This document shows, in pieces, positions 1 to 64,000 of a stretch of 64,000 nucleotides of DNA. The notes beneath the pieces are model-generated. The model saw only the letters and a list, made by a program, of their open reading frames with translations, was not told the DNA's origin and searched no databases. The translations under genes were made by a program, and so were the position numbers. Every line of letters starts with the position of its first letter. Position 1 is the stretch's first letter. This stretch comes from Leucoraja erinacea (lineage: Eukaryota), in NCBI RefSeq assembly GCF_028641065.1, contig NW_026575814.1, forward strand, positions 62,001-126,000. The letters run 5' to 3'.

Positions 1-665
1 TAAAGAAAGCGAATGGTATGTTAGCTTTCATTGCAAAAGGATTTGAGTATAGGAGCAGAGGGGTTCTACTGCAGTTGTACAGGGTCTTGGTGAGACCACA
101 CCTGGAGTATTGCATACAGTTTTGGTCTCCAAATCTGAGGAAGGACATTATTGCCATAGAGGGAGTGGAGAGTCTGTTCACCAGACTGATTCCTGGGATG
201 TCAGGACTGTCTTATGAAGAAAGACTGGATAGACTTGGTTTATACTCTCTAGAATTTAGAAGATTGAGAGGGGATCTTATAGAAACTTACAAAATTCTTA
301 AGGGGTTGGACAGGCTAGATGCAGGAAGATTGTTCCCGATGTTAGGGAAGTCCAGGACAAGGGGTCACAGCTTAAGGATAAGGGGGAAATCCTTTAAAAC
401 CGAGATGAGAAGAACTTTTTTTCACGCAGAGAGTGGTGAATCTCGGGAACTCTCTGCCACAGAGGGTAGTTGAGGCCAGTTCATTGGCTATATTTAAGAG
501 GGAGTTAGATGTTGCCCTTGTGGCTAAGGGGATCAGGGGGTATGGAGAGAAGGCAGGTACGGGATACTGAGTTGGATGATCAGCCATGATCATATTGAAT
601 GGCGGTGCAGGCTCGAAGGGCCGAATGGCCTACTCCTGCACCTAATTTCTATGTTTCTATGTTTC
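1..665 (+). mobile_element. CR1-clade LINE family A (HER1-like), 3' fragment
   Basis: ORF2 C-terminus LYRVLVRPHLEYC..RRLRGDLIETYK, 3' stem-loop, (TTTCTATG)n tail. Confidence 0.9.
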
Positions 666-1304
666 ACATTAAGTGTTGGAATAACTCAGCGGGTCAGGCA
701 GCATCTCCCGGGGAACATGGATATGATCAGCCATGATCATATTGAATGGCGGTGCAGGCTCGAAGGGCCGAATGGCCTACTCCTGCACCTATTTTCCAAT
801 GTTTATATGTTTCTATGATAGGCGACATGGAATTCTCTGCCTCAGAGGGCGGTGGAGGCAGGTTCTCTGGATGCTTTCAAGAGAGAGCTCGATAGGGCTC
901 TTAAAAATAGTGGAGTCAGGGGATATGGGAAGGAGGCAGGAACGGGGTACTGATTGGGGATGATCAGCCATGATCACATTAAATGGCGGTGCTGGCTCGA
1001 AGGGCCAAATGGCCTACTCCTGCACCTATTGTCTATTGACGTTTTGGATAGGGGCACCTTTTCAGTCTGAGGATGGATCCCAACCATGAACTTCGTCTAG
1101 CGTCTGAAGAAGGGACTCAACCCAAAACATCGTCTTTCCTTGTTCTCCAGAGATGCTGCCTGACCCATTCAGTTATCCAATACTTTGTCATTTTTTTTTG
1201 TAAACCAGAATCTGCAGTTCTTTTTTTGTAAACCAGCATGCGCAGTTCTTCTGTAGTAAATGCCCCTATAGATGAAAGTCAAAAGCCTTCTTCACCACCG
1301 TGAA

Positions 1305-2405
1305 AACCGTGGTAACTCAGTAGATAGGCAGCAGTAGATAGGCAGCATCTCTGTAGAGAAGGAATGGGTGACCTTTTGGGTCTAGACCCTTCTTCAGACG
1401 AGTCCCTGGAAAGGGAAACGAGAGATCTAGACAATGATGTAGAGAGATATGGAACAAATGAACAAAAGATACGCAACAAAGTAACAATCATGTACAATTT
1501 TAACATTACATCCCAGCTTCTATACTTTATAAATCAGAGCATTGAGTATAGAAGCTGGGATGTAATGTTAAAATTGTACAAGGCATTGGTGAGACCAAAT
1601 CTGGAGTATGGTGTACAATTTTGGTCGCCCAATTATAGGAAGGATGTCAACAAAATAGAGAAAGTACAGAGGAGATTTACTAGAATGTTGCCTGGGTTTC
1701 AACAACAAAGTTACAGAGATAGGTTGAATAAGTTAGGTCTTTATTCTCTGGAGCGCAGAAGGTTAAGGGGGGACCTGATAGAGGTCTTTAAAATGATGAG
1801 AGGGATAGACAGAGTTGATGTGGACAAGCTTTTCCCTTTGAGAATAGGGAAGATTCAAACAAGAGGACATGACTTCAGAATTAAGGGACAGAAGTTTAGG
1901 GGTAATATGAGGGGGAACTTCTTTACGCAGAGAGTGGTGGCTGTGTGGAATGAGCTCCCAGTGGAAGTGGTGGAGGCAGGTTCATTGGTATCATTTAAAA
2001 ATAAATTGGATGGGCATATGGATGAGAAGGGAATAGAGGGTTATGGTATGAGTGCAGGCAGGTGGGACTAAGGGGAAACAAAAATTTGTTCGGCATGGAC
2101 TTGTAGGGCCGAGATGGCCTGTTTCCGTGCTGCAATTGTTATATGGTTATATGGTTAATCATCAAGGAAACAGGCCATTGTTAGCTCTTTGCTGGGTGAA
2201 AACGAGAAGCTGGTGCAACTTGGGTGGGGGAGGGATGAGAGAGAGGGAATGCCGGGGTTACTTGAAGTTATATAAATCAATATTCATACTAGGGTATGAA
2301 TGTCACCCGATCCTTCTCTCCAGAGATCCTGCCTGTCTCGCTGAGTTACTCCAGCTTTTTGTGTCTATCTTCGGTTTAAACGAGCACCTACAGTTCCGTC
2401 CTACA
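1305..2405 (-). mobile_element. Penelope-like element 3'/pLTR remnant, interrupted by CR1-B at 1491-2156
   Basis: Hammerhead-type terminus at ~1370-1400. ORF end MNIDLYNFK* on the - strand near 2258-2290. Inverted tail at ~2300-2405. Confidence 0.6.
1491..2156 (+). mobile_element. CR1 family B1 3' fragment with 5' fold-back
   Basis: ORF ..MLKLYKALVRPNLEY..GRWD, (TATATGGT)n tail. Confidence 0.9.
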
Positions 2406-2690
2406 TATGACAACCTCTGATGCCACTTTCAGGGAACTGTATATCCGTTCTCTTAGTTCCCTGTGCTCTACCACTCTCCTCAGGGTCCTACAGTGTGAAA
2501 GTGCTGCCCTTGTTTGACTTCTCAAAATGCAAGTCTGCGTTCTTGTCTGAATTAAACTCCATTTGCCATTCCTCGGCCCGCCTGCCCAGCTGATTAGGAT
2601 CACACTGTAATTCTTGATAACCAAAAGATTATTTTTTTAAAATGCAATAGGAAACTGAGGGGCAACTTTTTTACACAAGGGGTGGTTGGC

Positions 2691-3500
2691 ATATAACCAT
2701 ATAACCATATAACCATATAACAATTACAGCACGGAAACAGGCCATCTCGGCCCTACAAGTCCATGCCGAACACATTTTTTTTCCCCTTAGTCCCACCTGC
2801 CTGCACTCGTACCATAACCCTCCATTCCCTTCTCATCCATATGCCTATCCAATTTATTTTTAAATGATACCAATGAACCTGCCTCCACCACTTCCACTGG
2901 GAGCTCATTCCACACTGCTACCACTCTCTGCGTAAAGAAGTTCCCCCTCATATTACCCCTAAACTTCTGTCCCTTAATTCTGAAGTCATGTCCTCTTGTT
3001 TGAATCTTCCCTATTCTCAAAGGGAAAAGCTTGTCCACATCAACTCTGTCTATCCCTCTCATCATTTTAAAGACCTCTATCAGGTCCCCCCTTAACCTTC
3101 TGCGCTCCAGAGAATAAAGACCTAACTTATTCAACCTATCTCTGTAACTTAGTTGTTGAAACCCAGGCAACATTCTAGTAAATCTCCTCTGTACTCTCTC
3201 TATTTTGTTGACATCCTTCCTATAATTGGGCGACCAAAATTGTACACCATACTCCAGATTTGGTCTCACCAATGCCTTGTACAATTTTAACATTACATCC
3301 CAGCTTCTATACTCAATGCTCTGATTTATAAAGGCTAGCATACCAAAAGCTTTCTTTACCACCCTATCTATATGAGATTCCACCTTCAAGGAACTATGCA
3401 CGGTATACCCAGATCCCTCTGTTCAACTGTATTCTTCAATTCCCTACCATTTACCATGTACGTCCTATTTTGATTTGTCCTGCCAAGGTGTAGCACCTCA
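2691..3500 (-). mobile_element. CR1 family B1 3' fragment
   Basis: ORF 2787-3401 and tail. Confidence 0.9.
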
Positions 3501-3894
3501 TGGTACCTATGGTACGAGCTGCTGGTGGACGTAGTTGAGGCAGGTACTATCACAATGTTTAACAAACATTTAGACAGGCACATGACTAGGACAGGTTTAG
3601 AGGGATATGGGCCAAATGCAGACAGGTGGGACTAGTGTGATGGGGTGGGTTGGTCTGCATAGGGAAATTCGGCTGATGGGCCTGTTTCCACATTATATGA
3701 GTCTCTGACTCTAATCATCTTCCCTCTCTACAATACAACTACGTTAGTGTCATCTGCAAACTTACTAGCCATGACTTGTACATTCTCATCCAATTTATAG
3801 GAAGGAACTGCAGATGCTGGTTTAAACTGAAGATAGACACAAAATGCCTCGCTGCAGGACAGGCAACATCTCTGGATAGACAATAAACAAAAAA

Positions 3895-4248
3895 AATAGA
3901 CAATAGACAATAGCCATTCGGCCCTTCAAGCCAATACCGCCATTCAATGTGATCATGGCTGATCATCCCCAATCAGTACCCCGTTCCTGCCTTCTCCTCA
4001 TATCCCCTGACTCCGCTAATTTTAAGAGCCCTATCTAGCTCTCTCTTGAAAGCATGCAGAGAACCTGCCTCCACCGCCTTCTGAGGCAGAGAATTCCACA
4101 GACTCACCACTCTCTGTGAGAAAAAAGTGTTTCTTCATCTCCGTTCTAAATGGCTTACCCCTTATTCCTAAACCATGGCCCCTGGTTCTGGACTCCCCCA
4201 ACATCGGGAGCATGCTTCCAGCATCTAACGTGTCCAAACCCTTAACAA
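3895..4248 (-). mobile_element. Older CR1 (A-related) 3' fragment
   Basis: KGLDTLDAG..SRTRGH motif, (ATTGTCT)n tail. A related copy lies at ~826-1038 (+). Confidence 0.75.
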
Positions 4249-4832
4249 TAGAAGGAATGTGTGATGTTTCGGGTCGAGATCCTTCTTCAGACTCAACCCA
4301 AAACGTCACCCATTCCTTCTCTCCAGAGATGCTGCCTGTCCCGCTGGGTTACTCCACCATTATATGTCTACATTTTCATCCAAGTCGTTAATAGAGATCA
4401 ACATCGGCAATGGGTTCAGCGCGGATCCCTGATGCGTACCACTGGTCACGGGCTCCAGTCCAAACAAGCCAACCTTACATCATCTTCAGATGCTTCCTAC
4501 CATCAAGCTTGTGGTGTATCCAGAGAGAGGGAGAGAGGCCAGGAGGGTGGGATTTAGTTTAGTGTAGACATACAGCAAGGAAACAGACCCAGGCTGACCA
4601 TCTATTCACATATTCACAGTAGTTCTATGTTATGTAATATTCTCATTCACTCGCTGCATACCAGGGACAATTTACAGAGGGGTAATTGACCTACAAACCA
4701 GCACGTTTTTCTTGGGATGTGGGAGGAAAGCGGGAGAACCGGAGGAAAGCCACGCGGTCACATGGAGAATGTGCCACTCCACACACAGACAGCACCAGAG
4801 GTCAGGATCGAACCTGTGTCTCTGGTGCTGTG

Positions 4833-5541
4833 ATAACCATATAACCATGTAACAATTACAGCACGGAAACAGGCCATCTCGACCCTTCTAGTCCGTGCCG
4901 AACACATAATCTTCCCTAGTCCCATATACCTGCGCTCAGACCTTAACCCTCCATTCCCTTCCCATCCATATAACTATCCAATTTATTTTTAAATGATAAA
5001 AACGAACCTGCCTCCACCACCTTCACTGGAAGCTCATTCCACACAGCTACCACTCTCTGAGTAAAGAAGTTCCCCCTCATGTTACCTCTAAACTTCAGTC
5101 CCTTAATTCTCATGTCATGTCCCCTTGTTTGAATCTTCCCTACTCTCAGTGGGAAAAGCTTTTCCACGTCAACTCTGTCTATCCCTCTCATCATTTTAAA
5201 AACCTCTATCAAGTCCCCCCTTAACCTTCTGCGCTCCAAAGAATAAAGCCCTAACTTGTTCAACCTTTCCCTGTAACTTAGTTGCTGAAACCCAGGCAAC
5301 ATTCTAGTAAATCTCCTCTGTACTCTCTCTATTTTGTTGACATCCTTCCTATAATTAGGCGACCAAAATTGTACACCATACTCCAGAATTGGCCTCACAA
5401 TGCCTTGTACAATTTTAACATTACATCCCAACTTCTATACTCAATGCTCTGATTTATAAAGGCCAGCACACCAAAAGCTTTCTTTACCACCCTATCTACA
5501 TGAGATTCCACTTTCAGGGAACTGTGCACAGTTATTCCCAG
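4833..5541 (-). mobile_element. CR1 family B2 3' fragment
   Basis: ORF 4943-5431, B2 variants (VEKLFPLRVGK). Confidence 0.9.
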
Positions 5542-5769
5542 ATGCAGCAGCTCGACTCGCTGCTCCACTGTGGTGCCACTGCGGCCTTTGCCCACACCCA
5601 TCCACCAACCAACCCCACTGCCCCGTTTCACCTGTATCCACCCATCACTTGCTCGGCTTTGTCCCGAAGGCGGGATTGAACCTGGGTCTCTGCTGCTGTG
5701 GGGCAGCAACTCTACCAGTTTCGCCACTGTGCCGCCTCTGGGTAAGAGACGCTGGGTAAGGGTTGGGTA

Positions 5770-6372
5770 CATAGAAACATAGAAACATAGAAATTAGGTG
5801 CAGGAGTAGGCCATTCGGCCCTTCGAGCCTCCACCGCCATTCAATATGATCATGGCTGATCATCCAACTCAGTATCCCGTACCTGCCTTCTCTCCATACC
5901 CCCTGATCCCCTTAGCCACAAGGGCCACATCTAACTCCCTCTTATATATAGCCAATGAACTGGCCTCAACTACCCTCTGTGGCAGAGAGTTCCAGAGATT
6001 CACCTCTCTCTGTGTGAAAAAAGTTCTTCTCATCTCGGTTTTAAAGGATTTCCCCCTTATCCTTAAGCTGTGACCCCTGGTCCTGGACTTCCCTAACATC
6101 GGGAACAATCTTCCTGCATCTAGCCTGTCCAACCCTTTAAGAATTTTGTAAGTTTCTATAAGATCCCCTCTCAATCTCCTAAATTCTAGAGAGTACAAAC
6201 CAAGTCTATCCAGTCTTTCTTCATAAGACAGTCCTGACATCCCAGGAATCAGTCTGGTGAACCGTCTCTGCACTCCCTCTATGGCAATAATGTCCTTCCT
6301 CAGATTTGGAGACCAAAACTGTACGCAATACTCCAGGTGTGGTCTCACCAAGACCCTGTACAACTGCAGTAG
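5770..6372 (-). mobile_element. CR1 family A 3' fragment
   Basis: ORF 5869-6363 and tail. Confidence 0.9.
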
Positions 6373-6427
6373 GTGCTGACTGATAGTTCTTGTCTGCTGA
6401 TATTACAATGACTTCTTGTTTAACCAG

Positions 6428-6559
6428 ACCAAGGTGGCCGTGTTCCCATATGGCTAGTGATCCCGGCTATCCTGCTGCTTCTGTGCACACTGGGGGTTGT
6501 TTTCTACTTGTGGAAGAATGGTTCGGGAGTGGTGAAAGGCTGCTGCTCTTTTGACAAGG
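6428..6559 (+). CDS. Host gene A: transmembrane exon of a type I membrane protein (x-QGGRVPIWLVIPAILLLLCTLGVVFYLWKNGSGVVKGCCSFDK-G)
   Basis: Unique island between repeats. Acceptor ttcttgtttaaccag|, donor AAGG|gtaaga, 132 bp, phase 1/1, open frame. About 21-aa hydrophobic helix followed by WK stop-transfer. Confidence 0.85.
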
Positions 6560-6627
6560 GTAAGACCGCATTGTATGATCTGTTTTGCATGCGACAGCCG
6601 CTCGCATTTGTTAACCTCAAGCACTTG

Positions 6628-7835
6628 GTTTAGTTTAGACACACACCAAGGTAACAGGCCCTTCGGCCCACCAAGTCCATGCTGACCATCGATCACCCAT
6701 TCATACTAGGTGTATGTTATCCCATTTCTCATCTACTCCCTACACACTAGGGATAGGTATGTTACAAAACCTACCTGAATCGTCATTGGGAATCTGCCCA
6801 CAGCCAGGTCCGCGATTTTGGCGCTGTTTGGAGGGGGCGGGTTTAAAACGCGATTTTTACTAGGCTGTACTAATCGCAGATGTTCAGCCTAGTAAATCAT
6901 TAACGAAAAATCGCTGCAAGACCCGGTCGCAAAAGGTATTATTAGTTTTATAGGCCTCGATAATATAGTTATAATAGTTTTAAAATTACTCTCTCATTCC
7001 GCAACCTCTCGCAGCCCCAGGGTTTTATAAAGCAAACAATTAAAGGTATGTACCTTATTTTTACATTAAATGGGGCATATATATATAACCCTGTATATCA
7101 AGTTATCTATAGCGAGTAGTTCATTTTGGGCTTTTTATATCCCGCAGTATTTTTCTCGGCATTTGAGGGCACTAATCCAGCGCGATGTCAACGTTCTAAA
7201 CCAGCGCGTTCCACATGAACCCACTAGAAAGCCGATTTAAATGGGCATTTATTTACAGCAATTGAACACTAAATTCCTTCCATTTGGCCTATAAATTAAT
7301 GTAAATTAGATATAAAAATCATGTTATATTGTGAATTATTTGTGAATAATCTTTGGACACTTAGGCTATTTAAAAATGTTAATCTTTCCTTAAGAAATGG
7401 GCTTTTGACTATCCAAGATCACAGCTTTTTTGTAATGTCCATTGAAAATCAATAGAGAAACAAGATGCTAATTTCCGAGTATGAAAATGGCCATAACATT
7501 TTTAATACTTGAGATATGAAAGTGAATTTGGTGTCAAATTAAACTTATTGTTATGCTTTATCTGATGGGATAAATTGCAGACTTGATTTTTAAAATCTCA
7601 AAATGTTGTAACATTGCTACTAGGGAGGGGGGGGAATTTACAGAGGGACAGTTAACCTGCAGTTCCGCACATCTTTGGGAAGTGGGAGGAAACCGGAGCA
7701 CACAGAGCAAACCCATGCGGTCATAGGGAGAACATGCAAACTCGGCACACACAGACTGCACCCGTGGTCAGGATCGAACCCGTGTCTCTGGCACGGTGAG
7801 ACAGCAGCTCTACCCGCTGCACCACTGTGCTGCCC
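6628..7835 (-). mobile_element. tRNA-derived V-SINE (HE1-like), split by the DNA transposon
   Basis: A/B-box head at ~7765-7835, V-domain, CR1-like 3' tail at ~6628-6700. Confidence 0.75.
6754..7619. mobile_element. Non-autonomous TIR DNA transposon inserted in a V-SINE
   Basis: Imperfect TIRs TAGGTATGTTACAA / TTGTAACATTGCTA. Direct repeat CTAGGGA at 6747-6753 and 7620-7626. Confidence 0.8.
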
Positions 7836-7909
7836 CAGCACAAAGTAAAACAAATATTCTTAAATACACTGAAAAGTAAACGACTATATTACAATCCTTG
7901 TCAAGGATG

Positions 7910-8742
7910 CATTCCCTATGCTACAGTGCAGCGCTCCCTCTGTTCCCTATGCTACAGTGCAGCATTCCCTCTGTTCGCTATGCATCAGTGCAGCATTCCC
8001 TCTGTTCCCTATGCATCAGTGCAGCACTCCCTCTGTTCCCTATGCATCAGTGCAGCACTCCCTCTGTTCCCTATGCATCAGTGCAGCACTCCCTCCGTTC
8101 CCTATGCATCAGTGCAGCACTCCCTCTGTTCCCTATGCTACAGTGCAGCGCTCCCTCTGTTCCCTATGCATCAGTGCAGCGCTCCCTCTGTTCCCTATGC
8201 TACAGTGCAGCGCTCCCTCTGTTCCCTATGCATCAGTGCAGCACTCCCTCTGTTCCCTATGCATCAGTGCAGCGTTCCCTCTGTTCCCTATGCATCAGTG
8301 CAGCACTCCCTCAGTTCCCTATGCATCAGTGCAGCACTCCCTCTGTTCCCTATGCTACAGTGCAGCACTCCCTCTGTTCCCTATGCATCAGTGCAGTGCT
8401 CCCTCTGTTCCCTATGCATCCGTGCAGCGCTCCCTCTGTTCCCTATGCTACAGTGCAGCGCTCCCAGTTCCCTATGCATCAGTGCAGCACTCCCTCAGTT
8501 CCCTATGCTACAGTGCAGCACTCCCTCTGTTCCCTATGCTACAGTGCAGCGCTCCCTCTGTTCCCTATGCATCCGTGCAGCGCTCCCTCTGTTCCCTATG
8601 CTACAGTGCAGCGCTCCCAGTTCCCTATGCATCAGTGCAGCACTCCCTCTGTTCCCTATGCATCAGTGCAGCACTCCCTCCGTTCCCTATGCAGCAGTGC
8701 AGCGCTCCCTCTGTTCCTTATGCTACAGTGCAGCGTTCCCTC
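7910..8742. repeat. 31-bp minisatellite (TGCAGCACTCCCTCTGTTCCCTATGCATCAG)n, about 27 copies
   Basis: Direct tandem units. Explains the three overlapping stop-free ORFs at 7827-8809. Confidence 0.95.
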
Positions 8743-8797
8743 TCTCCAATATCTCCAGCTGCGCTCTAATCTCAAGGAAGAATTGTCCCAGAATATG

Positions 8798-9347
8798 ATA
8801 GAAATTTAGAAATTAGGTGCAGGAGTAGGCCATTCGGCCCTTCGAGCCTGCACCGCCACTCAATATGATCATGGCTGATCATCCAACTCAGTATCCCTGT
8901 ACCTGCCTTCTCTCCATACCCTCTGATCCCTTTAGCCACAAGGGCCACATCTAACCTCTTAAATATAGCCAATGAACTGGCCTCGACTACCCTCTGTGGC
9001 AGAGAGTTCCAGAGATTCCCCACTCTCTGTGTGAAAAAAGTTCTTCTCATCTCGGTTTTAAAGGATTTCCCCCTTATCCTTAAGCTGTGACCCCTTGTCC
9101 TGGACTTCCCCAACATCGGGAGCAATCTTCCTGCATCTAGCCTGTCCAACCCCTTAAGAATTTTGTAAGTTTCTATAAGGTCCCCCCCTCAATCTCCTAA
9201 ATTCTAGAGAGTATAAACCAAGTCTATCCAGTCTTTCTTCATAAGACAGTCCTGCCATCCCAGGAATCAGTCTGGTGAACCTTCTCTGCGCTCCCTCTAT
9301 GGCAATAATGTCCTTCCTCAGATTTGGAGACCAAAACTGTACGCAAT
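8798..9347 (-). mobile_element. CR1 family A 3' fragment
   Basis: Near-identical to other A copies. Confidence 0.9.
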
Positions 9348-9437
9348 GTGTTTGTGTTCAGTTTGATGCGGAGCGGATGGCAGTGTTTCCGCAGTGACAT
9401 TTCTCAGCAGCTGACTTGTGCCTTTCCATTTGTTTAG

Positions 9438-9467
9438 GATCCAGTGAGATTAACTCTTCCTCATCAG
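9438..9467 (+). CDS. Host gene A: 30-bp cytoplasmic-tail exon (GSSEINSSSS-G)
   Basis: Acceptor cctttccatttgtttag|, consensus donor CAG|gtgagt, phase 1/1, in frame with flanking exons. Confidence 0.8.
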
Positions 9468-9649
9468 GTGAGTAACATTGTACGGGCTTGTTGGACTAGG
9501 GCAGTTGCTAAGTTCAGCTCCCGGCATGGATCACAATAATGGAACAGAGCACATAGAACAGTACAGCACATGAATGTGCCCTTCAACCCACAGTGTCTGT
9601 GCCCGAACATGATGCCATGACCATCACTTATCTGCCTGCCCATAATCCA

Positions 9650-10259
9650 TATACCATATAACCATATAACAATTACAGCACGGAAACAGGCCATCTCGGC
9701 CCTACAAGTCCATGCCGAACAAATTTTTTTCCCCTTAGTCCCACCTGCCTGCGCTCGTACCATAACCCTCCATTCCCTTCTCATCCATATGCCTATCCAA
9801 TTTATTTTTAAATGATACCAATGAACCTGCCTCCACCACTTCCACTGGAAGCTCATTCCACACCGCCACCACTCTCTGCGTAAAGAAGTTCCCCCTCATA
9901 TCACCCCTAAACTTCTGTCCCTTAATTCTGAAGTCATGTCCTCTTGTTTGAATCTTCCCTATTCTCAAAGGGAAAAGCTTGTCCACATCAACTCTGTCTA
10001 TCCCTCTCATCATTTTAAAGACCTCTATCAGGCCCCCCCTTAACCTTCTGCGCTCCAGAGAATAAAGACCTAACTTATTCAACCTATCTCTGTAACTTAG
10101 TTGTTGAAACCAAGGCAACATTCTAGTAAATCTTCTCTGTACTCTCTCTATTTTGTTGACATCATACCTATAATTGAGCGACCAAAATTGTACACCATAC
10201 TCCAGATTTGGTCTCACCAATGCCTTGTACAATTTTAACATTACATCCCAGCTTCTATA
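9650..10259 (-). mobile_element. CR1 family B1 3' fragment
   Basis: ORF 9735-10241. Confidence 0.9.
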
Positions 10260-10684
10260 GCGAGGAAGGGTCCTTATGAGGAAGGGTCCCGACGTTGCTG
10301 ATCTATTTCCCAGGCAACATTCTGGTAAATCTACATATCCATAACCAATATCCCTCCATTCCTATTGTATCCATATACCTATCCAAAAACCTTTGAAATG
10401 CCACTTTCCTATCTGCTTTAACCACCTTGGCCGTTCGTTCCAGGCAGTCACCCCCCCTTGTGTGAGGTGGGTTGAGGGGAGGGTGGGGAATGTGGTGGTG
10501 GGGAGGGAGAAGGACGTGGGACGGTGTTTAGTTTTGGGATACAGCATGGAAACTGACTCTTCAGCCCACCGGGTCCACACCAGCCATCGTGCACATGTTC
10601 GCTAGTTCAGCGTTACCCCACTTTTGCACCCACCCCCTGACACCAGGGTCAATTAACCTACAGGATGTGGGAGGAAACCAGGAC

Positions 10685-11243
10685 ATAGAAACATAGAAAC
10701 ATAGAAATTAGGTGCAGGAGTAGGCCATTCGGCCCTTTGAGCCTGCACCGCCATTTAATATGATCATGGCTGATCATCCAACTCAGTATCCCGTACCTGC
10801 CTTCTCTCCATACCCTCTGATCCCCTTGGCCACAAGGGCCACATCTAACTCCCTCTTAAATATAGCCAATGAACTGTGGCCTCAACTATCCTCTGTGGCA
10901 GAGAGTTCCAGAGATTCACCACTCTCTGTGTGAAAAAAGTTCTCATCTCGGTTTTAAAGAATTCCCCCTTATCCTTAAGCTGTGACCCCTTGTCCTGGAC
11001 TTCCCCAACATCGGGAACAATCTGCCTGCATCTAGCCTGTCCAACCCCTTAAGAATTTTGTACGTTTCTATAAGATCCCCCCTCTCAATCTCCTAAATTC
11101 TAGAGAGTATAAACCAAGTCTATCCAGTCTTTCTTCATAAGACAGTCCTGCCATCCCAGGGATCAGTCTGGTGAACCTTCTCTGCGCTCCCTCTATGCCA
11201 ATAATGTCCTTCCTCAGATTTGGAGACCAAAACTGTACGCAAT
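10685..11243 (-). mobile_element. CR1 family A 3' fragment nested in a V-SINE (~10527-11395)
   Basis: A-family sequence with SINE halves on both sides. Confidence 0.9.
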
Positions 11244-11451
11244 GTGTTTGTGTTCAGTTTGATGCGGAGCCGATGGCAGTGCTCTGGTCGCAGGGAGAAC
11301 GTGCAAACTCCACACACGCAGCACCCGAGGTCAGGATGGAACCTGGGTCTCTGTCACTGTGAGGGAGCAGGTCCACCCACTGCGCCAACTGTGCTGTCTG
11401 ATCATACATCTTCCCTGGAATTTCCACTCACCTTGTTACTCTCTATCTTAG

Positions 11452-11554
11452 GTTCCACCAGCAGTCAGTCTTTGCAGAAGGATGTAACAGCAGGAGGAGT
11501 TGACAGGAACGAGAAAGAGAAAATGCTTCCCAAGTCCGACTCCCCAATCATGAG
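11452..11554 (+). CDS. Host gene A: cytoplasmic-tail exon (GSTSSQSLQKDVTAGGVDRNEKEKMLPKSDSPIM..); read-through alternative ends at TGA 11571-11573 (..RSDCPV*)
   Basis: Strong acceptor ttactctctatcttag|, phase 1, open frame. Candidate donor ATGAG|gtctga is weaker, so the 3' end is uncertain. Confidence 0.7.
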
Positions 11555-11566
11555 GTCTGACTGCCC

Positions 11567-11661
11567 AGTCTGAAGAAGGGTCTCGACCCCGAAACGTCAC
11601 CCATTCCTTCTCTCCAGAGATGCTGCCTGCCCCGCTGAGTTACTCCAGCATTTTGTGTCTA
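11567..11661 (+). mobile_element. Penelope-derived terminal repeat with minimal hammerhead motif
   Basis: CTGAAGA-A-GGGTCTCGACCCC-GAAA-CGTC followed by the conserved gatgctgcctg..ctgagttactccagc tail. Confidence 0.7.
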
Positions 11662-11690
11662 TCCCCAATCATGGACCCTGTTCGAGTGGA

Positions 11691-12551
11691 CAAGATACAA
11701 GATACAAGATACAATTTAATTGTCATTTGGACCCCTTGAGGTCCAAACGAAATGCCGTTTCTGCAGCCATACATTACATTACAACAAATAGACCCAAGAC
11801 ACAACATAATTTACATAAACATCCATCACATCGCTGTGATGGAAGGCCAAAAAAACCTATCTCTCTCCACTGCACTCCCCCCCGCCCCCCCCCCATCTCA
11901 GAGTCAAAGTCAATGCCCCCGGTTGGCGATGGCGATTGTCCCGCGGCCATTAAAGCCACGCCGGGTGGTGCGAGGTCGCACACCGGGTCTTGGTGTTAGA
12001 GCCCCCGGCGTGCGCTCGCAGAGTCCCGCAGCCATTCCAAGCCGCGCGGGGCGGTGCTGTCAGGCCCCGCTCCAGGAGCTCTTCAACCCCGCAACTCGGG
12101 CGGGGGAAGTCGTCGTTGCGAGAGCCCTGAAACGCGGTCTCCCTCCAGGGACCCGCGGGCTCCCGGTGCCGCCGTCCACCAGACCTGCAGTTGAAGCCTC
12201 CGAATCTCCGGAGGTCGGGCCGCAGCAGCAGCAGCAGCAGCGCTCCACCACCGCTCCACCCGCTCCGGACTCGGCCAGCTCCGCGACGGTGAGGTGAGTC
12301 GTCGGCACCAGAGCCCCCGGTCTCTTCCTGTTGGAGGCCGCTCCTCGTTGCAGCCCCAACGATAACGGAGACAGACAAGAAAAGGTCGGGTCTCCCGTGC
12401 AGGGAGAGATTTAAACGTTTCCCCCTCCCTCCCACACACACGTCCCAACAAAAAATAACAAAAACTACATAGAAACATAGACAGAAAATAATAAAAACGC
12501 GGACGGGCTGCAGAGGCCGCTGCTGACGAGAGTCGCGCCGCCTACCGGACT
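11691..12551 (-). mobile_element. CpG-rich non-autonomous retroelement (~860 bp) with (TGTATCT)n tail
   Basis: Highly similar partial copies at 19107-19571 and 43570-44196. 3' end tgacaattaaa-microsatellite resembles Rex1/Babar tails. Confidence 0.75.
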
Positions 12552-13744
12552 GGTGCCCTCTTATTGGAAAGGATGTTTCTTTAGACTCTAGAGATACAGT
12601 GTGGAAACAGACCCCTCAGCCCACTGAGTCCGCACCAACCAGCGATCACCCTGAACACTAGCACGATCCTAAGTAAGTAAGTAAGTTCATTGGCCAAGTA
12701 TTCACATACAAGGAATTTGTCTTGGTGCTCTGCCCACGTAACAACATGACACAGTGACAGTTACGAATGACTCAGAAAACATGAAACATTAATAATAATA
12801 AAACATGAATGATAAAACACCATTGATCAAGCATGTGAACCAACAAAATACCTGATTAAAGGGAGGCTACAGATTTTTGGCTGTTGAGTAGAGCAACTAC
12901 TCGTGGATAAAAATTGTTTTTATGTCTGGCTGTGGCAGCTTTGACAGTCCGGAGTTGCCTTCCAGTGGGAAGTGATTCAAAGAGTTTGTGCTACGCACTA
13001 GGGGCAATTTATAATTTCGACTGAAGCCATTTAACCTACAAGTCCGCACATCTTTGGAGAATGGGAGGAATTTGGAGCTCCCTAAGAAAATGCGCACAGT
13101 CCCAGTGAGAACGTGCAAACTCCGTACAGAGAGCACTCCGAAATAAAAACGTGGGACCACTCAGCAGGTCAGGCAGCATCCATGGATGTTGTAGATAGAT
13201 AGCCCCCGAAACATATAGTAGACCAGTGATCACTGCTGCGCTGTGGACTGCAAGCTTTGTGCCAGGCCTGAGGTTTTCACCAGATCATGGGTCATTGGAG
13301 CAGAATTAGGCCATTGAGTCCATCGAGTCTGCTCTGCCATACATCTCCATTCTAATGGCATGGCCTTTAATTCTGAGGCTGTGCCCTCTGGTCCTAGAAT
13401 CTTCTCCACAATCACTCTGTCCAGGCCTTTTGACCTGAGATATCACATTTACGTTTCATATCTCTAAGTTTCCCTCCCTCCTGACTCTCGGTCTCAAGAA
13501 GAGTATGGGCAAAAGCATCAGCTATTCCTTTCCCCCAGAGACGCTGCCTGACCAGCTGAGTAACTCCAGCATTAGTGATGAATGTTTTTTCTCAGTTCCC
13601 CAACACAGTTAAATACCGATTTGACCACTATCTAATTATTTGGAAATCTTGGTAGTTCGATGCGAGGCAGATGCTGACTCCCACCATCCCTCTCACACAC
13701 TGGAGCCCAGTTCTACTGATCCTTTAAAACGCTGGGGTCTGCTA

Positions 13745-14185
13745 AACATAGAAACATAGAAATTAGGTGCAGGAGTAGGCCATTCGGCCCTTCGAGCCTG
13801 CACCGCCATTCAATATCATGGCTGATCATCCAACTCAGTATCCCGTACCTGCCTTCTCTCCATACCCCCTGATCCCCTTAGCCACAAGGGCCACATCTAA
13901 CTCCCTCTTAAATATAGCCAATGAACTGGCCTCAACTACCCTCTGTGGCAGAGAGTTCCAGAGATTCACCACTCTCTGTGTGAAAAAAAGTTCTTCTCAT
14001 CTCGGTTTTAAAGGATTTCCCCTTTATCCTTAAGCTGTGACCCCTTGTCCTGGACTTCCCTAACATCGGGAACAATCTTCCTGCATCTAGCCTGTCCAAC
14101 CCCTTAAGAATTTTGTAAGTTTCTATAAGATCCCCTCTCAATCTTCTAAATTCTAGAGAGTATAAACCAAGTCTATCCAGTCTTT
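13745..14185 (-). mobile_element. CR1 family A 3' fragment
   Basis: A-family sequence and tail. Confidence 0.9.
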
Positions 14186-14336
14186 GTTACCCACGCTCCT
14201 GTTAAACTCACCTGTGTCCTGTTGGCTTTTAAAGATTATCTATTTTTGCTGTGAAATGTATCATACATTGAATAATATCTTCAATACAAATATATTAAAT
14301 GGATGTCAAAATACTATTTTCTATTGTCCAATGGGT

Positions 14337-14348
14337 AATAAAAATAAA
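14337..14348 (+). terminator. Tandem AATAAA polyadenylation signals (gene A)
   Basis: AATAAAAATAAA in unique AT-rich sequence, with ATTAAA about 20 nt downstream. Confidence 0.45.
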
Positions 14349-14764
14349 CTATAATACAAATCGATTAAAAGGACATCAGAATATTATTTGCTTCTCATCT
14401 TCAGTTTCGAAGAGTGATCTGGTTAGCGTACAGAGAAGATTTACGAGGATGTTGCCAGGACTTGTGTGTCTGGGCTATCGGGTAGAGGTTGAGCAGGCTG
14501 GGACTCAATTCCTTGGAGAGCAGGTGGATGAAGGGATATGGGTGTATAAAATCATGAGAGGAATAGATCGGGTAGATGCACCGAGTCTCGTGCCCAGAGT
14601 CGGGGAATCGAGGTCCAGAGGATATTGGTTTGAGGTGAACAGAGGAATAGGAATCTGATGGGTAACTTTTCCCACACAAAGGGTGGTGGGAGTATGGAAT
14701 GAGGTGCCAGAGGAGGTAGTTGATGCAGGGACTATCCCAACATTTAAGAAACAGTTAGACTGGT

Positions 14765-15156
14765 AACCATATAACCATATAACAATTACAGCACGGAAAC
14801 AGGCCATCTCGGCCCTACAAGTCCGTGCCGAACAAAATTTTTTTCCCCTTAGTCCCACACCTGCCTGCACTCATACCATAACCCTCCATTCCCTTCTCAT
14901 CCATATGCCTATCCAATTTATTTTTAAATGATACCAATGAACCTGCCTCCACCACTTCCACTGGAAGCTCATTCCACACCGCTACCACTCTCTGAGTAAA
15001 GAAGTTCCCCCTCATATTACCCCTAAACTTCTGTCCCTTAATTCTGAAGTCATGTCCTCTTGTTCGAACCTTCCCTATTCTCAAAGGGAAAAGCTTGTCC
15101 ACATCAACTCGGTCTATCCCTCTCATCATTTTAAAGACCTCTATCAAGTCCCCCCA
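14765..15156 (-). mobile_element. CR1 family B1 3' fragment within an older + strand CR1 (~14420-15545)
   Basis: B1 sequence. Flanks are degenerate CR1 (VQRRFTRMLPG). Confidence 0.85.
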
Positions 15157-15192
15157 TGGTACATTGATAGGACATGTTTGGAGGGATATGGA

Positions 15193-15465
15193 CAGGGGCA
15201 GATTAACCATTAAGCAGACTAAGCATGTGCTTAGGGCACCAGGGCCAAAGGGGGCACCACAAAGTTGGGAAAAGGGTGAAAAGAAGAAAAAAAAAATGAA
15301 GATTTGTAAAAAAAAAAAAAAAAAAAATGTTTGTACTGCTGCAACCTGCATTGTATATCTGGTCAGACAGGTCAACAACTAAAATGGACTGGGTCAGTGT
15401 GGAAAGGAGGGGGGCACCAAGATTTGTCAGTGCTTAGGGCAGCAGTGAGCCTTAATCCGCCCCTG
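15193..15465. mobile_element. hAT-type MITE
   Basis: TIRs CAGGGGCAGATTAA / TTAATCCGCCCCTG, 8-bp TSD GATATGGA. Confidence 0.85.
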
Positions 15466-15715
15466 GATATGGACCAAACACAGGTAGATGGGACTAGTGT
15501 AGCTGGGACATGTTGGGCCGAAGGGCCTGTTTCCACTCTAGGTTAAGACTCTAAAACATGAGGGACTTACAGAGACACAAGGAAGGGCAGATGCTGGAAT
15601 CTTGAGCAAAAGCACAAAGTGGGTGTGGAACTCAGTGGCATCTACGGGGGTGGGGGGAAATGAACAGGCAATGGTTCAGATTGGGGCCTTCTTTGGTACA
15701 GAGTATGGCAAGTTA

Positions 15716-16216
15716 AACCATATAACAATTACAGCACGGAAACAGGCCATCTCGACCCTTCTAGTCCGTGCCGAACACATAATCTCCCCTAGTCCCATAT
15801 ACCTGTGCTCAGACCATAACCCTCCATTCCTTTCCCGTCCATATAACTATCCAATTTATTTTTAAATGATAAAAACGAACCTGCCTCCACCACCTTCACT
15901 GGAAGCTCATTCCACACAGCTACCACTCTCTGAGTAAAGAAGTCCCCCTCATGTTACCCCTAAACTTCAGTCCCTTAATTCTCAAGTCATGTCCCCTTGT
16001 TTGAATCTTCCCTACTCTCAGTGGGAAAAGCTTTTCCACGTCAACTCTGTCTATCCCTCTCATCATTTTAAAAAACCTCTATCAAGTCCCCCCTTAACCT
16101 TCTGCGCTCCAAAGAATAAAGCCCTAACTTGTTCAACCTTTCTCTGTAACTTAGTTGCTGAAACCCAGGCAACATTCTAGTAAATCTCCTCTGTACTCTC
16201 TCTATTTTGTTGACAT
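15716..16216 (-). mobile_element. CR1 family B2 3' fragment
   Basis: B2 sequence and tail. Confidence 0.9.
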
Positions 16217-17112
16217 AAACCTAATGATGTTTCCCCCAGTTGAGATCAGGCAACTGAATCATCCTACCACAACCAGTGAGCAGTGCTGAACTACTATCTA
16301 CCTTTTTGATGTCTCTCGGACTATGCTGGCTTTACCTTGCACTAAACGTTATACCCTTATCATGTGTCTATACACTGTAAATTGATTGATTGTAATCATA
16401 TATTGTCTATCTGCTGACGGGTTAGCGCGCAACAAAAAGCTTTTCACTGTACCTTGTTACACGTGACAATAAACTAAACTGAACTGGCTGAGATGAATTA
16501 TACATGAGGCTCGCAGACATAAAAATATATCGCTATCGAACCTGCAGGAATGCATTGAGATTAAATTCCTTCATGCATTACTGATGGTCCACTGTGGAAC
16601 ATCTGTGATGCCAAGAATATCATTTTGTGAACTAGTCACCCCACAATGACTGCTAGCACAGAGGGAAGATCGATGTGTCTACACCAGGTACACCAGGGAG
16701 GTGATGGTCTAATGTGGTAGAGTTACTGCCTTACAGAGCTTGCAGCACCAGAGACTCCGGTTCAATCCCAACTACGGGTGCTGTCTGTGCGGAGTTTGTA
16801 CGTGCTCCCCGAGACCGCGTGGGTTTTCTCCGAGATCTTCGGTTTCCTCTCACACTCCAAAGACAAACCGTATTGGCGTGTGCGTCGGACAGCGTTAATG
16901 TTGGGGGGGTCGCTGCAGACTCGGTGGGCCGAAGGGCCTGTTTCGCACTAGAAGGTAGACAAAAGTGATGGAGAAACTCAGCGGGTGCTGCAGCATCTAT
17001 GGAGCATTCCGGGCCGAAACCCTTCTTCAGACTGATGTCTACCTTCGATTTTCTACCTTCGATTTTCAAGCATCTGCAGTTCCTTCTTAAACACTGTTTC
17101 CACATTATAACA

Positions 17113-17885
17113 TATAACCATATAACCATATAACAATTACAGCACGGAAACAGGCCATCTCGACCCTTCTAGTCCGTGCTGATCACGTATTCTCCTAGTC
17201 CCATACATCTGCGTTCAGACCATAACCCTCCATAACTTTCCCGTCCATATAACTCCAAAGAATAATTTATTCTTTATTCTTTGGAGCGCAGAAGGTTAAG
17301 GGGGGACTTGATAGAGGTTTTTAAAATGATGAGAGGGATAGACAGAGTTGACGTGGAAAAGCTTTTCCCACTGAGAGTAGGGAAGATTCAAACAAGGGGA
17401 CATGACTTGAGAATTAAGGGACTGAAGTTTAGGGGTAACATGAGGGGGAACTTCTTTACTCAGAGAGTGGTAGCTGTGTGGAATGAGCTTCCAGTGAAGG
17501 TGGTGGAGGCAGGTTCGTTTTTATCATTTAAAAATAAATTGGATAGTTATATGGATGGGAAGGGAATGGAGGGTTATGGTCTGAGCGCAGGTATATGGGA
17601 CTAGGGGAGATTATGTGTTCGGCACGGACTAGAAGGGTCGAGATGGCCTGTTTCCGTGCTGTAATTGTTATATGGTTAACTATCCAATTTATTTTTAAAT
17701 GATATAAAACGAACCTGCCTCCACCACCTTCACTGGAAGCTCATTCCACACAGCTACCACTCTCTGAGTAAAGAAGTTCCCCCTCATGTTACCCCTAAAC
17801 TTCAGTCCCTTCATTCTCAAGTCATGTCGCCTTGTTTGAATCTTCTCTACTCTCAGTGGGAAAAGCTTATCCACGTCAACTCTGT
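17113..17885. mobile_element. CR1-B2 (+, ~17270-17677) nested head-on inside another CR1-B (-)
   Basis: The - copy breaks at ..cataact|atccaattt and resumes after the + copy. Confidence 0.85.
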
Positions 17886-17947
17886 TTACGTCAACTGTGA
17901 TTACATCTCTAAACTAAACTAAATGAAATGTGGAAACTAAGTCATAC

Positions 17948-17989
17948 TTTTTATGAAAAACCAGTGGTTTCATCTGATATTTTAATCTC
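17948..17989 (-). CDS. Tentative 42-bp micro-exon (EIKISDETTGFS* or RLKYQMKPLVFHK)
   Basis: Strong acceptor atatttcctttctacag|, donor |gtatga, unique sequence. Frame ambiguous. Confidence 0.25.
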
Positions 17990-18262
17990 CTGTAGAAAGG
18001 AAATATTCCATGCTTAACGGCTTTGGTTATTCATTGTGGTTGGGTCTTAACTGGCCTCTGCAATCATTCAATTTCAATTAACCCCTACAAAACAGCAGAC
18101 AACGGAGGCAGGTACAGGGTAGTGTGGAGGGGAGGGATGAAGTTTAGTTTAGTTTAGAGATACAGCGCAGAATCAGGCCCTATGGCCCACCTAGTCCGCA
18201 CTGACCAGCGATCTCCGCATATTAACACTATCCTACGCACATCCGGGCCAATTTAAACTTAT

Positions 18263-18737
18263 ACTGATTCCTGGGATGTCAGGACTGTCTTATGAAGAAA
18301 GACTGGATAGACTTGGTTTATACTCTCTAGAATTTAGGAGATTGAGAGGGGATCTTATAGAAACTTACAAAATACTTAAGGGGTTGGACAGGCTAGATGC
18401 AGGAAGATTGCTCCCAATGTTGGGGAAGTCCAGGACAAGGGGTCACAGCTTGAGGATAAGGGGGAAATCCTTTAAAACCAAGATGAGAAGAACTTTTTTC
18501 ACACAGAGAGTGGTGAATCTCTGGAACTCTCTGCCGCAGAGGGTAGTTGAGGCCAGTTCATTGGCTATATTTAAGAGGGAGTTAGATGTGGCCCTTGTGG
18601 CTAAGGGGATCAGGGGGTATGGAGAGAAGGCAGGTACGGGATACTGAGTTGGATGATAAGCCATGATCATATTGAGTGGCGGTGCAGGCTCGAAGGGCCG
18701 AATGGCCTACTCCTGCACCTAATTTCTATGTTTCTAT
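18263..18737 (+). mobile_element. CR1 family A 3' fragment within a V-SINE
   Basis: ORF 18276-18647. Confidence 0.9.
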
Positions 18738-19106
18738 ACCAAGCCAATTAACCTACAAACTTTGACATTATTTCTTTGCCCGGAGATGTCGGAGAAAATC
18801 CACGCGGGTGACGGGAAGAATGTAGAAACTGTGTACAGCCAACACCCGTAGTCGGGATTGAATCTGGGTCTCTGGCGCTGTGAGGTATTAACTCTAACAT
18901 GACACCACTGTGCTGCCCAATTGTCTGATAACTCCTGGGAAGAAATTGTCGCTGGAGAACGTGGATAGGTGACATTTTGGGTCGGGACCCTTCAGTCTCT
19001 GGAGCCACCTTCCACTGGGCAATGGGATGGCAGGTCTGATGAATGTGTGGTGCGTAGTATGGGAAAGGCAGTTGTAGGTTTTTATACTAAAGGGACCACC
19101 TCTGGT

Positions 19107-19571
19107 CACCGGGAGCCCGCGGGTCCCTGGAGGGAGACCGCTTTTCAGGGCTCTCGCAACAGCGACTTCCCCCGCCCGAGTTGCGGGGTTGAAGAGCTCC
19201 TGGAGCGGGGCCTACATCACTGCCCCGCGCGGCTTGGAATGGCCGCGGGACTCTGCGAGCGCACGCCGGGAGCTCTAACACCAAGACCCGGTGTGCGACC
19301 TCGCACCACCCGGCGTGGCTTTAATGGCCGCGGGACAATCGCCATCGCCAGCCGGGGGCTTTGACTTTGACTCTGACATGGGGGGGGGGGGGAGAGTGCA
19401 GTGGAGAGATAAGTTTATTTGGCCTTCCATCACAGCGATGTGATGGATGTTTATGTAAATTATGTTGTGTCTTGGGTCTATGTGTTTGTAATGTATGGCT
19501 GCAGAAACGGCATTTCGTTTGGACCTCAAGGGGTTCAAATGACAATTAAATGTATCTTGTATCTTGTATCT
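19107..19571 (+). mobile_element. CpG-rich non-autonomous retroelement, 5'-truncated copy
   Basis: Reverse complement of 11691-12170. Confidence 0.75.
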
Positions 19572-19917
19572 CTGGGGCAAGTGTGACTTTCACAAGCTGG
19601 ACAGCTTGCACCTGGGCAATCTCCAGCCATGCCGACCCTTGCCTCTCCTCCATAGTTTCCCTTTTATTCCCCCCGCTCCCCTTCCCGCTCCATCCCCTTC
19701 CACCTGCATCCCTCCCTCCAGCTTACAATTCACCTCTCCTTTCAGAGCATCGCAGTGGCGCATCTGGTAGAGGCCTTGCTTCGTTGTGTCATGGACACAG
19801 TTTTGATCCTGATTTTGGGTGCTGTCTGTGCAGAGTTTGCACGTTCTCTGTCTGACCATGTGGGATTTCCCTCCGTGCCTCGGTTTCCTCCCACATTCCA
19901 AAGACAGGCGTGTTTGT

Positions 19918-20143
19918 AGGTAGACAAAAAAGCTGGAGAGACTCAGCGGGTGCGGCAGCATCTATGGAGCGAATGAAATAGGCAACGTTTCGGGCCAAAA
20001 CGTTTCTTCTGACTGAGTCTGAAGAAGGGCTTTGGCCCGAGACTTTGCCTATTTCCTTCGCTCCATAGATGCTGCCGCACCCGCTGAGTTTCTCCAGCAC
20101 TTTTGTCTACCTTCGACTTTCCAGCATCTGCAGTTCCTTCTTG
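19918..20143. mobile_element. Inverted pair of Penelope-derived hammerhead repeats inside a V-SINE
   Basis: Arms are reverse complements around ~20015. Confidence 0.75.
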
Positions 20144-20854
20144 AAAAGCGGAGTTTGTAGGTCAATTACCCTGAGTGGGATAGGATAGAACTTGTGTGAA
20201 CTGGTGATCAGTGGTTGGCGTGAACTTGTTGGACCGAAGGGCAGGTTTCCAAGCTAATCTCGTAAATCTTTTTCTGTCATCTCACAACTTGTCTACTACG
20301 TTTCACCTCTAGCCTTTGCCACTTGCTCCACCCATCTCCTCCTCACCTGTATCCACCTATCACTTTTCATGTTTTGTTCCACCCCATCTGTCTTTTCCAG
20401 CTTTCTCCCCCCTACTCCTATCAGGCTGAAGAAGGATCCTGACTCGAAACGTTGTCCGCCAATTCCTTCCACAGTTGCTGCCTGAATCACTCAGTTCCTC
20501 CAGCACTTTGTGCTTTGCTCGGGATTCCAGCATCTGCAGTTCCTTGTGTCTACAACTGAACTGAAATTGAACCAACATCCTTACCGAAATTTCCCCTGTG
20601 CTGCTTGAGGAGGTGTAAGCTATTTTGACCATAACACCATAAGATATAGGAGCAGAATGAGGCCATTCAGCCCATCGAGTATTTTCCGCCATTCTCCTCC
20701 ATCATGGCTGATCTTTCCCTCTATATTCTACTTCCATCTCCCTGTAACCTTTCATGCCCTGTCTGAATAAGAACCTATCATTTCCGCTTTAAAAATATCC
20801 AATAACGGCCGCCTCAGCCATCTATGATAATTAATTCCTCAGATTCTGAGATTT

Positions 20855-21470
20855 TGAGTATAGAAGTTGGGATGTAATGTTAAAATTGTACAAGGCATTG
20901 GTGAGGCCAATTCTGGAGTATGGTGTACAATTTTGGTCGCCTAATTATAGGAAGGATGTCAACAAAATAGAGAGAGTACAGAGGAGATTTACTAGAATGT
21001 TGCCTGGGTTTCAGCAACTAAGTTACAGAGAAAGGTTGAACAAGTTAGGGCTTTATTCTTTGGAGCGAAGAAGGTTAAGGGGGGACTTGATAGAGGTTTT
21101 TTAAAATGATGAGAGGGATAGACAGAGTTGACGTGGAAAAGCTTTTCCCACTGAGAGTAGGGAAGATTCAAACAAGGGGACATGACATGAGAATTAAGGG
21201 ACTGAAGTTTAGGGGTAACATGAGGGGGAACTTCTTTACTCAGAGAGTGGTAGCTGTGTGGAATGAGCTTCCAGTGAAGGTGGTGGAGGCAGGTTCGTTT
21301 TTATCATTTAAAAATAAATCGGATAGTTATATGGATGGGAAGGGAATGGAGGGTTATGGTCTGAGCGCAGGTATATGGGACTAGGGGAGATTATGTGTTC
21401 GGCACGGACTAGAAGGGTCGAGATGGCCCGTTTCCGTGCTGTAATTGTTATATGGTTATATGGTTATATG
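20855..21470 (+). mobile_element. CR1 family B2 3' fragment
   Basis: ORFs 20877-21104 and 21106-21384 (frameshift). Confidence 0.9.
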
Positions 21471-21845
21471 AGTATGACTGTCCTCTCGTGGAGGATGTCT
21501 GTGCGTGACTTTGTTTGACGTGGGGAGACTGGTGCACAGACAGCCAACACACGGACCTTGACAGATCTGGGTCAGGATCCAGTGGCGTGGAGTCCAAGAC
21601 CCTTTTCTGCCGCAGCCTTCATCCGTCTCCCCAGCCGTTATGACGTTAGCTCCACTAAGGTCAGCCATCGTCCTCCGCCTGTTCCACCGTTGAGGTCTTG
21701 GTTGGATTGCTCTTTGTCAGAGACCTCCCCCCCTCGACCTTACCGCCATGGGTGGCCCTACCAGGAGCATAGCTCCAGACGGCATCGCTCTCAGGATCCC
21801 AGGACCACACAAGCATCTCCACCACGCCAAGGTGACAATCCACAG
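21471..21845 (-). mobile_element. RTE-clade non-autonomous/5' UTR fragment
   Basis: Resembles RTE 5' UTR motifs (ccttggcgtggtggag..atgctcctggtagggccaccca). Recognised from memory, not searched. Confidence 0.5.
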
Positions 21846-21914
21846 AGATATATTCCTAATATACCCTCACCAGCATCTGATAAAGCCTCAGCATTTGCTC
21901 CTTAGTTTTATATT

Positions 21915-22244
21915 ATAACCATATAACAATTACAGCACGGAAACAGGCCATCTCGGCCCTACAAGTCCATGCCGAACACATTTTTTTCCCCTTAGTCCCA
22001 CCTGCCTGCACTCATACCATAACCCTCCATTCCCTTCTCATCCATATGCCTATCCAATTTATTTTTAAATGATACCAATGAACCTGCCTCCACCACTTCC
22101 ACTGGGAGCTCATTCCACACCGCCACCACTCTCTGCGTAAAGAAGTTCCCCCTCATATTACCCCTAAACTTCTGTCCGTTAATTCTGAAGTCATGTCCTA
22201 TTGTTTGAATCTTCCCTATTCTCAAAGGGAAAAGCTTGTCCACA
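21915..22244 (-). mobile_element. CR1 family B1 3' fragment
   Basis: ORF 21992-22243. Confidence 0.9.
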
Positions 22245-22494
22245 TTCTAGTCCCCTTGAAATAAATTTGCCTTTCCTACCCTCATCTCAACCTGGAAAAT
22301 AGTCTAAAGAAGGGTTTTGGCCTGAAACGTTGCCTATTTCCTTCGCTCCACAGATGCTGCTGCACCCGCTGAGTTTCTCCAGCATTTTTGTCTACCTTCG
22401 ATTTTCCAGCATCTGCAGTTCCTTCTTAAACACCGGAAATTAATCTTTCAGGAACCCTGCACCAGCACTCTCAAGTCCCTTTGCCTCTCTGATT

Positions 22495-24170
22495 TATTTA
22501 TTAATAACTTTATTTTTGGTTTTCAAGTTATAAACACAAATTTACGCAGAACATCAACAAACAGTTCAGAACAGTACAAAACATATATACCCCCCTCCCC
22601 TTCCTCGTCTCAAAAACTAGAAAGAGAATTTTTTTTTTAAGTCAGAGTCTTGTGTTCAACAGCAACATACACATATGAATAAATGATTATGATTGCGCAG
22701 ACAATATTTTCAGTTAAAGGAAAAATCTGTAATAAGATCTATAAAAGGGTTCCAGGTCAGAGCAAGGTTTCTGCGGGTGTTGCACCGTTTCTACCTGATC
22801 TTTTCCCAAGGGTTAAAAGGAGAGCACCTCCTTTAATTGGGGCTCAACACCTCCCTGTGTGCCTGGGTCCTGGACTTTCTCACCGCCAGGCCCCAGGTAG
22901 TCAAGATGGGAGGGAATACATCGAAGTCCCTCACCCTGAGCACAGGATCGCCCCAGGGTTGCGTCCTCAGCCCCCTATTGTACTCCCTGTACACACATGA
23001 CTGTGTGGCTAGGTTCAGCTCCAATTCAATAATCAAGTTTGCTGATGACACTGTGGTGGTGGGCCTGATCTCAGACAACGATGAGAAGGCCTACCGGGAG
23101 GAGGTGGCTGATCTAGCACTCTGGTGCCAGGAGAACAGCCTCCTCTTGAACATCAAAAAAACGAAGGAGCTGATCATGGACTTTAGGAGGGCACATCATC
23201 CGAGGACGTACACTCCATTGAGTATAAATGGGGATCCTGTGGATAGGGTGAACTGTTTTAAATATCTGGGAGTCCACATCTCTGAGGATATGACATGGTC
23301 ATCACACGCCTCAGCACTGGTGAGTAAGGCAAGGCAGCGCCTTTACCACCTCAGGCAATTGAGGAAATTCAGAGTGTCTCCAAGGATCCTCCAGTGCTTC
23401 TACGCAGCGGCGGTGGAAAGCATCTTGTCCGGGAACATTACCATCTGGTTTGGGAATTGCTCTGCCAAGGACAAGAAGGCTCTGCAGAGAGTAGTGCGTT
23501 CGGCCGAACGCACTATGGGAACTTCACTCACCCTCCTGCAGGAACTATACAACAGGAGGTGCAACTCCAGAGCAAATAAAATCATGAGAGACCTCTTCCA
23601 CCCCTGCAATGGACTGTTCCAGCCGCTACGGTCAGGCAAACGCCTCCGTTGCCATGCAGTGAGAACGGAGAGGTTGAGAAGGAGTTTCTTCCCAGAGGCA
23701 ATTCGGACTGTAAACGCCTATCTCACCAGGGACTAACTCTACAGAACGTTTTTCCTTCTATTATTTATTATGTAAAAGAATATGTGTGTTATGATTGTGT
23801 TTATAATTTGTTTGGTTGTTTTGTTGTTTGTCTTTTGCACAAAAGTCCGCGAGCATTGCCACTTTCATTTCACTGCACATCTCGTATGTGTATGTGACAA
23901 ATAAACTTGACTTGACTTGACTTGACTTGACTTGACTTAACCATTGCAAAAATGATCGAGCTTGTTTTGACTTCCAGTTGAAAAGAATACAAGCAATGCT
24001 TGTAAATTTGTAAGCTTACAGTTTGGGGGTGATATTCCAAAGATAGCTGTTAAAACAGTTTGGTACAACAGGAAACAAAGAGAGAAGAATGGATTTCTTA
24101 TACAAATAATATGGTAAGTAAATTTCTTTGAGCTGTATGTTTTTTATACTTTATTAAGAGATAGGACTGA
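22495..24170 (-). mobile_element. Degenerate L1/Tx1-like 3' fragment, split by a Rex1/Babar insertion
   Basis: AT-rich 3' UTR with AATAAA on -. Decayed ORF2 C-terminal motifs (EKIR..TWxPF-like). Confidence 0.45.
22833..23937 (+). mobile_element. Rex1/Babar-clade LINE, RT C-terminal part with intact 299-aa frame
   Basis: [33 protein letters not shown] motifs. Tail aataaa(CTTGA)n. Confidence 0.9.
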
Positions 24171-24334
24171 TTGAAGACAAATTTCTTGATAAAATTGGAG
24201 ATAACAATCTGCGTGGTTTGCAAGATTTTTGAAAGCCGACTAACGGCTCGCCGGGGAGATAACAATCTGTGCAAGCGCGGTTATCAAGATTTTTAAAAGC
24301 CACTGCCTACCCTGACTAATTACTCTCGGCACGT

Positions 24335-24847
24335 AACCATATAACCATATAACAATTACAGCACGGAAACAGGCCATCTCGGCCCTACAAGTCCATGCCG
24401 AACAGTTTTTTTTTTTCCCCTTAGTCCCACCTGCCTGCACTCATACCATAACCCTCCATTCCCTTCTCATCCATATGCCTATCCAATTTATTTTTAAATG
24501 ATACCAATGAACCTGCCTCCACCACTTCCACTGGGAGCTCATTCCACACCGCTACCACTCTCTGCGTAAAGAAGTTCCCCCTCATATTACCCCTAAACTT
24601 CTGTCCCTTAATTCTGAAGCCATGCCCTCTTGTTTGAATCTTCCCTATTCTCAAAGGGAAAAGCTTGTCCACATCAACTCTGTCTATCCCTCTCATCATT
24701 TTAAAGACCTCTATCAGGTCCCCCCTTAACCTTCTGCGCTCCAGAAAATAAAGACCTAACTTATTCAACCTATCTCTGTAACTTAGTTGTTGAAACCCAG
24801 GCAACATTCTAGTAAATCTCCTCTGTACTCTCTCTATTTTGTTGACA
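24335..24847 (-). mobile_element. CR1 family B1 3' fragment
   Basis: ORF 24421-24921 (3' part). Confidence 0.9.
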
Positions 24848-25176
24848 TGTGCATTTTGTTGACACGTGCCTGATCTTGCTGTACTGCAATGCATTTGCCA
24901 CGTCTTTGGCCACTCTCCCAATTTGTTCCCAAGTCCTTCTGCAGCCTCCCTGCTTCCTCAACACTACCTGCACCTCCAACTACCTTCGTATCATCTGCAA
25001 ACATGGCCACAAAACCATCAATTTGGAGACACGAGGAACCGCAGATGCCGGTTTACAAAAGAAAAAACATACCAAGTGCTGGAGTAACTCAGCAGCATCA
25101 GTGGAGGGAATGGCTCCATGTTCGACAGAGATGCTGCCTCAATGGTGAGTTATTCCAGCACTTTGTCTTTAAACTA

Positions 25177-25374
25177 AGGTAGACAAAATAGCTGGAGAAA
25201 CTCAGCGGGTGCAGCAGCATCTATGGAGTGAAGGAAATAGGTGACATTTCGGGCCGAAACCCTTCTTCAGACTGATCAGTCTGAAGAAGGGTTTCGGCCC
25301 GAAAGATCGCCTATTTCCTTCGCTCCATAGATGCTGCTGCACCCGCTGAGTTTCTCCAGCATTTTTGTGTACCT
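25177..25374. mobile_element. Palindromic Penelope-derived insertion (two inverted hammerhead arms)
   Basis: About 98-bp arms centred on TGATCA (~25275), flanking direct repeat TTGTCTTTAAACTA. Confidence 0.85.
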
Positions 25375-25607
25375 TGTCTTTAAACTAATTTGGCAAGGGA
25401 ATGGGGCACAGAGTGCTGGAGGGGGAGGGGTTAACAGGAAGCACAGTCAGTAATTGCAGGGACACTAATTCAGTCCAGTCAGCAGAGCGAACATGGGTGT
25501 GGTGAAGCAAGGGTGTGGGGAATGTAAGGCTAAATCCCAGACATTTTAATGCAAGGTGTCTGGCAGGTAAGGTAGATTAATTTGGGCCTCGATCAACACA
25601 AAGGACT

Positions 25608-27020
25608 AGTCAAGTCAAGTCAAGTCAAGTCAAGTCACGTTTATTTATATAGCACATTTAAAAAACAACTCTCGTTGACCAAAGTGCTTTACATTTGTTA
25701 TAAGAACAGTATAAACAAGCAAACTACATACATATATAACCATATAACAATTACAGCACGGAAACAGGCCATCTCGACCCTTCTAGTCCGTGCCGAACAC
25801 ATAATCTCCCCTAGTCCCATATACCTGCGCTCAGACCATAACCCTCCATTCCCTTCCCATCCATATAACTATCCAATTTATTTTTAAATGATAAAAACGA
25901 ACCTGCCTCCACCACCTTCACTGGAAGCTCATTCCACACAGCTACCACTCTCTGAGTAAAGAAGTTCCCCCTCATGTTACCCCTAAACTTCAGTCCCTTA
26001 ATTCTCATGTCATGTCCCCTTGTTTGAATCTTCCCTACTCTCAGTGGGAAAAGCTTTTCCACGTCAACTCTGTCTATCCCTCTCATCATTTTAAAAACCT
26101 CTATCAAGTCCCCCCTTAACCTTCTGCGCTCCAAAGAATAAAAGCCCTAACTTGTTCAACCTTTCTCTGTAACTTAGTTGCTGAAACCCAGGCAACATTC
26201 TAGTAAATCTCCTCTGTACTCTCTCTATTTTGTTGACATCCTTCCTATAATTAGGCGACCAAAATTGTACACCATACTCCAGAATTGGCCTCACCAATGC
26301 CTTGTACAATTTTAACATTACATCCCAACTTCTATACTCAGAGTATAGAATACTATATACGAATAGCCCTCAGAGGACGTCAGGAAAGGCTTGGGAGTAC
26401 AGATGAGTTTTAAGTCTAGACTTAAAGGAGTCGATGGAGGGGGCAGTTCAGATGGGAAGGGGGGATGCTGTTCCACAGTCTAGGGGCTGCAATCGCAAAG
26501 GCAAGGTCTCCCCTGAGCTTATGCCTAGACCGCGGGATATTCAGCAACCCCAGGTCAGCCGATCTGAGGGACCTGGAGGTGGTGTGGTGGGTGAGAAGAC
26601 TTTTAATGTAGGTGGGTGCAAGCCCATTGAGGGCTTTGCAGTCAAAGAGGAAGGTCTTGAAATGTATTCTGAACCGCACAGGGAACCAGTAGAGAGGCCA
26701 GGGTCGGGGTGATGTGGTCCCTTTTTCGGGTGCCCGTCAGGAGTCTCACTGCGGCGTTTTGGACCAGTTGCAGGCGTGACGGGGAAGATTGGCTGATGCC
26801 AGTGTAGAGGGAGTTGCAGTAATCTAGGCGGGAGGAGATAAATGTGCGGATGATCTTTTCCAGGTCATCAAACCGGAGGAATTGTTATATTTTAGCTATT
26901 GTCTGAAGCTGAAAGAAGCTAGCTTTTACCACGGCATTGACTTGTTTGTCAAATTTCAATGCTGAGTCAAATATCGCAGCAAGGTTTTTGACGTGAGGTT
27001 TGACTATGACGTCGTTGCTA
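25608..27020 (-). mobile_element. L2-clade LINE 3' fragment, interrupted by CR1-B2
   Basis: FRIHFK..KALNGLAPTYI..RSLRS..AFAIAAPRLWNSIP motifs, (CTTGA)n tail at ~25608-25636. Confidence 0.8.
25733..26340 (-). mobile_element. CR1 family B2 3' fragment
   Basis: ORFs 25811-26318. Confidence 0.9.
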
Positions 27021-27174
27021 TCAAGGAGACATGGCTGGGTGTTGGGCAGGACTGGCAGCTCAACATTCCACACTGTAGACGCTTCAGGCATGTTGAGAGT
27101 GCTGGTGGAGGCAGATAATGACATTTAAGAGGCTTTTAGACAACTGCCTGAAAATGCAGTGAAGATGGAGAGAT

Positions 27175-27627
27175 ATAACCATATAACCATATAACAATTA
27201 CAGTACGGAAACAGGCCATCTCGGCCCTTCTAGTCCGTGCCGAACACATAATCTCCCCTAGTCCCATATACCTGCGCTCAGACCATAACCCTCCATTCCC
27301 TTCCCATCCATATAACTATCCAATTTATTTTTAATTGATAAAAACGAACCTGCCTCCACCACCTTCACTGGAAGCTCATTCCACACAGCTACCACTCTCT
27401 GAGTAAAGAAGTTCCCCCTCATGTTACCCCTAAACTTCAGTCCCTTAATTCTCATGTCATGTCCCCTTGTTTGAATCTTCCCTACTCTCAGTGGGAAAAG
27501 CTTTTCCACGTCAACTCTGTCTATCCCTCTCATCATTTTAAAAACCTCTATCAAGTCCCCCCTTAACCTCCTGCGCTCCAAAGAATAAAGCCCTAACTTG
27601 TTCAACCTTCAACCTTTCTCTGTAACT
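27175..27627 (-). mobile_element. CR1 family B2 3' fragment
   Basis: ORF 27258-27605. Confidence 0.9.
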
Positions 27628-27761
27628 ACGGACATACGGTCATATGGAGCACTTGCCGCCAGAGGGAGAAGGGACATGATAAAATAAGGAAGTATTTGAT
27701 GTTTTTGTAGGTTTACAGATGAATAGTCCCCCATACCTTTTAAGGTTTATCACCGGCTGCT

Positions 27762-28062
27762 TTAGATTTTAGACTTTAGAGATACCACACGGAAACAGGC
27801 CCTTCGGCCAACCGAGTCCATGCCGACCAGCGATCGTACTCTAGCACTACTGTACACACTAGGGACAATTTACAATTTTACCGAAGGCAATTAACCTACA
27901 AACTTGTGCGTCTTTGGTGTGTGGGAGGAAACCGGAGCACCCGGAGAAAACCCACGCGGTCACAGGGAGAAGGTACAAACTCCATATGGACAGAACCCGT
28001 AGTTAGAATCGTATGCGGGTTTCTGCCGGTGCAAAGCATCAACTCTACCACTGAGCCACTTG
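27762..28062 (-). mobile_element. tRNA-derived V-SINE (HE1-like), near full length
   Basis: tRNA-like head, V-domain, tail gggcctgtttccgtg..(TCTAAAG)n. Confidence 0.8.
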
Positions 28063-28136
28063 GCCGACTCTTGCCTCTAATGTCCTGCTATGGGAGGCAA
28101 GGGAAGAGACAGTAATTTATAAATCTTTAAGAAACA

Positions 28137-28928
28137 AACATAGAAACATAGAAATTAGGTGCAGGAGTAGGCCATTCGGCCCTTCGAGCCTGCACCGCCA
28201 TTCAATATGATCATGGCTGATCATCCAACTCAGTATCCCGTACCTGCCTTCTCTCCATACCCCCTGATCCCCTTAGCCACAAGGGCCACATCTAACTCCC
28301 TCTTAAATATAGCCAATGAACTGGCCTCAACTACCCTCTGTGGCAGAGAGTTCCAGAGATTCACCACTCTCTGCGTGAAAAAAGTTCTTCTCATCTCGGT
28401 TTTAAAGGATTTCCCCTTTATCCTTAAGCTGTGACCCCTTGTCCTGGACTTCCCTAACATCGGGAACAATCTTCCTGCATCTAGCCTGTCCAACCCCTTA
28501 AGAATTTTGTATGTTTCTATAAGATCCCCTCTCAATCTTCTAAATTCTAGAGAGTATAAACCAAGTTTATCCAGTCATTCTTCATAAGACAGTCCTGACA
28601 TCCCAGGAATCAGTCTGGTGAACCGTCTCTGCACTCCCTCTATGGCAATAATGTCCTTCCTCAGATTTGGAGACCAAAACTGTACGCAATACTCCAGGTG
28701 TGGTCTCACCAAGACCCTGTACAACTGCAGTAGAACCTCTCTGCTCCTATACTCAAATCCTTTTGCAATGAAAGCCAACATACCATTTGCTTTCTTTACT
28801 GTCTGCTGCACCTGCATGCATACCTTCAATGACTGGTGTACCATGACACCCAGGTCTCGCTGCATCTCCCCCTTTCCCAATCGGCCACCATTTAGATAAT
28901 AGTCTGCTTTCCTGTTTTTGCCACCAAG
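28137..28928 (-). mobile_element. CR1 family A 3' fragment
   Basis: ORFs 28230-28880 with a nonsense mutation. Confidence 0.9.
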
Positions 28929-29425
28929 GTATTGCAGTCACTGGATTACAATAAAAGAACTACAAAGCACTGGAGTAAATCAGCAGGTCTGGACGCATCT
29001 GTCGAAAACACCTTTGTTGGCAAAGGTACCAGAGATTGGAAGATGCCTCTCTCACCTTAAAGCCATGTCATAAGGTCTAAAGTTGTAGGAGTAGAAGTAG
29101 TTCTGTGGCAATGAATTCCACAGATTCGCCAACCTCCGACTACAGAAATTGCTCTTCATCTCCTTCCTAAAAGAACGTACTTTAATTCTGAGGCCATAAC
29201 CCTCTGGTCCTAGACTCTCCCACTAGTGGAAACATCCTCTCCACATCCACTCTATCCAAGCCTTTCACTATTCTGTAAATTCTTCTCATCATATAGATAG
29301 ATAGCCTTTTATTGTCATTCAGACCGAAGTCTGAACGAAATTGCAGCAGTCATACATATAATACAATACAATAAAACAACAATAAACACATATTAACATC
29401 CACCACAGTGAGTCCACCCAGCATC

Positions 29426-30241
29426 TGTGGATAAATGTGAGGTTATCCATTTTGGTGGCAAAAACAGGAAAGCAGACTATTATCTAAATGGTGGCCGATT
29501 GGGAAAGGGGGAGATGCAGCGAGACCTGGGTGTCATGGTACACCAGTCATTGAAGGTAGGCATGCAGGTGCAGCAGGCAGTAAAGAAAGCGAATGGTATG
29601 TTAGCTTTCATTGCAAAAGGATTTGAGTATAGGAGCAGAGAGGTTCTACTGCAGTTGTACAGGGTCTTGGTGAGACCACACCTGGAGTATTGCGTACAGT
29701 TTTGGTCTCCAAATCTGAGGAAGGACATTATTGCCATAGAGGGAGTGCAGAGACGGTTCACCAGACTGATTCCTGGGATGTCAGGACTGTCTTATGAAGA
29801 AAGACTGGATAGACTTGGTTTATACTCTCTAGAATTTAGAAGATTGAGAGGGGATCTTATAGAAACTTACAAAATTCTTAAGGGGTTGGACAGGCTAGAT
29901 GCAGGAAGATTGTTCCCGATGTTAGGGAAGTCCAGGACAAGGGGTCACAGCTTAAGGATAAAGGGGAAATCCTTTAAAACCGAGATGAGAAGAACTTTTT
30001 TCATGCAGAGAGTGGTGAATCTCTGGAACTCTCTGCCACAGAGGGTAGTTGAGGCCAGTTCATTGGCTATATTTAAGAGGGAGTTAGATGTGGCCCTTGT
30101 GGCTAAGGGGATCAGGGGGTATGGAGAGAAGGCAGGTACGGGATACTGAGTTGGATGATCAGCCATGATCATATTGAATGGCGGTGCAGGCTCGAAGGGC
30201 CGAATGGCCTACTCCTGCACCTAATTTCTATGTTTCTATGT
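29426..30241 (+). mobile_element. CR1 family A 3' fragment, 240-aa intact frame
   Basis: ORF 29427-30149. Confidence 0.9.
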
Positions 30242-30676
30242 TACCTAGAACATAGTATAATACAGCTAAGTAACAGGCCCTTTGGCCCACAATGTCTGTG
30301 CTCAGCATGATACCGGGGGTGGGAGATTGCAACCTTCACGTGGTCCGCCCTGTTTCGATGAAAACGGTGTGCACAATCAAATTAGATCAAGTAGAACAAA
30401 CCTGCACGTCTTTGGAGTGTGGGAGGAAACCGAAGATCTCAGAGAAACCCCACGCAGGTCACGGGGAGAACGTACAAACTCCGTACAGACCGCATCAGGA
30501 TGGAGCCCGGGTCTGTGGCCGCGACGCCACCGTGCCGCCCAGAACAATCCAGCATTTTGTGGGGGGTTTTTGGCATAACCAGCACCTGCATTTCCTTGTT
30601 GCTGGTCTCTGGTGCAGTGTGACAGTGGCTCTACCAGCTGCGCCTGTTGAAATTGTTGAGTGTGTTCTTGCATCTT

Positions 30677-31163
30677 ACCATATAACAATAACCATATAAC
30701 AATTACAGCACGGAAACAGGCCATCTCGGCCCTACAAGTCCATGCCGAACAGATTTTCTTCCCCTTAGTCCCACCTGCCTGCACTCATACCATAACCCTC
30801 CATTCCCTTCTCATCCATATGCCTATCCAATTTATTTTTAAATGATACCAATGAACCTGCCTCCACCACTTCCACTGGGAGCTCATTCCACACCGCTACC
30901 ACTCTCTGAGTAAAGAAGTTCCCCCTCATATTGCCCCTAAACTTCTGTCCCTTAATTCTGAAGTCATGTCCTCTTGTTTGAATCTTCCCTATTCTCAAAG
31001 GGAAAAGCTTGTCCACATCAACTGTCTATCCCTCTCATCATTTTAAAGACCTCTATCAAGTCCCCCCTTAACCTTCTGCGCTCCAGAGAATAAATACCTA
31101 ACTTATTCAACCTATCTCTGTAACTTAGTTGTTGAAACCCAGGCAACATTCTAGTAAATCTCC
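30677..31163 (-). mobile_element. CR1 family B1 3' fragment with 40-bp flanking duplication
   Basis: 30637-30676 is identical to 31164-31203. Confidence 0.9.
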
Positions 31164-31205
31164 GCTGCGCCTGTTGAAATTGTTGAGTGTGTTCTTGCAT
31201 CTTTA

Positions 31206-31375
31206 AGAGCCTGTCCCACTTGGGCGTCATTTGCGCAGATGGGCACGCAAAGATTTTGTACATCCCAAAACCCTGGGGCGCTGCGCACAACCTCGCGTCA
31301 CTGCGTACATCACCACGCACCATGCGCGCATCATGTAAATGACGTGCAAATGACCCCCAAGTGGGACACCCCCTT
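31206..31375. mobile_element. PIF/Harbinger-like MITE
   Basis: TIRs ..TGTCCCACTTGGGCGTCATTTGC / GCAAATGACCCCCAAGTGGGACA.., flanked by TAA/TTA. Confidence 0.7.
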
Positions 31376-31463
31376 TAGTTAACGACATCATGTTTTGTTT
31401 GACCATTAGACCCCTATCCCTTTGGTCACTTGACAGTAAGTCACATTCTCGACTACCTCCCAC

Positions 31464-32515
31464 CAAAGATCTTGTAACAGAGCAAGATGGGTTACTCTCA
31501 CGCAAACGTGTAGTCCGCTCATGGGCGGATTCATGGGTGATTATAGGACCCATTTTAGCAACCAGTCCTCGCAATCTTGTTCCGCCATCTTGCTTCCGGC
31601 CAAAGATCGTATCTTTGTTTCCGCAGCGGGGAGAGGGAGTGCGCGGCCCAGGGCAGTGGGGAGAGGGAGTGCGGGACAGCGGGGAGAGGGGAATAGGAGG
31701 GAGGGAGACATGGTAGTGCGGGGGGCAGGCGCGGGAGTGCCGGGGGCGGGGGAGTCCTAGTTAATGTGAAGTTGCGGGGAGGTTTACAATGATTCTTATT
31801 TAATGTCCCTTGTCTAGTCTGAAATAAAGTTCATCATTGGATCAGACGAAATATAATTGTGTGTGCTATATGATTATATACATTTATATCACATTCATGT
31901 ATGTGTGTTTATAAACATTTTATTCTTTAACAAGAATTAACAGAATTATGAACTAACAGAATTATGAATCTAACCCTATATCACACACAAAAAGTTCCCC
32001 CCCCCCATGTCAATCACCCTGCGAGTCGGGTCGGTTCCGGTTACTACAATATCAACTCAAACACGGCTTGTGAACCATTTAAAAAGAAATGATTTAAAAA
32101 AACATTAAAATAGACAATTACCAGAGTCAAATTTTATTCTTGACAAGAAGTATGAACTGACAGAATTATGGTGACTGCCAATCACCCCCCCCCCCCCGGA
32201 CACTTATTATTATTTATTCAAATCGATTGCTATGTCGCTCTTCCAGGGAGATGCTAAATGCATTTCGTTGTCCCTGTACTGTACACTGACAATGACAATT
32301 AAAATTGAATCTGAATCTGAATCTGATAATCACACACACAAACTGTTGCCCCGCAACATTGATTACACTGCGAGTCGGGTCGGGTCGGGTCAGGTAGGCT
32401 CCGGTTACTAAAATGGGCGTGGAAAAAATGCCCAGGATCCTCTCCGTAGCGTACTACACGTCAGCCCATTGCATTTCGCAGGAGTAGCCTATCTTGCTCT
32501 GCTCTAAGATATTTG
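31464..32515. mobile_element. Non-autonomous DNA transposon (hAT or P superfamily)
   Basis: About 35-bp imperfect TIRs starting CAAAGATCTT / ending AAGATATTTG, 8-bp TSD CCTCCCAC. Confidence 0.85.
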
Positions 32516-32919
32516 CCTCCCACTAGTTTAACAGGTTTAGTCAGATTCCAGTGGTTGGTGAGAGTGAATTTGAGAGCAGGACGCAGAGCAAGCAGACGCA
32601 AATAAATGAGGCAGGTACTTGTTTCAGTCTGAAACAAACACGACTCTGTGTATCTGTGAAGAGGGAGGCGTAGATGGGAGTTCGCATGGTGACGCCTTTG
32701 ATTTGTAGAAATGACAAAGGAAATTGTCCTTCAGGCTGCCCAGCTGTGGGACGGGGAAGGTGCAGATGAATCAAACGGCACCAGGTGACTGTGATAGCAG
32801 ATATTCTCAAGTCAGAAGTTGGGTTTATTGCCATTGGCACAAGTACAGCAGGACACAAAAAAGATACAACGTTGTGGAGGGAGCAACACAGGGGTCAGGA
32901 CACATGTCTGGAGAACGTG

Positions 32920-33170
32920 TGTAGGAAGGAACTGCACATGCTGGTTTAAACTGAAGCTGGAGTAACTCAGCGGGACAGGCAGCATCTCTGGAGAGAAGGA
33001 ACGGGTGACATTTCGGGTCGAGACCCCTTGTTCAGACTCTTTTGTGACTCTCACTTTCGTGTCTGAAGAAAGGTCTCAACCAAAAAACGTCACCTATCTG
33101 AAGTGAGTCTGAGGAAGGGGTTTGGCCCGAAACGTTGCCTATTTCCTTCGCTCCATAGATGCTGCCTCAC
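32920..33170. mobile_element. Cluster of three Penelope-derived hammerhead repeats
   Basis: One on - (~33005-33037), two on + (~33062, ~33108). Confidence 0.65.
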
Positions 33171-33171
33171 G

Positions 33172-34141
33172 TAGAAACATAGAAACATAGAAACATAGAA
33201 ATTAGGTGCAGGAGTAGGCCATTCGGCCCTTCGAGCCTGCACCGCCATTCAATATGATCATGGCTGATCATCCAACTCAGTATCCCGTACCTGCCTTCTC
33301 TCCATACCCCCTGATCCCCTTAGCCACAAGGGCCACATCTAACTCCCTCTTAAATATAGCCAATGAACTGGCCTCAACTACCCTCTGTGGCAGAGAGTTC
33401 CAGAGATTCACCACTCTCTGTGTGAAAAAAGTTCTTCTCATCTCGGTTTTAAAGGATTTCCCTCTTATCCTTAAGCTGTGACCCCTTGTCCTGGACTTCC
33501 CTAACATCGGGAACAATCTTCCTGCATCTAGCCTGTCCAACCCCTTAAGAATTTTGTAAGTTTCTATAAGATCCCCTCTCAATCTTCTAAATTCTAGAGA
33601 GTATAAACCAAGTCTATCCAGTCTTTCTTCATAAGACAGTCCTGACATCCCAGGAATCAGTCTGGTGAACCGTCTCTGCACTCCCTCTATGGCAATAATG
33701 TCCTTCCTCAGATTTGGAGACCAAAACTGTACGCAATACCCCAGGTGTGGTCTCACCAAGACCCTGTACAACTGCAGTAGAACCTCCCTGCTCCTATACT
33801 CAAATCCTTTTGCAATGAAAGCTAACATACTGCCTGCTGCACCTGCATGCCTACCTTCAATGACTGGTGTACCATGACACCCAGGTCTCGCTGCATCTCC
33901 CCCTTTCCCAATCGGTCACCATTTAGATAATAGTCTGCTTTCCCGTTTTTGCCACCAAAATGGATAACCTCACATTTATCCACATTATACTGCATCTGCC
34001 AAACATTTGCCCACTCACCCAGCCTATCCAAGTCACCTTGCAGTCTCCTAGCATCCTCCTCACAGCTAACACTGCCCCCCAGCTTAGTGTCATCCGCAAA
34101 CTTGGAGATGTTGCCTTCAATTCCCTCATCCAGATCATTAA
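33172..34141 (-). mobile_element. CR1 family A fragment incl. RT KFADD region
   Basis: ORFs 33277-34031. Confidence 0.9.
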
Positions 34142-34384
34142 TTAATCATCACCTGTTGAGTTTCTCCAGCATTTTTGTCTACCTATCCATGTTCTTCAGA
34201 GATGCTGCCAGTGCTGTCTCTGTGGAGTTTGGTGACTGAGTGACCATGCAAACTCAACACAGATAGCATTGAATCCTGGTCTCTGGTTCTGCGATGTTGC
34301 AGCTCAACCAGCTGTGCCACCTTGCCGCCTGTTTGGACAAGCGTGACTTCAATGCCAGGCGACAAATACCTTCTGTAGAATTGG

Positions 34385-34708
34385 GTAGCACACTATGGCG
34401 TAGCAGTAGAGTTGCTACCTTACAGCGCCATGCACCCAGGTTCCATCCTGACTATTGGTGCTGTCTGTAGGGAGTTTGCACATACCCCCTGTGACCGCGT
34501 GGGCTTTCTCCAGGTGCTACAGCTTCCACCCACACTGTAAAGATGTGCGGGTTTGTAAGTTAATTGGCTTCGGTAAAACAAATTGTAGGTTGTCCCTAGT
34601 GTGAAGGACAGAGCTGGTGTACGGGGTGATCGCTGGTTGGTGCAGACTCAATGGGCCGAAGGGCCTGTTTACGCACTGTATCTCTAAAGTCTAAAGCAAA
34701 GTCTAAAC
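34385..34708 (+). mobile_element. tRNA-derived V-SINE (HE1-like), full length
   Basis: A box tggcgtagcag, B box ggttccatcc, V-domain, CR1-like tail. Confidence 0.8.
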
Positions 34709-34759
34709 TAGTCCCAACCCTATACAGCACATTTCCCCACAGGACCTTGAGGCAGGGAC

Positions 34760-35921
34760 CATATATAACCATATAACAATTACAGCACGGAAACAGGCCA
34801 TCTCGACCCTTCTAGTCCGTGCCGAACACATATTCTCCCCTAGTCCCATATACCTGCGCTCAGACCATAACCCTCCATTCCCTTCCCATCCATATAACTA
34901 TCCAATTTATTTTTAAATGATAAAAACGAACCTGCCTCCACCACCTTCACTGGAAGCTCATTCCACACAGCTACCACTCTCTGAGTAAAGAGTGACAATC
35001 TGAGGGACAATCCCATTAGACCACTGCTTCCACTATTCTCATTATCTACAATTGACTTTTCTCCACAGTTCTTCCGTCCCACTTACATAGAAACATAGAA
35101 ACATAGAAAATAGGTGCAGGAGTAGGCTATTCTGCCCTTCGAGCCTGCACCGCCATTCAATATGATCATGGCTGATCATCCAACTCAGTATCCCATCCCT
35201 GCCTTCTCTCCATATCCCCTGATCCCTTTAGCCACAAGGGCCACATCTAACTCTCTCTTAAATATAGCCGATGAACTGCGGCCTCAACTACCTTCTGTGG
35301 CAGAGAGTTCCACAGATTCACCACTCTCTGCGTGAAACCATCTCGACCATCTCACCTTGGTACCACAGAGAGATAGAAACATAGAAACATAGAAATTAGG
35401 TGCAGGAGTAGGCCATTCGGCCCTTCGAGCCTGCACCGCCATTCAATATGATCATGGCTGATCATCCAACTCAGTATCCCGTACCTGCCTTCTCTCCATA
35501 CCCACTGATCCCCTTAGCCACAAGGGCCACATCTAACTCCCTCTTAAATATAGCCAATGAACTGGCCTCAACTACCCTCTGTGGCAGAGAGTTTCAGAGA
35601 TTCACCACTCTCTGTGTGAAAAAAGTTCTTCTCATCTCAGTTTTAAAGGATTTCCCCCTTATCCTTAAGCTGTGACCCCTTGTCCTGGACTTCCCTAACA
35701 TCGGGAACAATCTTCCTGCATCTAGCCTGTCCAACCCCTTAAGAATTTTGTAAGTTTCTATAAGATCCCCTCTCAATCTTCTAAATTCTAGAGAGTATAA
35801 ACCAAGTCTATCCAGTCTTTCTTCATAAGACAGTCCTGACATCCCAGGAATCAGTCTGGTGAACCGTCTCTGCACTCCCTCTATGGCAATAATGTCCTTC
35901 CTCAGATTTGGAGACCAAAAC
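34760..35921 (-). mobile_element. Three tandem CR1 3' fragments (B2 34760-34991; A 35087-35337; A 35373-35921)
   Basis: Family-diagnostic tails and ORF remnants. Confidence 0.85.
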
Positions 35922-36213
35922 CGCACAGATACCGCACAGAAACAGGCCCTTCAGCCCACTGTGTTTGTGCTGACAATCAATCATCCACATGCACTAATCA
36001 ATAATAATCCTACTTTATTCTGCGTACAGTTCTGGACGCTGCATCAGGAGCAGGATGTGGAGTCTTTGGAGAGGGTGCAGAAGGCCACAACCCTCCCTCA
36101 CCCAAGATACACCAGCTTCTCGTTCACACCTGCAAACACCTGACAATGGCCTGTTTACTTTCACTGTTACTTTTTTGCATATCTTTTATTCAATCGTTCT
36201 CTATCTATCTATT

Positions 36214-36685
36214 AGATTTACTAGAATGTTGCCTGGGTTTCAGCAACTAAGTTACAGAGAAAGGTTGAACAAGTTAGGGCTTTATTCTTTGGAGCGCAGA
36301 AGGTTAAGGGGGGACTTGATAGAGGTTTTTAAAATGATGAGAGGGATAGACAGAGTTGACGTGGAAAAGCTTTTCCCACTGAGAGTAGGGAAGATTCAAA
36401 CAAGGGGACATGACATGAGAATTAAGGGACTGAAGTTTAGGGGTAACATGAGGGGGATCTTCTTTACTCAGAGAGTGGTAGCTGTGTGGAATGAGCTTCC
36501 AGTGAAGGTGGTGGAGGCAGGTTCGTTTTTAATAAATTGGATAGTTATATGGATGGGAAGAGAATGGAGGGTTATGGTCTGAGCGCAGGTATATGGGACT
36601 AGGGGAGATTATGTGTTCGGCACGGACTAGAAGGGTCGAGATGGTCTGTTTCCGTGCTGTAATTGTTATATGGTTATATGGTTAT
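36214..36685 (+). mobile_element. CR1 family B2 3' fragment
   Basis: RFTRMLPG.., with a small deletion. Confidence 0.9.
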
Positions 36686-37269
36686 CACCGTCTATATCTC
36701 TCGGTTCCTTTTACTCTCTGACGTCTGAAGAAGGGTCTCGACCTAAACATAGAAACATAGAAAATAGGTGCAGGAGGTGGCCATTCGGCCCTTCGAGCCT
36801 GCACCGCCATTCACTGTGATCATGGTTGATCATGGCTGAAACATCTCCCATTCCTTCTCCCCAGAGACAGCGCTGCATGTCCCGCTGAGTTACTCCAGCA
36901 TTTTGTGTCTATCTTCGGTTTACGCCACCACTTGCATTTCCTTCCCTCACACCTAGCTAGGATAAACATCCTAACACCAAGTTAGGAAACCTTGGATTGT
37001 TTTCTCTGGAATGCCAGAGAATGAGGGGGAGACCTGATAGCAGTATATCCAGTAATGAGAGGCATAGATAGGGTGGAGAGTCAGAACCTTTCTCCTGGAG
37101 CGGAGATGTCAAAGAATAGAGGGAATAGCTTTAAGTGAGAGGAGCAAAGTTTAAAGGAGAGGAGCAAAGTTTTAGGGAAAGTTTAAATTTTAAAGCTTTT
37201 TTTGCACAGAGAGTGGTGGGTGTCTGAAACATGCTACCAGGAGCGGCAGTAGGGCAGTTACAATAGGAA

Positions 37270-38196
37270 TATATAACCATATAACCATATAACAATTACA
37301 GCACGGAAACAGGCCATCTCGGCCCTACAAGTCCGTGCCGAAACAAATTTTTTTTCCCCTTAGTCCCACCTGCCTGCACTCATACCATAACCCTCCATTC
37401 CCTTCTCATCCATATGCCTATCCAATTTATTTTTAAATGATACCAATGAACCTGCCTCCACCACTTCCACTGGAAGCTCATTCCACACCGCTACCACTCT
37501 CTGAGTAAAGAAGTTCCCCCTCATATTACCCCTAAACTTCTGTCCCTCAATTCTGAAGTCAAGTCATTTTACTAGAATGTTGCCTGGGTTTCAACAACTA
37601 AGTTACAGAGATAGGTTGAATAAGTTAGGTCTTTATTCTCTGGAGCGCAGAAGGTTAAGGGGGGACCTGATAGAGGTCTTTAAAATGATGAGAGGGATAG
37701 ACAGAGTTGATGTGGACAAGCTTTTTCCTTTGAGAATAGGGAAGATTCAAACAAGAGGACATGACTTCAGAATTAAGGGACAGAAGTTTAGGGGTAATAT
37801 GGGGGAACTTCTTTACGCAGAGAGTGGTGGCGGTGTGGAATGAGCTCCCAGTGGAAGTGGTGGAGGCAGGTTCATTGGTATCATTTAAAAATAAATTGGA
37901 TAGGCATATGGATGAGAAGGGAATGGAGGGTTATGGCAGGCAGGTGGGACTAAGGGGAGAAAAATTTGTTCGGCATGGACTTGTAGGGCCGAGATGGCCT
38001 GTTTACTTGCTGTAATTGTTATATGGTTATATGGTTATATATGGTTATGTCCTCTTGTTTGAATCTTCCCTATTCTCAAAGGGAAAAGCTTGTCCACATC
38101 AACTCTGTCTATCCCTCTCATCATTTTAAAGACCTCTATCAGGTCCCCCCTTAACCTTCTGCGCTCCAGAGAATAAAGACCTAACTTATTCAACCT
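37270..38196. mobile_element. CR1-B1 (+, ~37568-38047) nested head-on inside CR1-B1 (-)
   Basis: The - copy breaks at ..gaagtc|atgtcctc and resumes at ~38047. Confidence 0.85.
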
Positions 38197-38545
38197 GTTA
38201 GGTTGTTTAAGAGACTTTTTGAAAGGCATATTAGATTAATCTGGCTTCATGTACAACACAGATGTTGCGGGCCAAAAGGCCTCATCCTGTGCTGTACTGT
38301 TCTATGTTCCCTAAATTTTCATCAACTCTGGCCAAATCGCCCCGTCCACTAACTCACTAGGTGCAACAGTTTACAACAATTAATTAACCTTCAAAATCAC
38401 ATGGTTAGGATTCTGAAGGAAATGAATTTGATTAGGGTAGCACGGTGGCCGAGCAGTAGAGCTACTGCCTTACAGCATCAGAGACCCAGGTTTGATCCCG
38501 ACAACGGGTGCTTGTCTGTACAGAGTTCTCCCCGTGACCTGTGCG

Positions 38546-38690
38546 CAGTGGCGGACTGCCCAGGGAGTCAGCTTGCCCGATGGCAAGTGGGCCCCAGATG
38601 AAGTGGGCCCCCTATATCATGTGGGCCCCTGATGAAGTGGGCCCCCTTTGTCTCCTGGCTACCAATATCTTTAGACCCAGTCCGTCACTG
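38546..38690. mobile_element. hAT-type MITE inside a V-SINE
   Basis: TIRs CAGTGGCGGACTG / CAGTCCGTCACTG, 8-bp TSD CCTGTGCG, internal GTGGGCCCC repeats. Confidence 0.9.
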
Positions 38691-38798
38691 CCTGTGCGGG
38701 ATTTCTCTGAGATTTCATGATTTCTCCCACACTCCAAAGACAGACAGGTTTGTAAGTGAGACAAAAATGCTGGAGAAACTCAGCAGGTGCAGCAGCAT

Positions 38799-39086
38799 AA
38801 CCATATAATATAACCATATAACAATTACAGCACGGAAACAGGCCATCTCGACCCTTCTAGTCCGTGCCGAACACATAATCTCCCCTAGTCCCATATACCT
38901 GCGCTCAGACCATAACCCTCCATTCCCTTCCCATCCATAGAACTATCCAATTGATTTTTAAATGATAAAAACGAACCTGCCTCCACCACCTTCACTGGAA
39001 GCTCATTCCACACAGCTACCACTCTCTGAGTAAAGAAGTTCCCCCTCATGTTACCCCTAAACTTCTGTCCCTTAATTCTGAAGTCA
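38799..39086 (-). mobile_element. CR1 family B 3' fragment with 95-bp flanking duplication
   Basis: 38704-38798 is nearly identical to 39090-39184. Confidence 0.9.
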
Positions 39087-39144
39087 GAATCTCCGAGATT
39101 TCATGTTTTCTCCCACACTCCAAAGACAGACAGGTTTGTAAGTG

Positions 39145-39590
39145 AGACAAAAATGCTGGAGAAACTCAGCAGGCGCAGCAGCATCTATGGAGCGAAGGAA
39201 ATAGGCGACGTTTTGGGCCAAAACCCTTCTTCAGACTGATGTAGGGTGGGGGGGGGGAGGGAGAAGAATGGAGAAAGGAAAAGGAGGAGCCAGAGGGCTG
39301 AGGGAGAGCTGAGAAGGGGAGGAGACCGCAAGGTGCTACCGGAAATTGGCAAAGTCAATGCTTATGCCACTAGGGTGCAGACTGCCCAAGATGCTGCTCC
39401 TCCAATTTCCGGTGGTGCTCACTCTGGCCATGGAGAAGGCCCAGGACAGAAAGGTTGGATTCGGAATGGGAGTGGGAGTTGAAGTGCTGAGTCACCGGGA
39501 GGTCAGGTTGGTTAATGCGAACCGAGCGGAGGTGTTCGGCGAAACGATCGCCAAGCCTACGCTATTTTCCAGCATCTGTAGTTCCTTGTT
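39145..39590 (-). mobile_element. Penelope-like element 3' fragment: GIY-YIG C-terminus plus pLTR with hammerhead motif
   Basis: The - strand encodes RRLGDRFAEHLRSVR..PVTQHFNS..RKLEEQH..LGSLHPSGISIDFANFR*, followed by CTGAAGAAGGGTTTTGGCCCAAAACGTC. Confidence 0.85.
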
Positions 39591-39758
39591 CTAAGTTAAT
39601 TGGCTTGGTATAAATGTAAAAAGTAAACATTTGGCCCTGGCTGGTGTGAACTCAATGGGCTGAAGGGCCTGTTCCAGTGTTGTATTTCTAACATAAACTA
39701 AAATAAAACAGGAAATGCAACCAAGCCATGGGTAAGGATGCAGGAAGTGTCAGATCAC

Positions 39759-39854
39759 CTGCAGTGGTTCTGCTTTCAAAGCCATAATCCCCAACCAAAT
39801 GCATCTCGAAACTTGGAGTCAGCACTTCCCCGCTGCCTCTGCTTCCTTCCCATC
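39759..39854 (-). CDS. Tentative 96-bp phase 1/1 exon (xWEGSRGSGEVLTPSFEMHLVGDYGFESRTTAx)
   Basis: Unique island, acceptor ..tctgttggtcag|, donor CAG|gtgatc, open frame. No homology recognised. Confidence 0.25.
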
Positions 39855-39920
39855 CTGACCAACAGACCGCAGAGGAAAGCTGACAAATCATCCTCTACAT
39901 CCTTGTGCGGGATGCATATA

Positions 39921-40600
39921 GTGCATATAGATAGGGTGGTAAAGAAAGCTTTTGGTATACTAGCCTTTATAAATCAGAGCATTGAGTATAGAAGCTGGGA
40001 TGTAATGTTAAAATTGTACAAGGAATTGGTGAGACCAAATCTGGAGTATGGTGTACAATTTTGGTCGCCCAATTATAGGAAGGATGTCAACAAAATAGAG
40101 AGAGCACAGAGGAGATTTACAAGAATGTTGCCTGGGTTTCAACAACTAAGTTACAGAGATAGGTTGAATAAGTTAGGTCTTTATTCTCTGGAGCGCAGAA
40201 GGTTAAGGGGGGACCTGATAGAGGTCTTAAAAATGATGAGAGGGATAGACAGAGTTGATGTGGACAAGCTTTTCCCTTTGAGAATAGGGAAGATTCAAAC
40301 AAGAGGACATGACTTCAGAATTAAGAGACAGAAGTTTAGGGGTAATGTGAGGGGGAACTTCTTTACGCAGAGAGTGGTGGCGGTGTGGAATGAGCTCCCA
40401 GTGGAAGTGGTGGAGGCAGGTTCATTGGTATCATTTAAAAATAAATTGGATAGGCATATGGATGAGAAGGGAATGGAGGGTTATGGTATGAGTGCAGGCA
40501 GGTGGGACTAAGGGGAAAAAAAAATTTTGTTCGGCATGGACTTGTAGGGCCGAGATGGCCTGTTTCCGTGCTGTAATTGTTATATGGTTATATGGTTATA
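39921..40600 (+). mobile_element. CR1 family B1 3' fragment
   Basis: ORF 39738-40511 (3' part). Confidence 0.9.
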
Positions 40601-40877
40601 CATATGATAAACTTCAACACTGCTGCCCCTCAATGATGCATTCTCAGCCCCCTTCTTCTCTCCTTATACACTCATGACTCAGAGCTGTCTTTACAGCATT
40701 ATAGGCTCCCGGGCAAAGCAGAGTACTGGGGCCCCAACCCACACATCCACTCACAGGAATCGAAATGTAAATGGTGGATAAAATTCAACATTTCTTGCTA
40801 CGTACTTCCAACAAAATCAGTGTTTAATCATTAAAAAACATGCTGTACAGTAAAGATTAATCAACACAAACATGGAA

Positions 40878-41507
40878 AACATAGAAACATAGAGAATTGG
40901 TGCAGGGGTAGGCCATTCGGCCCTTCGAGCCTGCACCGCCATTCAATATGATCATGGCTGATCATCCAACTCAGTATCCTGTACCTGCCTTCTCTCCATA
41001 CCCTCTGATCCCTTTAACCACAAGGGCCACATCTAACTCCCTCTTAAATATAGCCAATGAACTGGCCTCAACTACCCTCTGTGGCAGAGAGTTCCAGAGA
41101 TTCACCACTCTCTGTGTGAAAAAAGTTCTTCTCATCTCGTTTTTAAAGGATTCCCCCCTTATCCTTAAGCTGTGACCCCTTGTCCTGGACTTCCCTAACA
41201 TCGGGAACAATCTTCCTGCATCTAGCCTGTCCAACCCCTTAAGAATTTTGTAAGTTTCTATAAGATCCCCTCTCAATCTCCTAAATTCTAGAGAGTATAA
41301 ACCAAGACTATCCAGTCTTTCTTCATAAGACAGTCCTGACATCCCAGGAATCAGTCTGGTGAACCGTCTCTGCACTCCCTCTATGGCAAAATACTTCCCC
41401 CTTATCCTTAAACTGTGACCCCTTGTTCTGGACTTCCCCAACATCGGGAATAATCTTCCTGCATCTAGCCTGTCCAACCCCTTAAGAATGTTGTAAGTTT
41501 CTATAAG
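40878..41507 (-). mobile_element. CR1 family A 3' fragment plus a second internal A piece (41390-41507)
   Basis: LIETY..RTRGHSLRIRG segment occurs twice in ORF 40971-41861. Confidence 0.85.
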
Positions 41508-42034
41508 TCGCCCTCCCTTGCGGCCTAACAGCTTGGATTGTTGTGGCCTTTCCCGGAGTCGGGTCCAGAGCTCCAGCAGCGGGCACAGCGCGGACTTTCC
41601 ATCGTGGAGCCGGGCGATCCCTTGCCGGGGGGTCACTGGAAGAAGTGCTCCGACTGCTGGCCCGCGGAATACGACATCCTGAAGACCGCGGTCTGCAGAG
41701 CTTCCAGCGGGCCCTTGCGTTACCACGGCCCTGTCATGACTCTGCAGTCTAATACCAATGCAACTCAATATACAAGCTCGCAGACGGCACCACCGTAGTG
41801 GGCCGGGTATCAAATAATGACAAAACAGAGTACATGAATGAGATTGAGAACCCCCATACAAAAATGATCACAAAATGAGTAGGTTAACCTATGATGAGCG
41901 TTTGTCGGCACTGGGCCTGTACTCGCTGGAGTTTAGAAGAATGAGGGGGGATTTCATTGAAACGTACAGAATAGCAAAAGGCTTGGATAGAATGGATGTG
42001 GAGAGGATGTTTCCACTAGTGCAAGAGTCTAGGA

Positions 42035-42214
42035 CAGTGGTTCTTAACCTGGGGGTCGTGACCCCCGTTTGGGGGTCATTTGGGGCTTTGCCGGGGGTCA
42101 TGAAGGGAGCACAAATAACATATCAATTTGTTGAGCCCATGTTTAGGAATCTAACAAAAGTACATACCACATACAGTATGCGCATACTGGTGCCAAATAG
42201 GTTAAGGACCACTG
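42035..42214. mobile_element. hAT (Charlie-like) MITE inside an older CR1 (~41875-42520, +)
   Basis: TIRs CAGTGGTTCTTAACCT / AGGTTAAGGACCACTG, 8-bp TSD GTCTAGGA. Confidence 0.9.
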
Positions 42215-42554
42215 GTCTAGGACTAGAGGTCACACCCTCAGAATTAAAGGACGTTCTTTTAAGAAGGAGATGAGGAGAAATTTCTATAGTCAGAGATTGG
42301 TGAATCTGTGGAATTCTTTGCCACAGATGGCTGTGGAGGCCAAATCAGTGGATATTTTTAAGGCAGAGATAGATAGATTTTTGATTAGTGCGGGTGTCAG
42401 AGGTTATGGGGAGAAGGCAGGAGAATGGGGTTAGGAGGGAGAGATAGATCAGCCATGATTGAATGGTGGAGTAGACTTGATGGGCAGAATGGCCTAATTC
42501 TGCTCCTATCACTTATGACATGGTGCCAAGATTACAACCACTACGCCAATATCC

Positions 42555-43213
42555 ATATAACCATATAACCATATAACAATTACAGCACGGAAACAGGCCA
42601 TCTCGACCCTTCTAGTCCGTGCCGAACACATAATCTCCCCTAGTCCCATATACCTGCGCTCAGACCATAACCCTCCATTCCCTTCCCATCCATATAACTA
42701 TCCAATTTATTTTTAAATGATAAAAACGAACCTGCCTCCACCACCTTCACTGGAAGCTCATTCCACACAGCTACCACTCTCTGAGTAAAGAAGTTCCCCC
42801 TCATGTTACCCCTAAACTTCAGTCCCTTAATTCTCATGTCATGTCCCCTTGTTTGAATCTTCCCTACTCTCAGTGGGAAAAGCTTTTCCACGTCAACTCT
42901 GTCTATCCCTCTCATCATTTTAAAGACCTCTATCAAGTCCACCCTTAACCTTCTGCGCTCCAGAGAATAAAGCCCTAACTTGTTCAACCTTTCTCTGTAA
43001 CTTAGTTGTTGAAACCCAGGCAACATTCTAGTAAATCTCCTCTGTACTCTCTCTATTTTGTTGACATCCTTCCTATAATTAGGCGACCAAAATTGTACAC
43101 CATACTCCAGAATTGGCCTCACCAATGCCTTGTACAATTTTAACATTACATCCCAACTTCTATACTCAATGCTCTGATTTATAAAGGCCAGCACACCAAA
43201 AGCTTTCTTTACC
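42555..43213 (-). mobile_element. CR1 family B2 3' fragment
   Basis: ORF 42640-43194. Confidence 0.9.
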
Positions 43214-43219
43214 TATATC

Positions 43220-43988
43220 GGCAAGACAAAGGAGATAATGATTGAGCAGTACACACACCCCAGTGTACATTAGTGCAACGAACTAGAGAGGGTCGAAAGC
43301 TTCAAGTTCTTAGAAATAATTATCACGAGAAATTTGACATGGATCAGCCACATCGAGCAACGATTAAGAAAGTACACCAACGCCTTTACTTCTTTAGAAG
43401 GCTTAGGAAATTGGGCTTGTCCCCAACAATCCTCACCAACTTCTACAGATGCCTCATGGAAAGCATTTTCTCAGGCTGCATCGCTGGTTGTCAGCAACTC
43501 TATCCAAGATGGCAAGAAATGATAGAGAGTTGTGGACGTAGCCCAGAGCATCGCACTAACTAACCTCCGGTGCTACAACTCACCGTTGCTGTCGCGGGGC
43601 TGGCCGAGTCCGGAGCGGGTGGAGCGGTGGAGGAGCGCTGCTGCTGCTGCTGCTGCTGCTGCGGCCCGACCGGAGAGTCGGAGGCTGCAACTGCGGGTCT
43701 GCGGACGGCGGCACCGGGAGCCCACGGGTCCCTGGAGGGAGACCGCTTTTCAGGGCTCTCGCAACGGCGACTTCTCCCGCCCGAGTTGCGGGGTTGAAGA
43801 GCTCCTGGAGCGGGGTCTGACATCACCGCCCCGCGCGGCTTGGAATGGCCGCGGGGGACTCTGCGAGCGCACGCCGGGGGCTCTAACACCAAGACCCGGT
43901 GTGCGACCTCGCACCACCCGGCGTGGCTTTAATGGCCCGCGGGACAATCGCCATCGCCAGCCGGGGGCTTTGACTTTGACTCTGACAT

Positions 43989-44020
<32 letters not shown>

Positions 44021-44400
44021 GTGCAGTGAGAGAGATAAGTTTTTTTGGCCTTCCATCACAGCGATGTGATGGATGTTTATGTAAATTATGCTGTGTCTTG
44101 GGTCTATTTGTTTGTAATGTATGGCTGCAGAAACGGCATTTCGTTTGGACCTCAAGGGGTCCAAATGACAATTAAATGTATCTTGTATCTTGTATCCCTC
44201 CGTTGACTCCATCTACACTTCATGCTGCCTCGGCAAGGCCGCAAACACAATTAAAAAAACAGTCTCACCCCGGACACTCCCTCTTCTCATCTCTCCCATC
44301 ACGCAAAACGTACAGAATTCTGAAAATACACACCTCCAGCTTCAGAGACGGTTTCTTCCCAGCTGTTAGCAGGCAATTGGGCCGTCCTCTCACCGATTCG
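43220..44400 (+). mobile_element. Old Rex1/Babar fragment interrupted by a CpG-rich element (43570-44196)
   Basis: KKVHQRLYFFRRLRK..ESIFSGCI and HPGHSLFSSLPS..FRDGFFP motifs. Confidence 0.75.
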
Positions 44401-45039
44401 AGAGGTCCTGACCTCCCATCTACCACATTGGAGACCATTGGACTATGTTTAATGGGACTTTGTCAGTCTTTACCTTGCGCTCAACGTTATTCCCGTTATT
44501 CCTGTTATCCTGCTGCGGGCGCAGCGTGTACTCTCGGTGTGAAGCGGGCAAACCCTCGCTGGTGCTCGCCGGAGGGGAGCGCTCCATTTCGCTGGCCCGC
44601 GGCAGCCGGCAGCCTGAAGTCGCGGTCTGCAGAGCTCCAGCTGGCGTGGCGTCTGCAGCCCGGGATCTCACGTTGGGGACCTGGGGAGTAGAAGAAGCTT
44701 CCACCGCCGGCCCGCGGCCAATTTCTACCGCGTACCCGGAATGGACTTACCATCATCCCTGGAGGGGAGCTTCAACCGCCGGCCCTGCGGTTTGCGGTGC
44801 TTCTGTCTGCGACGTGGCGGGGACTTGAAATCTTCGACCGCTGGCCTCAGGTGGGGAGGCATTGATTCAGGACTTACCTGGACTTACCTTGTCTACACAT
44901 CTGGACACCCGCAGCGGCAGCTGTGGAGGGTTGAGGTCCCGGCCACGGGGGAAAATGGAGGAGGACTGGCCAGTTTTTGTGCCTTCCTCCATAGTGATGA
45001 ATGCTGTGGTGGATGTTTGTGTTACGTTTTTATTGTGTA

Positions 45040-46065
45040 CTAGACTAAGTGGGACCCGTTGGGTCCCAGCATCACATAGAAACATAGAAACATAGAAACA
45101 TAGAAATTAGGTGCAGGAGTAGGCCATTCGGCCCTTCGAGCCTGCACCGCCATTCAATATGATCATGGCTGATCATCCAACTCAGTATCCCGTACCTGCC
45201 TTCTCTCCATACCCCCTGATCCCCTTAGCCACAAGGGCCACATCTAACTCCCTCTTAAATATAGCCAATGAACTGGCCTCAACTACCCTCTGTGGCAGAG
45301 AGTTCCAGAGATTCACCACTCTCTGTGTGAAAAAAGTTCTTCTCATCTCGGTTTTAAAGGATTTCCCCCTTTATCCTTAAGCTGTGACCCCTTGTCCTGG
45401 ACTTCCCTAACATCGGGAACAATCTTCCTGCATCTAGCCTGTCCAACCCCTTAAGAATTTTGTAAGTTTCTATAAGATCCCCTCTCAATCTTCTAAATTC
45501 TAGAGAGTATAAACCAAGTCTATCCAGTCTTTCTTCATAAGACAGTCCTGACATCCCAGGAATCAGTCTGGTGAACATTCTCTGCACTCCCTTTATGGCA
45601 ATAATGTTCTTAATCACACAGGAGGGCTGGTCACCAACGCAATATTCCACCTCTCCACCAATTCCAATACTGCTCGCCAGTGGGGTGGGGGGGGAGGGGG
45701 GGGGGGGCTGTCTGTTGCGCTAGTATGGGTGTTGCGGGCTGAAGGTACTGGTTTCCAGAGGGCTAGTATAGACATTGTGGGCCGTTTCAACGATTTTAAA
45801 AGCCAAGTCAAGGCGAACAGTTAGGCTGCAGCCACACGACAACTAAAATTCATTTTGTGAACACAAACTTGTTAAAAAAAGGCGAGGCAAACAATTGGGC
45901 TAAAAACATTAACATCTCTCTAATTTTTCATCGACGGAAAAAATCCTCTGCACTCATATGGCGGAGGGGGGCTCTGAGCGAGGTGGCCAAAAATGACGGT
46001 GTTCTCTCGGAAATCGCAGCACAGTCGGCCAAAAGCGGTCAAGATCAGCGATTTAGTAATATAGA
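45040..46065 (-). mobile_element. Non-autonomous Helitron carrying a CR1-A insertion (45075-45608)
   Basis: - strand: A|TC 5' end, 3' hairpin GGGACCC-AAC-GGGTCCC then CTAG|T, no TSD. Confidence 0.8.
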
Positions 46066-46290
46066 TTGTGTGTTCTTTATCTTTGTACCTCTGCTGGTAA
46101 AATAATTTCACTTGCACTTTATGTGCAATGTGACGAATAAAACCGTATTGTATTGTATTGTAGTGTACACTGTGGTCGGCTTGATTGCAATCATGTATAG
46201 TCTTTTCTTTGACTGGATAGCACGCAACAAAAAGATTTCCAGTGTACCCCGTGTACACGTGACAATAATAAAATAAACTATACTAAATTA

Positions 46291-46895
46291 ACCATATAAC
46301 CATATAACAATTACAGCACGGAAACAGGCCATCTCGGCCCTACAAGTCCGTGCCGAACAACTTTTTTTATTTTCCCCTTAGTCCCACCTGCCTGCACTCA
46401 TACCATAACCCTCCATTCCCTTCTCATCCATATGCCTATCCAATTTATTTTTAAATGATACCAATGAACCTGCCTCCACCACTTCCACTGGGAGCTCATT
46501 GCACACCGCTACCACTCTCTGCGTAAAGAAGTTCCCCCTCATATTACCCCTAAACTTCTGTCCCTTAATTCTGAAGTCATGTCCTCTTGTTTGAATCTTC
46601 CCTATTCTCAAAGGGAAAAGCTTGTCCACATCAACTCTGTCTATCCCTCTCATCATTTTAAAAACCTCTATCAAGTCCCCCCTTAACCTTCTGCGCTCCA
46701 AAGAATAAAGCCCTAACTTGTTCAACCTATCTCTGTAACTTAGTTGCTGAAACCCAGGCAACATTCTAGTAAATCTCCTCTGTACTCTCTCTATTTTGTT
46801 GACATCCTTCCTATAATTAGGCGACCAAAATTGTACACCATACTCCAGAATTGGCCTCACCAATGCCTTGTACAATTTTAACATTACATCCCAAC
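46291..46895 (-). mobile_element. CR1-B (B1/B2 mosaic) with ~175-bp flanking duplication
   Basis: 46116-46291 is nearly identical to 46894-47064. Confidence 0.9.
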
Positions 46896-47354
46896 TTTAT
46901 GTGCAATGTGACGAATAAAACCGTATTGTATTGTATTGTACACTGTGGTCGGCTTGATCGCAATCATGTATAGTGTTTTCTTTGACTGGATAGCACGCAA
47001 CAAAAAGATTTCCAGTGTACCCAGTGTACATGTGACAATAATAAAATAAACTATACTAAATTAAACCACTGCTGCTCAGAATGCGGTGTTTGCACGTTCT
47101 CCCTGTGACCACGTGGGTTTCCTCCAGGTGCTCCGGTTGCCTCCCACATCCCAAAGAGGTGTGTGGGTCGGTGGGTGAATTGACCTCTGTAAATTGCCCC
47201 AAGTGAGGGGTGGGATCAGGCTGGATGGGATGGGAGTACATGGGAAAGACAATAGAAATGTAGGGGCTATGTAACTAGGTGCTCATGGATAATATGGCCC
47301 TGATGGGCTGAAGGGCCTCTTCACGTGCTGCATGACTCTATGACAAACTATAAC

Positions 47355-47991
47355 GTGAGTAAGGCAAGGCAGCACCTTTACCACCTCAGGCAATTGAGGA
47401 AATTCAGAGTGTCTCCGAGGATCCTACAGTGCTTCTACGCAGCGGCGGTGGAAAGCATCTTGTCTGGAAATATTACAATCTGGTTTGGGAATTGCTCTGC
47501 CCAGGACAAGAAGGCTCTGCAGAGAGTAGTGCGTTCGGCCGAACGCACTATGGGAACTTCACTCGCCCCCCCTGCAGGAACTATACATCAGGAGGTGCAA
47601 CTCCAGAGCCAATAAAATCATGGGGGACCCCTTCCACCCCTGCAATGGACTGTTCCAGCTGCTATGGTCAGGCAAACGCCTCCGTTGCCATGCTGTGAGA
47701 ACGGAGAGGTTGAGAAGGAGTTTCTTCCCAGAGGCAATTAGGACTGTAAACTCCTATCTCACCAGGGACTAACTTTACTGAACCACTCTACTGCTTTTTA
47801 TTTCCCTTTTTCCTTCCGCCCACAATATTTAATTTGGAAAAAACTATGTGATTCTGTTACATTCTGTTTGTAGTTTATTTGGTTGTTTGTTTGTTTGTCT
47901 TTTTGCACAAAGTCAGCGAGCATTTGCCACTTTTCATTTCACTGCACATCTCGTATGTGTATGTGACGAATAAACTTGACTTGACTTGACT
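47355..47991 (+). mobile_element. Rex1/Babar LINE 3' fragment, same family as 22833-23937
   Basis: [17 protein letters not shown].., (CTTGA)n tail. Confidence 0.9.
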
Positions 47992-48245
47992 AATGTGGGC
48001 AATGCAGCAGTGAGCTGCGGGAGATGTGGGTCTGCATGAAGCAGTGAGGCAGTCAGGTGAATGGTGTAGAAGTGAGGGTGAGGAGTGACAATAATACACC
48101 TGAACGTCAAGGGTACACCAACAAGGTCACAGTGAGGGTGATGCACATTGATATGTGGAATGGGGGATGATTTTAGTTTAGTTTAGTTTAGAGATACAGC
48201 GCAGAAACAGGCAAGTCCGCGCCGACCAGCGACCCCCGCACATTC

Positions 48246-48999
48246 ATATAACCATATAACAATTACAGCACGGAAACAGGCCATCTCGACCCTACAAGTC
48301 CATGCCGAACAAATTTTTTTCCCCTTAGTCCCACCTGCCTGCACTCATACCATAACCCTCCATTCCCTTCTCATCCATATGCCTATCCAATTTATTTTTA
48401 AATGATACCAATGAACCTGCCTCCACCACTTCCACTGGGAGCTCATTCCACACCGCCACCACTCTCTGCGTAAAGAAGTTCCCCCTCATATTACCCCTAA
48501 ACTTCTGTCCCTTAATTCTGAAGTCATGTCCTCTTGTTTGAATCCTCCCTATTCTCAAAGGGAAAAGCTTGTCCACATCAACTCTGTCTATCCCTCTCAT
48601 CATTTTAAAGACCTCTATCAGGTCCCCCCTTAACCTTCTGCGCTCCAGAGAATAAAGACCTAACTTATTCAACCTATCTCTGTAACTTAGTTGTTGAAAC
48701 CCAGGCAACATTCTAGTAAATCTCCTCTGTACTCTCTCTATTTTGTTGACATCCTTCCTATAATTTGGCGACCAAAATTGTACACCATACTCCAGATTTG
48801 GTCTCACCAATGCCTTGTACAATTTTAACATTACATCCCAGCTTCTATACTCAATGCTCTGATTTATAAAGGCTAGCATACCAAAAGCTTTCTTTACCAC
48901 CCTAGCTATATGAGATTCCACCTTCAAGGAACTATGCACGGTTATACCCAGATCCCTCTGTTCAACTGTATTCTTCAATTCCCTACCATTTACCATGTA
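48246..48999 (-). mobile_element. CR1 family B1 fragment within a V-SINE
   Basis: ORF 48325-49008. Confidence 0.9.
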
Positions 49000-49522
49000 T
49001 TCATTCATACTGTCCTACACACACTAGGGATAATTTACAATTATTTCAGCCTACAAACCTGTACGCCTTGGGAGGAAAGTGATCTCGGAGAAAACCCACG
49101 CCGGTCACGGGGAGAACGTACAAACTCCGCACAGACAGCACCCGCAGTTAGAATCGAACCCGGGTCTCTGGCGCTGTAAGGCAGCAACTCTGCCGACGCG
49201 CCACCGTGCCGCCCGAGTTAACAGAGTGAGTGACGGGTCAGGACTACAAGGCAAGCAAACCCTTGGAGTGAAGGGTGGCTGAGTGGGTACTCCAGGAACA
49301 GCACTCCACACCAAAGCTTAGACTACATTTGAGACTCCTCTGTCACTTCCAACTCTTTTTGCAGAACAACCAGGAACGGGCTACTGATTGGGGACGATCA
49401 GCCATGATCACATTGAATGGCGGTGCTGACTCGAAGAGCCAAATGGCCTACTCCTGCACCTATTGTCTATTCTCACTGTACTTAGTTTTTCTATGTGGGG
49501 GAGGTGGGCAGGGGAAGGGGGA

Positions 49523-49860
49523 ATAACCATATAACAATTACAGCACGGAAACAGGCCATCTCGGCCCTACAAGTCCGTGCCGAACAACTTTTTTTCCCTT
49601 AGTCCCACCTGCCTGCACTCATACCATAACCCTCCATTCCCTTCTCATCCATATCCCTATCCAATTTATTTTTAAATGATACCAATGAACCTGCCTCCAC
49701 CACTTCCACTGGAAGCTCATTCCACACCGCCACCACTCTCTGTGTAAAGAAGTTCCCCCTCATATTACCCCTAAACTTCTGTCCCTTAATTCTGAAGTCA
49801 TGTCCTCTCGTTTGAATCTTCCCTATTCTCAAAGGGAAAAGCTTGTCCACATCAACTCTG
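49523..49860 (-). mobile_element. CR1 family B1 3' fragment
   Basis: ORF 49599-49850. Confidence 0.9.
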
Positions 49861-49864
49861 TTTC

Positions 49865-50596
49865 CCAGCTACTTCCTGGTGAAGATGTGACTATTGTCCG
49901 AGTCGCGTACTCGCCCTATCCCCCCCCTCCCCCCCCTCAACTGGATTGGCACGGCCTTTCCTGCTGGAGACGGACCAGTTCTTCAGCGGCGGTGCAGCGC
50001 TGGATTTATTGCGCAGCGGGCAATGCCTAACCTGGGATCGCCGTTTGAAGCTCCGGAGTGTTGGGCCTGCTGCTTCAACATCGTGGAGCTGTGGTTTGTG
50101 GAGCTTCCAGCCACGGGCGGCGCTGACTTCAACATTGTGGAGTCCTGGTGATCCCTTTGCCGAGGGCCGCCAGTGTGAATCTCCACCCAGCGCAGCCTGT
50201 GGACTTCTGGGGAGCCGCGGTCTCCGGTAGGAAGTGGTCGATTCGGAAGTCCATACCGCTGAGGATGTTCGTCCGTTCTGACGTCAGAGTTCCATCATCC
50301 CGGCGAGAGGGCCTGAACATCGGGCCGCCGGTAGCGGCGACTGCGGAGGGCTCGGGAGGCCCCAACCACGAGTGAACAACAAAGAACGTCGGAGGAAGAT
50401 GACTGAACTTTGGTGCCTTCCCTCACAGTGGGAAACTTTGATTCCGCTGTGTGGGGATGTTTATGTTAAAGACAATCGTGTGTTGTGTTCTCTTTTTATT
50501 CGTGTGGCTGTATGGTAACCACAAATTTCACTGTACCAATTGGTGTATGTGACAATAAATGTCTCGTGTCTTGTCTTGTCTTGTCTTGTCTTGTCA
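49865..50596 (+). mobile_element. CpG-rich non-autonomous retroelement with (TCTTG)n tail
   Basis: GC-rich body, tail gtgacaataaa-(tgtct)n. Confidence 0.6.
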
Positions 50597-50774
50597 GTCT
50601 TCCCTTAAACTATCCAGCTGGCGTTGGAGAGAGTCCAAAGGAGGTTTACGAGAATGACCTGGGTGGGATGATTAGGTTATGGGATGTTTGTTCTGAAGAG
50701 CATTTGACAGCTCTGGGCCTCTACTCGCTGGAGTTCAGAAGGATAAGGAGGAAACTGATTGAAACTTACCAAAT

Positions 50775-51640
50775 GGTGGCAAAAACGGGAAAGCAGACTA
50801 TTATCTAAATGGTGGCCGATTGGGAAAGGGGGAGATGCAGCGAGACCTGGGTGTCATGGTACACCAGTCATTGAAGGTAGGCATGCAGGTGCAGCAGGCA
50901 GTAAAGAAAGCGAATGGTATGTTGGCTTTCATTGCAAAAGGATTTGAGTATAGGAGCAGGGAGGTTCTACTGCAGTTGTACAGGGTCTTGGTGAGACCAC
51001 ACCTGGAGTATTGGGCACAGTTTTGATCTCCAAATCTGAGGAAGGACATTATTGCCATAGAGGGAGTGCAGAGAAGGTTCACCAGACTGATTCCTGGGAT
51101 GTCAGGACTGTCTTATGAAGAAAGACTGGATAGACTTGGTTTATACTCTCTAGAATTTAGGTTTATACTCTCTAGAATTGATTCAGATTCAGATTCAATT
51201 TAATTGTCATTGTCAGTGTACAGTACAGAGACAACGAAATGCATTGAGAGGGGATCTTATAGAAACGTACAAAATTCTTAAGGGGTTGGACAGGCTAGAT
51301 GCAGGAAGATTGTTCCCGATGTTAGGGAAGTCCAGGACAAGGGGTCACAGCTTAAGGATAAGGGGGAAATCCTTTAAAACCGAGATGAGGAGAACTTTTT
51401 TCACACAGAGTGGTGAATCTCTGGAACTCTCTGCCACAGAGGGTAGTTGAGGCCACAGTTCATTGGCCATATTTAAGAGGGAGTTAGATGTGGCCCTTGT
51501 GGTTAAGGGGATCAGGGGGTATGGAGAGAAGGCAGGTACGGGATACTGAGTTGGATGATCAGCCATGATCATATTGAATGGCGGTGCAGGCTCGAAGGGC
51601 CGAATGGCCTCTACTCCTGCACCTAATTTCTATGTTTCTA
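50775..51640 (+). mobile_element. CR1 family A fragment interrupted by a short tail element (~51180-51243)
   Basis: A-family ORF remnants. Confidence 0.85.
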
Positions 51641-51981
51641 AATAATGAAAGGCCTGGATAGAGTGGGCGTGCAGATGATGTTTCCACTGGTGGGGGAGTT
51701 CAGAAACAAACGGCACGGCCTCAGAATCAAAGGATACCTTCAGAATGGAGATGAGGAGGAATTTCTTTAGCCAGAGGGTGGTGAATCCATGGAATTAATT
51801 GCCATGGACGGATGTGGAGCCCATTATTGGGCATTTTACAAGCAGAGAGTGATAGGTTCTCGATTAGTAAGGCCATCAAAGGTTACGGGGAGAATGGGAT
51901 TAAGTGGGCAAGGTAGATCAGTTATGAATGAATGGCTGAGCAGAATCGATGGGCCGAATTGCCTAATTCTACTTCTATATC

Positions 51982-52594
51982 ATATAACCATATAACCCCA
52001 TATAACAATTACAGCACGGAAACAGGCCATCTCGACCCTTCTAGTCCGTGCCGAACACATAATCTCCCCTAGTCCCATATACCTGCGCTCAGACCATAAC
52101 CCTCCATTCCCTTCCCATCCATATAACTATCCAATTTATTTTTAAATGATAAAAAACGAACCTGCCTCCACCACCTTCACTGGAAGCTCATTCCACACAG
52201 CTACCACTCTCTGAGTAAAGAAGTTCCCCCTCATGTTACCCCTAAACTTCAGTCCCTTAATTCTCATGTCATGTCCCCTTGTTTGAATCTTCCCTACTCT
52301 CAGTGGGAAAAGCTTTTCCACGTCAACTCTGTCTATCCTCTCATCATTTTAAAGACCTCTATCAAGTCCCCCCTTAACCTTCTGCGCTCCAAAGAATAAA
52401 GCCCTAACTTGTTCAACCTTTCTCTGTAACTTAGTTGCTGAAACCCAGGCAACATTCTAGTAAATCTCCTCTGTACTCTCTCTATTTTGTTGACATCCTT
52501 CCTATAATTAGGCGACCAAAATTGTACACCATACTCCAGAATTGGCCTCACCAATGCCTTGTACAATTTTAACATTACATCCCAACTTCTATAC
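51982..52594 (-). mobile_element. CR1 family B2 3' fragment
   Basis: ORF 52333-52599. Confidence 0.9.
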
Positions 52595-52669
52595 CTCATG
52601 AACTTATCTACAAAAATCCACTTCTACCAGCTCCTGTTGGGGGGCAGTTCCAAACACCCACTGCGCTTG

Positions 52670-54135
52670 CAGATAGTGAAGATGGATGTGAAAGATTGCA
52701 GCAGGATCTTGATAGATTGGCCAGGTCGGCTGAAGAATGGTTGATGGAATTTAATACAGAGAAATGTGAGATGTTGCATTTTGGGATGTCGAACAAGGGC
52801 AGTGAACGTTAGGCCTCTGGGAAGTGTTGTGGAGCAGAGGGATCTAGGAGCACAGGTGCATGGTTCCTTCAAGGTAGAGTCGCAGGTAGAGAAGGGTGTC
52901 AAAAAGGCGTTTGGCACTTTGGCCTTCATCAGTCAGAGTATTGAATAGAGAAGTTGGGAGGTCATGTTGCAGTTGTATAAGATGTTGGTGAGACCGCATT
53001 TAGAATATTGTGTTCAAGAAGGAACTACAGATGCTGGAAAATCGAAGGTACACAAAAATGCTGGAGAAACTCAGCGGGTGCAGCAGCATCTATGGAACGA
53101 AGGAAATAGTGACGTTTCGGGCCGAAACCCTTCTTCAGACTGATATTGATATTAGAATATTGTGTTCTGGGCACCACGTTATAGGAAAGATATTGTCAAG
53201 CTTGAAAGGGTTCAGAGATGATTTACGAGGATGTTGCCAGGAATAGAGGGTGTGAGCTATAGGGAGAGGTTGAGTAGGCTGGGTCTCTATTCTTTGGAGC
53301 ACAGGAGGATGAGGGGTGATCTTATTGAGTTGCATAAAATCATGAGAGGAATAGATCGGGGTAAATGCACAGAGTCTCTTGCCCAGAGTGGGGGAATCAA
53401 GGACCAGAGGACATAGGTTCAAGATGAAGGGGAAAGGATTCAATAGGAATCTGAGGGGTAACTTTTTCACACTGCGGGTGGTGGGTGTATGGAACAAGCT
53501 GCCAGAGGAGGTAGTTGAGGCTGGGAATATCCCAACGTTTAAGAAATAGTTATACAGGTACATGGATAGGACAGGTTTGGAGGGATATAGAAACATAGAA
53601 ACATAGACAATAGGTGCAGGAGTAGAGGCCATTCGGCCCTTCGAGCCTGCACCGCCATTCAATATGATCATGGCTGATCATCCAACTCAGTATCCCGTAC
53701 CTGCCTTCTCTCCATACCCCCTGATCCCCTTAGCCCCAAGGGCCACATCTAACTCCCTCTTAAATATAGCCAATGAACTGTGGCCTCAACTACCCTCTGT
53801 GGCAGAGAGTTCCAGAGATTCACCACTCTCTGTGTGAAAAAAGTTCTTCTCATCTCGGTTTTTTAAAGGATTTCCCCCTTATCCTTAAGCTGTGACCCCT
53901 TGTCCTGGACTTCCCTAACATCGGGAACAATCTTCCTGCATCTAGCCTGTCCAACCCCTTAAGAATTTTGTAAGTTTCTATAAGATCCCCTCTCAATCTT
54001 CTAAAAATTCTAGAGAGTATAAACCAAGGATGGACCAAGCACATGCAGGTGGGACTAGTGTAGCTGGGACATGTTGGCCGGTGTGGGCTAGTTGGGCCGA
54101 AGGGCCTGTTTCCACACTGTATCACCCTGTGACTT
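52670..54135 (+). mobile_element. Older CR1 hosting a Penelope repeat (~53010-53145) and CR1-A (-, 53588-54027)
   Basis: EQRDLGAQVHGSFKV..KKAFGTLAFI motifs. Confidence 0.75.
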
Positions 54136-54299
54136 TGATTCTTGTGGGTTGATGGATTTCTGCTAAATTTGCAACCGCATTTGCTGCTGCACGCGATTCA
54201 GTGACGGCTTCTATTTATACACTTCTCACATTTGGAAACCACTGTCAAAGCATTTAATTTTAATTTAGGTTAGAGATACAGTGTGGAAGCAGGCCCTTC

Positions 54300-55257
54300 C
54301 TCACCTCAATACTAAATGGCCTACCCCCAATTCTTAAACTGTGACCCCTGGTTCTGGACTCCCCCAACATCAGGAACATGTTTCACGCATCTAGCCTGTC
54401 CAATCAATCCTTTAAGAATGTTATATGTTTCTATAAGATACCCTCTCATCCTTCTAAATTCCACTGAATACAAGCCCAGCCGACTCATTCTTTCATCACA
54501 TGTCAGTGCCATCATCGCGGGAATTAACCTGGTGAACATACGCTGTACTTCCTCAATAGCAATAATGTTCTTCCTCAAATTACGAGACCAAAATTGCACA
54601 CAATACTCCAGGTGCAGTCTCACCAGGGCCCTGTACAACTACAGTAGGACTTCCTTGCTCCTAAACTCAAAAACCTCTTGCAATGAAGGCCAACATTGAA
54701 TGAGCTTTCTTCACTGCCTGCTGCGACTTACTTTCAGTGACTGGTGTAAAAGGACACGCAGGTCTCGTGCACTTCCCCTTTTCTTATATCTGACATCATT
54801 CAGATAACAATCTGCCTTGTTCTTACCACCTCACATTTATCCACATTAAACTGCATCTGCCATGCATCTTCCCCCTCACCCTACCTATCCAAGTCACACT
54901 GCAGCCTCATAGCATCCTCCTCACAGCTCACACTACCCCCCAGCTTTGTTTCATCCACAAACTTGGAGATGTTACATTTAATTCCTTCGCCTAAATCGTT
55001 AATATATATTGTAAATAACTGGGGTCCCAGCATTGCGCCTTGCGGCACCCCACTAGTCACTGCCTGCGATCCCGTATAGGATCCGTTAATTCCTACTCTT
55101 TACTTCCTGTCTGCCAACCAGTTCTCTATTCATGTCAATACCCTACCGCCAATAACATGTGGTCTAATTTTGCACACTAATCTCTTGTGTGGGACCTTGC
55201 CAAAGGGTTTTTGAAAGTCCAGATACACCACATCCACTGGTTCTCACTTATCCATTC
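54300..55257 (-). mobile_element. Older A-related CR1 RT fragment
   Basis: YRALVRLHLEYCVQFWS and degenerate GVPQG region. Confidence 0.75.
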
Positions 55258-56194
55258 TGGCAAACAGGAAGCAAAGAGTAGGAGTAAACTGCTTTTCACA
55301 ATGGCGGGCAGTGACTAGTGGGGTACCGCAAGGCTCAGTGCTGGGACCCCAGCTATTTACAATATATATTAATGATCTGGATGAGGGAATTGAAGGCAAT
55401 ATCTCCAAGTTTGCGGATGACACGAAGCTGGGGGGCAGTGTTAGCTATGAGGAGGATGCTAGGAGACTGCAAGGTGACTTGGATAGGCTGGGTGAGTGGG
55501 CAAATGTTTGGCAGATGCAGTATAATGTGGATAAATGTGAGGTTATCCATTTGGTGGCAAAAACAGGAAAGCAGACTATTATCTAAATGGTGGCCGATTG
55601 GGAAAAGGGGAGATGCAGCGAGACCTGGGTGTCATGGTACACCAGTCATTGAAAGTAGGCATGCAGGTGCAACAGGCAGTGAAGAAAGCGAATGGTATGT
55701 TAGCTTTCATAGCAAAAGGATTTGAGTATAGGAGCAGGGAGGTTCTACTGCAGTTATACAGGGTCTTGGTGAGACCACACCTGGAGTATTGCGTACAGTT
55801 TTGGTCTCCAAATGTGAGGAAGGGTTCTTATAGAAACTTACAAAATTCTTAAGGAGTTGGATGCGGGAAGATTGTTCCTGATGTTGGGGAAGTCCAGGAC
55901 AAGGGGTCACAGCTTAAGGATAAGGGGGAAATCCTTTAAAACCGAGATGAGAAAAACTTTTTTCACACAGAGAGTGGTGAATCTCTGGAACTCTCTGCCG
56001 CAGAGGGTAGTTGAGGCCAGTTCATTGGCTATATTTAAGAGGGAGTTAGCTGTGGCCCTTGTGGCTAAGGGGATCAGGGGGTATGGAGAGAAGGCAGGTA
56101 CGGGATACTGAGTTGGATGATCAGCCATGATCATATTGAATGGCGGTGCAGGCTCGAAGGACCGAATGGCCTACTCCTGCACCTAATTTCTATG
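55258..56194 (+). mobile_element. CR1 family A RT-to-3' fragment with internal deletion
   Basis: GVPQGSVLGPQLFTIYINDL, KFADD, tail. Confidence 0.9.
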
Positions 56195-56261
56195 TTGAAG
56201 GATATGGCGGACCAATTGAATAACTACTTTGGTTCCGTCTTCACTAAGGAAGACATAAATA

Positions 56262-56935
56262 ATTTGAACAATTTTTGTAGTTCATCCATGCAGTCTTTAA
56301 ATGTCTTCCATTGCATATCCACCGTCAACCCTTTTAGAATTAATTGCCAGTCAATCTTGGCCAATTCACGTCTCATACCCTCAAAGTTACCTTTCTTTAA
56401 GTTCAGAACCATTGTTTCTGAATTAACAATGTCACTCTCCATGCTAATGAAGAACTCAACCATATTATGGTCACTCTTGCCCAAGGGGCCACGCACAACA
56501 AGATTGCTAACTAACCCTTCCTCATTACTCAATACCCAGTCTAAATAGCCTGCTCTCTCGTTGGTTCCTCTACATGTTGATTTAGATAACTATCCCGCAT
56601 ACATTCCAAGAAATCCTCTTCCTCAGCACCCCTGCCAATTTGATTCACCCAATCTATATGTAGATTGAAGTCACCCATTATAACTGTTTTGCCTTTGTCG
56701 CACGCATTTCTAATTTCCTGTTTGATACCATCTCCAACTTCACTACTACTGTTAGGTGGCCTGTACACAACACCCACCAGCGTTTTCTGCCCCTTAGTGT
56801 TTCGCAGCTCTACCCATACCGATTCCACATCCTCCAAACTAATGTCCTTCCTTTCCATTGCATTAATCCCCTCTCTAATCAGTAACGCTACCCCACCTCC
56901 TTTTCCTTTCTCTGTATCCCTCCTAAATGTTGAAT
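56262..56935 (-). mobile_element. CR1 AP-endonuclease domain fragment
   Basis: VGVVYRPPN, IMGDFN, LGKSDH motifs. Confidence 0.9.
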
Positions 56936-57189
56936 ATTATGTATGTATGTCATACATACATACAATACAATAAAAAAACAACAATAAACACATATTAACA
57001 TCCACCACAGTGAGTCTACCTAGCATCTCCTCACTGTGATGGGAGGCAAAAAGTCTTAGGTCTACAGTCTCTTCCCTCCTCTTCTCCCTCTGCGCTACGG
57101 CGATACCCCACCGGGTGATGTGAAAACAGTCCCGCGGCTCAAACACCGCGGCCCGGGGTGGTCGAAGCTGCCGTCCACCAGTCCTGCTT

Positions 57190-57800
57190 CAAGGCATTGG
57201 TGAGGCCAATTCTGGAGTACGGTGTACAGTTTTGGTCGCCTAATTATAGGAAGCATGTCAACAAAATAGAGAGAGTACAGAGGAGATTTACTAGAATGTT
57301 GCCTGGGTTTCAGCAACTAAGTTACAGAGAAAGGTTGAACAAGTTAGGGCTTTATTCTTTGGAGCGCAGAAGGTTAAGGGGGGACTTGATAGAGGTTTTT
57401 AAAATGATGAGAGGGATAGACAGAGTTGACGTGGAAAAGCTTTTCCCACTGAGAGTAGGGAAGATTCAAACAAGGGGACATGACATGAGAATTAAGGGAC
57501 TGAAGTTTAGGGGTAACATGAGGGGGAACTTCTTTATTCAGAGAGTGGTAGCTGTGTGGAATGAGCTTCCAGAGAAGGTGGTGGAGGCAGGTTCGTTTTT
57601 ATCATTTAAAAATAAATTGGATAGTTATATGGATGGGAAGGGAATGGAGGGTTATGGTCTGAGCGCAGGTATATGGGACTAGGGGAGATTATGTGTTCGG
57701 CACGGACTAGAAGGGTCGAGATGACCTGTTTCCGTGCTGTAATTGTTATATGGTTATATGGTTATATGGTTATATGGTTATATGGTTATATGGTTATATG
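57190..57800 (+). mobile_element. CR1 family B2 3' fragment with long tail, inside a CpG-rich element (~56937-57975, -)
   Basis: ORF 57158-57682. Confidence 0.9.
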
Positions 57801-58394
57801 GCCCGCGGCCGAACCCCGGACTCAGGTCACCGCCGCCAAAACACCGTCCCAGCCACCGGAGCACCGTTCCAGCCCCGAGCCGGATCGCCCTCACGTAAGT
57901 ACCGCGCAGCCTCGCGCCAGGCCGCCCCGACATGGGCGCCACTCCTCCCTCGGGCCGGGCCGCCATGAGGAATTCTGAAGCGGTACCAAAGAAATGGGCC
58001 GTGGTTTAACCCAGGGCAAGAGAGATGGGAGACATGTCCGCTGAGTGGGAAGGACATGGGCAGGGGAGAGGAAAGGGGAAGAGGAAGAGTTAGAGGGAGC
58101 CCACCATGGGTGTGGGAGAGCACATGGTGGGCGAGTGACAGAGTGGTACAGCATGGAAACAGGCCATTCGGCCCACCACGTTCATGTTGATCGGTGGCCA
58201 CCAATTAGAATTAATCCCATTCCCCCAGCTATCGGTCCCAAGCTCTCAATGTGATTCAAGAGCATGTCCACACACTTTGTAAATGCTGTAAGTGACTCTG
58301 CTTCCACCTCCCCCTTGCCGTGGTGTGTCCCAGGTACTCACCACACTCTGGCTGAGAAAGGTCCCTCCGATCATCTGTAAATCTCTTTCCCTTT

Positions 58395-59362
58395 ACCATA
58401 AATCTTGGAGGAGGAGGCATCTTGGGGAACGGCTGCTAACCGACAGCCGTCTGTTTAATTCACTTTGTTTTTGTAGTTCTAGTGATTCCTGTGTTTTGTT
58501 TGTGGGAGAAATAGACTTTTTAATGTCGGGGGAAAGGGGAAACTATTTTCTAGGTCCCTACCTGGTCGGTGAGGCAGCTTTTTCTCCGGGCTGCCCCATC
58601 GACCCGCCCTTGAGGCCTACCAGCGGGCGTGGAGCGCCGTTTCCTGGCGGGGCCCGCCCAGCACCTCGCCTTCGGTGGCGGCACAGCGCTGGAGCGCTAT
58701 CGCGGGACGGAGCAAGCGATGCCTTGCCTGGGTCGCCGCGCTGGAGCTCCGGTGAGCTGTGATCGCCGAGTTCAACACCTCCGGGCTGCGGAGCGGAGCG
58801 GGAGGCGCCGACTTCAACATCGGGAGCCTGGGAGCTCCAAACCAGCGCGGCCTTGTCGGCTTCGGAAGCCGCGGTCTCCGGTAAGGAAGCGGCCGTTCCA
58901 GGTGGCCAAGCCGCTGTGAGGACTCTCGCGACGCCGGGGCAACAGCACCCGGCGAGAACGGCCAGGAACATCGGGCCTCCGTAGAGGCAATAGAGGCCTC
59001 ACTAGGCCTGACTTTGGGAGAACTAGGGATGGGGACTGGACATTGTGCCTTCCCCCACAGTGGTAACCGTTGTGGGGGGATGATTTTTGTGTGTAAGTGA
59101 TTATTTTAGTTTGTGTCCAAGATGGCTGTCGGAAGGGAGAGTGTACGCTGGCACGGTTTAGCTGCCGCTGCTCTCTCTTCACATTGTGTTTTTGATTTTT
59201 TTTGTCTTTGGATCGAATTCTGTCATTAATTTGTGTATTGATGATGTCTTTATTATTTATTTTACTCCGATTATATGTTTTTTACTCTTGTTAAATTCTG
59301 TAAGGTGTCCTTGAGACTTTTGAAAGGCGCCCACAAATAAAATTTATTATCATTATTATTAT
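58395..59362 (+). mobile_element. CpG-rich non-autonomous element with L2-type 3' tail
   Basis: Tail tgtaaggtgtccttgag..tgaaaggcgcccacaaataaa(att)n. Confidence 0.6.
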
Positions 59363-59394
59363 AAATCTACATCCTCTTGTGTTATCTCTCTTTG

Positions 59395-59698
59395 ATTTAG
59401 TTTAGTCTTTATTTTAGAGATACAGCTTGGAAACAGGCCCTTCGGCCCATCGAGTCCGCGCTGACAATTGATCGCCCATTCACACTACGTCTATCCTACA
59501 CACTAGGGACAATTTACAGAAGCCAATTGACCGGCAAATCTGCTCTTCTGTGGGACGTGAGCTGAAACCGGAGCACCAGGGGAAAACCCACGTCATCACA
59601 GGGAGAACGTGCAAACACCATACAGACAGCACCTGTGGTCAGGATCAAACCCGGGTCTCTGGCGCCGTAAGGCAGTAGCTCTACCGCTGCGCCACTGT
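59395..59698 (-). mobile_element. tRNA-derived V-SINE (HE1-like), full length
   Basis: A box tggcgcagcgg, B box ggtttgatcc, V-domain, tail. Confidence 0.85.
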
Positions 59699-59724
59699 GG
59701 GGAAAGACATTTTGCATGTATAGG

Positions 59725-60345
59725 AAGAGAGAGTGTGGGGAGAGAGTGGAGCGGGAGTGTGGGAGAGAGTGTAGGGGGAGTGTGGGAGAGAGTGCAGGGA
59801 GAGTGTAGGGGGAGTGTGGGAGAGAGTGTAGGGGGTGTGGATGGAGTTTGAGAGAGAGAACACGGGGAGTGAGAGGTTGTTCAGGGCAGTGAGAGGGAGT
59901 GCATGGGCCTAGTGATGTGTAGAGTACTGGAGTACAGAGGGAGTGGGATAGTGGAGAGTGGGATAGTGAGGATTGGTATGCAGGGGATTGGGATGGAGGG
60001 GATTAGGATAGTGGGGATTGGGATGGAGGGGATTGGGATGGAGGGGTTTGGGATGGAGGGGATTGGGATGGAGGGGTTTGGGATGGAGGGGATTGGGATG
60101 GAGGGGATTGGGATGGAGGGGTTTGGGATGGAGGGGATTGGGGTGGAGGGGATTGGGATGGAGGGGTTTGGGATGGAGGGGTTTGGGATGGAGGGGATGG
60201 GATGGAGGGGATTGGGAGGGGTTTGGGGAGGGGATTGGGATGGAGGGGATTGGGATGGAGGGGTTTGGGATGGAGGGGTTTGGGATGGAGGGGAGTGGCA
60301 GGGTAGGGATGGCGGGGAGTGGGAAGGCAGGGAGTGAGATGGAGG
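59725..60345. repeat. G-rich minisatellites: ~23-bp GA-rich units, then (GGGGATTGGGATGGA)n, about 20 copies at ~59983-60293
   Basis: Direct tandem units. Confidence 0.9.
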
Positions 60346-60429
60346 GGTTCAATGCTGTAAGAATGTGGGACAGGGGGAGTGGGGTGTGGGCAGTTGTGTA
60401 AAGGTGAGTGGGATAGAATGGGAGGGGAG

Positions 60430-60783
60430 TGTGATAGTCCGCGGGGCTGTGGATCACGGTGACAGCGTTAGTCACTGGGCGCTGCCTCCCGCTCGCTACA
60501 CATTGATGCAATCTGACCTGATCCACCCGCAAGGCAGACTTGTATGCGTTTCCTCTACACACCCCCCTCTCCTCCCCTCCCCTCCCCTCCCACTACTACA
60601 CTCCCCGAGCGGGGGGTGGCGAGCACTGCAGGGAAATTGGCTCTCAGTCCGACTTTCTCCTGCTGGCTGCTTCCTGCTTTCTGTTGAGAGCTCTGCTCAT
60701 TATCCACCCAGTCAATTTTAATTCCGCCCTCAGCACTTCACCGAACAGCAGCGACGGTTCAGTCGGTGTGAGGAGCGGCCAAG
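60430..60783 (+). promoter_or_regulatory. CpG-rich promoter/5' UTR of host gene C
   Basis: Non-repeat CpG-rich sequence directly upstream of a leader exon. Contains ATTGG (inverted CCAAT, ~60636), Ets-like CTTCCTG and GC-box CCGCCC (~60724). Confidence 0.6.
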
Positions 60784-60859
60784 ATGGAAAGTTGTAACGT
60801 ACCTGTATCACTCCTGTTCGCCGTCTTGTCTCTCTGCTCTGTGTCGGGAGACCACGCAG
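60784..60859 (+). CDS. Host gene C: first coding exon, signal peptide MESCNVPVSLLFAVLSLCSVSGDHA-(G/x)
   Basis: Strong Kozak context gccaagATGG, hydrophobic core, small-residue cleavage region (VSG or DHA), donor CAG|gtaaga, 76 nt (phase 1). Confidence 0.85.
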
Positions 60860-60938
60860 GTAAGACAGTGTCATTTGGAAAACCAAATTATATTGGATAA
60901 AGCTTTTCCCACTGAGAGTAGGGAAGATTCTCCAGTTC

Positions 60939-61401
60939 AATGTTGCCTGGGTTTCAACAACTAAGTTACAGAGAAAGGTTGAACAAGTTAGGGCTTTATT
61001 CTTTGGAGCGCAGAAGGTTAAGGGGGGACTTGATAGAGGTTTTTAAAATGATGAGAGGGATAGACAGAGTTGACGTGGAAAAGCTTTTCCCACTGAGAGT
61101 AGGGAAGATTCAAGCAAGGGGACATGACATGAGAATTAAGGGACTGAAGTTTAGGGGTAACATGAGGGGGAACTTCTTTACTCAGAGAGTGGTAGCTGTG
61201 TGGAATGAGCTTCCAGTGAAGGTGGTGGAGGCAGGTTCGTTTTTATCATTTAAAAATAAATTGGATAGTTATATGGATGGGAAGGGAATGGAGGGTTATG
61301 GTCTGAGCGCAGGTATATGGGACTAGGGGAGATTATGTGTTCGGCACGGACTAGAAGGGTCGAGATGGCCTGTTTCCGTGCTGTAATTGTTATATGGTTA
61401 T
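60939..61401 (+). mobile_element. CR1 family B2 3' fragment in intron 1 of gene C
   Basis: ORF 60940-61326. Confidence 0.9.
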
Positions 61402-61803
61402 ATTCTTCGGGAAAGTAACAGGAGAAACTCAGCGGGTCGGGCAGCATCCGTGGAGGGAAGTGGACAATCTTTGTCCCAGGGGTTGGAAATCGGCAGCCAG
61501 AAGGCATAGGGTGAGAGGGGGAAGATTTAATAGGAACATTTTCACTCAGATGGTGTGTGGTGGGAACACGGGATGAGTTGCCAGGGGAAGTATGTAGGAA
61601 GAAACTGCAGATGCCGGTTTAACCTGTAGACACAAAATGCTGGAGTAACTCAGCGGGACAGGCAGCATCGCTGGAGAGAGGGAACGGCTGACGTTTTGGG
61701 TCGAGACCCTTCTTCAGACTGCGGAGGAAGATGAGGCAGAATCAGTAACAACATTTAAAAGACACATGGACAGGTGCGTGGGTAGGGTAGATAGGTGGAG
61801 AGT

Positions 61804-62257
61804 CAACAACTAAGTTACAGAGATAGGTTGAATAAGTTAGGTCTTTATTCTCTGGAGCGCAGAAGGTTAAGGGGGGACCTGATAGAGGTCTTTAAAATGA
61901 TGAGAGGGATAGACAGAGTTGATGGGGACAAGCTTTTCCCTTTGAGAATAGGGAAGATTCAAACAAGAGGACATGACTTCAGAATTAAGGGACAGAAGTT
62001 TAGGGGTAATATGAGGGGGAACTTCTTTACGCAGAGAGTGGTGGCGGTGTGGAATGAGCTCCCAGTGGAAGTGGTAGAGGCAGGTTCATTGGTATCATTT
62101 AAAAATAAATTGGATAGGCATATGGATGAGAAGGGAATGGAGGGTTATGGTATGAGTGCAGGCAGGTGGGACTAAGGGGAAAAAAAATTTGTTCGGCATG
62201 GACTTGTAGGGCCGAGATGGCCTGTTTCCGTGCTGTAATTGTTATATGGTTATATGG
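61804..62257 (+). mobile_element. CR1 family B1 3' fragment
   Basis: ORF 61795-62175. Confidence 0.9.
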
Positions 62258-63122
62258 AGAGGGATATGGATCAAATGCGGGCAAATGGGAATAGCTGAGA
62301 TGGCTCATCTTGGTCGGCATGGCGTGGACGAATTGGGTCGAATGGTCTATTTCTGTACAGTATGATTCTAGGAAGGTTCCCAATCAGAAACGTTGCCTGT
62401 CCATTCTCTCTTTGTTATTTAGACACCAGACATGTGGGTTTGTAGGTCAATTGGTGGGATAACATAGAACTAGTGTAAACGGATGATCAATGGACAGTAT
62501 CGACTCGATGGGCCGAATAGCCTGTTTCCATGCTATATCTTTTAATTCAATTCAGAATATGTGGGATGAGGCTATTTGTAGTTTGTTTGTTTGTTTGTTT
62601 GTCTTTTTGCAGGAGCATTTGCCACTTTTCATTTCACTGCACATCTCGTATGTGTATGTGACGAATAAACTTGACTTGACTTGAAAAGAGACACGAAAAG
62701 CTGGAGTAACTCAGCGGGACAGTTAGCATCTCTGGAGAGAAGGAATGGGTGACGTTTCGGGTCAAGACCATTCTTAGCCCTAACCCTAACCCATTTCTTA
62801 AAATGCTTATTTTAGAGTCAAACAGCACAGAAACAGGCCCTTCAGCCCAACTGGTCCATGCTAACCCAGATGTCCCATCTAAGTTAGTCCCACCTGCCCA
62901 CATTTCGCCTATATCCCTCTAAACCTTTCCTATCATGATCACAGTGAATGGCCGTGCTGGCTCGACGGGGCGAATGGCCTCCTCCTGCACCTATTGTCTA
63001 TTGTCCATCTGTGTGTTCAGGGAGGTTGCTTTGTGCACTGCACCTGTGCTGGTGCTTATGGTGAATGGAATATTTCCTGGCCTGTTATGAAATTTTAGCT
63101 TAGTTTAGTTTATTATTGTCAC

Positions 63123-63590
63123 ATAACCATATAACAATTACAGCACGGAAACAGGCCATCTCGACCCTTCTAGTCCGTGCCGAACACATAATCTCCCCTA
63201 GTCCCATATACCTGCGCTCAGACCATAACCCTCCATTCCCTTCCCATCCATATAACTATCCAATTTATTTTTAAATGATAAAAACGAACCTGCCTCCACC
63301 ACCTTCACTGGAAGCTCATTCCACACAGCTACCACTCTCTGAGTAAAGAAGTTCCCCCTCATGTTACCCCTAAACTTCAGTCCCTTAATTCTCAAGTCAT
63401 GTCCCCTTGTTTGAATCTTCCCTACTCTCAGTGGGAAAAGCTTTTCCACGTCAACTCTGTCTATCCCTCTCATCATTTTAAAAACCTCTATCAAGTCCCC
63501 CCTTAACCTTCTGCGCTCCAAAGAATAAAGCCCTAACTTGTTCAACCTTTCTCTGTAACTTAGTTGCTGAAACCCAGGCAACATTCTAGT
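63123..63590 (-). mobile_element. CR1 family B2 3' fragment
   Basis: ORF 63198-63584. Confidence 0.9.
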
Positions 63591-63738
63591 ACCGAGGTAC
63601 AGTGAAAAGTTATGTTTGCATGCTATCCAATCAAAGTAAAGAATATTACTTTGGACGGCATGGCTTCACAGCAGTAGACTTGCTTGTCTTACAGCGCCAG
63701 AGACCCGGGTTGGACCCTGAGCACGGGTGCTGCCAGTC

Positions 63739-64000
63739 CATAGAAACATAGAAATTAGGTGCAGGAGTAGGCCATTCGGCCCTTCGAGGCTGCACCGCCA
63801 TTCAATATGATCATGGCTGATCATCCAACTCAGTATCCCGTACCTGCCTTCTCTCCATACCCCCTGATCCCCATCTAACTCCCTCTTAAATATGAACTGG
63901 CCTCAACTACCCTCTGTGGCAGAGAGTTCCAGAGATTCACCACTCTCTGCGTGAAAAAAGTTCTTCTCATCTCGGTTTTAAAGGATTTTCCCCTTTATCC
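63739..64000 (-). mobile_element. CR1 family A 3' end (runs out of window)
   Basis: A-family tail and stem-loop. Confidence 0.9.

What the first reader, a model, noticed from the sequence alone, without database searches (positions are those of the whole stretch)
6428..14370. Hidden host gene: 3' end of a type I membrane receptor with an MHC class I-like exon layout
Seen: three in-frame phase-1 exons buried in TEs (132-bp TM, 30-bp Ser-rich, ~103-bp tail), plus a candidate last exon contributing only 1 nt and a stop before a UTR with tandem AATAAA. Known: MHC class I heavy-chain genes have a TM exon, short phase-1 cytoplasmic exons and an almost non-coding last exon; Ig-superfamily receptors also use phase-1 introns. 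Inference: a non-classical class I-like or other IgSF immune receptor with a tail of about 60 aa. No ectodomain lies in the window, so the family is unproven.
Basis: partly seen in the sequence, partly recalled or inferred. Interest (0 to 1): 0.75.

Follow-up and report, generated by a model that had tools for sequence, protein, structure and literature searches.

The report
Skate UDA, known nonclassical MHC-I gene
These exons are the membrane-anchor and tail end of UDA, an already described immune gene of sharks and skates that likely shows a narrow set of peptides to T cells; the gene is ordinary, though its stop codon lies inside an inserted repeat rather than in the tiny last exon that was proposed.

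Summary
The three exons are real and the class I guess is right, but the gene is known. Leader, alpha1, alpha2 and alpha3 exons lie just upstream on the same contig, the last ending 430 bp before the window. The seven-exon model equals RefSeq little-skate protein XP_055521806.1 in 383 of 383 residues. Its ectodomain differs from published Leer_UDA at 8 of 272 positions (by eye). It keeps 8 of 9 peptide anchors (Leu at 123), is the only close alpha2 match in the genome and sits beside a UFA-like gene, as published. The proposed 1-nt last exon is not supported: 13 of 13 run-derived proteins seen and two transcript-like contigs read through 11554 to a stop at 11571-11573. That stop lies in a 109-bp repeat insertion flanked by a 12-bp duplication, inside a hammerhead-like motif. 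Rays, thorny skate and this skate end the protein in valine at three different stops. Verdict: known gene, small curiosity at the C-terminus.

The parts
6428..6559 (+). UDA exon 5: connecting peptide, transmembrane helix, start of tail (phase 1-1). Exons 1-4 lie upstream of the window at G000:C633:41079-41130 (leader), 48939-49202 (alpha1), 52929-53204 (alpha2), 61295-61570 (alpha3)
9438..9467 (+). UDA exon 6, 30-bp Ser-rich cytoplasmic exon; skipped in RefSeq isoform X2
   Evidence: loose end of contig X2; P0019 equals the model without this exon
11452..11573 (+). UDA exon 7, coding part, ending in Val-TGA (stop 11571-11573)
11541..11552 (+). Left copy of a 12-bp direct repeat, likely target-site duplication
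11553..11661 (.). 109-bp insertion, mostly a high-copy repeat; supplies the last codons and the stop. The first two letters or so are absent in a related skate
   Evidence: (62 local hits in 196 kb, itself included)
11570..11598 (+). Minimal hammerhead-like motif of the repeat (CUGAAGA box, stem II, GAAA, CGUC); the UDA stop codon is the UGA of the box; this copy looks degraded
   Evidence: no Rfam match
11662..11673 (+). Right copy of the 12-bp direct repeat
11574..14360 (+). Probable repeat-rich 3' UTR of about 2.8 kb, ending after tandem AATAAA at 14337/14343 (continuity inferred, not shown)
   Evidence: X1 contigs of depth 11-15 on the unique stretches, one ending at 14359; sense-strand reads of run X21 at 13632-13737 and 14268-14373
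13609..13612 (+).

Best explanation
The three exons are the 3' coding end of the skate's single UDA gene, a seven-exon nonclassical MHC class I heavy chain of 383 residues that likely pairs with beta-2-microglobulin and likely presents a restricted set of peptides to T cells or NK-like receptors. Shown: exon structure, splicing of the three window exons, identity with UDA, 8 of 9 peptide-terminus anchors, low variation in the groove domains, read-through to the stop at 11571-11573. Inferred: peptide binding with both ends anchored, beta-2-microglobulin pairing, surface expression. Inferred history of the tail: skates lost the stop that rays have right after KMLV, the frame ran on, and a repeat insertion supplied a new Val-stop; a 2-nt gain in this skate moved the end six residues on, to a second Val-stop in the same repeat. 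The terminal valine would act as an ER-export signal as in HLA-A (untested).
For: Upstream exons in phase 1 with AG/GT ends; Pfam MHC_I E 1e-14 and 2e-17, C1-set 2e-15. Model identical to RefSeq P0020, 383/383; the record's contig has the same length as C633, 259,686. Versus Leer_UDA in supplementary file 10 of PMC10751288, compared by eye: alpha1 87/88, alpha2 90/92, alpha3 87/92; 7 of these 8 differences fall at sites that vary among run-derived proteins. Anchor string YYRLTKWYY in 13 of 15 orthologues aligned. Next-best alpha2 match in the genome 41% identical, 9 matches in all, 14 of 14 candidates scored. UFA-like gene downstream, as in the published UDA/UEA/UFA cluster. Among 12 run-derived proteins, mean pairwise difference 0.021 in alpha1, 0.016 in alpha2, 0.046 in alpha3. 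Read-through in 13 of 13 run-derived proteins seen.
Against: No function was tested. Raw RNA reads hardly cover the unique exon (X24 depth 0.37, X22 and X21 zero at 11406-11511), so splicing rests on contigs whose RNA status is a guess, on proteins predicted from such contigs, and on RefSeq. 17 of 32 cluster members were not listed. Five of the seven shark orthologues aligned do not end in Val, and one skate variant ends in Ala. The empty insertion site was not seen in any species. The genome search gives lower bounds on copy number.
Confidence: 0.96

Rival explanations
1. The main transcript splices 11554 to 13609 and ends in a mammalian-style, almost non-coding last exon.
For: A GT follows 11554, a pyrimidine-rich AG precedes 13609 and a stop follows after 1 nt. 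The unique stretches after 13609 carry sense-strand reads in run X21.
Against: 13 of 13 run-derived proteins seen and both RefSeq isoforms read through; contigs X1 and X2 cross 11554 without a break and no loose end appears there; an X1 contig crosses 13608/13609 unspliced.
Confidence: 0.03
2. It is a classical, polymorphic class I gene (UAA).
For: 8 of 9 anchors are kept; best PDB matches include classical class I molecules.
Against: Near identity to Leer_UDA and clear difference from the UAA rows in the same supplement; Leu at 123; variation lowest in alpha1/alpha2.
Confidence: 0.01
3. Gene identity as in the best explanation, but the Val-stop at the end is the gene's own old sequence or an accident, and the repeat landed beside it with no effect on function.
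For: Most repeat copies match only from about position 14 of the insert; several shark orthologues lack a terminal Val; no empty site was seen.
Against: The stop at 11571-11573 lies in the part shared by nearly all copies; five copies also match from insert positions 4-5, which covers most of the first Val-stop; the 12-bp duplication brackets both stops.
Confidence: 0.3

Closest known systems
Leer_UDA / elasmobranch UDA lineage (Almeida et al. 2020, not readable here; queries in PMC10751288 supplementary file 10)
   Same: 264 of 272 ectodomain residues by eye; single copy; next to a UFA-like gene; same anchor pattern as nurse shark UDA (P0016)
   Different: Eight substitutions, probably allelic. 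The tail is not in the supplement; I could not see whether its end was described in the 2020 paper.
[quoted passage not shown]
   Same: Identical to my seven-exon model, and to the model without the 30-bp exon
   Different: None in sequence; the automatic name does not say UDA
Classical class I (UAA, HLA-A)
   Same: Leader-alpha1-alpha2-alpha3-TM-tail exons in phase 1, Asn86 glycosylation site, both disulfide pairs, 8 of 9 anchors, C-terminal Val as in HLA-A
   Different: Leu instead of Phe/Tyr at 123, low groove variation, 65-aa tail, no separate last mini-exon
Minimal hammerhead motifs of Penelope-like elements (PMC4209133)
   Same: CUGAnGA box, extra base before stem II, G-C first pair, GAAA, palindromic remainder; dispersed single copies
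   Different: No link to a Penelope reverse transcriptase was shown; this copy has an extra C, a 2-bp helix I and does not fold as a hammerhead in the lowest-energy structure

Membership tests
MHC class I heavy chain | alpha1 and alpha2 groove domains plus a C1-set alpha3 on phase-1 exons, then TM and tail | tested here: met
MHC class I heavy chain | Pairs with beta-2-microglobulin and reaches the surface | not tested
   no complex prediction or experiment was run
UDA lineage | Sequence orthology to published UDA | tested here: met
   8 differences in 272 residues from Leer_UDA, compared by eye; no tree built
UDA lineage | 8 of 9 invariant peptide-terminus residues (feature recalled from Almeida 2020, which was not held) | tested here: met
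   YYRLTKWYY here and in 13 of 15 orthologues
UDA lineage | Single copy in elasmobranchs (PMC10751288) | tested here: met
   one 99% match, next 41%; the search gives lower bounds
UDA lineage | In the class Ib cluster with UFA/UEA, flanked by brd2/b2m and rxrb/col11a2 | tested here: inconclusive
   UFA-like neighbour found; the flanking markers were not searched on this 260-kb contig
UDA lineage | Mono- or oligomorphic (recalled) | tested here: met
   4 of 77 and 5 of 92 variable sites in alpha1/alpha2, none at anchors, among 12 run-derived proteins; these may be chimeric or from more than one species
UDA lineage | Lower, tissue-biased expression than UAA (recalled) | not tested
   no comparison with UAA was laid
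Classical class I (UAA) | All nine anchors and high groove polymorphism | tested here: not met
   Leu123; variation lowest in alpha1/alpha2
Penelope-like minimal hammerhead | Conserved core boxes with stem II in a repeat family | tested here: met
   12 motif hits in 196 kb against 0-4 (mean 0.5) in 20 mononucleotide shuffles; 11 belong to the repeat family and show two stem-loop variants
Penelope-like minimal hammerhead | Lies in the terminal repeats of an element with RT and GIY-YIG domains; self-cleaves as a dimer | not tested
   no such element was searched for; cleavage needs a bench assay

The most novel reading that the evidence does not exclude
After skates lost the ancestral stop codon of UDA, a Penelope-like repeat was co-opted as the end of the coding sequence, and selection twice restored a C-terminal valine ER-export signal (thorny skate ends at the first Val-stop of the repeat, this skate at the second, which is the catalytic box of a hammerhead-like motif). 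An alpha3-less spliced form adds a second, possibly beta-2-microglobulin-free receptor.
Probability: 0.15. Interest if true: 0.45.

Novelty: already known. Interest (0 to 1): 0.14.

Why it matters
UDA is a class I lineage shared by sharks, rays and chimaeras whose ligand and receptor are still unknown, so the gene itself is of interest to comparative immunologists, but this locus is already annotated and its lineage published. What is added is small: the correct 3' end, a repeat-derived stop that keeps a terminal valine, an alpha3-skipping form, and a neighbouring UFA-like gene that ends in a hydrophobic stretch with no tail.

Tried and rejected
1-nt last exon at 13609: rejected as the main form. 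Other Ig-superfamily receptor: rejected. Run search: no RNA holder listed; the query was half repeat, so the shares were not used as evidence. Raw-read runs X24, X22 and X21 gave next to no reads on exon 7: no test of junctions or expression. X19 laid nothing: no test of an empty site. Rfam found nothing above chance at 11450-11750; 11555-11615 folds no better than shuffles, z -0.41, so an active ribozyme in this mRNA is not claimed. The primary papers on UDA (PMC7002201) and on UCA (PMC8454915) were not held. PMC6523485 concerns trout UDA, a different gene. A search for UDA + little skate + MHC class I found 0 papers, yet the supplement of PMC10751288 holds Leer_UDA. No near-identical chain among the 60 PDB matches shown of 470; the best, 9ch4, reads like the UGA query of the supplement. 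No earlier scan notes near this place. No tree, fold or complex prediction was run.

Full report
Observation. The window is G000:C633:62001-126000. Exons 6428-6559 and 9438-9467 and the acceptor at 11452 have proper splice ends and join in one frame that encodes a transmembrane helix and a Ser-rich tail. AATAAA stands at 14337 and 14343. A cut at 11554 would be phase 2 and uses a weak donor.

Upstream exons. I fetched the rest of the contig, masked repeats by self-comparison and scanned for exons. Four exons precede the window on the same strand: leader C633:41079-41130, alpha1 48939-49202, alpha2 52929-53204, alpha3 61295-61570, all joined in phase 1. Pfam gives MHC_I for alpha1 and alpha2 and C1-set for alpha3.

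Identity. A protein search with alpha2 returned 13 proteins among 42 candidates, all from cartilaginous fish or unnamed run contigs. The cluster of the best full-length one holds RefSeq little-skate proteins XP_055521806.1 and XP_055521807.1, on a contig of 259,686 bases like C633, and a thorny-skate protein. The seven-exon model that reads through 11554 is identical to the first; without the 30-bp exon it is identical to the second. Supplementary file 10 of PMC10751288 lists lineage queries; by eye Leer_UDA matches 87 of 88, 90 of 92 and 87 of 92 residues in alpha1-3, and P0016 reads as its nurse shark UDA. The paper's text (passages) and a review (PMC12562908, passages) call UDA a single-copy class Ib gene in a cluster with UEA and UFA. 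In the genome alpha2 has one 99% match and the next at 41%. A UFA-like gene follows downstream, its leader exon inside the window at 60784-60859; fused database models show the same order in Rhinoraja and Scyliorhinus. No tree was built.

How it likely works. Positions 7, 59, 84, 123, 143, 146, 147, 159 and 171 read YYRLTKWYY, as in 13 of 15 orthologues aligned. That these residues hold the peptide ends, and that UDA keeps 8 of 9, is recalled; the primary paper was not held. Among 12 run-derived proteins the groove domains vary least (mean pairwise difference 0.021 and 0.016, against 0.046 in alpha3), and no anchor varies. These proteins come from assembled contigs, may be chimeric and may span species. 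The most likely mechanism is a beta-2-microglobulin-bound, nearly invariant class I molecule that presents a restricted peptide set; this is inferred, not tested.

The 3' end. All 13 run-derived proteins seen end by read-through (17 of 32 cluster members were not listed). Contig X1 aligns from 11450 to 11610 and contig X2 from 11450 past 11568, the latter with the 30-bp exon as its loose 5' end. Another X1 contig crosses the proposed acceptor at 13609 unspliced, and one ends at 14359 just after the AATAAA pair, though contigs cannot show an RNA end. Run X21 has sense-strand reads on those unique stretches but none on exon 7. Against full certainty: X1 and X2 are RNA only by guess, raw-read runs gave almost no reads on exon 7, and only 15 of 527 joints were printed. 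A 2.8-kb repeat-rich UTR is the simplest reading; the 1-nt exon is unsupported as the main form.

The stop codon. A 12-bp direct repeat (11541-11552, 11662-11673) brackets 109 bp that are mostly a high-copy repeat. The stop at 11571-11573 is inside it. Four ray orthologues end at KMLV, where skates read on; the thorny skate ends at PIMV; a DNA contig of a related organism lacks two letters at 11552-11554, which also gives Val-stop; this skate ends at MRSDCPV. So three different stops each follow a valine. In HLA-A the last residue serves as an ER-export signal (PMC3741148, passages citing the authors' earlier work). Against selection for it: five of seven shark orthologues aligned end otherwise and one skate variant ends in Ala. 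The repeat carries the boxes of a minimal hammerhead: 12 hits in 196 kb against a mean of 0.5 in shuffles, fitting the Penelope-associated motifs of PMC4209133 (parts 1-2 of 4 read), which did not cleave as single copies there. This copy has an extra C, no Rfam match and no such fold, so I treat it as inert. Neither the empty site nor a parent element was found.

Novelty. The gene is annotated and its lineage published. I found no description of the repeat-derived stop or of the alpha3-less form, but my paper searches were not aimed closely at these points and the two primary papers, with their supplements, could not be read. Verdict: already known; interest 0.14.

Noticed in passing
window 60784-60859; rest at G000:C633:135833-136081, about 140160-140430, 143595-143864, about 159092-159177: Leader exon of a second class I gene, UFA-like (CD1-like lineage) by eye against the supplement queries. 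Its last exon ends in a hydrophobic run followed at once by a stop, with no cytoplasmic tail, which looks like a GPI-anchor signal; Rhinoraja and Scyliorhinus models end alike. One paper search found only a review mentioning UFA.
   Followed up: partly
protein P0001 (alpha2 exon joined to window 6428): A run-derived UDA form that skips the whole alpha3 exon in frame, seen on 5 contigs; it resembles the alpha3-less HLA-G4 form (recalled).
   Followed up: partly
window 11570, 25270, 25281, 53138 and other copies on C633: A dispersed repeat family with minimal hammerhead boxes and two stem II variants, one closed by a UUCG loop; some copies sit head to head on opposite strands. Its reads are very abundant in RNA runs.
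   Followed up: partly
L005:4531-5346 (C633:34531-35346, minus strand): GNAT acetyltransferase reading frame about 6 kb upstream of the UDA leader, on the opposite strand.
   Followed up: partly
window about 7915-8745: Tandem array of a roughly 30-bp unit in the intron after the TM exon; it gives stop-free frames of about 300 codons that are probably not genes.
   Followed up: no
window about 11690-12550: A second repeat insertion begins about 17 bp after the right-hand target duplication, so the UTR start is a nest of insertions.
   Followed up: partly
proteins P0003, P0005, P0013: RefSeq models in three other cartilaginous fish fuse UDA with a neighbouring class I gene, probably annotation errors.
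   Followed up: no
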